A DNA stretch of 64,000 nt, from assembly GCA_964291675.2 (NCBI GenBank), contig OZ219865.1, positions 448,001-512,000 of the forward strand, in the 5' to 3' direction. Positions 1-64,000 of the stretch are shown here, in pieces; position 1 is the first letter of the stretch, and the number at the start of each line of letters is the position of its first letter. Below the pieces are notes generated by a model, which was given only the letters and a program-made list of their open reading frames with translations, was not told the DNA's origin and did no database searches. Source of the stretch: Alphaproteobacteria bacterium. GTDB taxonomy: Bacteria > Pseudomonadota > Alphaproteobacteria > MPNO01. The position numbers and the translations under genes were made by a program.

Positions 1-79
1 CCACAGGCGAGGACGCCCTGCGCGATTGGTGATTCGCCGCGCGCGTGGAATCCTGTGCTGCCCACAGCGTCCGCCGCCC

Positions 80-3000
80 ATGTCACACGCCGATTACGTC
101 CATCTCCGGGTCCATACCGCCTACTCGCTCTCCGAAGGGGCGATAAAGATCCCCGACCTCGTCCGGCTCTGCGTTGCCGAGGCGATGCCCGCGGTCGCGG
201 TCGCCGACACCAACAACCTGTTCGGCGCGCTCGAATTCGCCATGGCCGCGGCGGCCGAGGGGGTGCAGCCGATCGTCGGCTGCCAGCTCGCCGTAGCCCC
301 GATGGACACCGCCTCGGCGATCGAGAGCGCTTGGGCGGGGGCGCGCAACGGGCGCAAGAGAAGGCGCGATTCGCTCGTCCTGCTGGTGCAGAACGAGGCG
401 GGCTACGGCAACCTGATGCGCCTGGTCTCGCGCGCGTTCCTCGAATCCGAGGCGGGCGACCCGCATGTCTCGTTCGCCGACGTGGCGGCGCATGGCTCGG
501 GGCTGATCGCGCTGACCGCCGGCACCTCGGGCGCGCTCGGCCGGCTGCTGGCGGACGGGCAGGTGCAGAAGGCGTCGGGCGCGCTGCAACAGCTTCGGAA
601 AGCGTTCCCCGACCGGCTCTATATCGAGCTCACCCGGCACGGCGAGGAGCTGGAGCGGCGGATCGAGGACGATCTGATCGACCTCGCGATGACCCACGAC
701 CTGCCGCTGGTCGCCACCAACGAGGCGTTTTTCGCCGACGCCGCGATGTACGAGGCGCATGACGCGCTGTTGTGCATCGCCGAGGGCGCCCATGTGGTCG
801 AGCAGGACCGGCGCCGGCTGACCGCCGAGCACCGGTTTCGCAGCGCCGCCGAGATGCGCGCGCTGTTCGCCGATCTGCCCGAGGCGCTCGACAACACGCT
901 GGTGATCGCCCGGCGCTGCGCCTTCATGCCGGAGCCGCGCGAGCCGATTCTGCCGCGCTACCGGGCGGCCGCGGGAAAGACCGAAGCGGACGCGCTGACC
1001 GCCGCGGCCGAGGCCGGGCTCGAAGCCCGTCTCGAAGCCGGCGTCTACCCCGCCGGCGCGACCGCCGAACGGAAGGAGGAGGCCGCGAGACCCTATCGCG
1101 AGCGGCTCGCCTACGAGCTGGAGACCATCATCGGGATGGGGTACCCCGGCTATTTCCTGATCGTCGCCGACTTCATCCAGTGGGCGAAGAAGCAGCAAAT
1201 CCCGGTCGGGCCGGGGCGCGGCTCCGGCGCCGGGTCGGTGGTCGCCTGGGCGCTCACCATCACCGATCTCGACCCGCTGCGCTTCGGGCTCCTGTTCGAG
1301 CGATTTCTCAACCCGGACCGGGTGTCGATGCCGGATTTCGACATCGACTTCTGCCAGGACCGGCGCGACGAGGTGATCCGCTACGTCCAGGACAAGTACG
1401 GCACCGACCGGGTGGCCCAGATCATCACCTTCGGAACGTTGCAGGCGCGGGCGGCGATCCGCGACGTGGGGCGGGTCCTGGGCATGCCCTACGGCCAGGT
1501 CGACCGGATTTCCAAGCTGGTGCCGTACAACCCGGCCCATCCGCCCACCCTCGCCGAAGCGCTGGAGAAAGAGCCGCAGCTGCGCGAGATGCGCACCGGC
1601 GACGAGCAGGTGGCGCGGCTGCTCGACCTCGCGATGGCCCTCGAAGGGCTGTACCGCCACACCTCCACCCATGCCGCCGGGGTGGTGATCGGCGACCGGC
1701 CGCTCGACGAGCTGGTGCCGCTCTACCGGGATCCCCGCTCGGACCTGCCGGCGACCCAGTTCTCGATGAAATACACCGAGCTGTCCGGTCTGGTTAAGTT
1801 CGACTTCCTCGGGCTGAAGACGCTGAGCGTGCTCGACCGCGCGCTCAAGCTGATCCCCGAGGGGGTGCGGCCCGATTTGCTGGCGCTGCCCTTCGACGAC
1901 GAAAAGACCTACGCCATGCTGGGGCGCGGGGACACCGCCGGGGTGTTCCAGATGGAGAGCGCCGGCATGCGCGACGCGCTGCGCCAGATGAAGCCCGACT
2001 GCATCGAGGATCTGATCGCCCTGGTGGCGCTGTACCGCCCGGGGCCGATGGACAACATCCCGCGCTACAACAACTGCAAGCACGGGCGCGAGCTGCCCGA
2101 CTACCTGCACCCCGACCTGGAAGACATCCTGCGCGAGACCTTCGGCGTGATCATCTACCAGGAACAGGTGATGCAGATCGCGCAGAAGCTGTCCGGCTTC
2201 AGCCTCGCCAGGGCCGACCTGCTGCGCCGCGCGATGGGCAAGAAGATCCAGGCCGAGATGGACGCCCAGCGCGGCGCCTTCGTCGAGGGCGCGGTCGCGC
2301 GCGGCGTGGACGAATCGAAGGCGCGGCAGATCTTCGAGCAGGTCGACAAGTTCGCCGGCTACGGCTTCAACAAGTCGCACGCCGCAGCCTATGCGCTGAT
2401 CGCCTACCAGACCGCCTGGCTGAAGGCCAATCACCCGGTCGAGTTCTTCGCCGCCCTGATGACCCTCGACCTCGGCAACACGGACAAGCTCGGCGTCATC
2501 CGCCAGGAGCTGCAGCGCCTCGACATCCCGCTGCTGCCGCCCGACGTCAACCGCTCGGCCGCCGCGTTCTCGGTCGAGGAAGCCAGCAACGGGAGCCGGA
2601 GAAGAGCGATCCGCTACGCCCTTGCGGCGATCCGCAAGGTCGGCGGGCAGGCGATGGAGGATCTCGCGGCCGAACGCGAATCGGGCGGGCCGTTCCGCGA
2701 CGAGTTCGATTTCGCGCAAAGGCTCGGCGGGACGCTGGCCAACCGCCAGCAGCTCGAGAACCTGGTGCGGGCGGGCGCGCTCGACTGCCTGAACCCCAAC
2801 CGCCGCCAGATCTTCGAGGCGATCGACCGTCTGGTGCGGATCGGCCAGTCCGCCGCCCAGGCGCGCGACAGCAACCAGACCAGCCTGTTCGGCGAGGACG
2901 GGGACGGGCTGCCGCCGGTGGAGCAGCAGCGCCCCGAGGTCGCGGACTGGACCCCCATGGAACGCCTCGACCATGAATTCGACGCGGTCGGCTTCTACCT

Positions 3001-3571
3001 CTCCGCCCACCCGCTGGACGGCAACGAGCGCCGTCTCAGGCGGCTCGGGGTCGAGTCCCACGCCGAGATTGTCCGCCGCGCCGAATCGGGGACCTGCAAG
3101 CTCGCCGGCATCGTCGCCGCGCGGCAGGAACGCACCTCGCCCAAGGGGAACCGCTTCGCCTATGTCCGGCTGACCGATTCCTCGGGCGCCTTCGAGGTGG
3201 TTGTGTTCAACGAGCTGCTCGGCCAGTCGCGCGATCTGCTGGAGGCCAACAGCAGGGTGCTCGTCACCGCCGAATCGCGCGCGGAAGGCGACGGCACACG
3301 CCTGATCGCGCACCGTATCGAGCCGCTCGACCGGGCGATCGACGGAATGGAGACCGGGCTCCAGGTGCGGGTGGCCGATTGCGCCTGCCTGCCGACCGTC
3401 AGGTCCGAGGTCGGGCGCTGGAAGCAGGGACGCGGCCGGGTGAGCATCCTGATCGCCATCGATTCGGGGCAGGAGGTCGAGGTGTTGCTGCCCGGCGGCT
3501 ACACGGTGCCGGCCGACGGTCCGCCGGCGCTCGACGCTCTCGCCGGGGTCAGCGAAGTCAACGAGCTCTAG
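80..3571 (+). CDS. dnaE: DNA polymerase III alpha subunit
   Basis: PHP domain (HLRVHTAYSLSEG), GPGRGSGAGS, SMPDFDIDF, FNKSHAAAY, C-terminal OB fold; ATG at 80 chosen. Confidence 0.98.
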   Translation: MSHADYVHLRVHTAYSLSEGAIKIPDLVRLCVAEAMPAVAVADTNNLFGALEFAMAAAAEGVQPIVGCQLAVAPMDTASAIESAWAGARNGRKRRRDSLVLLVQNEAGYGNLMRLVSRAFLESEAGDPHVSFADVAAHGSGLIALTAGTSGALGRLLADGQVQKASGALQQLRKAFPDRLYIELTRHGEELERRIEDDLIDLAMTHDLPLVATNEAFFADAAMYEAHDALLCIAEGAHVVEQDRRRLTAEHRFRSAAEMRALFADLPEALDNTLVIARRCAFMPEPREPILPRYRAAAGKTEADALTAAAEAGLEARLEAGVYPAGATAERKEEAARPYRERLAYELETIIGMGYPGYFLIVADFIQWAKKQQIPVGPGRGSGAGSVVAWALTITDLDPLRFGLLFERFLNPDRVSMPDFDIDFCQDRRDEVIRYVQDKYGTDRVAQIITFGTLQARAAIRDVGRVLGMPYGQVDRISKLVPYNPAHPPTLAEALEKEPQLREMRTGDEQVARLLDLAMALEGLYRHTSTHAAGVVIGDRPLDELVPLYRDPRSDLPATQFSMKYTELSGLVKFDFLGLKTLSVLDRALKLIPEGVRPDLLALPFDDEKTYAMLGRGDTAGVFQMESAGMRDALRQMKPDCIEDLIALVALYRPGPMDNIPRYNNCKHGRELPDYLHPDLEDILRETFGVIIYQEQVMQIAQKLSGFSLARADLLRRAMGKKIQAEMDAQRGAFVEGAVARGVDESKARQIFEQVDKFAGYGFNKSHAAAYALIAYQTAWLKANHPVEFFAALMTLDLGNTDKLGVIRQELQRLDIPLLPPDVNRSAAAFSVEEASNGSRRRAIRYALAAIRKVGGQAMEDLAAERESGGPFRDEFDFAQRLGGTLANRQQLENLVRAGALDCLNPNRRQIFEAIDRLVRIGQSAAQARDSNQTSLFGEDGDGLPPVEQQRPEVADWTPMERLDHEFDAVGFYLSAHPLDGNERRLRRLGVESHAEIVRRAESGTCKLAGIVAARQERTSPKGNRFAYVRLTDSSGAFEVVVFNELLGQSRDLLEANSRVLVTAESRAEGDGTRLIAHRIEPLDRAIDGMETGLQVRVADCACLPTVRSEVGRWKQGRGRVSILIAIDSGQEVEVLLPGGYTVPADGPPALDALAGVSEVNEL

Positions 3572-3643
3572 CGCTCCGCCAAATACCCTGATTTCGCTTG
3601 CGAATGCGGGGCTTCGGGTTTATCACAGCCGCGCTTCAGAGAA

Positions 3644-3740
3644 CGCACGCGGGCAGCGGGAGACGCGCCGTCTTCCTTCCGGTCGGCACGGGGTTTGCGC
3701 GATCCCGGGCCGCATTGCCCGCGGAGGGACAACCGGACGA
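3644..3740 (+). promoter_or_regulatory. rpsB (S2) autoregulatory leader RNA
   Basis: Stem CGCGGGCAGCGG (3648-3659) / CCGCATTGCCCGCG (3710-3723), then GCGGAGG..AACCGG; possible CCGGT/ACCGG pseudoknot; directly upstream of rpsB. Confidence 0.6.
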
Positions 3741-3751
3741 GGACCGACATC

Positions 3752-4639
3752 ATGGCAATGCCAGACTTCACCATGCGCCAGCTGCTGGAGGCAGGGGTTC
3801 ATTTCGGCCACCATACCAAGCGCTGGAATCCCAAGATGGCGCCCTACATCTTCGGCGTCAGGAACGGCATCCACATCATCGACCTGCAGCAGACCATGCC
3901 GATGCTGTATGCGGCGCTGGCCGCGATCCGCGAAATCACCGCGGCTCGCGGGCGCATCCTGTTCGTCGGCACCAAGCGCCAGGCGAGCGAGCTGGTCGCC
4001 GATGCGGCCGGGCGCTGCGGCCAGTATTTCGTGAACCACCGCTGGCTCGGCGGAACGCTCACCAACTGGAAGACCATCACCGCCTCCATCCAGCGGCTGC
4101 GCGACCTCGACGAGACGCTGGAGACCGAGGAGAGCGGGCTCACCAAGAAGGAGCTGCTGGGCCTGACGCGCGAGCGCGAGAAGCTGCAACGCGCGCTCGG
4201 CGGCATCAAGGAGATGGGCGGGCTTCCCGACGCCCTGTTCGTGATCGACACCAACAAGGAGTCGATCGCGATCAAGGAAGCGAAGAAGCTCAACATTCCG
4301 GTCGTCGGCGTGATCGACAGCAACTCCGACCCCGACGACATCTCCTTCGCGATTCCCGGCAACGACGATGCGATACGCTCGATCGCGCTCTATTGCGACC
4401 TCGTGTCCCGGGCGGTGCTGGACGGTTTGCAGCAGGAGGCGATCGCCAGCGGAAGCGACATCGGCGAGTCCGAGGAAGCGCCGCTGGAGGATCTTCCCGA
4501 AGAGGGCGAAGCCGAGAGCGACGGGGACTCCCCCGACGCCGGTTCCGGGGACGCGGCCGATCCGGCGCCGGAACCGGCCACGGAAGCCGCGGCCCAACCC
4601 TCTCCGGAAGCGGCTGCGGACGGCGCTGCCGCGAGCTAG
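3752..4639 (+). CDS. rpsB: 30S ribosomal protein S2 with acidic C-terminal tail
   Basis: [31 protein letters not shown]. Confidence 0.98.
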
Positions 4640-4714
4640 CCCGGCCGGCGGCAACGCCGGGTACCGATTGACGCAGGGGCCCGCCCCGGGTTCCCGACAA
4701 CCGACGAGGACACG

Positions 4715-5635
4715 ATGGCGCAGATTACGGCGAGCCTGGTCAAGGCGCTGCGAGACAAGACCGGCGCCGGCATGATGGATTGCAAGAAAGCGCTGACCGA
4801 ATCCGGCGGCGAGATCGACGCCGCGGTCGACTGGCTGCGCAAGAACGGCCTCGCCGCCGCGGCCAAGAAGGCGGGGCGGGTTGCTGCCGAGGGGCTCGTC
4901 GCGCTGGCCACCGAAGGCACCGAAGGCGCCGTGGTCGAGGTCAACGCGGAGACCGACTTCGTCGGGCGCAACGCCGAGTTCCAGACCTTCGTTCAGGAGG
5001 TGGCGAAGATCGCGCTGCGGAGCGGCGATTCCGTCGAGGCGCTGGGCGAGGCGCCGATGGGGGAGGGGACGGTGGCGTCCCGGCTCACCGACCTGATCGC
5101 CAGGATCGGCGAGAACATGTCGCTCAGGCGCGTCGAGCGGCTGTCGGTCGCAAACGGGGCGATCGGCAGCTACGTCCACAACAGCGTCGCACCGGGGCTG
5201 GGGCGCATCGCCGTGCTGGTCGGGCTCGAATCCGCCGGCGCATCCGAGCGGCTCGACGGGCTCGCGCGCCAGCTTGCCATGCATGTCGCGGCGGCGAGCC
5301 CGCAATGGACCGCGATCGACGGCATCGACCCGGCCGCGCTGGAGCGCGAGCGCGGCGTTCTGTCCGAACAGGCCCGCGCCAGCGGACGGCCGGAACACAT
5401 CGTCGAGAAGATGGTCGAAGGACGGCTCAGAAAGTTTTACGAGGACACCGTGCTGCTCGAACAGACCTTCGTCATCGACGGCGAAACGAAGGTTTCCGCA
5501 GTGGTGGGAGCGCTCGCCGGGGAGATCGGTACGCCGGTCTCGGTGGCGGGCTTCCGGCGCTTCGCCCTCGGCGAGGGGATCGAGAAGCCGGATGGGGATT
5601 TCGCCGCCGAGGTCGCAGCAACCGTCGACGGGTGA
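4715..5635 (+). CDS. tsf: Elongation factor Ts
   Basis: [25 protein letters not shown]. Confidence 0.98.
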
Positions 5636-5665
5636 GGGCGTGCGCCAACCGCATGAAACCGGTCC

Positions 5666-6379
5666 GTGACCTATAAGCGCATCCTGCTCAAGCTGTCCGG
5701 CGAGGCGCTCATGGGCCCCGGGCAGTACGGGCTCGATTCCGCCACCGTGGAGCGTATCGCGCAGGAGATCCGCTCGGTCGCCCGGCTCGGCGTCGAGCTT
5801 TGCGTGGTCATCGGGGGCGGCAACATATTTCGCGGCGTCTCCGGCGCCTCGCTCGGCATGGAACAGGCCACGGCCGACTATATCGGCATGCTGGCCACGG
5901 TGATGAACGCGCTCGCCCTCCAGGGCGTGCTCGAACGGCACGAGGTCCACACGCGGGTGCTGTCGGCGGTCCGCATGGAATCGGTGTGCGAACCCTATAT
6001 CCGGCGGCGGGCGATCCGCCATATGGAGAAGGGTCGGGTGGTGATCTTTGCCGCCGGCACCGGCAATCCGTTCTTCACCACCGATACCGCGGCCGCGCTC
6101 AGGGCCAGCGAGATGGGGTGCGACGCGCTGTTCAAGGGCACCCAGGTGGATGGGGTATACTCGGCCGATCCCAAGCTGCATCGCGACGCGGTGCGCTACG
6201 ACCGGCTGGCCTATCTGGAGGTTCTGTCGCGCGACCTGAAGGTGATGGATGCATCGGCGGTATCTCTGGCACGCGAAAACAAGATACCAATTCTGGTATT
6301 TTCGCTTCACACTTCGGGGGCGTTTGCCGACATCGTAGCCGGCGGGGGAACCTACACACTGATCGCCGAAGGGGGGTGA
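5666..6379 (+). CDS. pyrH: UMP kinase
   Basis: [30 protein letters not shown]. Confidence 0.98.
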
Positions 6380-6383
6380 GACC

Positions 6384-6941
6384 GTGGCGGACCCTGAAAT
6401 TGCCGATATCGAGAGGCGGATGAACGGCGCCGTCGAGGCGCTGCGCCGCGAGTTCGCCGGGCTGCGCACCGGCCGCGCATCGGCGGCCCTGCTGGAGCCG
6501 CTGACGGTCGAGGCCTATGGCAACAAGATGCCGATCAACCAGGTCGGAACCATCGGCGTCCCCGATCCGCGCATGCTCACCGTCCAGGTCTGGGACCAGA
6601 GCCAGGTCGGCGCCGTCGAGCGGGCGATCCGGGATTCCGGGCTCGGGCTCAACCCCCAGACCGAGGGCAATCTCATCCGGGTGCCGATCCCGCAGCTCAC
6701 CGAGGAACGCCGGGTGGAGCTCACCAAGGTGGCCAACAAATATGCGGAACAGGCCCGGGTGGCGGTGCGCAACGTGAGGCGCGACGGCATCGAGCGGTTC
6801 CGCAAGAAGGAAAGGGAAGGCGAGATCTCGCAGGACGAACAGCGCGCCTGGTCGGCCGAAATCCAGCAACTCACCGATGCGACCGTGGCGACGATCGACG
6901 ACGCGCTGTCATCCAAGGAGACCGAGATTCTTCAGGTCTGA
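6384..6941 (+). CDS. frr: Ribosome recycling factor
   Basis: [21 protein letters not shown]. Confidence 0.98.
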
Positions 6942-6946
6942 AGTCC

Positions 6947-7681
6947 ATGGAGCCCGTGCTTGCATATCCCGACGAGGTGGCGCCGACCCATGTTGCCGTG
7001 ATCATGGACGGCAACGGCCGCTGGGCGCAGGCGCGGGAGATGGACCGCGCGGCCGGGCATCGGCAGGGGGCGGAGGCGGCCATGCAGGCGGTCAGGAGCG
7101 CGGTCGAGCTCGGTGTCTCCTACCTCACCCTCTACGGGTTCTCGAGCGAGAACTGGAGCCGCCCGGCGCACGAGATCGACGAGCTGATGGCGCTGCTCAG
7201 GCGCTATCTCCGCGACGAGGTGGAAGAGCTCGACCGGCAGGGCGTCAGGATTCTCTTCATCGGGGATCGCAGCAGACTCGCCGGAGACATCGTCGCTCTG
7301 GCCGAGACCGCGGAGGAGCGCACGCGCGGCAACACCCGTCTGACGCTGGTGCTTGCGCTGAGCTACAGCGGGCGGCAGGAGATCGCCCGGGCCGCCCGCA
7401 GACTCGCCCGGAAGGCGGCCGCGGGGGACATGGATCCGGACGCGATAGACGAGACCGCGCTGGCCGGCGAATTGTTCACGGCGAACATTCCCGATCCCGA
7501 CCTGGTGATCCGCACCAGCGGGGAACAGAGAATCAGCAACTTCCTGCTGTGGCAGAGCGCCTATGCCGAGCTGGTGTTCGTCGACACGCTGTGGCCGGAT
7601 TTCTCGCGCGAGGACTTCGTCTCCGCAGTACGCGAATTCCACCGGCGCGAGCGTCGTTTCGGAACGACCCGTGTCGGCTAG
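6947..7681 (+). CDS. uppS: Undecaprenyl diphosphate synthase
   Basis: HVAVIMDGNGRWA, FSSENW, IRTSGEQRISNFLLWQ. Confidence 0.97.
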   Translation: MEPVLAYPDEVAPTHVAVIMDGNGRWAQAREMDRAAGHRQGAEAAMQAVRSAVELGVSYLTLYGFSSENWSRPAHEIDELMALLRRYLRDEVEELDRQGVRILFIGDRSRLAGDIVALAETAEERTRGNTRLTLVLALSYSGRQEIARAARRLARKAAAGDMDPDAIDETALAGELFTANIPDPDLVIRTSGEQRISNFLLWQSAYAELVFVDTLWPDFSREDFVSAVREFHRRERRFGTTRVG

Positions 7682-8489
7682 AGCGGAGAATCCCGAGCTT
7701 GCCAGGCGGGTCTTGTCGGCTGCGGTACTGGGGCCGGTCGTATTGGTGACGTTGTATCTGGGCTCGCCGTTTCTGGAGCTGGTGGTCACTGCGGCGGCCG
7801 TGGCGATGGCGTGGGAATGGGACCGGCTGTGCGGCGAGCGGCGCTTCGGGCTGAGCGGCTGGGCGGCGGTGCTCAGTCTCGTTGTGGCGGGCTTGGCCGC
7901 CTGGAGCCGGCGCTACGACGTGGCGGGCCTCGCGCTGGTCCTGGGAACGCTGGCCGCCTACGCGGCGGCGGCGGCGGCGCATCGCAACCACCGGGCATGG
8001 ATTTCGGCCGCTCCCATCGTCGTCGGCGTTCCCTGCGCGGCCCTGATGTGGCTCCGCGCCCTGCCGATGGACGGCTTCGAGACCGCGCTGTGGTTGATCG
8101 GCGCCGTCTGGGCGACGGATATCGCCGCGTTCGCCGTCGGCCGGCTGGTCGGCGGCACGCGGCTCGCGCCGCGGATCAGCCCGAGCAAGACATGGAGCGG
8201 GCTGATCGGCGGGGTTGCCGTGGCCGCGCTGTGGGGGCTGCTCTTCGCCGTCTGGGCGGGGGCGAAGACGCCGTGGCTGCTCTGTGTTCTCGGCGCCGGT
8301 GCGGCGCTCGTCGCTCAGGCGGGAGATTTGGGCGTATCCTTCGTGAAGCGGCGCTTCGGGGCGAAAGATTCGAGCAACCTGATCCCGGGCCATGGCGGCG
8401 TGCTCGACCGGCTCGACGGCATGCTGACGGCGGCCCCCGCGCTGGTCGCGCTGGTCCTGGTCAGCAATGCGGGAATTCTTGCATGGTAG
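7671..8489 (+). CDS. cdsA: Phosphatidate cytidylyltransferase
   Basis: Multi-TM protein; ISPSKTWSG, KDSSNLIPGHGGVLDRLD; GTG start inferred. Confidence 0.95.
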   Translation: MSARAENPELARRVLSAAVLGPVVLVTLYLGSPFLELVVTAAAVAMAWEWDRLCGERRFGLSGWAAVLSLVVAGLAAWSRRYDVAGLALVLGTLAAYAAAAAAHRNHRAWISAAPIVVGVPCAALMWLRALPMDGFETALWLIGAVWATDIAAFAVGRLVGGTRLAPRISPSKTWSGLIGGVAVAALWGLLFAVWAGAKTPWLLCVLGAGAALVAQAGDLGVSFVKRRFGAKDSSNLIPGHGGVLDRLDGMLTAAPALVALVLVSNAGILAW

Positions 8490-9661
8490 CCGCCGGCGCA
8501 CCCCGCACGGTGACGGTTCTGGGCTCCACCGGGTCGATCGGTTGCAGCACGATCGACCTGATCGAGCGCGAGCCCGAGCGCTTCGAGGTCGTGGCGGTCA
8601 CCGCCAACACCAATGCCGGGCTGCTCGCCGATCAGGCGCGCCGGGTCGGCGCCGAGTTCGCCGCCATCGCCGATCCGGCGCAATACCGCGCCCTGTCGGA
8701 CGCTCTCGGCGGTACCGGGATCGCGTGCGCGGCCGGCACCGGAGCCCTGGTCGAGGCGGCGGAGAGGCAGGCGGAGTGGGTGATGGCCGGCATCGTCGGC
8801 GCCGCCGGGCTCGCACCCACCCTGGCCGCCGTCCGGCGGGGAGCGATCGTCGCCCTGGCCAACAAGGAGTGCCTGGTCTGCGCCGGCTCGCTGTTCATCC
8901 GCGAGGTGGCGGCGAGCGGCGCGACGCTGCTTCCCGTCGACTCGGAGCACAATGCGATCTACCAGGTGTTCGCATCCGCGGCTCCCGAGACGGTCGAAAA
9001 GATTATCCTGACCGCTTCGGGCGGACCCTTCCGAACCGCGTCGATGGATCGGATCGAGAGCGCCACCCCGGAGCAGGCCGTGGCGCATCCGAACTGGGAC
9101 ATGGGCGCCAAGATCTCCGTCGACTCGGCGACCATGATGAACAAGGGGCTGGAGCTGATAGAGGCCCATCACCTGTTCGGACTGCCCGGCGAGCGGATCG
9201 AGATCGTGGTCCATCCGCAGTCGATCGTCCATTCCATGGTGGCCTACATCGACGGATCGGTGCTGGCCCAGCTCGGTACTCCCGATATGCGTATCCCGAT
9301 CTCCTACGCCCTTGCCTGGCCGCAGAGGATGAGCACGCCGAGCGAGCGGCTCGACCTTTGTGCGATCGCCCGGCTCGACTTCGAGGCGCCCGATCCGGTG
9401 CGCTTCCCGGCGCTGCGCCTGGCGCGCGAGGCGCTGAGCGCCGGGGGTGCCGCGCCGACGGTGCTCAACGCCGCGAACGAGGAGGCGGTTGGGCAGTTCC
9501 TGGCCGGGCGGATCGGCTTCCTCGAAATCGCCCGCATCGTCGAGACGGTGATGGAAGAGATGGCCGGGGTCGGCATATCGACCCTCGACGACGTGCGCGA
9601 GGCCGACCGGGCGGCGCGCCTCCACGCCCGCGCGGCGCAGACCGCACCGGCCGACGGATAG
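8483..9661 (+). CDS. dxr: 1-deoxy-D-xylulose-5-phosphate reductoisomerase
   Basis: LGSTGSIG, LANKE, PVDSEH, HPNWDMGAKISVDSATMMNKGLE. Confidence 0.98.
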   Translation: MVAAGAPRTVTVLGSTGSIGCSTIDLIEREPERFEVVAVTANTNAGLLADQARRVGAEFAAIADPAQYRALSDALGGTGIACAAGTGALVEAAERQAEWVMAGIVGAAGLAPTLAAVRRGAIVALANKECLVCAGSLFIREVAASGATLLPVDSEHNAIYQVFASAAPETVEKIILTASGGPFRTASMDRIESATPEQAVAHPNWDMGAKISVDSATMMNKGLELIEAHHLFGLPGERIEIVVHPQSIVHSMVAYIDGSVLAQLGTPDMRIPISYALAWPQRMSTPSERLDLCAIARLDFEAPDPVRFPALRLAREALSAGGAAPTVLNAANEEAVGQFLAGRIGFLEIARIVETVMEEMAGVGISTLDDVREADRAARLHARAAQTAPADG

Positions 9662-9669
9662 GAAGGCGG

Positions 9670-10839
9670 ATGGAAGTGTTGGGCGGTGCCGCGGACTCGG
9701 TCGTTTCCTTCCTGGTCTTCCTGCAGGATTACGCGATCCCCTTTCTGATAGCGATCACCGTGCTGGTGTTCGTGCACGAGATGGGGCACTACCTGGTCGC
9801 GCGCTGGTGCGGCGTACGGGTCGAGGTGTTCTCGGTCGGTTTCGGCCGCGAGATCTGGGGCCGGACGGATGCCCGGGGCACCCGCTGGAAGCTGGGCTGG
9901 ATCCCGGTCGGCGGCTACGTCAAGATGTTCGGCGAGATGCTGCCGCCGGCCGGCGACCGGGCGGCGGAGCCGGGGCCGAGCGCCGCCGACGAGCGGGTTT
10001 CGTTCCACACCAAGGCGCTGTGGCGCCGTGCCGCGATCGTGTTCGCCGGTCCGTTCGCCAATTTCCTGTTCGCCGCGGTCCTGATGGCGGGCATCTTCGC
10101 CACCGTCGGCGAGCTGTCGACCCCGGCCAACATCACCGCGGTGGCGGAAGGAAGCGCGGCGGAACGCGCCGGGATGAAGCCGGGCGACGTGATCCGGCGA
10201 ATCGACGGCACCGAGGTCGACCGTTTCGAGCAGGTCGCCCGCATCGTGCGCATGTCGGCCGGGATCCGGCTGGAGATCGAGGTCGAGCGGGAAGGGCGGC
10301 TTGTCGCGCTGGTCGCCGTGCCGGACGAGGTCCGCCACGAGGGCCTCGGCGGGTCCCAGAAGATCGGCCGCCTGGGGATTTCCCGAAGCGGCGGCGGGGT
10401 CACGGTGGTGCGCCACGACCCCGGCGAGGCGGTGCTCCGCGGCATCGCCGAGACGTTCCGCATCATCGGCGAGATCTTCCGGGCGATCGGACAGATGCTG
10501 TCGGGTGCCCGGGACGCGAGCGATCTGGGCGGGCCGCTCCGGATCGCCCAGATCTCGGGCGATGTCTGGCAGGCCGGGTTGCTCAGCATGGTGGCCTTCG
10601 TCGCCACGCTGTCGATCAATCTGGGCCTGATCAACCTGTTCCCCATCCCGTTGCTGGATGGCGGGCACCTGATGTTCTATGCCGTCGAAGCGGTAACCGG
10701 ACGGCCGCCCGGCGAGCGGGCCCGGGAATACGGCTACCGCATGGGAATCGCCATGTTGCTCGGCCTTATGGTATTCGTGACATGGAACGATCTGTTGCAG
10801 TTGCAAATCGTCGACTTCTTTGTGGGTCTGGTAACCTGA
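9670..10839 (+). CDS. rseP: RIP metalloprotease RseP
   Basis: HEMGH zinc motif, PDZ domain, NLFPIPLLDGGH. Confidence 0.97.
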   Translation: MEVLGGAADSVVSFLVFLQDYAIPFLIAITVLVFVHEMGHYLVARWCGVRVEVFSVGFGREIWGRTDARGTRWKLGWIPVGGYVKMFGEMLPPAGDRAAEPGPSAADERVSFHTKALWRRAAIVFAGPFANFLFAAVLMAGIFATVGELSTPANITAVAEGSAAERAGMKPGDVIRRIDGTEVDRFEQVARIVRMSAGIRLEIEVEREGRLVALVAVPDEVRHEGLGGSQKIGRLGISRSGGGVTVVRHDPGEAVLRGIAETFRIIGEIFRAIGQMLSGARDASDLGGPLRIAQISGDVWQAGLLSMVAFVATLSINLGLINLFPIPLLDGGHLMFYAVEAVTGRPPGERAREYGYRMGIAMLLGLMVFVTWNDLLQLQIVDFFVGLVT

Positions 10840-10849
10840 GGCAAGTACG

Positions 10850-13150
10850 ATGCGAGGCGTGGTCTGTTTATTCGGTCGGTCCCCGGCGCGGGCCGGGGCG
10901 CTGGCCGCGGCACTCGCGGTGTTGGCGTTCTCCGACTTGGCTTGGACGCAAGACGCTCGCGAGCCCGTAAGCGCGATTCGGGTGGAGGGCTCCGAGCGGA
11001 TCGAGCCCGAAACCGTTCGTTCCTACATGACGTTCAAAGCGGGCGCCACGATCGGCGACGCCGACCTGGACGAGTCGCTCAAGCGGCTGTTCGAGACCGG
11101 GCTGTTCGCCGACGTCTCGGTGCGGCGCGAAGGCGATGCGGTCGTGGTCCAGGTCGTCGAGAACCCGATCATCAACCGGATAGCGTTCGAGGGGAATCTG
11201 CGCATCGACGACGAAATCCTGCGCGACGAGATCACCCTCCGACCGCGGGTCGTCTACACCCGGTCCCGGGTCCAGGCCGATCTGCTTCGAATCATCGAAA
11301 TCTACAGAAGCAGCGGCAGGTTCGCCGCCCGGGTGGTGCCGAAGGTGGTCGAGCTTCCGCAGAACCGGGTGAATCTGATCTTCGAGATCCACGAAGGCAG
11401 CCCCACCGATGTCCGCCGGATCACCTTCATCGGCAATACCCGGTTCAGCGACGGCGAGTTGAGGGATGCCATCCAGACCCGGGAGTCCGGGTTCCTGAGC
11501 TTCTTCAGCGGCGGCGACCTCTACGACCCCGATCGGCTGGCGTTCGACAGGGAGCTGCTTCGCCGAAAATACCTGAACGCCGGCTACGCGGATTTCCGCG
11601 TCGTCTCCGCGGTCGCCGAGCTCACGCCCGACCAGGATGCCTTCTTCATCACCTTTACCGTGGAAGAGGGCCAGCGCTACAGGTTCGGCAAGATCGGGGT
11701 GACCAGCGGATTGCGGGACCTCGACGTGACGCGGCTGGCGGAGGTCGTCGGAATCGACGAGGGCGGCCCGTACAGCGCGGAGGACATCGAGGTCGCGACC
11801 ACCGCGCTCACCGAGGCGGCGGGCCGTGCCGGCTACGCCTTCATCGCGGTCAAGCCCGAGACAAAGCGCGATCGCGAGCAGCGGCGCATCGACGTCAGCT
11901 TCCAGATCGAGGAAGGACCGCGGGTCTTCGTCGAGCGAATCGACATCCGCGGCAACCTGCGCACCGAAGATCGGGTGATCCGGCGCGAATTCCGCCTCGT
12001 GGAGGGCGACGCCTTCAACAGCGACTACATTCGCCTCGCGCGCCGCAATCTCCGCAATCTCGGCTTTTTCGAGGAGGTCGAGATCAAGAACGTCCGCGGC
12101 TCCGCGCCCGACCGGACGGTGATAGAGGTCACCGTCAGGGAACGCGCGACCGGAGAGGTGTCGTTCGGCGGCGGCTATTCGACCGCGGTCGGCGCGGTGG
12201 CGGACATCGTGCTGCGCGAGAGGAACCTGCTCGGCAAGGGTCAGGACGCGCGGATACGCGCCCAGCTTGCCCAACGGGAGCAGCAGCTCGAGCTCAACTT
12301 CACCGAACCCTATTTCCTCGACCGCAGGCTGGCCGCCGGGTTCGACGTCTTCAGCACGGCGCGCGATTACCAGGAACAAAGCTCGTTCGACCAGGAGACG
12401 GTGGGCTTTTCGCTGCGCATGGCATACCCGCTGGCCCAGGACTTGCGACAGCGCTGGCGGTACACGCTGCGGCGGGACAACATCATCAGCATCCCGACCG
12501 ACGCCGCGCGGGTGATCTCCGAACAGAAGGGCGCCGCCGTGCTCTCGTCGGTCGGCCATGCGGTGGTCTATGACACGAGAGACAGCCGCTTCTCGCCGCG
12601 CGAAGGGATCCTTGCCAGCATCGACCACGACCTGGCCGGGATCGGCGGGCAGGTGCGGTTCCTGAAGACCGAGGTGAGGGGATCCCTGTTCGTCCCGCTC
12701 ACCGACAGCCTGACCGGCAGCGCGACGCTCGGCAGCGGCTACGTCCACGGGCTCGGCGAAGACATACGCATTCTCGACCGGTTCTTCCTGGGCAGCGACG
12801 AAGTCCGGGGGTTTGCACTTTCCGGCGCCAGTCCGCGCGACCTGGCAACCGGCGATGCGGTCGGCGGGAACTGGTACTATGCGGGATCGTTCGGGGTGTC
12901 CTTTCCGCTCGGACTGCCGAACGACGCCGGGATACGCGGCCGTACCTTCGTGGATTACGGAAGCAGCGGCCTCACGGAGGGCGAGGACCCCGGCATCGCT
13001 GCGGATGCCGGTATACGGGCGGCAGGAGGCGTGGGCTTGACCTGGGCGTCGGTGCTGGGGCCGATGAATATCGATTTCGCGTGGCCCATCCGCAAGGAAG
13101 ATCACGACGAGACCCAGCTCGTGCGCTTCAGTTTCGGAACGAGGTTTTAG
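10850..13150 (+). CDS. bamA: Outer membrane protein assembly factor BamA
   Basis: Signal peptide, POTRA repeats, VRGF motif, C-terminal Phe. Confidence 0.97.
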   Translation: MRGVVCLFGRSPARAGALAAALAVLAFSDLAWTQDAREPVSAIRVEGSERIEPETVRSYMTFKAGATIGDADLDESLKRLFETGLFADVSVRREGDAVVVQVVENPIINRIAFEGNLRIDDEILRDEITLRPRVVYTRSRVQADLLRIIEIYRSSGRFAARVVPKVVELPQNRVNLIFEIHEGSPTDVRRITFIGNTRFSDGELRDAIQTRESGFLSFFSGGDLYDPDRLAFDRELLRRKYLNAGYADFRVVSAVAELTPDQDAFFITFTVEEGQRYRFGKIGVTSGLRDLDVTRLAEVVGIDEGGPYSAEDIEVATTALTEAAGRAGYAFIAVKPETKRDREQRRIDVSFQIEEGPRVFVERIDIRGNLRTEDRVIRREFRLVEGDAFNSDYIRLARRNLRNLGFFEEVEIKNVRGSAPDRTVIEVTVRERATGEVSFGGGYSTAVGAVADIVLRERNLLGKGQDARIRAQLAQREQQLELNFTEPYFLDRRLAAGFDVFSTARDYQEQSSFDQETVGFSLRMAYPLAQDLRQRWRYTLRRDNIISIPTDAARVISEQKGAAVLSSVGHAVVYDTRDSRFSPREGILASIDHDLAGIGGQVRFLKTEVRGSLFVPLTDSLTGSATLGSGYVHGLGEDIRILDRFFLGSDEVRGFALSGASPRDLATGDAVGGNWYYAGSFGVSFPLGLPNDAGIRGRTFVDYGSSGLTEGEDPGIAADAGIRAAGGVGLTWASVLGPMNIDFAWPIRKEDHDETQLVRFSFGTRF

Positions 13151-13156
13151 CGGCGC

Positions 13157-13759
13157 ATGCGAACCCGGGCGCCACTCCGTCGCTCCTTGCTGGCGGCCGC
13201 GTTGGCGACCGGCATCCATGCGGCAATGGCCGAGACAACCGCGACCGCCCAGGACGGGCTCCCGTCCATCGGCGTGGTCGATGTGCAGATGATCCTCCGC
13301 AACTCCAAGGCTTCCAAGAGCGTCAGGCCGCAGATCGAGAAGCTGCGCAAGGGTTACCAGGCCTCCGTCAGGGAACGCGAGGCCGAGCTGAGGAAGGCCA
13401 GCCAGGAGCTGCAACGCCAGCGGGCGGTTCTTTCTCCGCAGGCTTTCGCGAAGAGACGGGGGGCGTATGAAGAGCAGGCACGCAAGGCGCAGATCGATTT
13501 TCAGAATCGCAAGCGCCGGCTCGACGACGCCTACAGTACCGCCATGCGCGCCGTCCATCGCTCGATGGTGATCGCCGCGGCCAAGATCGCGGAGGAACGC
13601 GAGTTCGACGTGGTTCTGCCGAAATCCGTCGTGCTTCTCGCCGACCAGAAGCTCGATATCACAGCCGAGGTGCTGCGTCGCGTGGACGAGACATTGCCTT
13701 CGATCACGGTGAGCGTGAAGAAACCCCCGGACCGAACGGCGCCGGCGCCGAACAACTGA
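13157..13759 (+). CDS. skp: OmpH/Skp periplasmic chaperone
   Basis: Signal peptide, IGVVDVQ, long coiled coil, DITAEVL; located between bamA and lpxD. Confidence 0.9.
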
Positions 13760-13761
13760 CG

Positions 13762-14784
13762 ATGGCGGATCCTCGATTCTTCGACCGCGCCGGTCCGTTC
13801 TCGCTGGCCAGGCTTGCCGAGCTCGCTGGCGCGTCGCTGTGCGCCGACGCCGATCCGGACCGCGAGATCGTCGACGTAGGGCCGCTCCATACGGCCGGTG
13901 CGGAGGAGATCAGCTTTTTCGACAACCGTCGATACGGCGACAGCCTGACCGCCAGCGCGGCGGGCGCCTGCCTGATCCGCGACGCCGATACCGGAATGGC
14001 GCCGGACGACATGGCCCTGCTGGTGACCGAGACGCCGTATCTCGCCTACGCGCGGGTGAGCCGGGCGTTCTATCCCATTCCACCCGTCGAGCCGGGGATC
14101 GCGGCGACAGCGGCGATCGATCCAAGTGCCACGATCGGACCCGGTTGCCGGATCGAGTCCTTCGCCGTGATCGGGGCCCGGGCGGCGATCGGTCCGCGCT
14201 GCCATATCGGGCCGCACGCGGTGATCGGGCAAGGCGTGGCAATCGGCGAGGACGTCCGCATCGGCGCGGGGTGCAGCCTCGGCCACTGTGTCCTCGGTTC
14301 GCGGGTGCGGCTGCTCGCCGGCGTTCGCATCGGCGAGGACGGGTTCGGTTTCGCGACCGACCGGGACGCCGGCGAGCATGTGGGTATTCCCCAGATCGGG
14401 CGCGTGTTGATCGAGGACGATGTCGAGATCGGCGCCAACTCCACGATCGACCGCGGCGCCGGCCCCGACACGGTGATCGGCCGTGGAACCAGGATTGATA
14501 ACCTGGTGCAGATCGGCCACAATGTCGTCCTCGGACGCGGCTGCATCGTTGTCGCTCAAGCCGGCATATCCGGGAGCACCACTCTTGGGGATTTCGCCGC
14601 CGTCGCCGCTCAGGGGGGTGTCGCCGGGCATCTCAGGATCGGCGCCGGCGCAAGGATTGCCGCCAAGGCAGGGGTGATGCGCGATGTCGCGAAGGGAGAA
14701 ACCGTCGCGGGCGCCCCGGCGGTGCCGATCAAGGAGTTTTTTCGCCGCGTTGCCGCCTTGAGTCGGCTGTCGGAACGAAAATAG
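13762..14784 (+). CDS. lpxD: UDP-3-O-acylglucosamine N-acyltransferase
   Basis: Hexapeptide repeats, [16 protein letters not shown]. Confidence 0.97.
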
Positions 14785-14793
14785 CCACAGCCC

Positions 14794-15261
14794 ATGGACA
14801 GTCTGGACAGCGAAGCGCCGATCACCGATGTCGCGATCGAGCGGGTCATGGAGATGATCCCGCACCGCTACCCGTTTCTGATGATCGACCGGATCCTGGA
14901 GCTCGTCCCCGACAAACGGGCGATCGGCCTCAAGAACGTTTCGATCAACGAAGCGCATTTTCAGGGCCATTTCGAGGGCGAAAAGGTGATGCCGGGAGTC
15001 TTGCTGATCGAAGCGATGGCGCAGACGGCGGCGGTGCTTGTCGTGCAGACCCTGGGACCCGAATCCGAAGGCAAGCTGGTCTATTTCATGTCGGTCGAAG
15101 GTGCCCGCTTCCGCAAGCCCGTGGTACCGGGCGATGCGGTCCGGGTCGAGGTGGAGAAGCTGCGCAACCGTGGCAATGTGTGGAAGTTCGGCGGCAGGGC
15201 CGTGGTCGAGGGCGTGGTTGTGGCCGAAGCGACGTACACGGCGATGATCCGGGACAGCTAG
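14794..15261 (+). CDS. fabZ: 3-hydroxyacyl-ACP dehydratase
   Basis: PHRYPFLMIDR, GHF..MPGVLLIEAMAQ. Confidence 0.98.
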   Translation: MDSLDSEAPITDVAIERVMEMIPHRYPFLMIDRILELVPDKRAIGLKNVSINEAHFQGHFEGEKVMPGVLLIEAMAQTAAVLVVQTLGPESEGKLVYFMSVEGARFRKPVVPGDAVRVEVEKLRNRGNVWKFGGRAVVEGVVVAEATYTAMIRDS

Positions 15262-15266
15262 GCTCG

Positions 15267-16067
15267 ATGGCCGAGATTCACCCCACGGCGATCGTGGAGT
15301 CGGGGGCCGCGCTGGGAGACGGAGTCGTCGTCGGCCCCTACTGCACCGTCGGCCCCGAGGCCGTGCTGCGCGATGGCGTCCGGCTGGTCTCGCACGTGGT
15401 GGTCGCGGGCCGCACCGATATCGGCGCCGAAACCTGCGTCTACCCGTTTGCCTCCATAGGAACGCCGCCGCAGGACCTCAAATACGAGGGGGAACCGTCC
15501 CGGCTGGAGATCGGCGTCCGCAACGTCATCCGCGAATACGTCACCATGAACCCGGGGACCGAGGGCGGCGGCATGCTGACCCGGGTCGGGGACGACGGCC
15601 TGTTCATGGTGGGGGCTCATGTGGCCCATGACTGCCGGGTCGGAAATCACGTCATCTTCGCCAACAACGCGACCCTGGGCGGTCACGTCGTCGTCGGCAA
15701 TTTCGCGATCATCGGCGGGCTGGCCGCGGTTCACCAGCATTGCCGGATCGGCGCGCATGCGATCATCGGCGGGGTGTCGGCGGTTGTGCAGGACGTGATC
15801 CCGTACGGTTCGGCGACCGGCGACCGCGCCCGTCTCATCGGCCTCAACGTGGTGGGGCTTCGCCGCCGGGATTTCCCGCGCAGCGAAGTCCAGGCGCTGC
15901 GCACCGCCTACCGGCTGTTGTTTGCCGAAGAGGGCACGCTTTCCGAACGGCTGGAGGATGTGGCGCGGATGTACGCCGACAACGGGCCGGTGATGGACAT
16001 CGTGGCGTTCATCCGTGCCGATTCGACCCGCGCCATCTGTCAACCCAAATCGGGAAATGCGGGTTAG
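15267..16067 (+). CDS. lpxA: UDP-N-acetylglucosamine O-acyltransferase
   Basis: IHPTAIV, PQDLKY, HVAHDC. Confidence 0.97.
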   Translation: MAEIHPTAIVESGAALGDGVVVGPYCTVGPEAVLRDGVRLVSHVVVAGRTDIGAETCVYPFASIGTPPQDLKYEGEPSRLEIGVRNVIREYVTMNPGTEGGGMLTRVGDDGLFMVGAHVAHDCRVGNHVIFANNATLGGHVVVGNFAIIGGLAAVHQHCRIGAHAIIGGVSAVVQDVIPYGSATGDRARLIGLNVVGLRRRDFPRSEVQALRTAYRLLFAEEGTLSERLEDVARMYADNGPVMDIVAFIRADSTRAICQPKSGNAG

Positions 16068-16878
16068 GATCGGGATTGTCGCCGGCGCCGGCGACATGCC
16101 CGACCGGGTGATCGCGGCATGCCGGGAGCAGGGGCGCGATCCTTTCGTCATCGGGCTGAAGGATCAGGCCCGCCCGGCGTCGTTCTCGCACCCGCCCGAC
16201 GCCTGGATCCGGCTCGGCGAAGCGGGGAAAGGCGTCGATCTTCTCAAATCCGCCGGGGCCAAGGAGGTCGTTCTCGTCGGCGGCGTCAACCGGCCGCCGC
16301 TTCGTTCGCTCCGCCCCGACGCCTGGACGGCGCGCCTCCTCCTGCGCGTCGGACGGTCCTACTATCGCGACGGTTCGGTTCTCGGCGCGATCGCCGCGGC
16401 ACTCGAAGCGGAGGGTCTCCGGGTGGTGGCGCCGGAAACCTTCGCGGCCTCTCTCGCCGCCGAGGCGCGCGCCTATAGCGCCCGCGCGCCCGACGCGACG
16501 GAACGCGCCGACATCGCGCGCGGCTTCGACGCCGCCCGCGCCCTCGGTTCCCTCGATATCGGCCAGGCCGTCGTCGTCCAGCAGGGGCGGGTGATCGGGG
16601 TCGAAGCGGCCGAGGGGACCGATGCGCTCGTCGAGCGCTGCGCGGCGCTGCTCTCTCCGGGCGAGGGGGGCGTGCTGGTCAAGGCCTGCAAGCCCGGGCA
16701 GGACGTCCGTATCGACCTGCCGACGATCGGGCCGCGCACGGTCGCCGGCGCGGCCCGGGCGGGGCTCGCGGGCATCGCGGTCGGGGCCGGGCGCGCGCTG
16801 ATCCTCGACAGCGACGAGGTGGCGCGCCTTGCCGATGCCGCCGGCATGTTCGTCATCGGTATCGGCGGGACGGAGTGA
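16057..16878 (+). CDS. lpxI: UDP-2,3-diacylglucosamine pyrophosphatase LpxI
   Basis: GIVAGAG, DIGQAVVV, EAAEGTD, KPGQDVRIDLPTIG; located between lpxA and lpxB. Confidence 0.93.
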   Translation: MRVRIGIVAGAGDMPDRVIAACREQGRDPFVIGLKDQARPASFSHPPDAWIRLGEAGKGVDLLKSAGAKEVVLVGGVNRPPLRSLRPDAWTARLLLRVGRSYYRDGSVLGAIAAALEAEGLRVVAPETFAASLAAEARAYSARAPDATERADIARGFDAARALGSLDIGQAVVVQQGRVIGVEAAEGTDALVERCAALLSPGEGGVLVKACKPGQDVRIDLPTIGPRTVAGAARAGLAGIAVGAGRALILDSDEVARLADAAGMFVIGIGGTE

Positions 16879-16890
16879 GGAGCGGTTCCC

Positions 16891-18081
16891 GTGGAACCCC
16901 TCTCGCCGTTGTTCTTCTTCATCGCCGGAGAACCGTCTGGAGACGAGATCGGCGGCCGGCTGATCGCGGCGCTGCGCGAGCAGACCGGCGGAAACATGCG
17001 CATTGCCGGGATCGGCGGCGAGGCGATGGCCGCCGAGGGGCTAAACAGCCTGTTTCCGGTCGAGGAGCTCTCCGTCATGGGGCTCGTCGAGGTGGTGCCG
17101 CGGGCGCTCGGGATCGTGCGCCGCATGTCGCAGACCGCCCGCGCGATACGCCGTCTTGCGCCCGACGCCGTGGTGACCATCGACGCGCCGGCCTTCGCGA
17201 ACGGCGTGTGGCGCCGCCTTGGCGAGGTCGACGCCGCGTTGATCCACTACGTTGCGCCCACGGTGTGGGCATGGCGCGCGGGCCGGGCCCGCAAGCTGGC
17301 CCGCAAGATCGACCATCTACTCGCCCTGTTTCCCTTCGAGCCGCCGCATTTCGCGGCGGAAGGGCTCGACTGCACGTTCGTCGGCCACCCGGTGCTGGAA
17401 ACCGAAATCGCGGCCGATGACGGGGCTTCCTTCCGGGCGCGCCACGGCATTTCCGCCGGCCCGGCGATCGGCCTGCTGCCGGGAAGCCGCCGCGGCGAGA
17501 TTTGCCGCCTCATGCCGGTCTTCGTCGATGCGGCGCGACGGATCGCGGATGCCATGCCCGACATCCGGGCGGTGATACCCGCCGTGCCGGCCCATGCCGC
17601 GCTGATCCGGGAGGCCGCCGCCGAGCTGCCGGTCCCGGTCACGGTCACCGCCGAGCGCGGCGAGCGCCACGCGGCGATGGCGGCATGCGATGCCGCGATC
17701 GCCGCGTCGGGCACGGTGTCGCTCGACCTCGCGCTTGCCGGCGTGCCGATGGCCATCGCCTACAAGGTCAACCCGCTGACCGCGACGATCCTGCGGCGGA
17801 TGATCCGGGTTCGCCATGCGACGATCGTCAACCTGGTGCTTGACCGGCCGGCGATCCCCGAGTTTCTTCAGGAGCGCTGCACCGGGGCCGCTTTGGCCGA
17901 AGCCGCGCTCTCGCTGTTGCGCGACGAAGGGGCGAGGCGCACACAGCTTGAGGCGACGGCGAGCGCCCTCGCCGCGCTGCGCCCCGACGGCACGAGACCG
18001 AGCGCCCGGGCAGCCGCGGCGATACTGGACGTCGTGCGCCGCCGGACGAAGCCGCGCATCGAACAGGGAGCAGTCACATGA
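16891..18081 (+). CDS. lpxB: Lipid-A-disaccharide synthase
   Basis: AGEPSGD, HYVAPTVWAWR, LLPGSR. Confidence 0.97.
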   Translation: MEPLSPLFFFIAGEPSGDEIGGRLIAALREQTGGNMRIAGIGGEAMAAEGLNSLFPVEELSVMGLVEVVPRALGIVRRMSQTARAIRRLAPDAVVTIDAPAFANGVWRRLGEVDAALIHYVAPTVWAWRAGRARKLARKIDHLLALFPFEPPHFAAEGLDCTFVGHPVLETEIAADDGASFRARHGISAGPAIGLLPGSRRGEICRLMPVFVDAARRIADAMPDIRAVIPAVPAHAALIREAAAELPVPVTVTAERGERHAAMAACDAAIAASGTVSLDLALAGVPMAIAYKVNPLTATILRRMIRVRHATIVNLVLDRPAIPEFLQERCTGAALAEAALSLLRDEGARRTQLEATASALAALRPDGTRPSARAAAAILDVVRRRTKPRIEQGAVT

Positions 18082-18497
18082 CCGATGCCTCGGACAAGAC
18101 ACACTACCGCTTGCTCCACGCCATGATCCGGGTGAAGGACCTCGATAAATCGCTCGACTTCTACACCCGGCATCTCGGCATGCGCCTGCTGAGGCGTCGC
18201 GAGTTTCCCGACGGTCGGTTCACCCTGGCCTTCGTGGGCTACGGCGAGGAGGCCGACAACACGGTGATCGAGCTGACCCACAACTGGGATCAGGAGGACG
18301 CCTACGACCTCGGCTCGGCCTTCGGCCATCTCGCGGTCGCGGTGCCCGATGTGTACGGCACCTGCGAGGCGCTGGAGAAGGAGGGGGTCGGCATTCCCCG
18401 TCCGCCGGGGCCGATGAAGTTCGGCGGCAGCCAGACCCACATGGCGTTCATCGAGGACCCGGACGGCTACCGGATCGAATTGATCCAGCGATCGTAG
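18078..18497 (+). CDS. gloA: Lactoylglutathione lyase (glyoxalase I)
   Basis: LLHAMIRV, ELTHNWD, FGHLAV, FIEDPDGYRIELI. Confidence 0.95.
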   Translation: MTDASDKTHYRLLHAMIRVKDLDKSLDFYTRHLGMRLLRRREFPDGRFTLAFVGYGEEADNTVIELTHNWDQEDAYDLGSAFGHLAVAVPDVYGTCEALEKEGVGIPRPPGPMKFGGSQTHMAFIEDPDGYRIELIQRS

Positions 18498-18505
18498 AGC
18501 GCCGC

Positions 18506-19834
18506 TCAGCCGCGCTCGGCGAGCGGTACGAAGCCGCGCTGCTCGTAGCCGGTGTAGAGCTGGCGCGGCCGGCCGATCTTCTGGTTGGGGTCCTCGACCA
18601 TCTCGTTCCACTGGGCGACCCATCCCACCGTGCGGGCGACGGCGAACAGCACCGTGAACATGCTGACCGGGATGCCGATCGCCTTGAAGATGATGCCCGA
18701 ATAGAAGTCGACATTGGGGTACAGGCGGCGCTCGACGAAATAGCTGTCTTCGAGGGCGATGCGCTCGAGCTCCAGCGCCAGCTCGAGCAGCGGCTCGTGC
18801 TCGATTCCGAGCTCTCTCAGCACCTCGTGGCACGACTCGCGCATCAGCCGCGCGCGCGGATCGAAATTCTTGTAGACCCGGTGTCCGAAGCCCATCAGGC
18901 GAAACGGGTGGTCGGGGTCCCTGGCCTTGTCGATGAATTCGCCGATGCGGTTGGGACTGCCGATCTCGTTGAGCATGTTGAGCACCGCCTCGTTGGCGCC
19001 GCCATGGGCGGGGCCCCAGAGGCTGGCGATCCCGGCCGCTATGCAGGCGAACGGGTTGGCGCCGCTCGATCCGGCGAGCCGGACGGTCGAGGTCGAGGCG
19101 TTCTGTTCGTGATCGGCGTGCAGGATCAGGATGCGGTCGAGCGCCCTGGCGATCACCGGGCTGACCTCGTAATCCCCGGCCGGCGTCGCGAACAGCATGT
19201 GAAGGAAGTTCTCGGCGTAGTTGAGGTTGTTGCGCGGATAGATGAAGGGCTGGCCGAGCGAGTACTTGAACGCCCAGGCCGCGATTGTCGGCATCTTGGC
19301 GATCATCCGGTATGACGCCACCATGCGCTGGTAGGGATCGCCGATATCGGTGCTGTCGTGGTAGAAGGCCGAGAGCGCCCCGACGACGCCGCACATGATG
19401 GCCATGGGATGGGCATCGCGGCGGAACCCGTCGATGAACTTGTGCAGCTGCTCGTGCACCATGGTGTGATGCGTGATGGAGTGCACGAAGCGGTCCTTTT
19501 CCTCCTTCGTCGGCAGCTCGCCGTAGAGCAGGAGGTAGCAGACCTCCATGAAGTCGCTGTGCGCCGCAAGCTCCTCGATCGCATAGCCGCGATGGAGCAG
19601 GGTGCCGGCCTCGCCGTCGATGAAGGTGATCTTGGACTCACAACTGCCAGTAGCGGTAAAGCCCGGGTCGTAGGTGAACATGTCGGTCGCGCCGTAGAGC
19701 TTGCGCACGTCGATGACCTTGGGGCCGCAGGTGCCCTGCAGCACGGGAAACGTGACCTGCTCGCCGGAGGCGTTGTTGACGATCGTAACGCTGTCCTCCG
19801 GCGAAGCACCGTTGCCGGTCGGGTCGCTGCTCAT
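18506..19834 (-). CDS. gltA: Citrate synthase (type II)
   Basis: [34 protein letters not shown]. Confidence 0.98.
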
Positions 19835-19908
19835 CTCCGTTGTCCCCCGTTGGCCAGAAGGTCCGGCGGCGCGCCGGCGCCGGACTCTAATGATTTGGCG
19901 CCCCCGGA

Positions 19909-21342
19909 TCAAATTTCCGGGAGGTCGGGGTCGGGATCGGGAAATTGGAGCGCATCGCGGATGCGGCCGATGGTTTCGTCCCGCCCGAGGATCGCCGCCA
20001 CCTCGAAGATCCCGGGCGAAACGGTGCTGCCGGTGAGGCTTGCCCGGAGCGGTTGCGCGACGGCGCCCAGCTTGACGCCGCGCTGCTGCGCGAGGCCGCG
20101 AACGGCCTGCTCGATCGTGCTCTCGTCCCAGGGATCGATCGCTGCGAGCGTCTCGGCGAGCGCCTCGAGGGAGAATCTGGCGTCGCCGCCCAGGAGCTTC
20201 CGCGCCTTGGCGTCGATCGGAACCGGCCGCTCCCTGACGTAGAAGGCCGCGCTCTCGGCCAGGGCGACGAGGCTGTTCGCGCGCGGCGTGAGACCCGGCA
20301 TCGCCCGGGTCAGCCTCGCCACCCGGCGGTCGTCGAGCGTGGTGCCCGGCGCCTGCTCCAGCCGCGGCCGGATCAGCGCCACCAGAGTATCGGCGTCGGT
20401 TTGCCGGAGGTAATGCGCGTTGAGGCTCATCAGCCGGTCGAGATCGAACCGCGCGGCGCCGCGCCCGATACGGTCGAGGTCGAACCAGGCGATCGCCTGG
20501 TCGCGGCCGATGATCTCGTCGTCGCCATGGCTCCAGCCGAGGCGCACAAGGCCGTTCACCATGGCATCGGGCAGGATTCCCAGCTCGCGATAGGCTTCCA
20601 CGCCGAGCGCGCCGTGCCGCTTTGACAGCTTGGCGCCGTCGGCGCCGTGGATCAGCGGGATATGGGCGTATGCTGGCGGCTCCCAGCCGAGAGCGCGGAA
20701 CAGCTGGGTCTGGCGGAACGCGTTGTTCAAATGGTCGTCGCCGCGGATCGCGTGGGTGATGCCCATCTCGTGGTCGTCGACCACGACGGCAAGCATGTAG
20801 GTCGGCGTGCCGTCGCTCCGCAGCAGCACCATGTCGTCGAGCTGACGGTTGGAAACCCGGACGGTTCCCTGTACCGCGTCCTCGATCGCCGTCTCCCCCT
20901 CGCGCGGCGCCCTGAAGCGGATCGCCGGGTCAACGCCGGCCGGCGCGTCGCCGGGATCGCGGTCGCGCCAGCTTCCGTCATACAGCACCGGCCGGCCTTC
21001 GGCCTTGGCCCGCTTGCGCATTTCGGCAAGCTCCTCCGCTGTGGCATAACAGCGATAGGCTTTGCCCTCGTCGAGCAGGCGGCGCGCCGCCTCGACGTGG
21101 TGCGGGAGGCGCGAGAACTGGCTCACCGGTTGACCGTCCCAGTCGAGACCGAGCCAGGAGAGGCCGTCATAGATCGCCGCCACGGCCTCTTCGGTGGAAC
21201 GGCGGCGGTCGGTGTCTTCGATCCGCAGCAGAAACCGCCCGCCGTGACGCCGCGCGAACAGCCAGTTGAACAGCGCCGTCCGCGCGCCGCCTATATGGAG
21301 GAACCCGGTCGGGGAGGGGGCGAAGCGGGTGACGACCGTCAT
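19909..21342 (-). CDS. gltX: Glutamate--tRNA ligase
   Basis: [14 protein letters not shown] (HIGH-like), KLSKR. Confidence 0.98.
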
Positions 21343-21413
21343 GGCGGCTCCTCGGCGAATCGGCCTTCGCGCGGCGCGGCAACCGGCCGGCGGCGCGGGT
21401 CAGCGCTTACACG

Positions 21414-23513
21414 ATGAACGGCGGGCTTGGCAACGCGGGCTTTCTGCCGGGCAGCTTCTCCGGCCAGCGCGGCCGCTGGGTCCTCTGGCTGCCGGTCCTT
21501 CTCGGGCTCGGAATCGCGATCTATTTCGCGCTGCCGGTCGAACCGGCGCAGTGGACGATCGCGGTCCCGGCGGTGCTGATCGCTGCCGCCTGCGCGCTCC
21601 GGCGCAACGCCTTCGGCCCTGCCCTGATCGCTCTCGTCGCGCTCGCCGCCGGGTTCTCGCTTGCCCAGATCCGCGCGCTCGCGGTCGCCTCGCCGGTACT
21701 GGAACGACGCATCGGCCCGGTCGCGGTCAGCGGAACGATAGAAGCCGTCTCGCGGTCGAAGCGCGGCGGATGGCGTGTAACGATCGTCGAGCCCCGGATC
21801 GATCGCCTCGCTCGCGAAGCGACGCCGCGCCGCGTTCGGATCGGCATTCGCGCCGCCCGTCCTGTGCCCGAACCCGGCCGCCACCTGTCGGTGCGCGCGA
21901 TTCTCCAGCCGCCGCTCGCCCCCCTGGTTCCCGGCGGGTTCGATTTCGCGCGACGGGCGTGGTTCCTCGGCCTGGGCGCGGTCGGTTTTGCGGTCTCCCG
22001 GCCGACGGTCGTTTCGGCGCGGGACTCGCCCGGCTGGCGAATGCGCATCAACCGGCTGCGCCAGCATATAACCCGGCGCATCGCGTCTGCCCTCCCGGGC
22101 GCGGAAGGGGCGGTGGCGGCCGCCCTGACCACCGGCGAACGCGGTGCCATCCCGGAACGGGTGCTGGTCGCGATGCGCGATGCGGGGCTGGCTCACCTGC
22201 TCGCCATCTCGGGGCTCCACTTCTCGCTGGTGGCGGCCCTCCTGTTCGGCGGCATGCGCGCGGGTCTCGCCGCCATCCCGGCCGTCGCGCTGAGATACCC
22301 GATCAAGAAATGGGCGGCGGCGGGAGCGTTCGCGGGCGCCCTGGTCTACCTGATGATCTCGGGCGCCTCGATCCCCACCCAACGCGCCTTCCTCATGCTT
22401 TCCGCGGTGCTGCTGGCGGTGCTGCTGGACCGCGCGGCAATCTCGATGCGGCTCGTCGCGGCGGCCGCCGCGGTGGTGCTGGCGATCGCCCCGGAAAGCC
22501 TGCTGGGCGCGAGCTTCCAGATGTCTTTCGCGGCCGTGGTCGCCCTGGTCGCGGTCTACGAGTCGATTCGGGAACGGCTTGCCGGGCTGCGCGCAGATGC
22601 CGGGCTCCTGCGGCGCTTCGCCCTGTACGCGTTCGGTGTTGCCCTGACCACCCTGGTCGCCGGCCTCGCCACCGCTCCGTTCGCCGCCTATCACTTCAAC
22701 CGGCTCGCGGCGTTCGGCGTGGTGGCCAACCTGCTCGCCGTGCCGATTACCGGGCTGTGGATCATGCCCTGCGCCATCCTCGCCTTCCTCCTGATGCCGC
22801 TGGGCCTCGAGGGGCTCGCGCTTCAGCCCATGGGATGGGGGATCGCCAGCGTGATCGCCGTCGCCGAAACCGTCTCGTCCTGGCCGTCGGCGGTGCGTCT
22901 GGTTCCCGCTTTGCCGATCGCGTTCCTCGCGCTGGTCGCCGCTGGCGGGCTCTGGCTCTGCCTGTGGCGCGGCCGCCTGCGGGCGTTCGGGCTGATCGGC
23001 ATCGCGGCGGCGCTGCTGGTGGGCTGGCGCGAACGGCCCCCGGACATACTCGTCGGCCTGGACCCGGACGCTTTCGCGGTGCGCATCGCGGACGGCGTCG
23101 CGGTTGCACCGGGGACGCGCCGCTTCACCCGCGAGTATTGGCTGAGAAACGCCGGGCAGGCGAAAGCCGCAATATGGCCCGGCAGGCGCGGCGCCGGCCA
23201 ATCCGCGCTCGCCTGCGACGGGCTCGGATGCATGCTGCGCCGCGGCGGCACCTCTGTCGCCCTGGTTCTCGACCGTGCCGTCCTGGAGGAAGACTGCCAC
23301 CGGGCGGCGCTGCTGATCGCCGCGGTACCGGTCCCGCGGCGGCGATGCCGGGCACCCGACCGGCTGATCGACCGGTGGGAGCGTCGCCGCCAGGGCGCGC
23401 TCGCCATCTGGCTCGAGCCCGACGGCCCGCGGATCCTGAGCGCGCGCGACGTCCGGGGCGCGCGCCCGTGGACGGCTCAGTACCGGCGGAACAGGCAGAC
23501 CAGCCGGCCCTGA
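21414..23513 (+). CDS. comEC: ComEC/Rec2 competence protein (alphaproteobacterial form)
   Basis: [18 protein letters not shown], many TM segments; conserved gltX-comEC-lexA context. Confidence 0.92.
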
Positions 23514-24178
23514 ACCTTGACCTGGTCCGGGCCGAAGATGCGGGTCTCGTGTTTCGGGTTGGCGGGCTCCAGCGCTATCGAATCGCGGCGCCGCCGAAAC
23601 CGTTTCAGGGTCACTTCCTCGTCGCCGACCAGGGCGACCACGATATTTCCGTTCTCGGCCGTGTCGCCCCGCCGGATCACCGCGACATCGCCGTCGTGGA
23701 TGCCGGCCTCGACCATCGAATCCCCCTCGACTTCGAGGGCGTAGTGCTCGCCCGCGCCCAGCAGGGATTGGGGCATCGCGAAGCTTTGCGTGTTGTCGCG
23801 CAGCGCCTCGATGGGAACGCCGGCGGCGATCCGGCCATACAGCGGCAGCTCGACGAGCTGCTGGTCGTCGCCGCCGCTCGCGCCGCCGAGTTCGTGGGCG
23901 AAGTCGCCCTCGATGACCTTGGGCGCGAAGCTGGCGGCCCGCTTCGCCGCGCCTTCGGCCATGGTCTCCGGTCGGCGCAGCACCTCAAGGGCGCGCGCGC
24001 GGTGAGGCAGGCGGCGGAGGAAGCCGCGCTCCTCAAGGGCGACGATCAGGCGATGGATGCCCGATTTGGACTTGAGGTTGAGCGCCTCTTTCATCTCGTC
24101 GAAGGAGGGCGATACGCCGTGCTGGCCGATGAACGTGTCGATATAGGCCAGCAGCTCGTATTGTTTGGGTGTCAACAT
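23477..24178 (-). CDS. lexA: SOS repressor LexA
   Basis: [28 protein letters not shown] cleavage site, GDSM, TLKR. Confidence 0.98.
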
Positions 24179-24212
24179 GGGTCACCGTCCGGCTCGATCG
24201 CTACCAGATATG

Positions 24213-24252
24213 GAACGAAACATAAACATGCCTACATGTTCTAGTAAAGTTC
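24213..24252. promoter_or_regulatory. Alphaproteobacterial LexA boxes upstream of lexA
   Basis: Perfect GTTC-N7-GTTC at 24238-24252 and GAAC-N7-AAAC at 24213-24227. Confidence 0.85.
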
Positions 24253-24293
24253 CAATCCCACGTCAACGATCCAGGGCGGATACCGATTCGTTT

Positions 24294-25514
24294 TCAGATT
24301 CGCACCGTGCCGCCTTCGAGCCGCAGGATGCGGACGGGCTCGCCCTTGGCGGCCGGCGGGGCAAAGGGCTCGCGGACGATCAGGCAGTCCGCGCGCGCCA
24401 TGTTGGCGAACATGGAGCTGTCCTGGATGTCGAACGGCGTCGCCGTCAGCCCGGCTTCGGCGTCCATCGCGAGCGAGGCGCGCAGATAGTCCTGTCGTTC
24501 GTCATTGGCGCGGAGACCGGCGCCGAGCCGCGCGGGCTCGCTTGCATCCGGCGACGCGGCGGCGGCCAGCATCGCCGACAGCGCGGGTTTGACGAAAATC
24601 ATCGCGCAGACCATCGACGAGACCGGGTTGCCCGGCAGGCCGAGCAGCGGCGTGCCGTCCAGGGCGCCGAAGATCAGCGGCTTTCCCGGGCGCATCGCTA
24701 TGCGCCAGAAATCGACCTTTAGCCCGACCTCGCCGAGGACGCTCTGCACCAGGTCGTGATCGCCCACAGACGCGCCGCCTGTGGTGAGCACCAGGTCGGC
24801 ACCGCGCGCGCCCGCCGCCATCGTCTTCAGGGTCTCGGCCGAATCCGGCGCAATCCCCAGATCGATGGGGTCCGCGCCGAGGGCGGCAACAAACCCGGCA
24901 AGCGCCAGCGCGTTGGAGCTCACGATCTGGTCGCGCCCGACCGGCTCTCCCGGCATGACGATCTCGTCGCCGGTCGCCAGGATCGCCACCCGGGGCTTGC
25001 GGCGGACCTTGAGCCAGGGCAGGTTCATCCCCGCCGCCAGCCCGACATCGCGCGCCGTCAGGATTCGGCCCGCCCCGAGCAGCACGTCGCCTTCCGAAAA
25101 GTCCAGCCCGGCGGGGCGGACGAAGCGCCCCTCCGGGGCCTCGCCGTCGACCACCTCGACGCGGCAATCGCCGGCATCCCTGGTGTTTTCCTGGATGACG
25201 ATGGCATCGGCGCCGTCGGGCACCGGCGCGCCGGTGAAGATGCGCACCGCTTCCCCGGGGCCGACCCTGCCCTCGAAGGCGCGTCCGGCCGGGGCGTAGC
25301 CGATCACGGAGAGATGGGCGGGGAGGGTCCGCACGTCTTCCGACCGGACCGCGTAGCCGTCCATCGCCGAGACGGGGAGGGGCGGCTGGGTGCGCCGGGC
25401 CGCCACGTCCTCGGCCAGCACCCGTCCGAGCGCCGCGCCGAGCCCGACCTGCTCGGCCGGCATCGGCCGGAGCGCCGCCAGGATGCGGCTCTGCGCTTCG
25501 CCGACCGAGATCAT
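24294..25514 (-). CDS. moeA: Molybdopterin molybdotransferase
   Basis: [31 protein letters not shown]. Confidence 0.96.
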
Positions 25515-25990
25515 TCCGCGGCTTCGAAGGTGCCGGACCGGCCGCCCGCCTTGCGGACCAGCCGGATTTCGCCGATCGCCATCGCCCGGTCCACCGCCTT
25601 GCACATGTCGTAGACGGTCAGCGCCGCCACACTGACCGCCGTCAGCGCCTCCATCTCCACCCCGGTGCGTCCGGCGAGCCGGCAGGTGGCCTCGATCTCG
25701 ACCGCGGAGCGCTGCTCGTCGCAGCGCAAATCCACGTCGATCGCGGTCAGCGCCAGCGGGTGGCAGAGCGGGATGAGCTCGGACGTCCGCTTCGCCGCCA
25801 TGATCCCGGCGAGGCGGGCGACGCTCAGCACGTCGCCCTTGGCGACGACGCCGGCGGCGACCCTGCGCAGCGTGTCGGGCGCCATCGAGACCGAGCCCCT
25901 TGCGGTCGCCATGCGTCGGGTCACGTCCTTGTCCGAGACGTCCACCATGACCGCCTTGCCCTCGGCGTCGATATGGCTGAATTCGGCCAT
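25511..25990 (-). CDS. moaC: Cyclic pyranopterin monophosphate synthase
   Basis: [22 protein letters not shown]. Confidence 0.98.
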
Positions 25991-25994
25991 CCCG

Positions 25995-26795
25995 TCAGGC
26001 CGCCTTGCGGCGCAGCAGCGCCGCGGTCGCGGCGCGGACGTCGGGCTGGCTCATCAGCGCCTCGCCGATCAGGAAGCTGGTCACCCCGACGGCCTCCATG
26101 GAGGCGAGGTCGTCCGGGCTGGAGAGGCCGCTCTCTCCCACCACCAGCCGGTCGCGGGGCACCAGCGGGGCCAGCCTGCGGGTGGTCGCGATGTCGGTCT
26201 CCAGCGTCTTCAGGTTGCGGTTGTTGATGCCGATCGGCCCGTCGCCGATCGGGAGGGCGCGTTCCAGCTCGGGCTCGTCATGCACCTCGATCAGAACGTC
26301 CATCGCGAGCTCCCCGGCCAGCGCCGCAAGCTCCCCGGCGAGCGCGTCCTCCAGCGCCGCCATGATCAGCAGAACGCAGTCCGCGCCGATCGCGCGCGCC
26401 TCGGCGATCTGGTAGGGATCGAGCATGAAATCCTTGCGCAGCACCGGCAGCCCGACCGCCGCGCGGGCCGTCGACAGGTGCCCGTCGTCGCCCTGGAAAT
26501 AGGGCGGATCGGTCAGCACCGACAGGCAGGTCGCGCCTCCGGCCTCGTAGTCGCGGGCGAGCTCGGCCGGATCGAAATCCTTGCGAATCAGGCCTTTGCT
26601 CGGCGATGCTCGCTTGATTTCCGCGATCAGCCCGTAATCTCCCCGCGCCCGCGCGTGCCGGAGCCGGGCCGCGAAACCGCGCGGCGGCGCGGCTGCCGCG
26701 GCCTCGTCGAGCACGGCGTTCATCGACCGGCGCCGTTTGCAGGCAGCGACATGCTCCCGCTTGACCGTGCAGATCTCCCGCAGCACGTCGCTCAT
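25995..26795 (-). CDS. trpC: Indole-3-glycerol phosphate synthase
   Basis: [25 protein letters not shown]. Confidence 0.97.
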
Positions 26796-27832
26796 CGCGA
26801 CTCGTCGCCCCGGTTCGAGATCTCGACCATCCGGGCGAGCGCGCCGCGCGCCTTGCCCTCGTCGATCGAGCGCGCCGCGAGCGCCGCGCCCTCGGCCAGG
26901 TCGGCGGCCACACCGGCCACCACCAGCGAACCCGCCGCCGTCATGATGGCGCTGTCGCGATAGGTGCCGGGCTTGCCGTCGAGCAGGGCGCGGAGCCGCT
27001 CGGCGTTGTAGGTCCCGGTGCCGCCCTTGAGGTCCTCGATCCGGCCCTCGGAGAGGCCGGCATCGGCGGCGGTGACGGTGAAGCTGCGCACCGCTCCGTC
27101 CGACCATTCGGCCACCGTCGTCTCCCCGGCGGAGGTGAGCTCGTCGAGCCCGCCCGCGCCATGGACCACCCAGGCCCGCTCGGAACCCAGGCGGCCCAGC
27201 ACCTCGGCCAGCGGTTCGACCCACTCCCCGGCGAACACGCCGACCAGCAGCCGGCGCACGAAGGCCGGGTTGGAGAGCGGGCCGAGCAGGTTGAAGATGG
27301 TGCGTACGGCGAGCTCCACCCTCGGCCCGGCGACATGCCGGGTGGCGCTGTGATGCCGCGGCGCCATCATGAAACCGATCCCGGCCTCGCGGATGGATTC
27401 CTCGATCAGCGGGAACGCGGCGTCGATATTGACCCCGAGCGCGGTCAACACGTCCGCCGCCCCGGCCCGCGACGACAGCGCGCGGTTGCCGTGCTTGGCG
27501 ACCGGTATGCCGCAGCCGGCCACCACCAGCGCGGCGGCGGTGGATATGTTGAGCGTGCCCGCGCCGTCGCCGCCGGTGCCGACCACGTCGACCGCGTTGT
27601 CCGGCGCGCCGATCCGCGCCGCCTTGGCGCGCATGGTCCGTGCCGCCCCGGTGATCTCGTCCACCGTCTCGCCGCGCAGCCTGAGGGCCATCAGGAACGC
27701 GCCGATCTGCGCCGGCGTGGCGTTGCCGGTCATGATGGTATCGAACGCGCGCTCGGCCTCCCCTTCGCTGAGGCGATGCCCGTCCGCGACCCGGCCCAAC
27801 ACGCTCTTGAAAGCGTCGAAATCTTCACTCAT
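26792..27832 (-). CDS. trpD: Anthranilate phosphoribosyltransferase
   Basis: GTGGDG..NIST, KHGNR. Confidence 0.97.
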   Translation of the reverse strand: MSEDFDAFKSVLGRVADGHRLSEGEAERAFDTIMTGNATPAQIGAFLMALRLRGETVDEITGAARTMRAKAARIGAPDNAVDVVGTGGDGAGTLNISTAAALVVAGCGIPVAKHGNRALSSRAGAADVLTALGVNIDAAFPLIEESIREAGIGFMMAPRHHSATRHVAGPRVELAVRTIFNLLGPLSNPAFVRRLLVGVFAGEWVEPLAEVLGRLGSERAWVVHGAGGLDELTSAGETTVAEWSDGAVRSFTVTAADAGLSEGRIEDLKGGTGTYNAERLRALLDGKPGTYRDSAIMTAAGSLVVAGVAADLAEGAALAARSIDEGKARGALARMVEISNRGDESR

Positions 27833-27940
27833 GGCTACGAATCGGTTCCGAAAAAGACAAAAATAATAGGGTATTGACGACCTGTTCTAAAGCACTGTTT
27901 CAATTCTGCCCGACCTCGCGCGCCGCCCATTGGGGCGGGC

Positions 27941-29845
27941 TCAAGGCCGGATCGCGCCCTCGTCGAACAGCCGCTGGAGGGCGCCGGAGTTCACCGTTAC
28001 CGAGTAGACCCCGCGCAATGCATCGGTGTACTGGGCGAGGAGATCCGACGCCATCGCGCCCCTTACCTGCTCGCGGATCCCGTCGAGCCCGTCCTTGTCG
28101 GCGGACGGATTCGCCGGTTCGATCCGGTGTAGCGCCGCCACCGCGAACCCCTTTTCCGTCGGGCCCAGGAACGCTTCGCCCTGCCTGGCCTCGAACAACG
28201 GCGTCGCAAGCGAGGATGGGAGCGGCGTGTCGCCGCCCTGGTCGAAGCGTGTAAAGGGGGAGGAGGTCTTTGCCGTCAGCCCCATTTCCCGGGCCGCGGT
28301 ATCGAAGCTGCGTCCGGCCTTGACCTCGCCCAGCAGCTTGTCCGCGCGCTCCTTGGCCGCGGCGTTGAGGCGGTCCAGCCGCCAGGCGGCGGCGACCTTC
28401 TCGCGGACCCGGTCGAACGGTTCGAGCGCCGGCGGGACCACCCTGTCGACCCGGAGCAGGAAATAGCCGCCTTCCGCGGTGTCGATCAGGTCGCTCGTCT
28501 GGCCGTTGCCCGTCTCGAAGGCCGCGTCCAGGAACCGTCGCAGCGTCAGCAGGCCGTCCTCGGGATCGCCGTCGGCGGACCGTCCGCTGCGCTCCACTTC
28601 ACGCAGCTTGAGCAGCTTGGCATTGACCTGGCCCGCCGCCTCCTCCAGCGACGCGCCGCCCGCCAGCGTGTCCTCGACCTGGTTCGCCAGCTTGACCAGC
28701 GCGTCGACCGCCTGTTCGCGGGCAAGGTCCTCGCGGATCTTCGCCCTGACTTCGCCGAATTCGGGGGTCCGGCCCGGTTCGATCCCCTCCACCAGCAGGA
28801 TGTGCCAGCCGAGCGGCGAACGGACCGGCTGGCTCGGAGTGTTCGCTTGCAGCGCAAACGCCGCATCGGCGATCTCCTGCGGCAGCTCCGCCCTGGTGAG
28901 CGAGCCGAGCGAGACCGCTTCCTTATCCATCCCGGCGACCGCGACGGCGACATCGGAGATGTCGCGCCCGCTCCTCAGCGCATCGATCGCGCGCTTCGCC
29001 GTGGCCTCGTCGGCGACGACGATCTGGGAGATGCGTCGACGTTCGGGGACCGAAAGCTGTTCGAGGCGGTGCTCGTATTCGGCGCGCAACGCCTCTTCCC
29101 CGGGCTCGATCTCGGCCGCGACATCCGCGGGGTTGAGGTGGAGCGCCGTCAGGTCGCGCCTCTCCGGCGCGGTGAACGCGGCGGCGTTTTCCTTGTGGAA
29201 ATCGGTGAGCACGCTGTCCCCGGGCGCGGACAGCGTGCTCTCCGGCGGCCGGGCAATCTCGACGAAGCGGGCGATCCGCTTGTCGTTGCGGAAATGGTAG
29301 AGCGACCTGACCAGCCGGTCGGGCGCGGCGCTGGCGCCGTGCAGAACGCCCGTCAAATGCGACATCTTGATCTGCTGGCGCACATCCTCGACATAGCGCT
29401 GTTCGGGGATGCCGACCCGGTTGAGCGCGCTCTCGAAGAGCATGCGGTCGAAGCTGCCGTCGGGGCCATGAAAAGCCGGCTCCGCGTGCAGCTGGCGCAC
29501 CACCTGGTCGTCGCCCACGATGACGCCGTTGTCCTCGGCATAGAGGTCCAGCAGACGTTGCGAGATCAGCCCCTCGACCGTGTTCTCCGCGACGCCGAGA
29601 TCGCGCGCCTGCTCCGAATCGAAATCGGCGCCGAACGTCGCGCGCAGCCTCTCGACCTCGCGGCGGAAGGCGGCGCCGAACTCGTTGGCGGTGATCTTGC
29701 TGTCGCCCACCTCCGCCACGTCGGTGGGAAGCCCGGTCGCCCGGATCATGTCCTCGACGCCCCAGGCGGCGAAGCTGATGATCAGCAGCACGGCAAGAAC
29801 CCGCACCACCCAGGTGGCGGCCTTGTTCTTCATCGCCTGAAGCAT
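27941..29845 (-). CDS. ppiD: PpiD/SurA-family peptidyl-prolyl isomerase (periplasmic folding chaperone)
   Basis: N-terminal TM (IISFAAWG), SurA-N domain, parvulin-like SPLGWHI; divergent from tpiA. Confidence 0.88.
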   Translation of the reverse strand: MLQAMKNKAATWVVRVLAVLLIISFAAWGVEDMIRATGLPTDVAEVGDSKITANEFGAAFRREVERLRATFGADFDSEQARDLGVAENTVEGLISQRLLDLYAEDNGVIVGDDQVVRQLHAEPAFHGPDGSFDRMLFESALNRVGIPEQRYVEDVRQQIKMSHLTGVLHGASAAPDRLVRSLYHFRNDKRIARFVEIARPPESTLSAPGDSVLTDFHKENAAAFTAPERRDLTALHLNPADVAAEIEPGEEALRAEYEHRLEQLSVPERRRISQIVVADEATAKRAIDALRSGRDISDVAVAVAGMDKEAVSLGSLTRAELPQEIADAAFALQANTPSQPVRSPLGWHILLVEGIEPGRTPEFGEVRAKIREDLAREQAVDALVKLANQVEDTLAGGASLEEAAGQVNAKLLKLREVERSGRSADGDPEDGLLTLRRFLDAAFETGNGQTSDLIDTAEGGYFLLRVDRVVPPALEPFDRVREKVAAAWRLDRLNAAAKERADKLLGEVKAGRSFDTAAREMGLTAKTSSPFTRFDQGGDTPLPSSLATPLFEARQGEAFLGPTEKGFAVAALHRIEPANPSADKDGLDGIREQVRGAMASDLLAQYTDALRGVYSVTVNSGALQRLFDEGAIRP

Positions 29846-30012
29846 GGTGCCGGTTCCCGGTTCGGTCGGCCGCGCCGACGGATGGACCACGCGGCTATAT
29901 CTATTGGCTGCGGGATGGGACCGCAACCGCCGACGCGCGCATTCGGTTTCCCGGCCCGGCGCCGCCGTGCTAGAAATCCGACCCGTCCGAACCGCCTCGC
30001 AAACTGCGCTCC

Positions 30013-30768
30013 ATGACCGATTCCCTCCGCCCGCTGGTTGCGGGGAACTGGAAGATGAACGGCTCGCGCGCGATGACGCGCGACCTGCTGGCATCGCTCG
30101 GCGCCGCGCTGGACGGTGCGGGCGGCGCGCCGTGCGAAATCGTCGTCTGCCCGCCCGCCCCCTATCTCGCGGATGCCGCGCGGGCGCTCGCGTCGATCCC
30201 CGGGATCGCGCTCGGCGCGCAGGACTGCCACTCGGCGGACTCGGGCGCCCACACCGGCGACGTCGCCGCGGCGATGCTCGCCGATCTCGGCTGCCTGTAT
30301 GCGATCGTCGGGCATTCGGAACGGCGCGGCGGCCACGGAGAAGACAGCGCGGCGGTCAAGGCCAAGGCGGCGGCGGCGATCGCGGCGGGGCTCGGCGCCA
30401 TCGTCTGCGTCGGCGAGACCGGCGCCGACCGCGAGGCCGGAAGGGCGGAAGCGGTGGTCGGCGAGCAGCTCGATGCCTCGCTGCCCGACGGGGCAGGCGC
30501 CGAAAACTGCGTGATCGCATACGAGCCCGTCTGGGCCATCGGAACCGGCCATACCCCGACCCCGGCGGAGATCGCCGGAATCCACGCCTCTATCCGGGCG
30601 CGGCTGGACCGGCACCTCGCCTATGGTGTGCGCATTCTCTACGGCGGCTCGGTCAAGCCGGAAAACGCCGCCGCGATACTGGCGCTCGCCGATGTCGACG
30701 GCGCCCTGGTGGGCGGTGCGAGCCTCGACGCCGACGCTTTCTGGTCGATATGTCGATCATGTCCATAG
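30013..30768 (+). CDS. tpiA: Triosephosphate isomerase
   Basis: AGNWKMN, GHSERR, AYEPVWAIGTG. Confidence 0.98.
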   Translation: MTDSLRPLVAGNWKMNGSRAMTRDLLASLGAALDGAGGAPCEIVVCPPAPYLADAARALASIPGIALGAQDCHSADSGAHTGDVAAAMLADLGCLYAIVGHSERRGGHGEDSAAVKAKAAAAIAAGLGAIVCVGETGADREAGRAEAVVGEQLDASLPDGAGAENCVIAYEPVWAIGTGHTPTPAEIAGIHASIRARLDRHLAYGVRILYGGSVKPENAAAILALADVDGALVGGASLDADAFWSICRSCP

Positions 30769-30829
30769 AAATTGCGGCCCAATGGCGCTACATCATTGCC
30801 GGCGCTGACCGCAGGAAGGCCTGCCCGAC

Positions 30830-31147
30830 ATGATCGCTATCATTCTCGTGGTTCATCTTTTCATCGCCATCGCGCTGGTCGCGGTGGTGCTCGTGCAGCG
30901 ATCCGAAGGGGGCGGGCTCGGCATCGGCGGCGGCACGATGGGCGGGCTGATGACGACCCGCGGATCGGCCAACCTGCTGACCCGGGTGACCGCCGGGCTG
31001 GCGGTCTGTTTCATGGCGACCAGCATCGTGCTCGCGATCCTGTCGGGCGCGGGCCAGCAGCCGCGCTCCGTGCTCGACCAGCCGGTGCAGCCGGCGCCTG
31101 TCCAGCCCACCGAACCCCAGCCGCCGAGCGTTCCCTTGGCGCGCTGA
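30830..31147 (+). CDS. secG: Preprotein translocase subunit SecG
   Basis: Two TMs, [19 protein letters not shown]. Confidence 0.95.
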
Positions 31148-31232
31148 GGGAGCATTTCGGCAACGCGTTGCCATAGACCGGAGCGAGCGCGCCACGCCGG
31201 GAGAAACGCGCCGCGACGGCGAACGAGGGGCG

Positions 31233-32861
31233 ATGACACGCTATATCTTCATCACCGGCGGCGTCGTCTCCTCTCTCGGCAAGGGGCTCGCCTCCGCCGC
31301 GCTCGGCGCGCTGCTCCAGGCGCGCGGCTACAGGGTGCGGCTGCGCAAGCTCGACCCCTATCTCAATGTCGACCCGGGCACGATGAGCCCGACCCAGCAC
31401 GGCGAGGTCTACGTGACCGACGACGGCGCGGAAACCGATCTCGACCTCGGCCATTACGAGCGGTTCACCGGCGTGCCCGCTAGCCAGAGCGACAACGTGA
31501 CCACGGGGCGGATCTATCAGGACGTGATAGAGCGCGAGCGGCGGGGCGACTATCTCGGGGCGACGATCCAGGTCATCCCGCACGTCACCGACGCGATCAA
31601 GGCGTTCATCTCTGCCGATGCCGGCGACGTGGATTTCATCCTGTGCGAAATCGGCGGCACGGTGGGCGACATCGAAAGCCTGCCGTTCCTCGAGGCGATC
31701 CGTCAGAAGGCCAACGAGCTCGGCCGCGACCGGGCGATGAACGTGCATCTGACGCTGGTTCCCTATTTGCAATCGGCGCGGGAGCTGAAGACCAAACCCA
31801 CCCAGCATTCGGTGAAGGAGCTGCAGAGCGTCGGCATCCAGCCCGACCTCATCCTGTGTCGCTGCGAGCAGGACGTGCCGCTCGACGACCGCCGGAAGAT
31901 CGCCCTGTTCTGCAACGTGCCCGTCGACAACGCGATCGCGGCGCCCGACATGGACACCATCTACGAGGTGCCGATCTCCTATCACGAGCGCGGGTTCGAC
32001 GTTCAGGTGTGCCGCCATTTCAGCTTGCAGGACGAGCCCGGACCCGATCTCACGCGCTGGAGCGAGATCGTCCAGCGGATCAGGAGCCCGGAGGGGGAGG
32101 TGGCGATCGCGGTGGTCGGCAAGTACACCACGGTCCTCGATTCCTACAAGTCGCTCGCCGAGGCGCTGGAGCACGGCGGCATCGCCAATCGCGTGAAGGT
32201 GCGGCTGGAGTGGCTCGATTCCGAGATCTTCGAATCCGAGGACGCGGTTCACCACCTGTCCGGGGTCGAGGGGATCCTGGTGCCCGGCGGGTTCGGCGAA
32301 CGCGGCACCGAGGGCAAGATCGCGGCCGCCCGCTTCGCGCGGGAGCACAACGTTCCCTATCTCGGAATCTGTTTCGGCATGCAGATGGCGGTCATCGAAG
32401 CGGCGCGCAACCTCGCCGGCATCGGCGGTGCCGGATCGACCGAGTTCGGGCCGGCGCCCGAGCCCGTCGTCGGCCTGCTCAGCGAGTGGATCAAGGGCGA
32501 CCGGATCGAGCAGCGCGGGCTCGACGACGACCTCGGGGGCACGATGCGGCTGGGGGCGTATGACTGCGCGATCCAGGCCCGCTCGCTGGCGGAGGAGATC
32601 TACCGCCGGAAGGTGATCAGCGAGCGCCACCGCCACCGCTACGAGGTCAACATCAACTATCGCGGCCGGCTCGAACAGGCGGGGCTGGTGTTCTCCGGCC
32701 TGTCGCCCGACGGGATGCTGCCGGAGATCGTCGAGCTGCCGGCGCATCCCTGGTATCTCGGCGTGCAATTCCACCCGGAGCTCAAGTCGAAGCCGTTCGA
32801 TCCGCACCCCGTCTTTCGATCCTTCATCCGCGCCGCGATAGAACGTTCCCGGCTGGTGTAG
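31233..32861 (+). CDS. pyrG: CTP synthase
   Basis: [23 protein letters not shown]. Confidence 0.98.
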
Positions 32862-32864
32862 ACG

Positions 32865-33710
32865 ATGGACGCTCCGCATCGGATTCGCATCGGCCCGGTC
32901 GAGCTGGCCAACGACGCCCCGCTCGCGCTGATCTCCGGGCCGTGCCAGATCGAGAGCCGCGAACACGCGCTCGACTGCGCCGGGCGGCTGGTCGACATCG
33001 CCGGTCGAGCGGGGGTGGCGCTGATCTACAAGTCGTCCTTCGACAAGGCCAACCGGACGTCCCTCGCCGCCCGACGGGGGATCGGTATCGACGAGGGGCT
33101 GGATATTCTCGCCGAGATCCGCGACCGCTGCGGCTGCCCCGTGCTGACCGACGTCCACCTGCCCGAGCAATGCGCCATGGCGGCGGCGCGGGTCGATGTG
33201 CTGCAGATCCCCGCCTTCCTCTGCCGCCAGACCGATCTGGTGGTCGCCGCCGCGGAGACCGGGAAGCCGCTCAACATCAAGAAGGGTCAGTTCCTCGCTC
33301 CCTGGGACATGGTCAACGTGGTCGAGAAGGCGCGCGCCTCGGGCAATCGCGACGTGATGGTCTGCGAACGCGGCGCGAGCTTCGGCTACAACGCGCTGGT
33401 CAACGACATGCGCGCCCTGCCGCAGCTCGCCGAGACCGGGTGTCCGGTGGTCTTCGACGCGACCCATTCGGTGCAGCAGCCGGGCGGCCTCGGCGCGGCG
33501 AGCGGGGGACAGCGGGAGTTCGTTCCCGTGCTGGCGCGGGCGGCGGTCGCCATCGGCGTCGCGGCGGTGTTCATGGAATCCCATCCCGACCCGGACAACG
33601 CCCCCTCCGACGGTCCCGCTATGGTCCCGCTGGACGGGCTCGCGCCGCTGCTCGAACAGCTCGTCGCCGTCGACCGGTTGAGCAAGAGCCTGCCGCGGCT
33701 CGCGCTCTGA
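32865..33710 (+). CDS. kdsA: KDO-8-phosphate synthase
   Basis: [29 protein letters not shown]. Confidence 0.98.
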
Positions 33711-35027
<1,317 letters not shown>

Positions 35028-35117
35028 ATTTTCCTCGCCGGTTGCCAATCATCGCTCGATTGCTGCTTGAATTTTCCGGCTTGACTTATTGAATCTCATT
35101 GTGATTGCCTCCGGGAT

Positions 35118-35480
35118 ATGACGATGAGGCTGGACAAGCGCCGAGCGATGCGCAATGTGGCCGGCCCCGTGCTCGGGGCCGCGCTCACCGCCTATTTCGC
35201 CTTCAGCGCCTTTGAGGGCGACCGCGGCGTGTTGCGAATCCTCCAGCTGGACCAGGAGATCGTGCGCGCCGAACGGACGCTCGCCAGGGTGACCGCCGAG
35301 CGCGAAGGCCTCAACCGGCATGTCGAGTCGCTGCGGGCGGATCGCCTGGACCGCGACTACCTCGACGAGCGAGCGCGGATGATGACCGGGCTCCTCGCCC
35401 CCGGCGATATCGTGATTTCGGGCACCCGCACGACCCGCCGCATCTCCGTGGTCGGCGGCCCTCCCACCGTCCACAGGTAA
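35118..35480 (+). CDS. ftsB: Septum formation initiator FtsB/DivIC
   Basis: TM followed by GDRG, coiled coil, LDERAR; downstream of eno. Confidence 0.88.
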   Translation: MTMRLDKRRAMRNVAGPVLGAALTAYFAFSAFEGDRGVLRILQLDQEIVRAERTLARVTAEREGLNRHVESLRADRLDRDYLDERARMMTGLLAPGDIVISGTRTTRRISVVGGPPTVHR

Positions 35481-35667
35481 GCCGCCGGCCCGTCGGGCGC
35501 GCTTGTCCGGCGGCGCATCTTCGTTGCGCAAAGCCGCAGCAAAACGACACAAACTTACCCATCCCTTTGTTGCGCCGCGTCGCGGTGGATTAGTATCCTC
35601 CCTCCAGCGGTAGCCGATCCATCCGAAGCGCTGCGCGATCGCTCGGAAACGCAGGGGAATATCGCTG

Positions 35668-36732
35668 ATGGCCGCGAGGCCGAACAAGTCTGCAACCGGA
35701 CAAACGGTGGAATCGGCGACGGGCGAGAGGTCCGGCAAGTCCGCCAATGGCGGCGCGCGCCCGGCCCGCGCCGACCCGGATGAGTTGATCGATTTCTACC
35801 GCCAGATGCTGCTTATCCGGCGCTTCGAGGAGCGCGCGGGACAGCTTTACGGCATGGGGCTGATCGGCGGGTTCTGCCACCTCTATATCGGCCAGGAAGC
35901 CGTGGTCGTCGGCATGCAGGCGTCGGCCGGACCCAGGGATGCGCTGATCACCAGCTACCGGGATCACGGCCACATGCTCGTCTGCGGCATGGATCCCAAG
36001 GGCGTGATGGCCGAGCTGACCGGGCGGCGCAGCGGCTATTCCAAGGGCAAGGGCGGCTCGATGCACATGTTCAGCCGCGACAAGAACTTTTTCGGCGGAC
36101 ACGGCATCGTCGGCGCCCAGGTGCCGATCGGCACCGGCGTCGCCTTCGCCCAGAAATACCGGGACGACGGCGGGGTGACGGCGGCCTATATGGGGGACGG
36201 GGCGCTCAACCAGGGTCAGGTGCACGAGGCGTTCAATCTCGCCGCGCTGTGGTCTCTGCCGATCGTGTTCGTGATCGAGAACAACCGCTACGGCATGGGC
36301 ACCTCGGTGGACCGGGCTTCTGCCCTGACGGACCTCTACCGGATCGCCGAGCCCTACGGCATCCCGTCGGCCCAGACGGACGGGATGGACGTGCTGGCCG
36401 TCAAGGAGTCCGGCGCGGCCGCGATGGCGCATTGCCGCGCCGGTGAGGGGCCGTACGTGCTCGAGGCCCTGACCTACCGCTACCGGGGGCATTCGATGTC
36501 CGACCCCGCCAAGTACCGCAGCAAGGAAGAGGTCGCGGAGATGCGGACCGAGCACGACCCGATCCAGAACCTCCGGGACCGGCTTGTTGCGATCGGGTCG
36601 GTCGACGAGGAGGCGCTCAAGGATATCGACCGCGATATCAGGACGATCGTCGCGGATGCCGCCGAGTTCGCGCAAAACAGTCCCGAGCCCGATCCCAGCG
36701 AGCTCCTGACCGACGTGCTGATCGAGGCCTGA
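35668..36732 (+). CDS. pdhA: Pyruvate dehydrogenase E1 alpha
   Basis: GFCHLYIGQEA, GDGA TPP motif, YRGHSMSDP. Confidence 0.98.
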   Translation: MAARPNKSATGQTVESATGERSGKSANGGARPARADPDELIDFYRQMLLIRRFEERAGQLYGMGLIGGFCHLYIGQEAVVVGMQASAGPRDALITSYRDHGHMLVCGMDPKGVMAELTGRRSGYSKGKGGSMHMFSRDKNFFGGHGIVGAQVPIGTGVAFAQKYRDDGGVTAAYMGDGALNQGQVHEAFNLAALWSLPIVFVIENNRYGMGTSVDRASALTDLYRIAEPYGIPSAQTDGMDVLAVKESGAAAMAHCRAGEGPYVLEALTYRYRGHSMSDPAKYRSKEEVAEMRTEHDPIQNLRDRLVAIGSVDEEALKDIDRDIRTIVADAAEFAQNSPEPDPSELLTDVLIEA

Positions 36733-36750
36733 CCGGCGCGGGTGTCCGAG

Positions 36751-38082
36751 ATGCCGATCAACATCCTCATGCCGGCACTGTCACCGACGATGACCGAGGG
36801 CAATCTTGCCAAGTGGCGCAAGAACGAGGGCGATCCGGTGAGCTCCGGCGAGGTCATCGCCGAGATCGAGACCGACAAGGCGACGATGGAGGTCGAGGCG
36901 GTCGACGAGGGCGTGCTGGGCCGGATCGTCGTGCCGGAGGGCTCGGAAGGGGTGGCGGTCAATTCGATCATCGGCGTCCTGCTGGTGGACGGCGAAGACC
37001 CCTCGTCGCTCGCCAGGGCCGCGCCGTCGAACGGCAGCGCCGCCGCGCAAATTTCGGCCGCCGCGGCGCCGCCCGAGAAAGAGGCGCCGCAAGGCGAGAC
37101 CGTTCGCCAGACCGTGCGCGAAGCGCTGCGCGACGCGATGGCGGAGGAGATGCGTCGCGACGAAACGGTTTTCCTGATCGGCGAGGAGGTGGCCGAGTAC
37201 CAGGGCGCCTACAAGGTGAGCCAGGGCCTGCTGGAGGAGTTCGGGCCGCGCCGCGTGATCGACACCCCGATCACCGAGCACGGCTTCACCGGGCTCGGCG
37301 TCGGTGCGGCGTTCGCCGGGCTGCGGCCGATCGTCGAATTCATGACCTTCAACTTCGCCATGCAGGCGATGGATCAGATCATCAATTCGGCGGCCAAGAG
37401 CCTTTACATGTCGGGCGGCCAGATCTCCGCGCCGATGGTGTTTCGCGGGCCCAACGGCGCCGCCGCCCGGGTCGCCGCCCAGCATTCGCAGAACTACGCC
37501 AGCTGGTTCGCCCATGTCCCGGGACTCAAGGTGGTCTCGCCCTATAGCGCGGCGGACGCCAAGGGGTTGCTGAAATCGGCCATCCGCGATCCCAACCCGG
37601 TGATATTTTTGGAGAACGAGATCCTCTACGGCGCCTCTTTCGAGGTTCCGGCGGTCGACGATTTCATCGTGCCGATCGGCCGGGCGAATATCTGCCGCGC
37701 CGGGTCGGACGTCACCATCGCCGCGCTTTCGATCGCCGTCGGCCACGCGCTCGACGCCGCCGAGGCGCTGGCCGGGGAGGGGATAGAGGCCGAGGTGATC
37801 GACCTGCGGACGATCCGGCCGCTGGATACCGCGACGCTGGTCGAATCGGTGAAGAAGACCGGCCGCCTGGTCTCGGTCGAGGAGGGCTGGCCGTTCGCCG
37901 GTATCGGCGCCGAGCTCGCCGCGGTGACCATGGAGCAGGCCTTCGACTGGCTCGACGCGCCGGTAGCCCGGGTGACCGGAGCCGACGTTCCGCTGCCCTA
38001 CGCCGCCAATCTCGAACGACTCGCGCTCCCCCAGGTGGACGACGTCGTGCGCGCCGCCAAAGACGTGCTGTACCGAGACTGA
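36751..38082 (+). CDS. pdhB: Pyruvate dehydrogenase E1 beta with N-terminal lipoyl domain
   Basis: ETDKA lipoyl motif, then GEEV, DTPITE, EFMTFNF. Confidence 0.97.
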
Positions 38083-38274
38083 ACGCGCCCATTCTCCCAA
38101 GGCAGGATCCCCGATGCCGATCAATATCCTGATGCCGGCACTGTCGCCCACCATGACGGAGGGAAACCTCGCCAGATGGCTCAAGGCGGAGGGCGATGCC
38201 GTCGAAGCCGGCGATGTGATCGCGGAGATCGAGACCGACAAGGCGACGATGGAGGTCGAGGCGGTCGACGAGGG
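36862..38274 (+). repeat. Duplicated lipoyl-domain DNA in pdhB and pdhC (identical 50-bp blocks at 36862-36911 and 38225-38274)
   Basis: GAGATCGAGACCGACAAGGCGACGATGGAGGTCGAGGCGGTCGACGAGGG occurs in both genes; a further identical block of about 30 bp follows in each. Confidence 0.9.
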
Positions 38275-39346
38275 GGTGCTCGGCAAGATCGTCGTGCCGG
38301 AGGGCTCGGAAGGGGTTGCGGTCAATGCGGTGATCGGCGTCCTGCTCGCCGAGGGCGAGGACGCGGCGGCGATCGGGGAGACGCCGGCGCCGGCCCAGGA
38401 GCCCGCCCCGGCGGCGGAACCGGAGCCGCAACCCACCGCCGCGCCGCCGCCGGCGGCGGCCCCTGCCGCGCCCGGGGAGCGCATCGCCGCGAGTCCGCTT
38501 GCCCGGCGCATGGCCGCGCAGGCCGGGCTCGACCTCGCCGCCTTAAGCGGCAGCGGAACCGGCGGGCGGATCGTCAAGGCGGATATCGATGCCGCGCTCG
38601 CCGCCGGACCGGCCCTCGCCGAGCCGGTGCGCGCGCCGCCCCGCCCCGCCGCCGCGCCGGCCCCGGGCGAGACCGTCAGGCTGTCGACCATGCGCCGCGT
38701 GATCGCCGAGCGGATGGCGGAGTCCAAGGCGACGGTGCCCCACTTCTACCTCACCGTCGACTGCGAGATCGACGAGCTGCTCAAGGTACGGAGCGAGATC
38801 AACAGGCGGATCGAGACGGCGCGGATATCGGTCAACGACATCGTCATCCGGGCCTCGGCGCTCGCGCTGCGGGAGGTTCCGGCCGCCAACGTGTCCTGGG
38901 CGGGCGAAGGCTCGATGACGCAGCACGGCACGGTCGACGTCTCGGTCGCGGTGGCGATCCCGGGCGGGCTGGTCACCCCGATCGTCAGGAACGCCGACGC
39001 CAAGGGCCTGGTCGAGATCGCGACCGAAATGAAGGCGCTCGCGGCGCGGGCGCGCGAAGGCAAGCTGATGCCGGAGGAGTACCAGGGCGGCAGCTTCTCG
39101 ATCTCCAATCTCGGGATGTACGGGGTCAAGAGCTTCGATGCGGTGATCAACCCGCCGCAGGCCTGCATTCTCGCGGTCGGCGCGGGAGAACCGCGGCCGG
39201 TGGTCCGGGACGGTGCGATCGTTCCCGCAACCGTCATGTCGTGCACGCTGTCGGTCGACCACCGCGTGGTCGACGGGGCCATCGGCGCCGAGCTGCTGGG
39301 CGCGATCAAGCGGAACATCGAATACCCGCCGGCGATGCTGGCCTGA
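38114..39346 (+). CDS. pdhC: Dihydrolipoamide acetyltransferase E2
   Basis: ETDKA lipoyl domain, ASPLARR subunit-binding domain, DHRVVDG. Confidence 0.97.
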
Positions 39347-39361
39347 TCGGGGAATTCGTCC

Positions 39362-40759
39362 ATGGCCCGGCATTCCTTCGATATCGCGGTGATCGGCGGC
39401 GGACCCGGCGGCTACGTGGCGGCGATCCGCGCCGCCCAGCTCGGCATGAAGGCCTGCGTGGTCGAACGCGCGCATCTCGGCGGCATCTGCCTCAACTGGG
39501 GCTGCATCCCGACCAAGGCGCTGCTGCGGACCTCGGAAATCAACCACCTGCTCGGCCGGCTCGACGCCTTCGGCTTCGCCGCGGAGCGGGTCGCCTTCGA
39601 CCTCGGAAAGATCGTCAAGCGCTCGCGCGATGTCGCAGGGCGTCTGAGCGCCGGGATCGGCCACCTGATGAAGAAGAACGGGGTTGCCGTCATCGAAGGG
39701 CAGGGCAGGCTGGCGGGCGCCGGGCAGGTCGCGGTGGAGCGCGACGGCGCGCTCGCCGAGGAGATCGCCGCGCCCCGCATCGTGCTCGCCACCGGGGCGC
39801 GGGCGCGCACCCTGCCGGGGCTGGAGCCGGACGGCGAGCGGGTCTGGACCTATCGCGAGGCGATGGTCCCGGCCGCGATGCCGTCCTCGCTCCTGGTCAT
39901 CGGATCGGGGGCGATCGGAATCGAGTTCGCGAGCTTCTACCGCGATCTGGGCGCCGAGGTGACGGTGGTCGAGGTGCTCGACCGAGTGCTTCCGGTGGAA
40001 GATGAAGAAATATCGGCACTTGCCAGAAAAGCCTTTGAAAAACAGGGGATGGAGATCCTCACCGGGGCTGCCGTGACCGGGCTGGCTCACCAAGGCGGCG
40101 GTGTCCGGGCAACCATCGAATCGGGCGGGCAGACACGCGAGATCGATGTCGAGAGAGTGATCCTGGCGATCGGGATCGTCGGCAATGTGGAGGACATCGG
40201 GCTCGAAGGCACCGGCGTCGAGGTCGATCGCGGCCATGTCGTCGTCAACCGCTGGTGCGAGACCAGGGAGGCCGGCGTCTACGCGATCGGCGATCTGGTC
40301 GGGCCGCCCTGGCTCGCCCACAAGGCGAGCCACGAGGGGGTGATGTGCGTCGAGCGCAGCGCCGGCATGGAGGCCCATCCGCTCGACGTCTCGCGTATCC
40401 CGGGCTGCACCTATTGCCGGCCTCAGGTGGCGAGCGTCGGCCTCACCGAGGCGGCGGCGAAGGCGGAGGGCCGCGAGGTCAGGATCGGCCGTTTCCCCTA
40501 TCTCGCGAACGGCAAGGCCATCGCGCTCGGCGACGACGAGGGGCTGGTCAAGACGGTGTTCGACGCCGCGACCGGCGAGTTGCTGGGCGCGCACATGATC
40601 GGCGCCGAGGTGACCGAGCTGATCCAGGGTTTCGCCATCGCGCGGACGCTGGAGACCACCGAGGCGGAGCTCATGGAGACGGTGTTCCCGCACCCGACGC
40701 TGTCCGAGATGATGCACGAGTCGGTGCTTGACGCTTACGGGCGGGCTCTTCATTTCTAG
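39362..40759 (+). CDS. lpdA: Dihydrolipoyl dehydrogenase
   Basis: GGGPGG, GGICLNWGCIPTK, HPTLSE. Confidence 0.98.
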   Translation: MARHSFDIAVIGGGPGGYVAAIRAAQLGMKACVVERAHLGGICLNWGCIPTKALLRTSEINHLLGRLDAFGFAAERVAFDLGKIVKRSRDVAGRLSAGIGHLMKKNGVAVIEGQGRLAGAGQVAVERDGALAEEIAAPRIVLATGARARTLPGLEPDGERVWTYREAMVPAAMPSSLLVIGSGAIGIEFASFYRDLGAEVTVVEVLDRVLPVEDEEISALARKAFEKQGMEILTGAAVTGLAHQGGGVRATIESGGQTREIDVERVILAIGIVGNVEDIGLEGTGVEVDRGHVVVNRWCETREAGVYAIGDLVGPPWLAHKASHEGVMCVERSAGMEAHPLDVSRIPGCTYCRPQVASVGLTEAAAKAEGREVRIGRFPYLANGKAIALGDDEGLVKTVFDAATGELLGAHMIGAEVTELIQGFAIARTLETTEAELMETVFPHPTLSEMMHESVLDAYGRALHF

Positions 40760-40786
40760 ATCGACGGCCATGCAGTCGCCCGTGCA

Positions 40787-41722
40787 ATGAACAGCGCAAG
40801 CCCAACGATCCGCCATCCGGAGAAGATCGGCCGCGCGGACAACCCGATCCCGCGCAAGCCGCCATGGATCCGCGTGCGCGCGCCGGTCTCGCCGGTCTTC
40901 GGCGAGACCCGCGGCGTGGTCCGCGAGTTCAGGCTGACGACGGTGTGCGAGGAAGCCGCCTGCCCCAATATCGGCGAGTGCTGGGCCCAGCGCCATGCGA
41001 CGATGATGATCCTGGGCGCGATCTGCACCCGCGCCTGTGCGTTCTGCAACGTCGCGACGGGACTGCCCGAGCGCGTGGATGCGGGCGAGCCCGGACGGGT
41101 CGCCGAGGCGGTCGCGCGGCTGGACCTCCGCCATGTCGTCATCACCTCGGTCGACCGCGACGACCTCGACGATGGCGGGGCGGGGCATTTCGCCCGGGTC
41201 ATCGGCGCCATCCGGGCGCAAAACCCGGCAACCACCGTCGAGGTGCTGACGCCCGATTTCCTGAGGAAGGACGGGGCCATCGAGCGGGTGGTCGAGGCCC
41301 GTCCGGACGTCTACAACCACAATCTGGAGACCGTGCCGAGGCTCTACCCCACGGTGCGGCCGGGGGCGCGGTATTTCCACTCCCTGAAGCTGCTCGACCG
41401 GGTCAAGCAGCTCGACCCCTCGATGTTCACCAAGTCCGGGCTGATGGTCGGGCTCGGCGAGAGCCGCGAGGAGGTGCACCAGGTTATGGACGATTTGCGC
41501 TCGGCCGATGTCGATTTCCTGACCGTCGGCCAGTACCTCCAGCCGACGCCCAAGCACCACCCGATCGACCGGTTCTGGGAGCCCGCGGCGTTCGAGGATT
41601 TGGCCAGCATGGCCAAGGGCAAGGGCTTCCTGATGGTGTCGGCGACGCCGCTCACCCGCTCGTCCTACCATGCCGACCGCGACTTCGAGGCGCTGCGGGC
41701 GGCGCGCCGGGCGTCCGGCTGA
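40787..41722 (+). CDS. lipA: Lipoyl synthase
   Basis: [24 protein letters not shown]. Confidence 0.98.
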
Positions 41723-41726
41723 CCCG

Positions 41727-42209
41727 ATGCCGAGCCACGCCGAGCGCCGCTACGCCGCCTACGCGCCGGCCCAGATCTTCGAGCTGGTGGCCGATGTCGA
41801 GAGCTACCCGGACTTTTTGCCCTGGTGCACCGGTTGCCGGATATACAGCCGCGAGGACAACGTGCTGTACGCCAGGCTCGGAGTCGGCTTCAAGATGGTG
41901 AGCGAGAGCTTCAGGTCGCGGGTGACGCTGGACCCGATCGAACGCATCGACATCGCCTATCTCGACGGCCCGTTCCGCTATCTCGACAGTAGCTGGAAAT
42001 TCGGCCCGAAGGACGACGGCTGCCTGATCGACTTCTACATCGATTTCGAGTTCCGCTCGCTGCTGCTGCGCAAGATCATGGGACCGCTGTTCAACGAGGT
42101 GGTCCGGCGCAGCGTCGGCGCCTTCATCGCCCGCGCGGATGCGCTGTACGGCCCCGCGAGGGCAGGGGGCGCACTCGCTCGCCGGGCCGTCCGCGCAGCT
42201 CAGAAATAG
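41727..42209 (+). CDS. Coq10/RatA-family START domain protein
   Basis: LVADVESYPDFLPWC, GPFRYL, AFIARA; typical position after lipA. Confidence 0.9.
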   Translation: MPSHAERRYAAYAPAQIFELVADVESYPDFLPWCTGCRIYSREDNVLYARLGVGFKMVSESFRSRVTLDPIERIDIAYLDGPFRYLDSSWKFGPKDDGCLIDFYIDFEFRSLLLRKIMGPLFNEVVRRSVGAFIARADALYGPARAGGALARRAVRAAQK

Positions 42210-43003
42210 ATCCGGCCCTCGATCCGTTCGACCGGATCGCGTGCCGCCAGGCGCAGCCGGGGCAGGTTGGCGGCCGCGATCGCCGCCAGCACCGCGTCGA
42301 GAGCGTCGCCGCCCCGGTCGTCGACAATGCGAATCCAAACCGATTTATCGGGCCCGTTCAATAAACCATTGTTTATCAAGGTATCCACGAGCTTTGCCCT
42401 GGAGTCTCGCAAGCCCTGGCCGGGTCCCTTGTAGGAGAAGTAGAGACCGAGCCGCTTGAGCAAAGAGGCCGGGCAGGTCTCGGCGAGCAGCACCTTGCCG
42501 GGCGCGGGGGCTTGCATCGGGACAACCCGTGCCGCGCCGGTCTCTACCAGCGGCAGGAGCACGCTCCCGATCCCGGCATGGGTCTGACGGAACAGCCTCA
42601 GATTGTAGGCGGAGAACGGTACCTTCGCCTCGACATCGGTGCATCGCTTGAACTCGCGCCCGCCGGCGGCGCGCCGGCACTCGGCCCGAAGCGATTGGGC
42701 ATCGGGGTAGCGGGCGGAGAAGCCGCGCAAAAAATCCTCCCAGACCGTCTCCTCGATCAGCGAGCGGGGCAGGCTGAAGGGGAAGTCGAGACCGGCCGCG
42801 GCGCGCCGTTCGCTCGCGAGAAAATCCCTCAGCGCCGCCAGCGCCGTTTCGCGGTCCGGCGCACCGCCGGGCAGCTCCCGCGCCGGCCGGCAGCCTTCCA
42901 GCGTCAGCCGGCCGGCTTGCTGCGTTCCCACCGCGATCCAGATGTGATCCCCGGCACGGCGGGCGCCGGAATAATCGACCCCGATAACGCGCCGACGCGT
43001 CAC
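42200..43003 (-). CDS. DUF429-like predicted RNase H-fold nuclease
   Basis: IGVDYSGA, GLDFPFSLP, KRCTD, ETCPA, DALDAVLAA acidic motifs. Confidence 0.75.
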   Translation of the reverse strand: MTRRRVIGVDYSGARRAGDHIWIAVGTQQAGRLTLEGCRPARELPGGAPDRETALAALRDFLASERRAAAGLDFPFSLPRSLIEETVWEDFLRGFSARYPDAQSLRAECRRAAGGREFKRCTDVEAKVPFSAYNLRLFRQTHAGIGSVLLPLVETGAARVVPMQAPAPGKVLLAETCPASLLKRLGLYFSYKGPGQGLRDSRAKLVDTLINNGLLNGPDKSVWIRIVDDRGGDALDAVLAAIAAANLPRLRLAARDPVERIEGRIYF

Positions 43004-43485
43004 CCAGCCAGGCGTCCGACCAGCGCCATCGCGGCCAGCACCGAGGAGTCCCGGACCGCCGCCCGGTCGCCGGCGAACCGGAAGCGCTCGTGCAGCGTCG
43101 CGCCTTCCCGCCGCGCGGCGGCGATGTGGACCAGGCCGACCGGCTTGGCCGGGCTGCCGCCGCCGGGGCCCGCGACCCCGGTGATGCCGACGGCGATGTC
43201 GGCGCGGCTGTTGGCGAGCCCGCCCTCGGCCATGGCGCGGGCGACCTCTTCGCTCACCGCGCCATGCGCCGCGATCAGCGCCGCCGGCACCGAGGCAAGC
43301 TCGGTCTTGGCCTCGTTGGTGTAGGTGACCAGGCCGCGCTCGACCACGTCGGACGAGCCGGCGATGGCGGTGAGCGCGCCGGCGAGCAGCCCGCCGGTGC
43401 AGGATTCCACCGTCGCCACCGTCAGCCCTTCGGAACGGCAGCGCCGAAGCAGCGCTTCCGATGCGCTTAAGATCTCCTCGTTCAA
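43000..43485 (-). CDS. cinA: CinA C-terminal / PncC nicotinamide-nucleotide amidase
   Basis: VESCTGG, YTNEAK, GAVS, TGVAGPGG, KPVGLV; TTG start overlapping the pgpA stop. Confidence 0.92.
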   Translation of the reverse strand: MNEEILSASEALLRRCRSEGLTVATVESCTGGLLAGALTAIAGSSDVVERGLVTYTNEAKTELASVPAALIAAHGAVSEEVARAMAEGGLANSRADIAVGITGVAGPGGGSPAKPVGLVHIAAARREGATLHERFRFAGDRAAVRDSSVLAAMALVGRLAG

Positions 43486-43970
43486 GCCAGGACCTCCCTT
43501 GCCAGCCATACCCCGGCGAGCGCGTAGACCCCGGCGAGCGCGTCGTCGGCCATGACCCCGAACCCGCCTTTCAGCCTGCGGTCGGCCCAGGAGGCGGGCC
43601 ACGGCTTGACGATGTCGGCGATGCGAAACAGGACGAAGCCGAGCGCGAACTGCCAGAGCTCCACGGCCGCGGGAAGCAGCGCCGCGAGCTGGCCGGCGAC
43701 CTCGTCGACGACTATGGGGCCGGGATCGTCGTCGCCGGTCCGCCGCGTCACCGAATCCGACGCCCACCAACCGAGCGCGAATACGCCCATCGCGGCCGCG
43801 CCGAGGCCCCAGGGTCCGAAATGCTCCAGGAGCAGCCAGGCCGCCGGCAGGGCCGCCAGCGAGCCCCAGCTCCCGGGCGCGCCGGGCAGCAGGCCGATGC
43901 CGCCCACGGTGGCGACGAAGGTCGGCGCATCGCGCCAGGCCGGGGAATACGCGCGACCGTCCACCGGCAT
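43482..43970 (-). CDS. pgpA: Phosphatidylglycerophosphatase A
   Basis: APGSWGS, DPGPIVVDEVAG, FRIADIVKPWP, GVMADD. Confidence 0.95.
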   Translation of the reverse strand: MPVDGRAYSPAWRDAPTFVATVGGIGLLPGAPGSWGSLAALPAAWLLLEHFGPWGLGAAAMGVFALGWWASDSVTRRTGDDDPGPIVVDEVAGQLAALLPAAVELWQFALGFVLFRIADIVKPWPASWADRRLKGGFGVMADDALAGVYALAGVWLAREVLA

Positions 43971-43976
43971 CGCGGC

Positions 43977-45143
43977 TCAGGCGGGGAGGCGGATCGTGGC
44001 GACGGCCTGGGCGGCGATTCCCTCGCCGCGCCCGGTGAAGCCCAGACCCTCGGTCGTCGTCGCCTTGATGCCGATCCGGCCGGGCTCCAGTTCCAGCAGC
44101 CCGGCGACGCGCGCCGCCATCGCGTCCCGATGCGGCGCGATCCTGGGCGCCTCGCAGATCAGCGTGAGGTCGAGATTGACGATGGAGCCGCCGCGGCGGC
44201 GCACCAGGCGGGCGGCGTGGCGCAGGAAGGTGGCCGAGGGTTCGCCCCGCCAGCGCGGGTCGGTGGGCGGAAAATGCAGGCCGATATCGCCTTCGGAAAT
44301 CGCACCGAGCAGCGCATCGGTCAAAGCGTGCATCGCGACATCGGCGTCCGAGTGACCGGCGAGCGCCCGGTCGTGCGGAATCTCGACGCCGCACAGCGTG
44401 ACCGCCTTTCCCTCGCCGAACCTGTGGACATCGAATCCGGTGCCGGTCCTGAGCTCGAAGGGCGCGGCCCCGAGCCAACGCCGCGCACGCTCCAGGTCCT
44501 CCGGCGTCGTCACCTTGATGTTGGAATCGCTGCCCTGCACCAGCGCGACATCGAGGCCCGCGTGCTCCGCCACCGCGGCATCGTCGGTCAGCGCCAGACC
44601 GGCGGCGGCGCGGTGCGCGGCGAGGATCTCCGCGAAGCGGAAGCCCTGCGGCGTCTGCGCGCGCCACAGCCCGCGGCGCTCCACGGTCGCGCCGACGAGC
44701 GGCATATCCACCCCATCCCGTTCGCGCTTGAGGGTGTCGCTGACCGGCACCGCCGGGAGCGCGGCGGGAGAGGTTTCGAGCGCCGCGAGAACCCGCGAGA
44801 TCGTCGCCGCATCGGCGAACGGACGCGCGGCATCGTGGATCAACACCGTCCGCGGCTCGACGGGGGCGAGGCTCTCGAGGCCGAGACGCGCGGAGTCCTG
44901 GCGGGTTTCGCCGCCGGCGACCGGTTCCATGAGGTCGAGGCCGTCGAGCGCCCGGTCGCAGTCCCCGCGGTCGGCGGCGCCGATGACCACGCGCACGCGA
45001 TCGACGGCGGGGTGGTCGACGAAGCCGGAGACGGCATGGCGCAGAACGGCGGCATCGCCGAGCGCCAAATACTGCTTGGGAAGCGCCGCGCCGAGACGCG
45101 TGCCGCGCCCGCCGGCAAGGATCAGGGCGACACACCCCGTCAT
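43977..45143 (-). CDS. ispDF: Bifunctional IspD/IspF
   Basis: AGGRGTR, IHDAARP, QTPQGF; GFDVH, GHSDADV, KATTTE. Confidence 0.97.
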
Positions 45144-45274
45144 ATCGCACCCGTGCGGTTGTCGTCAAAAGCCTAGTCGGCCGGGAATCGATTGCCAAGC
45201 GCCGCGCTCCGCTTCGCGCTGTTCGCATGCATCGAGGGTGTTATAGTCCTGCTCCCGCCGTGGATTGTGGTGCG

Positions 45275-46276
45275 ATGCCCTCCCTGGCTCCGCTAAAGAT
45301 CGGTCCTGTCGAAATCCGGGAGCCCGTGTTCCTGGCGCCGATGTCGGGGGTCAGCGACCTGCCGTTCCGTCGCCTGGTCAAGAGCTGGGGGGCGGGGATG
45401 GTGTTTTCCGAGATGATCGCGGACGGGGCGATGCTGCGGCAGGTACCCGGGTCGCTGAAGGTCGCGACCGACTGCGCCGAGGAGTTTCCCATGGCGGTCC
45501 AGCTCGTCGGCCACGATCCTGCCACCATGGCGGAGGCGGCGCGCATGGCCGCCGACCGCGGTGCGGCGGTGGTCGACATCAACATGGGCTGCCCGGTCAA
45601 GAAGGTTGTCAAGAAGATGTGCGGCTCGGCCCTGATGCGCGATGAGCCCCATGCCGCGCGAATCGTGCGCGCCGTCGCGGGCGCGGTGGACCTGCCGGTC
45701 ACGCTCAAGATGCGCATGGGCTGGGACGACGATCACCTCAACGCCCCGCGGCTCGCCGCCATCGCAGAGGATTGCGGCGCCAGGATGATCACCGTCCACG
45801 GCCGCACGCGGACCCAGCTCTATACCGGGCAGGCGAACTGGCGCTTCGTCGCCAGGGTGAAGGCCGCGGTCTCGATCCCGGTGGTGGTGAACGGCGACAT
45901 CACGACGCTCGATGAAGCCGCCGCCGCCCTCCGGGAATCGAATGCCGACGGCGTGATGATCGGCCGCGGCGCCTGCGGCAGGCCGTGGTTCCCGCGCCAG
46001 GTCATGGCCTATCTGCGCACCGGGTCGCGGGAACCCGATCCCGACCCGGCGCGGAAATGCGCCGCGATTCGCGTCCATTTCGACGCCATGATCCGGCATT
46101 ACGGCCCGGTCACCGGGGTACGGATGGCGCGCAAGCATCTCGGCTGGTACGCCAGGTCCGAGCGCGGCGGGGCGGCGTTCCGCGCGTCGGTCAACGCCAT
46201 CGCCGACCCGGACGAGGTCCGCTCGGCGATCGTGCGCTTCTTCGGGGAGGCCGGCGGCGGCGCCATCGCGGCATGA
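45275..46276 (+). CDS. dusB: tRNA dihydrouridine synthase DusB (NifR3)
   Basis: [23 protein letters not shown]. Confidence 0.96.
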
Positions 46277-46875
46277 GCCCACCGGTCATCGTGCTGGCAA
46301 GCTCGGACGGCGAAGTCCTCCGGCTCTTCGACGAAGCCGGGTTTGCCCTTCTCTTCGCGCCCACCGCGGCGGCGTTCCGCCATGTCCTGGTCTCCGGCGC
46401 CGGCGACGCCGCGGCGGTCGATTCCGCCATGCTGTCGAGCGCCGGCGCGAACATGGCGGAAGCGATGGCGGCATCGCGGCCGGAAATGCCGCTTGTCGTG
46501 CTCGGCGGCGCCGCGCCGACGGGGCTTTCCGTTCGCACCAGCCATGTCGCGCGCCCGCGCAACCGGGAGAGCCTGCTGGCTACGGTCGAACGGGCGCTGG
46601 AAGGCGCGCAGGCCTCGCAGCCGAGCGAGCGGGACAGCTTGTCGCGTGCGGTGGAGACGCATCTGGTTCGGTATTTCGAGGCCCACGCCCCGGAACTCCC
46701 GGGCCCGGGCCTGCACCGCCGGGTATTGCGCGAGGTCGAGCGGTCGCTGATCGCGCTCGCCCTTGACGCGACACGGGGCAACCAGCTGCAGGCCGCGGCC
46801 TTGCTGGGGCTCAACCGCAACACGCTCAGGAAGAAAATCCGCGATCTCGACATCTCGGCTGAGCGGAGCATATGA
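46273..46875 (+). CDS. NtrC-derived protein: degenerate receiver domain plus Fis-type HTH, no AAA+ domain
   Basis: C-terminus [52 protein letters not shown] matches the alphaproteobacterial NtrC DNA-binding domain; N-terminus has REC-like topology; ATGA overlap with dusB. Confidence 0.85.
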
Positions 46876-46933
46876 TGGCCTTTCTCGCGGCAGGCTGAGC
46901 CCGCGCGCGAGCGGGTGACCGATTCGGCAAGAG

Positions 46934-49150
46934 ATGGCGAATAGAACGGCGGCACTGCGCACACCCGGGGCCGCCCGGCTCTCTTGGTGGGCACGCCGGC
47001 ACCGGCTGGGGCGCAAATCGGCGGTCGTGCTCGCGGTGATGTCGCTGGTCTCCGCCCTTGCGACCTACGCGGCGCTCTCCGGTTCGCTTCCTTTCGCCAG
47101 CGACCCGCGCGCCCTGCTTCTGCTGCTCAATGTCGATCTGGTGCTGTTCCTCGCGCTCGGCGCCATCGTCGCCCGGCGCCTCGTGCGGATCTGGATCGCT
47201 CGCCGACGCGGCTCCGTCGGCGCCAGGCTGCACGGCCGGCTGGTCCTCTGGTTCAGCGTGATCGCCGGGGTTCCGGCGATCGCGGTCTCCGTCTTCTCGG
47301 CATGGTTCTTCAGCCTCGGCGTCCAGGCCTGGTTCAGCGACCGCGTCCAGACCGCGCTCCAGGAGGCCTCGATCGTCGCGGAGTCCTATTTGCGCGAGCA
47401 TCAGAAGGTGATCCGGGGCGACATCCTCGCCATCGCGCGCGACATCAACCGGTCGGCGCCGCAGCTCTGGGTCGATCCGGCGCGGTTCAACCAGATGATG
47501 GCGGCGCAGGGCGTGCTGCGGAACCTGAGCGAGGCCTACGTGTTCGACAGCGGGGGGCGGGTGATCGCCCGCTGGAACCTCAGCTTCGTCCTCGACCGCG
47601 ACCCCATACCGGTCGCCGCGCTGGCGAAGGTGGAGCGGGGCGAGCTGGTGGTGCTCGCCAGCGGGTCGGAAGACCGGATGCGGGCAATCGTCAAGCTGGA
47701 CGGGGCGATAAACGCGTTTCTCTATATCAGCCGGTTCGTCGAGCCCCGCGTGCTCGACCACATCGCCCGCACCAGGCAGGCGGTGGCCGAGTACCAGTCC
47801 CTCGAAGGGCGGCGACAGACCTTCGAGATCACCTTCGCGACGATGTTCGTGCTGGGAGCGCTGCTGCTTCTGATGGCCGCGATCTGGGCCGGGGTGGTTT
47901 TCGCGTCCCGTCTGGCCGGTCCGGTGACCGCGCTTGCCGCGGCGGCCGAACGCGTGCGCGGCGGCGACCTGTCCACCCGGGTCCAGGAGACCGGGGAGGG
48001 CGACGAGATCGGCTCCCTGATCCGGGCGTTCAATCGGATGGCCGGCCAGCTTGAGACGCAGCGGGACGAGCTGCTGGAGGCGAACCGTCAGCTCGATACG
48101 CGGCGCCACTTCATCGAAACCGTGTTCTCCGGGGTATCCGCCGGCGTGGTGGGGCTGGATCGCGCGGGCAATGTCAACGTCTCGAACCGGCTGGCCTCCG
48201 AGCTGTTGTTCCACGATCTCGACCGATCGATGGGCCGGCCTCTGGCGCCGCTCGCGCCGGGAATGGGCGCGCTGCTCGCCGAGGCGCGAAGCCGCCCGGA
48301 CAGGGCGGCCGAAACGGAGATCGAGCTCAAGCACGGCGACGGAACCAGGACGCTGTTCGTGCGCGTCGTGGCCGATCTCCGGGACGAGGCGATCGTCGGC
48401 TTCGTGGTCACCTTCAACGACATCACCGAGCTGCTCGCCGCACAGCGCAAGGCCGCCTGGTCCGACGTTGCGCGGCGCATCGCCCACGAGATCAAGAACC
48501 CGCTGACGCCGATCCAGCTTTCCGCGGAACGGCTGCGGCGCAAATATCTCGGCGAGATAAGCAGCGACCCCAAATCCTTCGACGACTACACCGAGACCAT
48601 CATCCGGCATGTCGGGGATATCGGCCGGATGGTCGACGAGTTCTCCGATTTCGCGCGCATGCCGAACGCCGTCATCGCGCCCGTCGACATCGCCGATCTC
48701 TGCCGGGTCGAGCTTGCCCTGTACCGCGAAGCGCATCCGCAGATCGCGTTCGAGGCCGCGCTGCCGGACGAGCCGCTGGTCGTGGCGTGCGATGCCGGTC
48801 TGACGGCACGCGCGCTTTCCAACCTCCTCAAGAACGCCGTCGAGGCAATCCAGAGCCGCGGGCGCGACGCCGGGCCCGGCCGCATCGCGGTCGGCGTCGA
48901 GGACGGCGACGGATTCGCCGAGATTTCGGTGGAGGACAACGGCCGCGGGCTGCCGGATATGGCCGCGCATCGCCTCACCGAGCCCTATGTCACGACGCGG
49001 GACAAAGGCACCGGTCTCGGCCTGGCGATCGTCAGGAAAATCATGGAAGACCACAACGGCGAGGTGGCGCTGGAGGCGGCTCCCGACGGCGGCGCCCGGG
49101 TCCGTTTGGTCTTCCCAAAGAACGGGCAGGGTGTCACTGTGACGCGATGA
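46934..49150 (+). CDS. ntrY: Sensor histidine kinase NtrY
   Basis: TMs, HAMP, PAS, AWSDVARRIAHEIKNPLTPI, GTGLGL. Confidence 0.95.
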   Translation: MANRTAALRTPGAARLSWWARRHRLGRKSAVVLAVMSLVSALATYAALSGSLPFASDPRALLLLLNVDLVLFLALGAIVARRLVRIWIARRRGSVGARLHGRLVLWFSVIAGVPAIAVSVFSAWFFSLGVQAWFSDRVQTALQEASIVAESYLREHQKVIRGDILAIARDINRSAPQLWVDPARFNQMMAAQGVLRNLSEAYVFDSGGRVIARWNLSFVLDRDPIPVAALAKVERGELVVLASGSEDRMRAIVKLDGAINAFLYISRFVEPRVLDHIARTRQAVAEYQSLEGRRQTFEITFATMFVLGALLLLMAAIWAGVVFASRLAGPVTALAAAAERVRGGDLSTRVQETGEGDEIGSLIRAFNRMAGQLETQRDELLEANRQLDTRRHFIETVFSGVSAGVVGLDRAGNVNVSNRLASELLFHDLDRSMGRPLAPLAPGMGALLAEARSRPDRAAETEIELKHGDGTRTLFVRVVADLRDEAIVGFVVTFNDITELLAAQRKAAWSDVARRIAHEIKNPLTPIQLSAERLRRKYLGEISSDPKSFDDYTETIIRHVGDIGRMVDEFSDFARMPNAVIAPVDIADLCRVELALYREAHPQIAFEAALPDEPLVVACDAGLTARALSNLLKNAVEAIQSRGRDAGPGRIAVGVEDGDGFAEISVEDNGRGLPDMAAHRLTEPYVTTRDKGTGLGLAIVRKIMEDHNGEVALEAAPDGGARVRLVFPKNGQGVTVTR

Positions 49151-49157
49151 GAATGGC

Positions 49158-50558
49158 GTGGAGAGCGTAGCGTTGCAGGCCGAGGTGCTCATCGTCGACG
49201 ACGAGGCCGATATTCGTCGCATCACCGCCGATTTCCTCGAGGACGAGGGCTATCGCTGTCGTTCGGCCGCCGACACCGTCTCGGCGCTCGAAATGATCGA
49301 GGAACGGCGCCCCCATCTGGTGGTCCTCGACATCTGGCTGCGCGGCGACGACCGCGACGGACTCCAGTTTCTGAAGCTGCTGAACGAGCGGCATCCGCAT
49401 ATCCCGATCGTGATGATCAGCGGTCACGGCACCGTCGAGACAGCGGTGAAGGCGATCAAGCTCGGCGCGTACGACTTCGTGGAGAAGCCGTTCAAGTCCG
49501 ACCGGCTGGCGCTCACGGTCAGGCGGGCGATGGACGCCGCGCGGCTCCGCCAGGAGAACGCGGAGCTGCGGGAACGGGCGAACGCCGACTGGACCATGAT
49601 CGGCAACTCGCAGTCGATCTGCCAGCTCCGCAGCGCGATCGACCGGGTTGCGCCGACCGGCAGCCGGGTGATGATCAGCGGCCCGCCCGGCTCCGGCAAG
49701 GAGGTCGCGGCCCGCTCGCTGCATGGGCGTTCGCAACGCCGGGACCGCTCCTTCACGGTGCTCAACTGCGCGACGATGGCTCCCGAGCGCATGGAAGAGG
49801 AGCTGTTCGGCCTGGAAGCCGCGAACGGCGGCGCGCCCCATCTGGGTACTTTCGAGCAGGCGAATGGCGGGACCCTGCTGCTCGACGAGGTCGCCGACAT
49901 GCCGCTGGAGACCCAGGGCAAGATCGTCCGCGTTCTCCAGGAGCAGTCCTTTGCCCGCACCGGAGGCACCGCCAGGATCACCGTCGACGTCAGGGTCATC
50001 GCCACCACCAGCCGCAACCTTCACAGCGAGATGGCGGCCGGCCGGTTCCGTCAGGACCTCTACTACCGGCTGAACGTGGTGCCCATCGAGGTGCCCTCGC
50101 TGACCGCGCGCCGCGACGATATCCCGCTCCTGTTCAGCCATTTCGCCGAGCGCGCCGCGGCGGCGAGCGGCATGCCCTGCCGCGTTCTCGCCGAGGACGC
50201 CCTGGCGGCGCTGCAGGCCTATGACTGGCCCGGCAATGTGCGCCAGCTGCGCAATGTCGCCGAGTGGATCCTGATCATGGCGCCCGGAAACGGCCAGGAT
50301 CTGGTGCGCCCCGACATGCTGCCGCCGGATATCGTCGCCGACACGCCGGAGCCGCTGCGCTGGGACAGGAGCGGCGAGGCTCTGGGCCTGCCGCTGCGCG
50401 AGGCGCGCGAACGGTTCGAACGGGAGTATCTGATCGCCCAGGTCGACCGGTTCGGCGGCAACGTGTCGCGCACCGCCCAGTTCGTGGGGATGGAACGCTC
50501 CGCCCTGCATCGCAAGCTCAAGACGCTGGGCGTGGCGCCGGCGGGCAGGTCGGACTAG
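49158..50558 (+). CDS. ntrX: Response regulator NtrX
   Basis: REC (LDIWL), AAA+ GPPGSGKE lacking GAFTGA, HTH MERSALHRKLK; follows ntrY. Confidence 0.95.
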   Translation: MESVALQAEVLIVDDEADIRRITADFLEDEGYRCRSAADTVSALEMIEERRPHLVVLDIWLRGDDRDGLQFLKLLNERHPHIPIVMISGHGTVETAVKAIKLGAYDFVEKPFKSDRLALTVRRAMDAARLRQENAELRERANADWTMIGNSQSICQLRSAIDRVAPTGSRVMISGPPGSGKEVAARSLHGRSQRRDRSFTVLNCATMAPERMEEELFGLEAANGGAPHLGTFEQANGGTLLLDEVADMPLETQGKIVRVLQEQSFARTGGTARITVDVRVIATTSRNLHSEMAAGRFRQDLYYRLNVVPIEVPSLTARRDDIPLLFSHFAERAAAASGMPCRVLAEDALAALQAYDWPGNVRQLRNVAEWILIMAPGNGQDLVRPDMLPPDIVADTPEPLRWDRSGEALGLPLREARERFEREYLIAQVDRFGGNVSRTAQFVGMERSALHRKLKTLGVAPAGRSD

Positions 50559-50604
50559 GCGCCCGCCCGGATCGCGCCGCGAGCGAAGTTCGGGACCCCG
50601 ATCC

Positions 50605-51981
50605 ATGAAGGTGATCGTCTGCGGCGCCGGTCAGGTCGGATACCACATCGCCCGCCAGCTCGCCTCCGAAGGCAACGACGTGACGGTGATCGATCGGTCC
50701 GACGACCTGTCGCGCGAGATCGGCAACGCGCTCGACGTGCGCACCGTGGTCGGCTTCGCTTCGCACCCCGACGTGCTGGAGCGGGCGGCGGCGGACGACA
50801 CCGACATGATCATCGCCGTCACCCAGGCCGACGAGGTCAACATGGTGGCGTGCCAGGTGGCTCACTCGCTGTTCGAGGTTCCCACCAAGATCGCCCGCAT
50901 CCGCTCCCAGTCCTATCTGCAGCAGATCTGGGCCGATCTGTTCAGCCGGGACCACATGCCCATCGACGTGATCATCTCCCCGGAAATGGAGGTCGCCCGG
51001 GCGATCTCGCGCCGCCTCTTCGTGCCCGGCGCGACCGACTCGATCTCGCTTGCCGACGACCGGGTGCGCGCGATCGCGGTGCGCTGCGACGGGGACTGCC
51101 CGGTCATCAACACCCCGCTTCGCCAGCTGACCGGTATCTTCCCGGAGCTGAACATCGTCGTCGTCGGCATCAATCGCGGCGACGCCACGCTGGTGCCGAC
51201 GGCGGACGACCAGATGCTGGCCGGCGACGAGGTCTATTTCATCGCCGACACCGACCACGTCAGCCGGGCGATGGCCGTGTTCGGGCACGAGGAGCCCGAA
51301 ATCCGCCGGATGGTGATCGCCGGGGCGGGTCACGTCGGACAGTGCCTCGCCCGGCTGATCCACGACGAGCACCCCGGGGTCAGCGCCAGGATCATCGAGG
51401 CCAACCGGGCCCAGGCCGAACGTGCCGCCGTCGACCTCGCCGGGGTGACGGTGCTGAACGGCGACGCGCTCGACCCGGAAATTCTCGACGAGGCCAACGT
51501 CTCGACCGCCGAGGCCATCGTGACGGTGACCAATGACGACGAGACCAACGTTCTCGCCTCGCTGCTCGCCAAGCGGCACGGCGCCGGGCGGGCGGTGACG
51601 CTGATCAACAACATGAACTACGCGCCGCTGATCAGCACGCTCGGCGTCGATGTCGTGGTCAGCCCGCACGCGATCACCGTCTCGACCATCCTGCAACATG
51701 TCCGGCGCGGCAGGATCCGGGCCGTGCATGCCCTGCCGCAGGGGATCGGCGAGATAATGGAGGCCGAGCTGCATGAATCGTCGGACCTGGCGAGCCACCC
51801 GATCGGCGAGGCGGGGCTGCCTTCCGGGGTGCTGATCGGCGCCATCGTGCGCGACGGCAAGGTGGTGATCCCGCGCGCATCGACGGTGCTGCGCATCGGC
51901 GACCGGCTGGTCATGTTCGTCGCCCGGAGCGCGATCAAGCGCGTCGAGCAGCTGTTCTCCGTCCGTCCGGACTATTTCTAG
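50605..51981 (+). CDS. trkA: Trk potassium uptake regulator TrkA
   Basis: Two RCK/NAD-binding repeats (CGAGQVG, AGAGHVG). Confidence 0.95.
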   Translation: MKVIVCGAGQVGYHIARQLASEGNDVTVIDRSDDLSREIGNALDVRTVVGFASHPDVLERAAADDTDMIIAVTQADEVNMVACQVAHSLFEVPTKIARIRSQSYLQQIWADLFSRDHMPIDVIISPEMEVARAISRRLFVPGATDSISLADDRVRAIAVRCDGDCPVINTPLRQLTGIFPELNIVVVGINRGDATLVPTADDQMLAGDEVYFIADTDHVSRAMAVFGHEEPEIRRMVIAGAGHVGQCLARLIHDEHPGVSARIIEANRAQAERAAVDLAGVTVLNGDALDPEILDEANVSTAEAIVTVTNDDETNVLASLLAKRHGAGRAVTLINNMNYAPLISTLGVDVVVSPHAITVSTILQHVRRGRIRAVHALPQGIGEIMEAELHESSDLASHPIGEAGLPSGVLIGAIVRDGKVVIPRASTVLRIGDRLVMFVARSAIKRVEQLFSVRPDYF

Positions 51982-51990
51982 GACCGGCGG

Positions 51991-52650
51991 GTGAACGCGG
52001 TCGACCGCTTGCCGCGCGCCGTGGTCTTCGACTGGGACAACACCCTGGTCGATACCTGGCCGGTGATCCACGAATCGATGAACGCCGCTCTCGCGGCGAT
52101 GGGCCACCCGGCCTGGTCGGTCGAGGACACCCGCGAGAGGGTGCGGCGGTCGCTGCGCGAGGCCTTTCCGCCGCTGTTCGGCGAGCGCTGGCAGGAGGCG
52201 CGCGACATCTTCTATCGCCGCTTCGACGCGATCCACCTCGAACGGCTCGCGATCTGCGATGGCGCCGAGGCGCTGATCGCGGCGCTCGCCGGGCGCGGCA
52301 TCCCGCTCTGCGTGGTCAGCAACAAGGTGGGCGGGACTCTGCGCCGCGAAGCCGGGCATCTCGGCTGGGAACGGTATTTTTCCCGCCTGGTCGGAGCGAG
52401 CGACGCGGAGCGCGACAAGCCGGCAACCGAGCCGGTCGACCTTGCGCTGTCCGACGCCGGGGTTCGACGCGACGCCGATGTCTGGTTCGTCGGCGATACC
52501 TGGGTCGACATGGAGTGCGCCCACAACGCCGGGTGCACCGCGATCCTGGTGCGCAAGACGCCGCCCCGGGAGGGCGAGTTCGCGGCGTTCCCGCCGCAGG
52601 CCCATTTCGCCGACTGCGCCGGCCTCCAAAGGCATGTCGAGAGCCTGTGA
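51991..52650 (+). CDS. HAD-family phosphatase (phosphoglycolate phosphatase-like)
   Basis: FDWDNTLVD, SNK, DKP, VGDTWVD. Confidence 0.9.
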   Translation: MNAVDRLPRAVVFDWDNTLVDTWPVIHESMNAALAAMGHPAWSVEDTRERVRRSLREAFPPLFGERWQEARDIFYRRFDAIHLERLAICDGAEALIAALAGRGIPLCVVSNKVGGTLRREAGHLGWERYFSRLVGASDAERDKPATEPVDLALSDAGVRRDADVWFVGDTWVDMECAHNAGCTAILVRKTPPREGEFAAFPPQAHFADCAGLQRHVESL

Positions 52651-52778
52651 CGAGCCTTGTTCCCTCGCCGCAGGTTTTGCGGTAATCATCGCCCCGCTTG
52701 TGTGTGTTGGCGCGGCCCGCTCGCCGGACCGCGCCGTCAACGGTTCGAATTCAAGACTCGAAGAGAGCGGGACCCAAA

Positions 52779-53036
52779 ATGTCAGCAGAAAAAGCCCAAA
52801 ACCTTCAGGACACATTCCTCAACCACATCAGGAAGAACAAGACGCCCGTCACCGTCTTCCTGGTCAACGGAGTCAAGCTGCAGGGCGTGGTAACCTGGTT
52901 CGACAACTTCTGCATCCTGCTGCGGCGGGACGGCCATTCCCAGCTGGTCTACAAGCACGCCATTTCGACGGTGATGCCGGTCGCGCCGGTGCAGCTCTAT
53001 GACGAGAAGCGTGAGGTCGAGTACGCCGGCGAATAG
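52779..53036 (+). CDS. hfq: RNA chaperone Hfq
   Basis: [25 protein letters not shown]. Confidence 0.98.
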
Positions 53037-53064
53037 GCCGGACCGCCCGGAGAACGGGGCGGCG

Positions 53065-54336
53065 ATGGAACGCGCCGCCGTCCTCCACCCCTACGCGAAG
53101 ACCGCAGGGCGCGACTCGCGCAGCCCCGAAGCGCGGCTCGACGAGGCCGTGGGCCTCGCCGGCGCGATCGGGCTCGAAATCGTCCAGGCGGACCTCGTCG
53201 CGCTGCCGCGGCGCCGGCCCTCGACCTATTTCGGGGCGGGAACCGTGGATTCCGTCGCCGGGTCGGTCGAGGCCTCGGAGATCGACCTGGTTTGCGTGGA
53301 TGCCGCGCTCACCCCCGTCCAGCAGCGCAATCTGGAGCGCGCCTGGCGCTGCAAGGTGATCGATCGCACCGGCCTGATCCTCGAGATCTTCGGTGCGCGG
53401 GCGAGCACAAGCGAAGGGACCCTCCAGGTCGAGCTCGCGCATCTGACCTACCAGCGCAGCCGCCTGGTGCGGAGCTGGACCCATCTCGAGCGCCAGCGCG
53501 GCGGCCGCGGCTTCATGGGCGGGCCGGGCGAAACCCAGATCGAGGCCGACCGGCGCCAGATCGACGAGCGGATCACGCGGATCCGGCGCGAGCTCGACAC
53601 GGTGAAGCGGACCCGGGGGCTGCATCGCGCGGCGCGTCGCAAGGTGCCGTACCCGGTCGCCGCGCTGGTCGGCTACACCAATGCCGGGAAATCGACGCTG
53701 TTCAACCGGCTGACGGGCTCGCGGGTGGTCGCCGAGGACCTTCTGTTCGCCACGCTCGACCCGACCATGCGGGGCGTCGACCTGCCTTCCGGCCGCCGGG
53801 TGATCCTGTCGGACACGGTGGGCTTCGTCTCGCAGCTGCCGACGATGCTGGTCGCCGCCTTTCGCGCCACCCTGGAGGAGGTGCGGGACGCCGACCTGAT
53901 CGTCCACGTCCGGGACGTGGCTCACCCGGACAGCGAGGCGCAGTGCCGCGACGTGGACGACGTGCTCGGCCAGCTCGGCATCGATACCGGCGACGGGATA
54001 CTCGTCGAGGTCCACAACAAGATCGACAAGCTCGAACCGGACGAGCGCGCCATGGCGTCCGGGCTCGCCGGGCGGCGCAACGATGCCATCGCGATCTCGG
54101 CGCTGACGGGGGAGGGGACCGACGCGCTGCTCGAACGGCTCGACGTCGCCTTCGGATCGCGGCGGCGGATCGTGGAGTTCGAGGTCGACCTTGCCGACGG
54201 GGCGCGCCTCGCCTGGCTCTACCGCTACGGCGAGGTGCTGAGCCGGAAGGACGACGGTCTCAGGACGCTGCTCCGCGTGGGTCTCGACCCCGCCGATCTC
54301 GGACGCCTGGAGCGCCTCGGCCGCAGCGGGGGCTGA
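53065..54336 (+). CDS. hflX: GTPase HflX
   Basis: GPGETQIE, GYTNAGKS, DTVGF, NKID; start uncertain (52999 or 53065). Confidence 0.96.
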   Translation: MERAAVLHPYAKTAGRDSRSPEARLDEAVGLAGAIGLEIVQADLVALPRRRPSTYFGAGTVDSVAGSVEASEIDLVCVDAALTPVQQRNLERAWRCKVIDRTGLILEIFGARASTSEGTLQVELAHLTYQRSRLVRSWTHLERQRGGRGFMGGPGETQIEADRRQIDERITRIRRELDTVKRTRGLHRAARRKVPYPVAALVGYTNAGKSTLFNRLTGSRVVAEDLLFATLDPTMRGVDLPSGRRVILSDTVGFVSQLPTMLVAAFRATLEEVRDADLIVHVRDVAHPDSEAQCRDVDDVLGQLGIDTGDGILVEVHNKIDKLEPDERAMASGLAGRRNDAIAISALTGEGTDALLERLDVAFGSRRRIVEFEVDLADGARLAWLYRYGEVLSRKDDGLRTLLRVGLDPADLGRLERLGRSGG

Positions 54337-54339
54337 TCC

Positions 54340-54392
54340 AAAAAAAAATTTCTGCCGCGACCGTTGACAAGCGCCGGCGGAATACGTAGCTT
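54340..54392 (+). promoter_or_regulatory. Sigma70-type promoter of groESL
   Basis: A9 tract at 54340-54348, TTGACA at 54364-54369, 17-bp spacer, TAGCTT at 54387-54392. Confidence 0.75.
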
Positions 54393-54393
54393 G

Positions 54394-54420
54394 TTAGCAC
54401 TCGAAAGAGGGGAGTGCTAA
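54394..54420. promoter_or_regulatory. CIRCE element (HrcA operator)
   Basis: Perfect TTAGCACTC-N9-GAGTGCTAA upstream of groES. Confidence 0.97.
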
Positions 54421-54495
54421 CAATGTTGGCGCTCCCCTCTGTCCATCCGGCGTTCCCCGAAACGCCGGAAACCTCGACCAGTCAGGAGGCAATTG

Positions 54496-54783
54496 ATGAA
54501 TCTCAGGCCGTTGCACGATCGCGTGCTTGTCGAGCCGCTGGAGGCCGAAGAGAAGACGGCGGGCGGCATCATCATTCCGGACACGGCCAAGGAAAAGCCG
54601 ATGGAAGGAAAGATCGTCGCCGTCGGGAACGGAGCGCGCTCCGAGGACGGCAAGGTCACCGCGCTCGACGTCAAGAAGGGCGACCGGATCCTTTACGGCA
54701 AGTGGTCCGGGACAGAAGTCAAGATCGATGGTCAGGACCTCCTCATCATGAAGGAGTCCGACATCATGGGCATCATCGAATAA
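54496..54783 (+). CDS. groES: Co-chaperonin GroES
   Basis: [22 protein letters not shown]. Confidence 0.98.
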
Positions 54784-56436
<1,653 letters not shown>

Positions 56437-56483
56437 CTGCCGCTTTCAGCCGGCCGGGAGTACCGGCCGGGCACAGGGTAGGG

Positions 56484-56515
56484 AAGGGCCGCCTCGCGCG
56501 GCCCTTTCTTTATTC
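56484..56515 (+). terminator. Intrinsic terminator after groEL
   Basis: AAGGGCCGC-ctcgc-GCGGCCCTT stem-loop followed by TCTTTATT. Confidence 0.8.
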
Positions 56516-56556
56516 GTTTGCCTTCGGGCGGTCATGCCACTAACCCTTGCAGCGTG

Positions 56557-57351
56557 ATGAAGGTCGATTTTGACGCCGTCACCGACCTCCTGCGCGCCGT
56601 GGCCTCGGCCGAGATTCTGCCCCGCTTCCGCCGTCTCCAGGACGGGGACTCATGGGAAAAGCGCTCCGGCGCGGTGGTGACGGTAGCCGACGAGCGGGTG
56701 GAGGCGGCGCTCTCGGCCGGGCTCGCGGCGATGCTTCCGGGCTCGGCGGTGGTCGCCGAGGAGGCGGCCGAGGCGGCGCCCGAGACGCTGGACGCGCTCG
56801 ACCGGCCGGGCGCGGTCTGGGTGGTCGACCCCATCGACGGGACCGCCAACTACTCCGAAGGCAAGCCCTGCTTTGCGGTGATCGTGGCGCTTGCGGTCGA
56901 CGGCGAGACCGTGGCCGGATGGATCTACGATCCGGTGACCGATTCCGCCGCCGTGGCCGAGCGCGGGGCCGGCGCCTGGCGCGACGGCGCGCGGCTTCGC
57001 GTCGCCGGGCCGGCGCCCGAGGCGGAGATGACCGGCGCGTTCGGCTGGCGGCTCAACAAGGACCGAGGCTTCAGCGCCCGGTTCGCGGGGCGTACCTACA
57101 ACAAGTGCTGCGGCTTCGACTATCTCGCCCTGGCCGAGGGGCGCACGCATTTCGCCTTCTACCGCAGCCTGAAGCCGTGGGACCATGCGGCCGGCCAGCT
57201 CATGCACGCCGAAGCCGGCGGCTACAACGCCTGCGTCGACGGCAGCCCCTACCGGCCCGGCCGCAAGGACCAGGAAGGGCTGCTGCTCGCCCCCGATTCC
57301 GAGATCTGGGCCGGTCTCGCAGAGCGGATTCGCCGCTCGCTCGGCATGTGA
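56557..57351 (+). CDS. Inositol monophosphatase family protein
   Basis: VTVAD, AEE, WVVDPIDGTAN, PWDHAAG. Confidence 0.92.
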   Translation: MKVDFDAVTDLLRAVASAEILPRFRRLQDGDSWEKRSGAVVTVADERVEAALSAGLAAMLPGSAVVAEEAAEAAPETLDALDRPGAVWVVDPIDGTANYSEGKPCFAVIVALAVDGETVAGWIYDPVTDSAAVAERGAGAWRDGARLRVAGPAPEAEMTGAFGWRLNKDRGFSARFAGRTYNKCCGFDYLALAEGRTHFAFYRSLKPWDHAAGQLMHAEAGGYNACVDGSPYRPGRKDQEGLLLAPDSEIWAGLAERIRRSLGM

Positions 57352-57418
57352 GGCGCGCATTGCCGGGCTTCCGGGCGCCCCCTATGATCCGCCGCACCGC
57401 AAGAGAAAGGGGCATCCG

Positions 57419-58291
57419 ATGACCTCGTCCGTGGCATTCCTGGGGCTTGGCGTGATGGGCTTTCCGATGGCCGGGCATCTCGCGGCCAAGGGCCACGCCG
57501 TGACGGTCTACAACCGGACCGGCGCGAAGGCGGCCGACTGGCTGGACCGGCACGCGGGGAGAAGCGCCGGAACCCCGGCGGAGGCGGCGCGGGGCGCCGA
57601 TTTCGTGTTCGCCTGCGTCGGCAACGACGACGATTTGCGCTCGGTGGTGTTCGGCCCCGACGGCGCGCTTGCCGGCATGTCCGAAGGCGCGGTGCTGGTC
57701 GACCACACCACGACATCGGCGGTCGTCGCCCGCGAGGTCGCCGCGGCGGCGGCGGAATCGGGCATCGGGTTTCTCGACGCGCCGGTCTCCGGCGGGCAGG
57801 CCGGGGCGGAGAACGGCGTGCTCACCGTCATGGTCGGCGGCGACGACGCGACCTTCGCCCGCGCCGAGAAGGTGATGGGCGCCTACGGGCGGACCATCGT
57901 CCATATGGGTGCGGCCGGGAACGGCCAGCTCACCAAGATGGTCAACCAGATCTGCATCGCCGGCATCGTCCAGGGGCTGTCGGAGGGGCTCAACTTCGCG
58001 GTCCGGGCCGGGCTGGATGCGGAGCGTGCGGTCGAAGTCATCTCGGGCGGCGCCGCGCAGTCCTGGCAGATGGAGAACCGCGCCGCGACCATGCTGGCCG
58101 GCAAGTACGATTACGGCTTCGCGGTCGACTGGATGCGCAAGGACCTCGGCATCGCCATGGAGGAGGGGGACCGCAACGGCGCCCGCCTGCCGCTCACCGC
58201 GCTGGTCGACCAGTTCTACAAGCACGTCCAGGCGCGCGGCGGCAAGCGCTACGACACCTCCAGCCTGATGCTGCTGCTCACCGAAGATTGA
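57419..58291 (+). CDS. NAD(P)-dependent beta-hydroxyacid dehydrogenase (3-hydroxyisobutyrate dehydrogenase family)
   Basis: GLGVMGFPMA, DAPVSGG, KMVNQ. Confidence 0.92.
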   Translation: MTSSVAFLGLGVMGFPMAGHLAAKGHAVTVYNRTGAKAADWLDRHAGRSAGTPAEAARGADFVFACVGNDDDLRSVVFGPDGALAGMSEGAVLVDHTTTSAVVAREVAAAAAESGIGFLDAPVSGGQAGAENGVLTVMVGGDDATFARAEKVMGAYGRTIVHMGAAGNGQLTKMVNQICIAGIVQGLSEGLNFAVRAGLDAERAVEVISGGAAQSWQMENRAATMLAGKYDYGFAVDWMRKDLGIAMEEGDRNGARLPLTALVDQFYKHVQARGGKRYDTSSLMLLLTED

Positions 58292-58327
58292 ACTCGCTGA
58301 CCTTCGAATCCCGGCTACCTTGTGGTC

Positions 58328-58741
58328 ATGGAGGACAAGCCGGAACACAGGGTCGAACACCTGAAAATGGTCCAGGCCGTGATCGCGCGTCTGTCCAACC
58401 TCGGCGCGCGGGTCAAGACGTGGACCATCACGCTTGTCGGAGCGGTGTTCGTCTACGCTGCGGCGACGGGCACACAAGATATAGTGATAGTCGCGGCCGG
58501 ACTTGTCCTCGTCGTGCTGCTTGGGCTGCTGGATGCCAGGTATTTGTTCGTCGAAACGTGTTACAGGGAGCTCCACAAGGCGATCGCCTCCGGGAAGCCC
58601 GTCAAGCCTTTCGATATGGATTATCGTCCCTACGTGCGTTCGGCCCGTAGCATCGGGTGGGTCGCCCAGTCTCGGACCGTTCTCGGCTTCTATGTACCGG
58701 TCTTTGCTATGGTCGTCATCTTGGGGACGCTCGAAGTCTAG
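58328..58741 (+). CDS. Small 3-TM membrane protein (HLxMxQxxIxR...KxW family)
   Basis: EHLKMVQAVIARLSNLGARVKTWTITL, LDARYL..E..YRELH, final TM; less GC-biased codons than flanking genes. Confidence 0.7.
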   Translation: MEDKPEHRVEHLKMVQAVIARLSNLGARVKTWTITLVGAVFVYAAATGTQDIVIVAAGLVLVVLLGLLDARYLFVETCYRELHKAIASGKPVKPFDMDYRPYVRSARSIGWVAQSRTVLGFYVPVFAMVVILGTLEV

Positions 58742-59550
58742 GAGTCTGGGTCTTTCGACCCCGGGCGGGCTTCGCGCTCCCGCCGCTTTGCGGCCTCCCA
58801 GAGCGCGTCCATCTCCTCCAGCGTCGAGTCCTCGGGCGCCTTGCCGGCTTTCGCAAGACCGTCCTCTACGGCATTGAAACGGCGGACGAACTTGTCGTTG
58901 CAGTCGCGCAGCGCCTGTTCCGGGTCGATGCCGAGGCGGCGGGCGACGTTGACGCAGGCGAACAACAGGTCGCCGACCTCTTCGGCCTGCGCGGCGCCGT
59001 CGCCGCCGTCCTCGATGGCCTCCTTGAGCTCGCCGAGCTCCTCGTCGACCTTGGCGAGCGTCGCCGCCATGTCGGGCCAGTCGAAGCCGACCCGGGCCGC
59101 GCGCTCCTGGAGTTTTCGCGCGCGCAGGAGCGCGGGGAGGGCGAGGGCGACCCCGTCGAGTGCGGAGGCGCGCTCCGCCTTGGCCCGGCGCTCGCGCGCC
59201 TTGATCGCCTCCCAGCCGTCGCTCCCGTCCTTGGCGTCGCCGAAGACATGCGGATGGCGCCGGTACATCTTCCCGGTTATGCCGCGCGCCACGGAGTGGA
59301 AATCGAACGCGCCGGCCTCGCGCGCCATCTCGGCGTGGAACACGACCTGGAGCAGGAGGTCGCCGAGCTCTTCCTCCAGCGCCGCCAGATCGTTCCGCGC
59401 GATCGCGTCCGCCACCTCGTAGGCTTCCTCGATCGTATAGGGCGCGATCGTCGCAAAAGTCTGGACCGCGTCCCACGGACAGCCGCTCTCGCGGTCCCTG
59501 AGCCGCGTCATCAGGCGCAGCAGCGCCTCGATAGGGGGAACATCGTCCAT
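58738..59550 (-). CDS. mazG: Nucleoside triphosphate pyrophosphohydrolase MazG
   Basis: LRDRESGCPWD, EEAYEV, EELGDLLLQVVFH, RRHPHVF, second EEVGDLLF; start 59550 or 59571. Confidence 0.96.
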   Translation of the reverse strand: MDDVPPIEALLRLMTRLRDRESGCPWDAVQTFATIAPYTIEEAYEVADAIARNDLAALEEELGDLLLQVVFHAEMAREAGAFDFHSVARGITGKMYRRHPHVFGDAKDGSDGWEAIKARERRAKAERASALDGVALALPALLRARKLQERAARVGFDWPDMAATLAKVDEELGELKEAIEDGGDGAAQAEEVGDLLFACVNVARRLGIDPEQALRDCNDKFVRRFNAVEDGLAKAGKAPEDSTLEEMDALWEAAKRREREARPGSKDPDS

Positions 59551-59579
59551 CGGCCGCGCCCGCTCGATCATGCCCCGAC

Positions 59580-59607
59580 ATGTCGCATAATATATCTTAT
59601 GGAGACT
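59580..59607 (+). other. Probable XerCD dif site
   Basis: ATGTCGCATAA-TATATC-TTATGGAGACT: 11-6-11 layout with CGCATAA and TTATG cores like proteobacterial dif; intergenic; KOPS and gene orientation converge here. Confidence 0.8.
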
Positions 59608-59799
59608 CATGAACCACGCTGGCCAAATATGTCGATTGAGCGCGGGATGTCCACGCAGAATTCGACAGTTGCCAAAGAAGATGCGAACGGGCGGAGAAAT
59701 CGCCCTGACGAAGATTCGTATTTCGACGTTGCGGATCGAGTCGCGCCGCCTGTCAAGACCGGTAATTTCGCCGCCGGCGCGTACAAGACAGAGCAAGGG

Positions 59800-60200
59800 A
59801 CGCGTGAAGGCTGGGGTTCCGGTTGGGATCGCAGCGGCGGGTCCGTCCGCGTCCTCGGGCGGATCGGCAGTCCCGGGCAGGCGATGTTCGTCGCCCTCAC
59901 CCACCTTCTCGATGCCGACCATGCGAGTTGCAAGCGGCATTTTCACCGATTCCGGCAACGTCTCGCGCGGCGCGTGGAAACTGGACGACCAAGCGCGCCA
60001 CGCCTCGTTTCCATGTGGTGTCGTGGGGCCGCGGCGGGCTGCTGGCGGACAAGGAATGGCTGTCCCGGGCGTGGTACGAGCGCGTCGGCTCGGGCAACCC
60101 GAATTACCTGCTGCCCGGCACCGGGGTCGAAGCTGGGGCGTACTCGGCAAGCGGGGATTGGCGATTTTCAGGGTGCGCCGGGTGTGGCTGACGCGCGACG
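59800..60200 (+). pseudogene. Frameshifted rolling-circle HUH replication initiator (inovirus/IMEX-type Rep) remnant
   Basis: Collinear motifs split over three frames: FVALTH..CKRHFHRFRQRL (59887), WKLDDQAR (59975), PRFHVV (60003), WLSRAWYERVGSGNPNYLLPGTGVEA (60057-60134); boundaries approximate. Confidence 0.6.
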
Positions 60201-60406
60201 GCATGGACCTGGTGCTCGAAGGACTATCCGAATCGGATCGGCGGCTTATGCGGGTGCCGCCTGAGCGGTGGGTGTCGTGGCGCGCGAGGCGCTGGAAGCT
60301 CGTCCGGAATCCGGAGGGGCCGGTATCCGGACGATGGGATTCGAAATGTCGTTGCGTTTTCGCCGAGACTCGGGGAGCATCGCGGCGTTTGAAGTCATGG
60401 AGACTG

Positions 60407-60458
60407 GAATCTTAAGGATTGAGCGGGCTCGCCAGAGCCTGGTCAATCCTTAAGATTC
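60407..60458. repeat. AT-rich 52-nt near-perfect hairpin
   Basis: GAATCTTAAGGATTGA (60407-60422) / TCAATCCTTAAGATTC (60443-60458), inner CGGGCTC-gcca-GAGCCTG. Confidence 0.9.
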
Positions 60459-60532
60459 TCGGACTTGTACGGAAGTGGCGGATTCGGCCTCGAAATGCCG
60501 CCAGGTCCTGCCGGGAGATTGAAGGAAAGCCC

Positions 60533-60745
60533 ATGGCAACCGAGTTCGACACGCTGGAAGCAGCGAAGGACCTTGAGAAGGCGGGGTTCGAGCGGGACCA
60601 GGCGGAAGCGCTGGCGAACGCGATGCGCCGGTCGGGAAGGGCCAGGATCGGGCATTTGGCGAGCAAGGCCGATCTTTACCAGGTGGCGATCGGCATCGTG
60701 GTCGCCAACGTGGGGCTGACAACGGCCTTGGTGAAGCTCCTGTAG
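60533..60745 (+). CDS. Small DUF1640/CCDC90-like membrane-anchored protein
   Basis: FDTLEAAKDLEKAGFERDQAEAL..LASKADL plus C-terminal TM; RBS-like GAAGGA upstream. Confidence 0.75.
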   Translation: MATEFDTLEAAKDLEKAGFERDQAEALANAMRRSGRARIGHLASKADLYQVAIGIVVANVGLTTALVKLL

Positions 60746-60815
60746 GGGTGAGGTGTCATTTCGCCTTCGAGGGCCCCGGTTCGAGTTTCTTCGTCCGAAT
60801 TTTCAGCGGGAGCAA

Positions 60816-60862
60816 CGGCGTCGGCCCGGCCATGCCTTGAGAGTCGGGCCGGGCCGACGCCG
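60816..60862. terminator. GC-rich 16-bp inverted repeat between convergent genes (possible bidirectional terminator)
   Basis: CGGCGTCGGCCCGGCC (60816-60831) / GGCCGGGCCGACGCCG (60847-60862); no clear U-tract. Confidence 0.55.
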
Positions 60863-60915
60863 GGCTTGTCATCAGTGAACATATTGTATTCTCAATGAGT
60901 TATCGCCAAACGATC

Positions 60916-61686
60916 CTATGGCGTTTCAAGCCGCATGCCGTCATAGGCCGGCTCCACGTCGTCCGGCGTTGCCGCCTGCATCGCCGCGTAATCCGCGTGG
61001 TGGTTCATATGGGTCAGGATCGCGCGGCGCGGCGCGACGCGGTCGAGCCAGGCGCGGGTGACCGGCCAGTGCGCGTGCGTCGGGTGCGCGCGTTCCAGCC
61101 GCAGGCAGTCGACGATCCAGGTGTCGACGCCGGCGAGGCGGTCGAAGCTCGCCTCCGGGATACGCACCACGTCGGTCGAATAGGCCAGGCCGGCGAAGCG
61201 AAAGCCGGTCGAGGCGCAGATGCCGTGGTCCTGGTCGAACGGCACCACCGGACGGCCCTCGACCTCGAACGGCCCGTCGACGACATGGCGGCGCAGGAAC
61301 GGCGGATAGTTGCGCGCGGGACCGCTCGCGCCGTGGAAGAGATAGGGAAACCGGCTCACGATCTCGTCGAGCACCGCGGGCTCGGCATAGACCGCGATAT
61401 CGCGGCCCATCTCGCGGGCGATGCCGCGCAGGTCGTCGATGCCGTGCACGTGGTCCGCGTGGGCGTGGGTGAACAGCACGGCATCGACCCGGTCGATCCC
61501 GGCGTCGATCGCCTGGTCGCGAAGATCCGGCGCGGTGTCGACCAGGATGTTGACGCCGTCCCATTCGACGAAGATGGATGGCCGGCGGCGCCTGTTGCGC
61601 GGGTCGTTCGGGTCGCAATCGCCCCATCTTCCGCCGATCATCGGCACGCCCTGGGAGCTGCCGCAGCCGAGAACGGTAACCTTCAT
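60916..61686 (-). CDS. MBL-fold metallohydrolase (PhnP-like)
   Basis: LGCGSSQGVP, THAHADHVHG, YSTD, LTHM. Confidence 0.93.
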   Translation of the reverse strand: MKVTVLGCGSSQGVPMIGGRWGDCDPNDPRNRRRRPSIFVEWDGVNILVDTAPDLRDQAIDAGIDRVDAVLFTHAHADHVHGIDDLRGIAREMGRDIAVYAEPAVLDEIVSRFPYLFHGASGPARNYPPFLRRHVVDGPFEVEGRPVVPFDQDHGICASTGFRFAGLAYSTDVVRIPEASFDRLAGVDTWIVDCLRLERAHPTHAHWPVTRAWLDRVAPRRAILTHMNHHADYAAMQAATPDDVEPAYDGMRLETP

Positions 61687-62471
61687 CGGCCGGCGCGGGC
61701 GGCGGATTTCCTGAACAATCGGAAGAAGTTGTCCGTTGTTTGTTGAGCTATCGCCTCAGGATCGACGCCCTTCACGGCGGCGATCGCCGCGGCGGTGTGG
61801 GCGACGAAGGCGGGCTCGTTGCGCTTGCCCCGCCTGGGCACCGGCGCCAGATAGGGCGCGTCGGTCTCGACCAGGATGCGCTCCAGCGGAACCCGGGCCG
61901 CGATCCCGCGCAGCTCGTCCGACTTCCTGAAGGTCACGATGCCGGAAAACGAGATGTAGAGCCCGAGACCGACCGCCGCCTCGGCGAGCGCGGGGCCGGC
62001 GCTAAAACAGTGGATCACCCCGGTATAGGACCCCTGCCCCATCTCCTCGCGCAAGATCGCCGCGGTCTCGTCGTCCGCGTCGCGGGTATGGACGATCAGC
62101 GGCAGCCCGGTCTCGCGCGCCGCCGCGATGTGGTTGCGGAAGCTCGCCCGCTGGGCTTCGCGCGGGCTGTGGTCGTAGTAATAGTCGAGACCGGTCTCGC
62201 CGATGCCGACGACTTCGGGCCCGGCGGCGAGCGCCGCCAGGCGCGCGGGCTCGGCGATCCCCTCTTCGGCGACATTGTGCGGGTGCACCCCCACCGAGCA
62301 GTCGACCGCATCGTGGTCGCGCGCCAGCGCCCGCACCCGCTCGAAGGCGGTCAGCCTTGTGCAGATCGTCACCACCCGGCCGACGCCGGCGGCGGCGGCG
62401 CGCTCCAGCGTCTGGGCGCGGTCCTCGTCGAAGGCGTCGAAATCGAGATGGCAGTGGCTGTCGACCAGCAT
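61683..62471 (-). CDS. tatD: TatD-family hydrolase
   Basis: DSHCHL, GVHPH, GETGLDY, HCFS, ETDAPYL. Confidence 0.96.
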   Translation of the reverse strand: MLVDSHCHLDFDAFDEDRAQTLERAAAAGVGRVVTICTRLTAFERVRALARDHDAVDCSVGVHPHNVAEEGIAEPARLAALAAGPEVVGIGETGLDYYYDHSPREAQRASFRNHIAAARETGLPLIVHTRDADDETAAILREEMGQGSYTGVIHCFSAGPALAEAAVGLGLYISFSGIVTFRKSDELRGIAARVPLERILVETDAPYLAPVPRRGKRNEPAFVAHTAAAIAAVKGVDPEAIAQQTTDNFFRLFRKSAARAGR

Positions 62472-64000
62472 CAGGCCGCCCCTTCCGCTTCCTCATGGAG
62501 CCTCGGAAATACCGGGCTCGGCCTGGGCAGCGCGGTGCCGGGCGGCACAGAATCGGCGCGGCCGAGATTGGCGAATGCCCGCCGCTCGCCATCCACGCCG
62601 ATCTGGTCGAGCATGCGCCCGGCCGATTCGGGCATGAAGGGCTGCAGCAGGATGGCGATCCGGCGGATGGTCTGGATCAGGGTGGCGAGGATCGCGCCGG
62701 TGCGAAGCCTGTCCTCCTTGATCCGCGCCCACGGCGCCTCGCGGTCGACATAGGCGTTGGCCTGGCGGATCACCGCCCAGACCGCGTCCAGCGCCTCGTG
62801 GAACGCCTGCTCGCGCATGCGGTCGCGGCAGGTCTCCAAGAGCCCCTCCGCCGCGTCCAGGAGCTCGCGGTCGGAGTCCCGGTGGCCCGCCGAGTGCTCC
62901 GGTATCGTGCCGTCGAAATAGCGGTGCAGCATCGAGACCACGCGCTGCACCAGATTGCCGAGATCGTTGGCGAGGTCGCCGTTGATGCGGTTCACCATCG
63001 CGCGGTGCGAGAAATCCCCGTCATTGCCGAACGGCACCTCGCGCAGCAGGAAGTAGCGCACCTGGTCGAGCCCGTAGCGCTCGACGACCTCCAGCGGGTC
63101 GATGATGTTGCCGATCGATTTGGAGATTTTCTGGCCCTCGTTGGTCCACCAGCCATGGGCGAAGACCCGCTTCGGCGGGGCGATGCCGGCGCCCATCAGA
63201 AAGGCCGGCCAGTAGACCGCGTGAAAGCGCAGGATGTCCTTGCCCACCATGTGAAGATCGCATGGCCAATAATCTGAAAAGGCTTGCGATTCGGTGTCCG
63301 GGTAATCGACCGCGGTGGCATAGTTGGTGAGCGCGTCGAGCCACACATACATGATGTGTCCGGGGTCGTCCGGCACCGGCACGCCCCAGTTGAAGCTGGT
63401 GCGCGAGATCGACAGGTCCTTGAGCCCGCCCTTGACGAAGCTCACCACCTCGTTGCGCCGCGAGGGCGGCGCGATGAAGTCGGGGTTGGCGTCGTAGAAG
63501 GCGAGCAGCCGGTCCTGCCATTTGGAGAGATCGAAGAAATAGCTCGGCTCCTCGACCCATTCGACCTCGGCCCCCGACGGCGCCCGCTTGACCCCGTCGG
63601 CGTCGTCGGCGAGCTCGCTCTCGTCGTAAAACGCCTCGTCGCGCACCGCGTACCAGCCGGAGTAGAGGCCGAGATAGATATGGCCGTTGTCCATCAGGGC
63701 CTGCCAGATCGCCTGCGAGGCGCGGGCGTGGCGCGGCTCGGTGGTGCGGATGAAGGCGTCGTTGGAAAAATTCATCGCGCTCGCGAGGTCGCGGAAATTC
63801 TCCGACACCCGGTCGGTGAAGGATTGCGGGTCCAGCCCCGCGGCCTGCGCCGATTTCTCGACCTTCTGTCCGTGCTCGTCGGTTCCCGTCAGGAAGAACA
63901 CGTCATAGCCGTCGAGCCGCATGAAACGCGCCAGCGCGTCGCAGGCCAGCGTGGTGTAGGCGTGGCCGATATGCGGCGCGTCGTTGACGTAGTAGATCGG
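62471..64000 (-). CDS. metG: Methionine--tRNA ligase (5' end beyond window)
   Basis: PIYYVNDAPHIGHAY at window edge, TGTDEHG, YVWLDAL, KISKS. Confidence 0.97.
   Translation of the reverse strand, partial: PIYYVNDAPHIGHAYTTLACDALARFMRLDGYDVFFLTGTDEHGQKVEKSAQAAGLDPQSFTDRVSENFRDLASAMNFSNDAFIRTTEPRHARASQAIWQALMDNGHIYLGLYSGWYAVRDEAFYDESELADDADGVKRAPSGAEVEWVEEPSYFFDLSKWQDRLLAFYDANPDFIAPPSRRNEVVSFVKGGLKDLSISRTSFNWGVPVPDDPGHIMYVWLDALTNYATAVDYPDTESQAFSDYWPCDLHMVGKDILRFHAVYWPAFLMGAGIAPPKRVFAHGWWTNEGQKISKSIGNIIDPLEVVERYGLDQVRYFLLREVPFGNDGDFSHRAMVNRINGDLANDLGNLVQRVVSMLHRYFDGTIPEHSAGHRDSDRELLDAAEGLLETCRDRMREQAFHEALDAVWAVIRQANAYVDREAPWARIKEDRLRTGAILATLIQTIRRIAILLQPFMPESAGRMLDQIGVDGERRAFANLGRADSVPPGTALPRPSPVFPRLHEEAEGAA

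Follow-up and report, generated by a model that had tools for sequence, protein, structure and literature searches.

A putative NtrC-derived regulator without an AAA+ domain, encoded directly downstream of dusB in Defluviicoccus and related alphaproteobacteria

The 200-aa open reading frame (ORF) that overlaps the end of dusB, which we will refer to as mini-ntrC, probably encodes a functional NtrC derivative specific to a clade of Defluviicoccus and close alphaproteobacterial MAGs, that is, a sigma54-independent dimeric DNA-binding regulator in which the receiver has been remodelled but still functions. It was found in a stretch of 64,000 nt, called the window below, of the Alphaproteobacteria bacterium contig OZ219865.1 (GCA_964291675.2, forward-strand positions 448,001 to 512,000). 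The features referred to below are the following.

45242..45247, + strand: -10-like TATAGT with TG two bases upstream (extended -10), ispDF/dusB intergenic, conserved in a seven-sequence alignment
45275..46276, + strand: dusB (nifR3), tRNA dihydrouridine synthase B (Pfam Dus 1.5e-94; NCBIfam TIGR00737 (DusB) 384.5 bits against a cut-off of 293.3)
46273..46276, + strand: ATGA overlap of the dusB stop TGA (46274-46276) with the mini-ntrC ATG
46273..46875, + strand: mini-ntrC, 200 codons, start ATG at 46273, end at 46875
46273..46611, + strand: N-domain, residues 1-113, receiver-like (REC-like) fold apparently from the NtrC receiver (AF2, Foldseek, hhalign, omega)
46612..46635, + strand: variable linker, residues 114-121, where NtrC has its AAA+ domain (AF2, family identity, omega)
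46636..46875, + strand: C-domain, residues 122-200 and stop, four-helix NtrC/Fis-type dimerisation and helix-turn-helix region (hhalign, HTH_8, omega)
46847..46876, + strand: putative sigma70-like promoter match TCGACA-18-TATGAT in the last ORF codons, upstream of ntrY (consensus scan)
46934..49150, + strand: ntrY sensor histidine kinase (Pfam NtrY_N 9.4e-45, HAMP, HisKA, HATPase_c)
49158..50558, + strand: ntrX response regulator, REC + AAA+ + HTH_8 (NCBIfam NtrX equivalog 678.4 bits against a cut-off of 600; Pfam Response_reg, Sigma54_activat, HTH_8)

The longest reading frame for dusB begins at 45227. In one relative, L002, an in-frame stop precedes 45275, and because of this stop together with the conserved -10 element we take the conserved start at 45275, the coordinate already given by the initial annotation, as that of dusB. 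The TATAGT element was not flagged by the consensus promoter scan; the alignment in which it is conserved holds the window and six of the nine related loci described below, the other three having been missed by the start-motif search, and we regard it as a candidate promoter of a dusB/mini-ntrC operon. The sigma70-like match upstream of ntrY (one site compared with 0.1 expected) overlaps invariant codons, so its conservation is inseparable from coding constraint. A terminator scan of 44900-47100 gave no sites, and Rfam gave no matches across the whole window. The ATGA overlap suggests that translation of mini-ntrC is coupled to that of dusB. Since the two genes overlap there is no space for ntrB between them, and neither ntrB nor ntrC is found among the 44 scanned ORFs of the window. 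The in-frame GC3 of mini-ntrC (0.85) resembles that of the adjacent genes.

The same arrangement is seen at nine of nine related loci, all from Defluviicoccus or unclassified alphaproteobacterial MAGs, where the gene order is ispDF / dusB-mini-ntrY-ntrX-trkA-HAD-hfq-hflX. In all ten sequences (the window and these loci) the ORF is intact, shares the identical ATGA overlap with dusB, has no ntrB beside it and lies directly upstream of ntrY; three of the ten are from records titled complete chromosome assemblies. At the protein level we recovered 23 clusters of 196-201 aa with 57-94% identity, and the median pairwise dS is about 0.8 across the clade. Two proteins considered as fused or variant forms were rejected: P0029 (336 aa) proved to be an NtrC gene call with a frameshift or truncation, and P0148 (534 aa) a frameshift fusion of dusB and the mini gene.

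Codon models give an omega of 0.175 for the N-domain, 0.29 for the linker and 0.048 for the C-domain, with adjacent genes at 0.03 to 0.11; the corresponding values of 2dlnL against omega = 1 are 186, 19.7 and 298, and pairwise NG86 ratios rank the three parts in the same way. Purifying selection acts on both the N- and the C-domain, neutrality being rejected for each, and the N-domain is more relaxed than the C-domain, yet clearly constrained. The initial annotation had proposed a per-domain dN/dS comparison among orthologues and had read the protein as an eroded REC domain with selection on DNA binding only. That reading is not supported, because the N-domain also rejects neutrality; moreover none of the 24 family members varies at D12, D50, G78 or P95 within it. 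Nor does "a Fis-like protein in the making" describe what is seen, as the architecture is settled throughout a clade of this dS and is neither recent nor transitional.

Pairwise BLASTP of the 200-aa protein against P0176, the full-length NtrC nearest to the family, yields two collinear segments: residues 5-112 correspond to P0176 4-121 (23% identity, 8e-7) and residues 104-200 to P0176 379-478 (61% identity, 6e-34), leaving approximately 257 NtrC residues (about 122 to 378) without a counterpart. The sole family-level Pfam match is HTH_8 (residues 152-190, 4.1e-13), a domain present in 24 of 24 family members. Neither Sigma54_activat, which matches NtrX at 1.1e-51 in the same scan, nor Response_reg is found in the window's protein by Pfam even at E<=1. 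The NCBIfam ntrC model, of 463 positions, aligns at 380-463 with residues 108-192 (1.4e-17) and scores 63.6 bits against an equivalog cut-off of 558.6, that is, below threshold. An AF2 model of medium confidence (pLDDT 74, pTM 0.52) presents a REC-like fold that lacks alpha4, with four helices after it. Judged from these alignments and those given below, which demonstrate it for both halves, the ORF derives from NtrC.

Compared with NtrC (GlnG), the alphaproteobacterial group I bacterial enhancer-binding protein, mini-NtrC is thus homologous and collinear in both halves and shares the canonical dusB-ntr-ntrY-ntrX-trkA-hfq-hflX neighbourhood and a nearly identical recognition helix, but it differs in having neither the AAA+ module of about 257 residues nor an adjacent ntrB, and in the loss of three of the five receiver signature residues and of alpha4. 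The initial annotation had placed a REC-like domain and an NtrC dimerisation/helix-turn-helix region in the ntr slot, coupled to dusB, with AAA+ and ntrB absent, and this is borne out by Pfam/NCBIfam, hhalign, BLASTP and synteny. Of what it had expected from an HMM search, HTH_8 and the lack of Sigma54_activat were found; the weak REC signal did not appear in Pfam for the window protein and was recovered by hhalign.

In the AF2 model the N-domain has five strands and four helices (E5-9 H13-22 E25-28 H32-41 E46-50 H51-68 E74-77 E89-92 H98-113), with a loop in place of alpha4. Its best Foldseek matches are response regulators, single REC domains superposing at TM 0.72-0.74 and rmsd 2.8-3.2. By hhalign the N-terminal half matches the REC domain of alphaproteobacterial NtrC with a probability of 97.9% (E 4.4e-13, score 77.7), compared with 37.9% (score 28.4) for the REC domain of the organism's own NtrX, and in a sequence comparison of the N-profile with solved structures the NtrC receiver 1dc7 and an RpfC receiver share first place, both at E 0.0016. 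A profile search of 1.84 billion representatives gave 1122 matches at E<=0.001, of which one is below 1e-30 (the family itself) and the next is at 4.9e-15, and this search gave no answer as to the subfamily of origin. Response_reg is present in 14 of 14 matches scanned, which were chosen by rank and length among the best 150 of the 1122 and are mostly multi-REC proteins with summed scores. Because the nearest matches outside the family are such generic multi-REC proteins and not NtrC, the NtrC origin of the N-terminal half is drawn from collinearity, synteny and the hhalign contrast.

Profile-profile alignment with alphaproteobacterial NtrC sets S10 S11 D12 against the DDD triplet, D50 (within AVDSAM) against the acceptor Asp, G78 against the conserved Ser/Thr and R94-P95 against Lys-Pro, in agreement with the residue calls made at the outset (SSD, D50 as acceptor, G for S/T, RP for KP), and locates a gap of six residues in helix alpha4. 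Two of the five REC signature residues (D12 and D50) are therefore kept and three lost, leaving the signature incomplete. It is possible, although we consider it a minority prospect, that the protein is still a phospho-accepting response regulator, in which NtrY or an orphan kinase phosphorylates D50 to control DNA binding and ntrB has been replaced and not simply lost. The invariance of D12 and D50, although just 13 positions among the first 100 show no variation in the family, speaks for such a regulator, as do the purifying selection on the N-domain, the constant position of the gene next to ntrY, and the match to Pfam Response_reg that 11 of the 24 members retain at E<=0.01. However, the family has S, A or L in place of the middle Asp in the acidic triplet, every one of the 24 members has Gly for the conserved Ser/Thr, and the Lys is replaced by R in 12 members, by L in 10, by Q in one and by P in one; furthermore alpha4, the element absent from the model, is part of the phosphorylation-responsive surface. 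The invariance of D12 and D50 is equally consistent with a metal- or phosphoryl-binding site that has been retained and with a structural role.

Between the two domains, residues 115-120 of the linker are modelled at pLDDT below 50, and mean pairwise identity in the family is 46% over residues 101-120. The C-terminal half is 60% identical to alphaproteobacterial NtrC by hhalign (E 7.3e-38), and the solved structures that best match the C-domain are those of Fis (E about 1e-12, Fis residues 16-94). A predicted homodimer scores 0.44, with the best control at 0.00; among proteins of solved structure, 20 of 30 pairs and one of 23 single chains attain this mark, although the result may mirror likeness, as dimers of Fis and of the NtrC DNA-binding domain are already solved. 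The homodimer runs share at least 67% of contacts with a partner pLDDT of at least 70, and the confident interface is limited to residues 120-180.

Mini-NtrC thus shares with Fis the four-helix dimerisation/helix-turn-helix core, here with a predicted homodimer interface, and a position directly downstream of dusB, with which we infer mini-ntrC to be co-transcribed. The origin proposed for dusB-fis, reduction of nifR3-ntrBC to dusB and the NtrC C-domain, is summarised in the accessible part of PMC2831072, and the parallel that the initial annotation drew with it is apt in that form. Whether the likeness extends to function, with mini-NtrC as an abundant nucleoid-associated protein under growth-phase control from the dusB promoter that binds and bends DNA with low specificity, seems to us unlikely. 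Besides the operon position and the structural match, such a role would be consistent with the match to the NCBIfam Fis model (1.6e-13) and, as described in the available portion of 10.1101/2023.06.06.543975, with the resemblance of the Caulobacter NtrC motif to the Fis motif and the overlap of 37 of 51 NtrC sites there with those of a nucleoid protein. However, the Fis equivalog score is 51.2 bits against a cut-off of 99, for a protein of 200 aa compared with about 98; a receiver-like domain of 113 residues stands where Fis carries its short N-terminal beta-hairpin arm, which activates invertases; and the NtrC recognition helix argues for specific sites. Mini-NtrC also differs from Fis in having arisen within an alphaproteobacterial lineage.

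A C-domain so close to that of NtrC, carrying the predicted dimer interface, could also make the protein an antagonist of full-length NtrC from another locus, by competing for NtrC sites or by forming inactive heterodimers, and the authors of the Caulobacter study suggest, in the part of it available, that truncated NtrC alleles may be dominant negative (10.1101/2023.06.06.543975). We hold this to be very improbable, as no second ntrC was found among the ORFs of the window and the ancestral ntrBC slot is occupied by mini-ntrC, which suggests replacement and not duplication; a full-length ntrBC elsewhere in the genome, if present, would change the role of the protein, for example to that of an NtrC antagonist. 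A recent deletion pseudogene, neutral remnant or assembly collapse, named by the initial annotation as the case that would overturn its reading, can be set aside, for no positive support was found beyond the faster evolution of linker and N-domain relative to the adjacent genes, and it is contradicted by ten intact ORFs of ten, including those in records titled complete chromosome assemblies, by the 23 clusters, by an omega far below 1 in every part and by the GC3.

We therefore return to a clade-specific, sigma54-independent derivative of NtrC as the preferred reading. In this model ntrB would have been lost entirely and about 257 residues of ntrC, with the whole sigma54-activating AAA+ module, removed in frame, so as to leave the NtrC receiver, a short variable linker and the NtrC C-terminal dimerisation/helix-turn-helix region. 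The protein would be produced together with DusB by termination-reinitiation at the ATGA, would dimerise through helices A and B of the C-domain, like Fis and the NtrC DNA-binding domain, and may bind NtrC-type sites because its recognition helix hardly differs from the one in alphaproteobacterial NtrC. The accessible part of PMC5343134 gives regulon content only and no consensus for the alphaproteobacterial NtrC site. Having no ATPase, the protein would not remodel the sigma54 holoenzyme and would therefore have to work by occupying DNA, whether as a repressor, as an architectural factor or as a co-regulator of the sigma70 type, its targets probably being promoters of nitrogen assimilation and its own operon. 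We regard the receiver-like domain as most likely a regulatory or protein-contact module and not a classical phospho-switch driven by NtrB. According to the available text of 10.1101/2023.06.06.543975, an engineered Caulobacter NtrC with the AAA+ domain deleted fails to sustain growth on ammonium; a protein of this kind therefore does not do the work of NtrC, and we count this against our preferred explanation.

Two further groups of regulators invite comparison. The same source describes, in the part available, the NtrC proteins of Rhodobacter capsulatus and Caulobacter as unconventional, having no GAFTGA loop and acting at sigma70 promoters (10.1101/2023.06.06.543975). On that partial account, these unconventional NtrC/NtrX proteins resemble mini-NtrC in being relatives of NtrC from Alphaproteobacteria that have ceased to act through sigma54, but they retain the AAA+ domain and depend on binding or hydrolysing ATP, whereas mini-NtrC has dispensed with the whole domain. 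Mini-NtrC has a two-domain architecture and a size similar to those of RegA/PrrA/ActR-type proteins, which we take to be the REC and HTH_8 regulators without AAA+; unlike them, its receiver has lost signature residues. No family of this type is among its 17 NCBIfam matches, and the long four-helix NtrC/Fis form of the C-domain, with its identity to NtrC, argues for an origin independent of theirs. A natural NtrC without AAA+ at an ntr locus is not described, by title and abstract, among the literature matches listed, and no paper was found that pairs "Defluviicoccus" with "NtrC".

The 91-aa stand-alone C-domain proteins P0421 and P0424 are sister to the 200-aa family (support 99/90). It is tempting, if rather doubtful, to suppose that the dusB operons of Defluviicoccus and this sister lineage, taken together, still show the steps by which NtrC was reduced to a protein the size of Fis: full-length, receiver with DNA-binding domain, and DNA-binding domain alone. 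Should the 91-aa genes likewise lie behind dusB, the path put forward for the origin of Fis would have been taken a second time, independently, with the intermediate alive and open to study. Fis is among the best studied of nucleoid proteins, and to our knowledge the proposal that it was born from the NtrC C-terminus in a nifR3-ntrBC operon was based entirely on likeness of sequence. Here a free-living alphaproteobacterial clade displays a Fis-type reduction that is fixed and under selection in the original locus, and offers a natural protein for study. Defluviicoccus is an abundant glycogen-accumulating organism of wastewater plants. The finding also bears on its nitrogen control, as the classical NtrBC switch is missing at this locus despite the nifHDK, amt and urt genes that Defluviicoccus genomes carry according to the available part of PMC9041414.

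The initial annotation described a 200-aa NtrC-like ORF overlapping the end of dusB, and its coordinates and anatomy for both genes are borne out by the sequence and by domain scans. The locus is arranged as follows:

dusB, + strand, ending with the TGA at 46274–46276; Pfam Dus, 1.5e-94; NCBIfam DusB equivalog, 384 bits against a cut-off of 293
46273–46875, + strand, 200-codon ORF opening with the ATG at 46273 (sequence)
46934–49150, + strand, ntrY, 3' of the 200-aa ORF (domain scan)
49158–50558, + strand, ntrX; NtrX equivalog, 678 bits against a cut-off of 600

Beyond ntrX lie, in order, trkA, a putative HAD-type ORF, hfq and hflX, and ispDF, pgpA and a CinA-like gene are situated divergently on the 5' side of dusB. 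The ORF between trkA and hfq (51991–52650, 219 aa; putatively HAD-type) is present in 10/10 sequences. The longest dusB ORF opens at 45227, 48 nt 5' of 45275, where the start is conserved; the additional stretch (45227–45274) is not conserved and contains an in-frame stop in L002, one of the relatives' loci. A TG-n-TATAGT element is conserved 5' of dusB at 45239–45247 (alignment of 7/10 sequences).

The ispDF/dusB intergenic region (45144–45274; 7/10 sequences aligned) contains several conserved blocks besides the -10-like element, and these are possible operator sites. A 10-bp palindrome adjoining the ispDF start is conserved in the 7 aligned sequences, and an 8-bp palindrome about 60 bp beyond it is absent from L001 and L002 (7 sequences aligned). 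At a single relative's locus, L007, a DDE transposase domain (2.2e-14) is encoded by an ORF (7487–8596, - strand) lying between ispDF and dusB, where the intergenic region is about 1.9 kb wider and the dusB/mini-ntrC pair undamaged.

The 200-aa ORF has an in-frame GC3 of 0.85, similar to that of neighbouring genes. As the purine-rich stretch nearest to its start is about 24 nt 5', too distant for a ribosome-binding site, the ORF is probably translated by ribosomes terminating at the dusB TGA. A terminator scan of 44900–47100 found no terminator-like site between the ORF and ntrY. There is a sigma70-like promoter match at 46847–46876, in the last codons of the ORF before ntrY (1 site against 0.1 expected).

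Pfam assigns residues 152–190 of the protein to HTH_8 (4.1e-13), and neither Response_reg nor Sigma54_activat is matched even at E<=1. In NCBIfam, residues 108–192 align to the C-terminal end of the ntrC model (84 positions, 1.4e-17) and residues 112–194 to Fis positions 16–97 (1.6e-13), both far under the family cut-offs. The protein derives from NtrC over both halves. A family profile aligned to 12 full-length alphaproteobacterial NtrC proteins (picked from 120 listed, named proteins preferred) gives 60% identity over residues 103–200 (E 7.3e-38), and a 24-sequence profile of the first 120 residues matches the NtrC receiver along its entire length (probability 97.9%, E 4.4e-13, score 77.7), the score against the organism's own NtrX receiver being only 28.4 (probability 37.9%). 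By pairwise BLASTP against a full-length NtrC, P0176, residues 5–112 match 4–121 (23% identity, 8e-7) and residues 104–200 match 379–478 (61% identity, 6e-34), leaving about 257 NtrC residues, the AAA+ module, without counterpart. Alignment to the NtrC receiver also upholds the residues that the initial annotation read as SSD, acceptor Asp, G and RP: S10 S11 D12 fall at the acidic triplet, D50 at the acceptor Asp, G78 at the conserved Ser/Thr and R94-P95 at Lys-Pro, and alpha4 has a 6-residue gap.

The AF2 model (24-row alignment; pLDDT 74, pTM 0.52) follows a receiver in its succession of strands and helices but lacks alpha4; a disordered linker (115–120) and four helices come after. The top Foldseek matches in the PDB are response regulators, StyR (9.4e-6) and FixJ, and single receiver domains superpose with TM 0.72–0.74 and rmsd 2.8–3.2. 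Among sequences of solved structures the N-half is nearest to the NtrC receiver 1dc7 and the C-half to Fis (residues 16–94, about 1e-12). Homodimer prediction scores 0.44 against 0.00 for the best control; as dimers of Fis and of the NtrC DNA-binding domain are already solved, the score attests resemblance to those structures and does not independently prove a dimer. Among proteins of solved structure, 20 of 30 known as pairs attained this mark, compared with 1 of 23 known as single chains. The homodimer runs share at least 67% of contacts, partner pLDDT is at least 70, and all confident contacts are within residues 120–180. The C-domain would carry the helices A and B of NtrC and Fis.

The 200-aa protein represents a conserved family rather than an accident. 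Searching 5.8 billion proteins returned 23 clusters of 196–201 aa with 57–94% identity over the full length, the other matches listed being NtrC fragments or full-length NtrC aligned at the C-domain only. Mean pairwise identity in the 24-sequence alignment is 87% in the almost invariant C-half, 61% in the N-half and 46% in the linker. D12, D50, G78 and P95 are invariant (24/24), the position equivalent to Lys is occupied by R (12 members), L (10), Q (1) or P (1), and HTH_8 is detected in 24/24 members and Response_reg in 11/24 (E<=0.01). Scanning 185,579 species genomes with the N-domain alignment yielded 9 loci (4 Defluviicoccus sp. and 5 "Alphaproteobacteria bacterium"; 3/9 chromosome-level records), and all nine keep the ten-gene order of the window, an intact ORF of 200 or 201 codons and the identical ATGA overlap with dusB. 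Their mini-NtrC proteins are 59–62% identical to that of the window where neighbouring proteins are 73.5–92% identical. One metagenome's gene call, P0148 (534 aa, a cluster mate of the database protein P0017), has a frameshifted dusB fused to the mini-ntrC frame, probably through a sequencing or assembly frameshift.

Selection at the locus (GY+F3X4 codon model, fixed tree from five neighbouring genes, 10 sequences; 2dlnL is against omega = 1)
N-domain, codons 1–100: omega 0.175; 2dlnL 186
Linker: omega 0.293; 2dlnL 19.7
C-domain: omega 0.048; 2dlnL 298
DusB: omega 0.089; 2dlnL 913.6
NtrY: omega 0.073; 2dlnL 2257.3
NtrX: omega 0.061; 2dlnL 1408.2
TrkA: omega 0.032; 2dlnL 1732.4
HAD: omega 0.112; 2dlnL 465.0
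HflX: omega 0.085; 2dlnL 1162.7

Nei-Gojobori ratios (all 45 pairs; 43/45 for the linker) fall in the same order, with the N-domain at 0.34, the linker at 0.54, the C-domain at 0.10 and the neighbours at 0.085–0.195. From both measures the receiver-like domain is about two- to five-fold relaxed relative to the neighbours, yet clearly constrained. An N-domain omega of 0.175 (2dlnL 186) contradicts the earlier proposal of selection on DNA binding only, and the same constraint rules out a decaying remnant.

Without an AAA+ domain the protein falls outside NtrC. It falls outside Fis too, given its score under the cut-off, its doubled length and the lack of a beta-hairpin arm. Its architecture is that of RegA/ActR-type REC + HTH_8 regulators; no such family is among its NCBIfam matches. 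Derivation of dusB-fis from nifR3-ntrBC has been proposed (PMC2831072, as far as its text is available; reference entry in PMC7482072). According to the available text of 10.1101/2023.06.06.543975, ntrC is altogether absent at the ntr locus of Asticcacaulis and Brevundimonas, so loss of ntrBC in Alphaproteobacteria is already known; that text makes no mention of a retained receiver-plus-DBD remnant. Among the matches listed for truncated NtrC, by title and abstract, there is no natural protein of this kind, and a literature search found no paper combining Defluviicoccus and NtrC.

The sequence covered was the 64-kb window and 20-kb flanks. No ntrB, ntrC or rpoN is present among the 44 ORFs scanned in the window (4 plus 40 picked, mainly by codon-position GC, from 52 candidates). 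Two long ORFs gave no Pfam match at E<=1e-5: 42200–43003 (-), possibly a genuine gene of unknown family, and 25614–26960 (+), possibly spurious, which lies mostly within the moeA/trpD intergenic region and whose first ~380 nt run antisense to moeA.

The recognition helix of the 200-aa protein is almost the same as that of NtrC, which makes NtrC-type sites its likely targets. Having no ATPase, it could not activate sigma54 holoenzyme and would work through occupancy, through bending or by touching sigma70 holoenzyme. In the N-domain, the invariance of D12 and D50 favours a retained acidic pocket, and the missing Ser/Thr, Lys and alpha4 speak against a classical switch. In Caulobacter, as the available text of 10.1101/2023.06.06.543975 has it, an engineered AAA+-deleted NtrC could not sustain growth on ammonium, dominant-negative effects being suspected by the authors, and NtrC represses its own operon, 37/51 of its binding sites overlapping nucleoid-protein sites. 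Defluviicoccus genomes are reported, in the accessible part of PMC9041414, with nifHDK, amt and urt.

The matches listed in a search among 30–109-aa proteins are mostly fragments, together with complete-looking proteins of 87–92 aa on long contigs that consist of an NtrC-type C-domain only: P0421 (91 aa; 4 contigs, longest 297 kb), P0424 (91 aa; 5 contigs, longest 583 kb), P0431, P0439 and P0466. P0017 and P0424 are 75% identical over 81 residues. A tree was computed over the C-terminal 84 residues of 24 family members, 11 short proteins and the 60 top-ranked of 120 listed full-length NtrC. In it the 200-aa family is a single clade (UFBoot/SH-aLRT 100/93) with P0421 and P0424 as its sister (99/90); P0176 comes next among these best 60 of 120 (85/81), although the deeper forks are weakly supported on an alignment of 84 columns. 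If the 91-aa genes also follow dusB, this sister lineage would have gone fully to a Fis-sized protein.

Follow-up and report, generated by a model that had tools for sequence, protein, structure and literature searches.

Probable remnant of a rolling-circle replicon in the dif site of a Defluviicoccus-like alphaproteobacterium

The chromosome of an alphaproteobacterium was found to carry 1,310 bp of foreign DNA precisely within its dif site. This insert (59603-60912 of the window, which is the whole 64,000-nucleotide stretch of DNA analysed here) is most probably what decay has left of a small mobile replicon with an HUH Rep of the PF23343 type, which was integrated at dif by XerC and XerD in the manner of an IMEX. 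IMEXs such as CTXphi, VGJphi, TLCphi and the Cf-type elements are filamentous phages or satellites that integrate at dif using the XerCD recombinases of their host. The insert holds a decayed homologue of Rep, and Xer-like recombinases are encoded by the host. The parent would have been an autonomous circular element, for which an inovirus, a microvirus, an RCR plasmid or a small island are candidates.

The insert lies between two host genes, with the only complete dif-like site of the locus on its left:
58738..59571, minus strand: mazG, nucleotide pyrophosphohydrolase gene on the XerC-arm side of dif (Pfam MazG, E 5.7e-40)
59580..59607, plus strand: the only complete dif-like site, left of the insert (20-nt core unique; alignment with relatives)
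59580-59590, plus strand: XerC arm of the left site, ATGTCGCATAA
59591-59596, plus strand: central region of the left site, TATATC
59597-59607, plus strand: XerD arm of the left site, TTATGGAGACT
60916..61686, minus strand: gene of an MBL-fold hydrolase, a host gene (Pfam Lactamase_B_2, E 4.3e-31)

Judged from its sequence and setting, the site adjoining the Rep relic is a genuine dif. Its 20-nt core occurs nowhere else in the genome, even with up to 4 substitutions allowed, and Carnoy & Roten 2009 (Table 1) give the XerD arm of the relatives, TTATGGAACTT, for the putative dif of both A. tumefaciens and M. loti. The presence of mazG beside dif is conserved in relatives, and the order MBL-dif-mazG with a perfect CGCATAA-N6-TTATG core was found at 19 of 80 alphaproteobacterial loci. 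In this genome GC skew varies too little for the replication terminus to be located. The nearest named record of the host is a Defluviicoccus sp. MAG. Two full-length XerD/XerC-like proteins of the host match TIGR02225 with 316 and 218 bits; both scores are below the XerD cut-off of 329.6, so that their assignment as XerC or XerD is putative.

The extent of the insertion follows from comparison with relatives that lack it:
59603..60912, plus strand: inserted DNA, missing from relatives (blastn against L002, L008, L010 and L011; junction alignment; gap sizes; contigs of other strains)

The spacing between the MBL gene and mazG is 1,347 bp here, as against 42-264 bp in 15/15 testable relatives of the same family, in all of which the MBL gene, dif and mazG are adjacent. 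In the four aligned relatives the flanks join across 59602/60913 with a 9-nt overlap (blastn and junction alignment), and if this overlap is counted the extra DNA amounts to 1,319 bp. The empty site is also carried by contigs in runs X1, X9 and X7, which skip 1,319 bases from 59597 to 60917; these contigs have mismatches and therefore belong to other strains, and they cannot reveal rare excision forms. An earlier note on this DNA had read the stretch beside dif as the footprint of an integrated element and had suggested inspecting the mazG-MBL interval of related genomes. The empty sites in the four aligned relatives, and in all 15 testable family genomes by gap size, bear this reading out, and the interval is not kept in relatives as another gene or an RNA. 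No Rfam family reaches threshold in the interval, the best matches being far below gathering scores. The end that had been placed at 60405 needs correction, however, since the foreign DNA continues to about 60912. Larger MBL-mazG gaps than usual occur at loci L066, L069, L071, L128, L110, L139 and L081 of other alphaproteobacteria; none of these gaps holds a Rep, and their Pfam-named content consists of ordinary genes (nitroreductase, SDR, HAD, oxidoreductase). In G002 the contig breaks off 4 nt from the stop codon of the MBL gene, and a search for mazG gave nothing at E<=1e-30.

The empty sites define both junctions:
59594-59602, ATCTTATGG, and 60913-60921, ATCCTATGG: junction overlap of 9 nt with the shared form ATC-YTATGG
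60899..60926, plus strand: degenerate dif-like right junction, GTTATCGCCAA / ACGATC / CTATGGCGTTT (alignment, inspection)

The overlap covers the boundary between central region and XerD arm. On the left, the end of the XerD arm, AGACT (59603-59607), is unlike that of the relatives and is part of the insert. On the right, the XerD arm equals that of the host at 10/11 positions, with C in place of the host T, and the XerC arm is poor, with 3/11 positions matching in register and 7/11 after a one-base shift. The CTA at 60916-60918 is the MBL stop codon, read on the minus strand; it is preserved, and in the ancestral dif it falls within the XerD arm. The host central region has thus been retained on the left and a foreign one stands on the right. 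This layout fits an XerD-side exchange or a full two-strand exchange, but not the XerC-only exchange described for CTXphi (PMC3442271).

These junctions would fit a history in which a small PF23343-Rep replicon enters the chromosome at dif through the host XerC/XerD, with exchange where the central region meets the XerD arm. On the mazG side, a complete dif would arise, with the XerC arm and central region of the host and a hybrid XerD arm, and on the MBL side a crippled dif-like site would be left behind. The Rep would have lost its function after entry, or would have been defective on arrival, and a hairpin repeat and a short DUF1640-like ORF would persist as cargo. Catalysis of the integration event by Xer recombinases is what the position and form of the junctions suggest. 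Arrival of the DNA by illegitimate or homologous recombination, with a merely coincidental position at dif, is very improbable. The right junction mimics dif poorly and chromosome terminus regions tend to gather foreign DNA, as such an origin would have it, but the break lies at most 9 nt from the Xer cleavage border in a genome of 4.8 Mb, and both a complete left dif and the MBL stop codon have survived.

The left part of the insert carries the remains of a Rep gene:
59629..60412, plus strand, frames a, b, c and b: Rep pseudogene, HUH rolling-circle initiator of the PF23343 type, with a putative start ATG at 59629 and a putative C-terminal end (profile, translations, third-position GC)
59851-59979, plus strand, frame a: motif I-like block FVALTH..KRHFHRFRQRLARR (profile 88-132, E 2.8)
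59966-60004, plus strand, frame b: WKLDDQAR block (profile 135-147)
59985-60134, plus strand, frame c: KRATPRFHVV..WLSRAWYERVGSGNPNYLLPGTGVEA block (profile match 59991-60134, positions 144-189, E 1.1e-13)
60119-60217, plus strand, frame b: GRSWGVLGKRG... block in a frame open to 60412 (profile 217-249; E 4.1 for the whole frame-b ORF)

The profile is a Rep HMM built from an alignment of 17 intact relatives and run against all stop-to-stop ORFs of the genome of at least 20 aa (82,031 in six frames). Three of the 82,031 ORFs match at E<10, and all three are plus-strand frames of this stretch, in colinear order. Only the frame-c block is significant by itself, the other three having E values of 2.8 to 27; these weak blocks count because they are the sole other matches in the genome and stand in the correct order. 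All four Rep-like blocks listed in the earlier note are present on the plus strand, in the order and the three frames given there (translations). The course of third-position GC agrees with them, its phase switching where the blocks change frame: it tracks frame a at about 59820-59880, frame b at about 59910-59940, frame c (0.80-0.93) at 59970-60090 and frame b again at 60120-60270. The profile match ends at 60217 and the coding signal fades past about 60290. There are at least three frame changes, and no single uninterrupted reading frame.

The motifs required of a rolling-circle initiator have decayed as well. In motif I, FVALTH aligns to fVtLTYP and the invariant Y and P are replaced (LTYP to LTHL; E 4.5 for the domain alone). 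The HUH motif reads PRFH in place of PHFH, so that the first His, which is invariant in 17/17 relatives, is Arg, as had been noted before. The deletion of the catalytic YxxK motif, likewise proposed earlier, corresponds to profile positions 190-216 (27 positions; consensus VRSVRGVLSYASKYLGK..., with the catalytic Tyr in YxxKY), which have no counterpart in any frame; RSWGV-LGK aligns to the GRxWG motif downstream of this gap. With the frame changes, the altered motif I and HUH and the missing Tyr block, the element should be unable to replicate, and the gene, as far as its sequence tells, is a dead, PF23343-derived pseudogene and not a working member of the family. A search against Rep profiles, which the earlier note had advised, succeeded with the HMM of the 17 relatives (E 1.1e-13) and gave nothing with public profiles: no Pfam family, PF23343 included, and no PHROG matches any single plus-strand frame at E<=10, the gene being split with about half a domain per frame, and two minus-strand ORFs match neither collection.

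It is scarcely credible that the Rep is intact in the organism and that its frame changes are assembly errors. The genome is 93.7% complete, less than most relatives (99-100% in all 11 genomes of the same genus), and the b-to-c shift falls at a short A run (inspection), both of which would suit such errors. Indel errors do not, however, account for the changes from LTYP to LTHL and from PHFH to PRFH or for the absence of 27 profile positions. Stretch 59509-60946 was moreover recovered letter for letter when run X1 was assembled independently. In a second study (X2), a contig of 196 nt that covers 60023-60212, including the c-to-b junction, shows a single difference.

The family of the Rep is evident from its closest relatives. 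A phmmer search with the frame-c ORF returned 18 proteins at E<=1e-3 among 1.84 billion representatives, and 17 of these 18 nearest proteins carry PF23343 (REP_ORF2-G2P), the family that comprises Reps of inoviruses, microviruses and RCR plasmids, which upholds the assignment to rolling-circle Reps that had been made earlier from motifs. About 47 residues of the window's fragment are well aligned, too few to place it in a phylogeny with good resolution. Conversely, tblastn with the 17 relative Reps placed every best match in the genome at 59967-60164 (E 1e-9 to 3e-7). Searching 50,697 phage and 72,556 plasmid records with the frame-c ORF (tblastn) gave nothing at E<=1. One intact relative of the window Rep, P0012, matched 13 microvirus records with 25-39% identity and 20 small plasmids of 0.8-16 kb. 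Close intact relatives were not found among the kin searched: within the order, only G075 gave a match among 77 other genomes, and a weak one (E 6.8e-4), and within the class only G166 did among 400 other genomes, on two short contigs. The suggestion that intact relatives form an undescribed IMEX family is therefore not borne out by these genomes, either at dif or elsewhere. There was one locus in IMG/VR, and metagenome contigs held five loci with only 41-51% identity.

Of 13 contigs with relatives of the Rep that were checked, four are circular (2.1-6.6 kb), and some relatives reside in islands with Int, Xis and FtsK genes. None of the relatives sampled was seen at a dif: the sequence CATAA-N6-TTATG has no match in 31 Rep-bearing loci (367 kb), and the core CGCATAA-N6-TTATG, with up to 2 substitutions, is absent from the 13 checked Rep contigs. 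Among 15 related-Rep neighbourhoods, nine have their own tyrosine integrase, two a Zot-secretin gene and four neither; Xer dependence is therefore atypical of the Rep family as sampled. An integrase of the parent itself could accordingly have placed the element beside dif and been deleted later, since a Phage_integrase gene lies within a few kb in 9/15 of these neighbourhoods and most of the element, of which 1.3 kb remains, is missing. We nevertheless consider this unlikely: the crossover lies inside the 28-nt dif, where its 9-nt overlap spans the boundary between central region and XerD arm, the right junction retains a dif-like layout, and an unrelated integrase, which as a rule uses att sites in tRNA genes, would hardly have hit such a position by chance. 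Moreover, the scanned Rep-segment frames hold no integrase fragment.

Integration by XerC/XerD, as we propose it, is also suggested over the route of integrative RCR islands by the position at dif and the lack of an integrase in the frames scanned here. Small RCR plasmids and such islands, with PF23343/RepSA-like Reps, share the Rep superfamily with our element, but the islands have their own integrase, and copies of RCR plasmids have not been reported at dif. In the Rep-segment frames (59607-60446), Pfam and PHROGs detected no Zot or other phage family, no major capsid protein (F/VP1) of Microviridae, and no recombinase or any other family; apart from these frames, the comparison with Pfam and PHROGs covered only the small DUF1640-like ORF of the insert. 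Of the earlier proposal of a dif-integrating ssDNA element, perhaps a filamentous prophage, in an alphaproteobacterium, the insertion at dif stands, whereas nothing points to a filamentous parent, the insert being without Zot/pI or coat genes. Most of the parent element is gone, and 1.3 kb is left.

Beyond the Rep segment, the insert contains two repeats, a hairpin and one intact ORF:
60395..60405, plus strand: second XerD-arm copy, TCATGGAGACT, equal to 59597-59607 at 10/11 positions (repeat family D10)
60407..60458, no strand: near-perfect hairpin of 52 nt (folding -25 kcal/mol, z -9.2; inverted repeat I1)
60533..60745, plus strand: intact ORF of 70 aa (cargo), DUF1640/CCDC90-like, with a hydrophobic C-terminal stretch (third-position GC 0.83-0.90)
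60816..60862, no strand: perfect 16-nt inverted repeat past the small ORF, a terminator-like stem with no T run (inverted repeat I4)

The hairpin belongs to a dispersed palindromic repeat family of the genus, with 6, 6 and 2 copies in G010, G006 and G007, but a single copy in its own genome; contigs in runs X1 and X7 show extra depth at this spot. A comparable hairpin at the left junction was ruled out (z -0.2). The 70-aa ORF matches Pfam PF07798 with E 3.8e-6, which is under the curated cut-off, and phrog_17872 with E 4.4e-8. Genomes of the genus hold several members each of its DUF1640-like family, the best relative being 55% identical. A terminator scan of the insert gave no site.

The second XerD-arm copy sits at the 3' edge of the Rep segment and may mark the junction of two modules. 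The shared form TYATGGAGACT occurs twice in the 64 kb, with 0 occurrences expected (100 shuffles); the two neighbourhoods have no wider homology, and on inspection the sequence upstream of the inner copy is not dif-like. Possibly, although we would not favour it, two separate Xer insertions took place, in which the module of hairpin and DUF1640-like ORF (60406-60912) came first and the rebuilt dif was later invaded by the Rep element (59608-60405). Such a history would be a refinement of the best explanation, compatible with it, and would yield an array like the CTX/RS1/TLC ones of Vibrio. In its favour, the 3' edge of the Rep segment coincides with the sole further copy of the functional dif's XerD arm; the Rep profile match stops at 60217 and the coding signal has faded from about 60290; the hairpin and small ORF families are native to the genus, and the Rep family is present in 1/77 other genomes of the order, weakly, and in 1/400 others of the class. 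On the other hand, the 17 nt upstream of the inner repeat resemble neither an XerC arm with a central region nor the right junction, and the open frame b of the Rep crosses the inner repeat to 60412. Exact 9-mer direct repeats are, moreover, common (three in 1.7 kb), so that the inner repeat is notable solely by its position.

A single Xer-integrated remnant, our preferred reading, shares with the CTXphi, VGJphi, TLCphi and Cf-type IMEXs the insertion exactly in the chromosomal dif and a rolling-circle Rep. As in CTXphi-type elements, one functional dif has been rebuilt and the other junction is defective. No recombinase of the element's own is seen in the scanned Rep-segment frames of what remains, which may be another likeness; the possible tandem array is a further likeness to the IMEXs of Vibrio. 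The differences are that the host is alphaproteobacterial and Defluviicoccus-like, that the element is dead and its insert lacks Zot/pI, coat and regulator genes, and that its Rep is of the PF23343 type. RstA of CTXphi and the Cri/gII proteins of the TLC and Cf phages would fall into different Pfam families. Single-stranded DNA phages that have this type of Rep and integrate at dif are already in print, namely the enterobacterial gokushoviruses, whose prophages sit at dif (Kirchberger & Ochman 2020, eLife, PMC7062461; cited in PMC9865509). Our insert resembles these in being of a ssDNA-phage type that would use dif motifs and XerCD, and its Rep is distantly related to microvirus VP4; it differs in having no capsid or other microvirus gene, in its host class, and in that its own fragment matches no phage record.

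Characterised IMEXs come mostly from Gamma- and Betaproteobacteria. We found no alphaproteobacterial element of this kind in the literature searched, although supplementary dif lists and inovirus host tables may hold cases. Since the element is dead, its direct biological weight is small. It provides sequence-level evidence that a rolling-circle element gained entry to an alphaproteobacterial chromosome through its dif, the empty sites of sister species fix its junctions to within 9 nt, and the junction layout hints at the strand exchange used. The conserved MBL-dif-mazG locus (19/80 loci) is also a handy place to seek live elements in other alphaproteobacteria. A more far-reaching reading, which we regard as doubtful, is that the insert is a two-module array from an undescribed family of PF23343-Rep replicons of sponge-associated Defluviicoccus-like alphaproteobacteria. 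Such replicons would enter dif by XerD-side exchange, as TLCphi does and CTXphi does not, would have the XerD arm TYATGGAGACT in common, and would have live, intact members in circulation. If this were true, these undescribed replicons would be the first IMEX family described for Alphaproteobacteria.

In a blastn comparison of 58700-62500 with the fetched loci, the flanks 58769-59602 and 60913-62421 proved contiguous in four same-genus species, overlapping by 9 nt, and 94% identical in one of them. In protein searches, every one of the 15 relatives that carry the MBL-fold hydrolase gene and mazG on one contig had the two genes separated by 42-264 bp, compared with 1,347 bp here, so that the empty sites which the earlier note proposed to seek in the mazG-MBL interval do exist. 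Contigs of other strains in three sequencing runs also join across this DNA, skipping 1,319 bases. Together, the contiguous flanks, short gaps and skipping contigs show that 59603-60912 is a lineage-specific insertion, or was precisely lost in the sister species. A DNA search of 40 relatives matched only the first 44 bases (mazG start and dif) and a palindrome at 60407-60458, and nothing between the two.

The 20-nt core of dif, the chromosome dimer-resolution site, is unique in the genome even with four substitutions permitted, and of 80 alphaproteobacterial loci fetched by their MBL protein, 19 show a perfect CGCATAA-N6-TTATG core in the interval from the MBL gene to mazG. Three relatives have a XerD arm (TTATGGAACTT) that matches, base for base, the XerD arm of the putative dif given for A. 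tumefaciens C58 and M. loti by Carnoy & Roten 2009 (Table 1; PMC2731167). The genome encodes a pair of full-length XerD/XerC-like recombinases, which score 316 and 218 bits; GC skew, being flat in both contigs, gave no position for the terminus. The MBL stop codon (60916-60918) lies within the XerD arm of dif and reads TAG here and TAA in relatives such as L002, and the same bases thus serve as a protein-coding end and as part of a recombination site.

The junctions and the empty site read as follows.

Empty site in relatives: ...ATGTCGCATAA TATATC TTATGGCGTTT (or ..GGAACTT), then directly the MBL gene end
Left junction in the window: ...ATGTCGCATAA TATATC TTATGG / AGACT...
Right junction in the window: ...GTTATCGCCAA ACGATC CTATGG / CGTTT...

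On the left, the XerC arm and central region of the host are kept and only the outer five XerD-arm bases stem from the insert; on the right, the XerC-arm side and central region are foreign, while the XerD arm is host-type in 10 of 11 bases and retains the MBL stop (TAG). This composition places the crossover within the 9-nt overlap ATC-YTATGG, straddling the XerD cut point, whose position is established for Xer systems. Either an exchange on the XerD side or a full exchange of both strands, with resolution by replication, would fit the layout. Under a XerC-only exchange as in CTXphi, the central region of the host would be expected at the right junction, which does not fit the layout seen here. 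From position and layout, we infer that Xer enzymes were the agents of insertion.

Translation of the three forward frames (a, b, c) of 59560-60480 recovered all the Rep-like peptide blocks of the earlier note:

Frame a, + strand: FVALTH..SCKRHFHRFRQRLARR
Frame b, + strand: GAWKLDDQAR
Frame c, + strand: TPRFHVVSWGRGGLLADKEWLSRAWYERVGSGNPNYLLPGTGVEA
Frame b for the second time, + strand: GRSWGVLGKRG...

In a codon-position GC plot, the GC-rich third position shifts through a, b, c and b where the blocks change frame, with a maximum of 0.93 in frame c. The stretch thus still has a frame-hopping coding signal, which is the appearance of a recently broken gene, and reading through it requires at least three frame changes.

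None of the three frames matched Pfam or PHROGs, and tblastn with the frame-c ORF gave no match among phage or plasmid records at E<=1. As a phmmer query against 1.84 billion representative proteins, this ORF retrieved 18 proteins at E<=1e-3 (best E 8.4e-6), with 43 to 56% identity over query residues ~56-104; 17 of them carry PF23343 (REP_ORF2-G2P) above cut-off and the remaining one is an FG-GAP protein. An HMM built from A1, the alignment of these 17 proteins, was run with filters off on the genome's complete set of 82,031 stop-to-stop ORFs (20 aa or longer) and matched three ORFs at E<10, namely the three forward frames of this locus. The central frame-c block reaches E 1.1e-13; frames a (E 2.8) and b (E 4.1) are weak alone, but they are the sole other matches in 4.8 Mb and are colinear with it, with profile positions 88-132, 135-147, 144-189 and 217-249 following in that order along the DNA. 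The rolling-circle Rep assignment that the earlier note made from motifs is hence upheld. For each of the 17 Reps, the best tblastn match in the genome is at this locus, and the genome has no second Rep copy; other matches at E<=0.003 came only from the C-terminal part of P0010 (residues 141-285), taken to be a low-complexity tail.

Decay is evident at the residues that define the family. Motif I reads FVALTH against the invariant LTYP of the A1 consensus, WKLDDQ stands against WKLEPQ, and ATPRFH against GAPHFH, so that Arg takes the place of the first His in the HUH motif, as the earlier note had stated. Its deletion of the catalytic YxxK motif is likewise upheld: profile positions 190-216 (VRSVRGVLSYASKYLGK...), among them both invariant Tyr residues, are missing, and the flanking blocks GTGVEA (frame c, end 60134) and GRSWGV (frame b, start 60125) overlap on the DNA. 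Assembly error cannot account for the substituted invariant residues or the loss of 27 positions. Contigs assembled independently from run X1 reproduce 59509-60946 without difference, and a 196-nt contig of X2, a run from another study, spans 60023-60212 and departs from the window by a single change, C to T at 60133. X2 is an RNA library, and its contig, which is no proof of pseudogene transcription, could reflect transcription or DNA carry-over into the library.

The rest of the insert holds these features:

60407-60458: hairpin of 52 nt (-25 kcal/mol, z -9.2)
Within the insert: intact ORF of 70 aa, strongly codon-biased, DUF1640/CCDC90-like (under the Pfam cut-off), matching phrog_17872
Within the insert: perfect inverted repeat of 16 nt, from a repeat search

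The hairpin (palindrome core GGATTGAGCGGGCTCGCCAGAGCCTGGTCAA) is one of a family of dispersed repeats, of which the relatives G010, G006 and G007 have 6, 6 and 2 copies and its own genome a single one. Copies also occur in X1 and X7 contigs and at loci L003, L004, L005 and L012, some with a different right arm; the family has no Rfam match and looks REP- or MITE-like. The family of the 70-aa ORF has several copies per genome in the genus, including three tandem paralogues on contig 2 of this genome (G000:C2:2981981-2983156) and comparable tandem sets in G009, G010 and G011. One further copy of the XerD-arm 11-mer, at 60395-60405, lies precisely where the Rep segment meets the hairpin and suggests an array of two successive insertions, but the sequence upstream of this copy is not dif-like; we consider the array less likely than not.

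Intact Rep relatives are rare among kin: a single weak match came from the order (77 other genomes), and within the class only one of 400 other genomes had any. When 185,579 species genomes were scanned with a pattern, 27 Rep loci emerged, all non-alphaproteobacterial (Planctomycetota, Verrucomicrobiota, Actinomycetota, Acidobacteriota, Nitrospirota and others). Among 15 related-Rep neighbourhoods, nine contain a tyrosine integrase, two of these also an FtsK-like gene (L037, L040) and four of these HTH-domain genes (L015, L036, L040, L014); nothing was recognisable in four others. Two contain a Zot-secretin fusion, which marks inovirus-type prophages: in the Verrucomicrobia prophages L021 (7552-9516) and L031 (7496-9505), a Zot/pI-like ATPase domain and a secretin domain form one protein directly upstream of the PF23343 Rep. 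Of 13 Rep contigs checked, four with lengths of 2.1-6.6 kb have identical ends of 50-147 nt and are thus probably complete circles: L144 (6,632 nt), L146 (3,446 nt), L019 (2,147 nt) and L034 (2,329 nt). In L144 and L146, the two scanned, no named family was found besides Rep and a collagen-repeat protein in L144. The intact relative P0012 matches microvirus Reps at 25-39% and small RCR plasmids at 27-42%, as well as metagenomic records labelled 'Inoviridae sp.', of which the best reaches 38.6%. Of the two identities suggested earlier, the Xer-type element stands on the insertion at dif and the junction layout; for the parent type, the filamentous prophage is one option among several.

Two other MBL loci deserve mention. 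In the Rhodospirillales MAG locus L084, 1.3 kb of low-GC DNA (4757-6091; 0.53 vs 0.68 in the flanks) separates the MBL gene from a perfect dif, on the same side as the window insert, and ends with a second MBL C-terminus fragment (Lactamase_B_2 profile positions 150-200); it contains no Rep and may represent a distinct integrative element that occupies this locus. In G002, of the same genus, the contig (C126:5-757) stops on the dif side of the MBL gene, 4 nt away from its stop codon, and no mazG was found at E<=1e-30 despite 100% completeness; a repeat or an element could be concealed by this break in the assembly at dif.

IMEXs, integrative mobile elements exploiting Xer, are known from Vibrio, Xanthomonas, Neisseria and others, and gokushoviruses of Enterobacteria integrate at dif (cited in PMC9865509). 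The small microviruses of that article had no dif motif, and the article on the Sulfitobacter microvirus ICBM5, a phage isolate, reports no integration and lacks the words dif and Xer (PMC9753089). The inovirus survey of Roux et al. counts Alphaproteobacteria among its host clades, its main text lacking the word dif (PMC6813254). In the literature searched, a single paper mentions IMEX, dif, XerC and Alphaproteobacteria together, and no alphaproteobacterial IMEX is described in it; as far as these searches reach, such an element is therefore unpublished. Rep homology, insertion inside dif and the junction layout support the claim from which this analysis started, and the insert is most likely what remains of a dead rolling-circle element, integrated in the manner of Xer-exploiting elements at the dif of an alphaproteobacterium that resembles Defluviicoccus. 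The insert represents a naturally mapped Xer junction, and its place at dif points to where live elements might be found.
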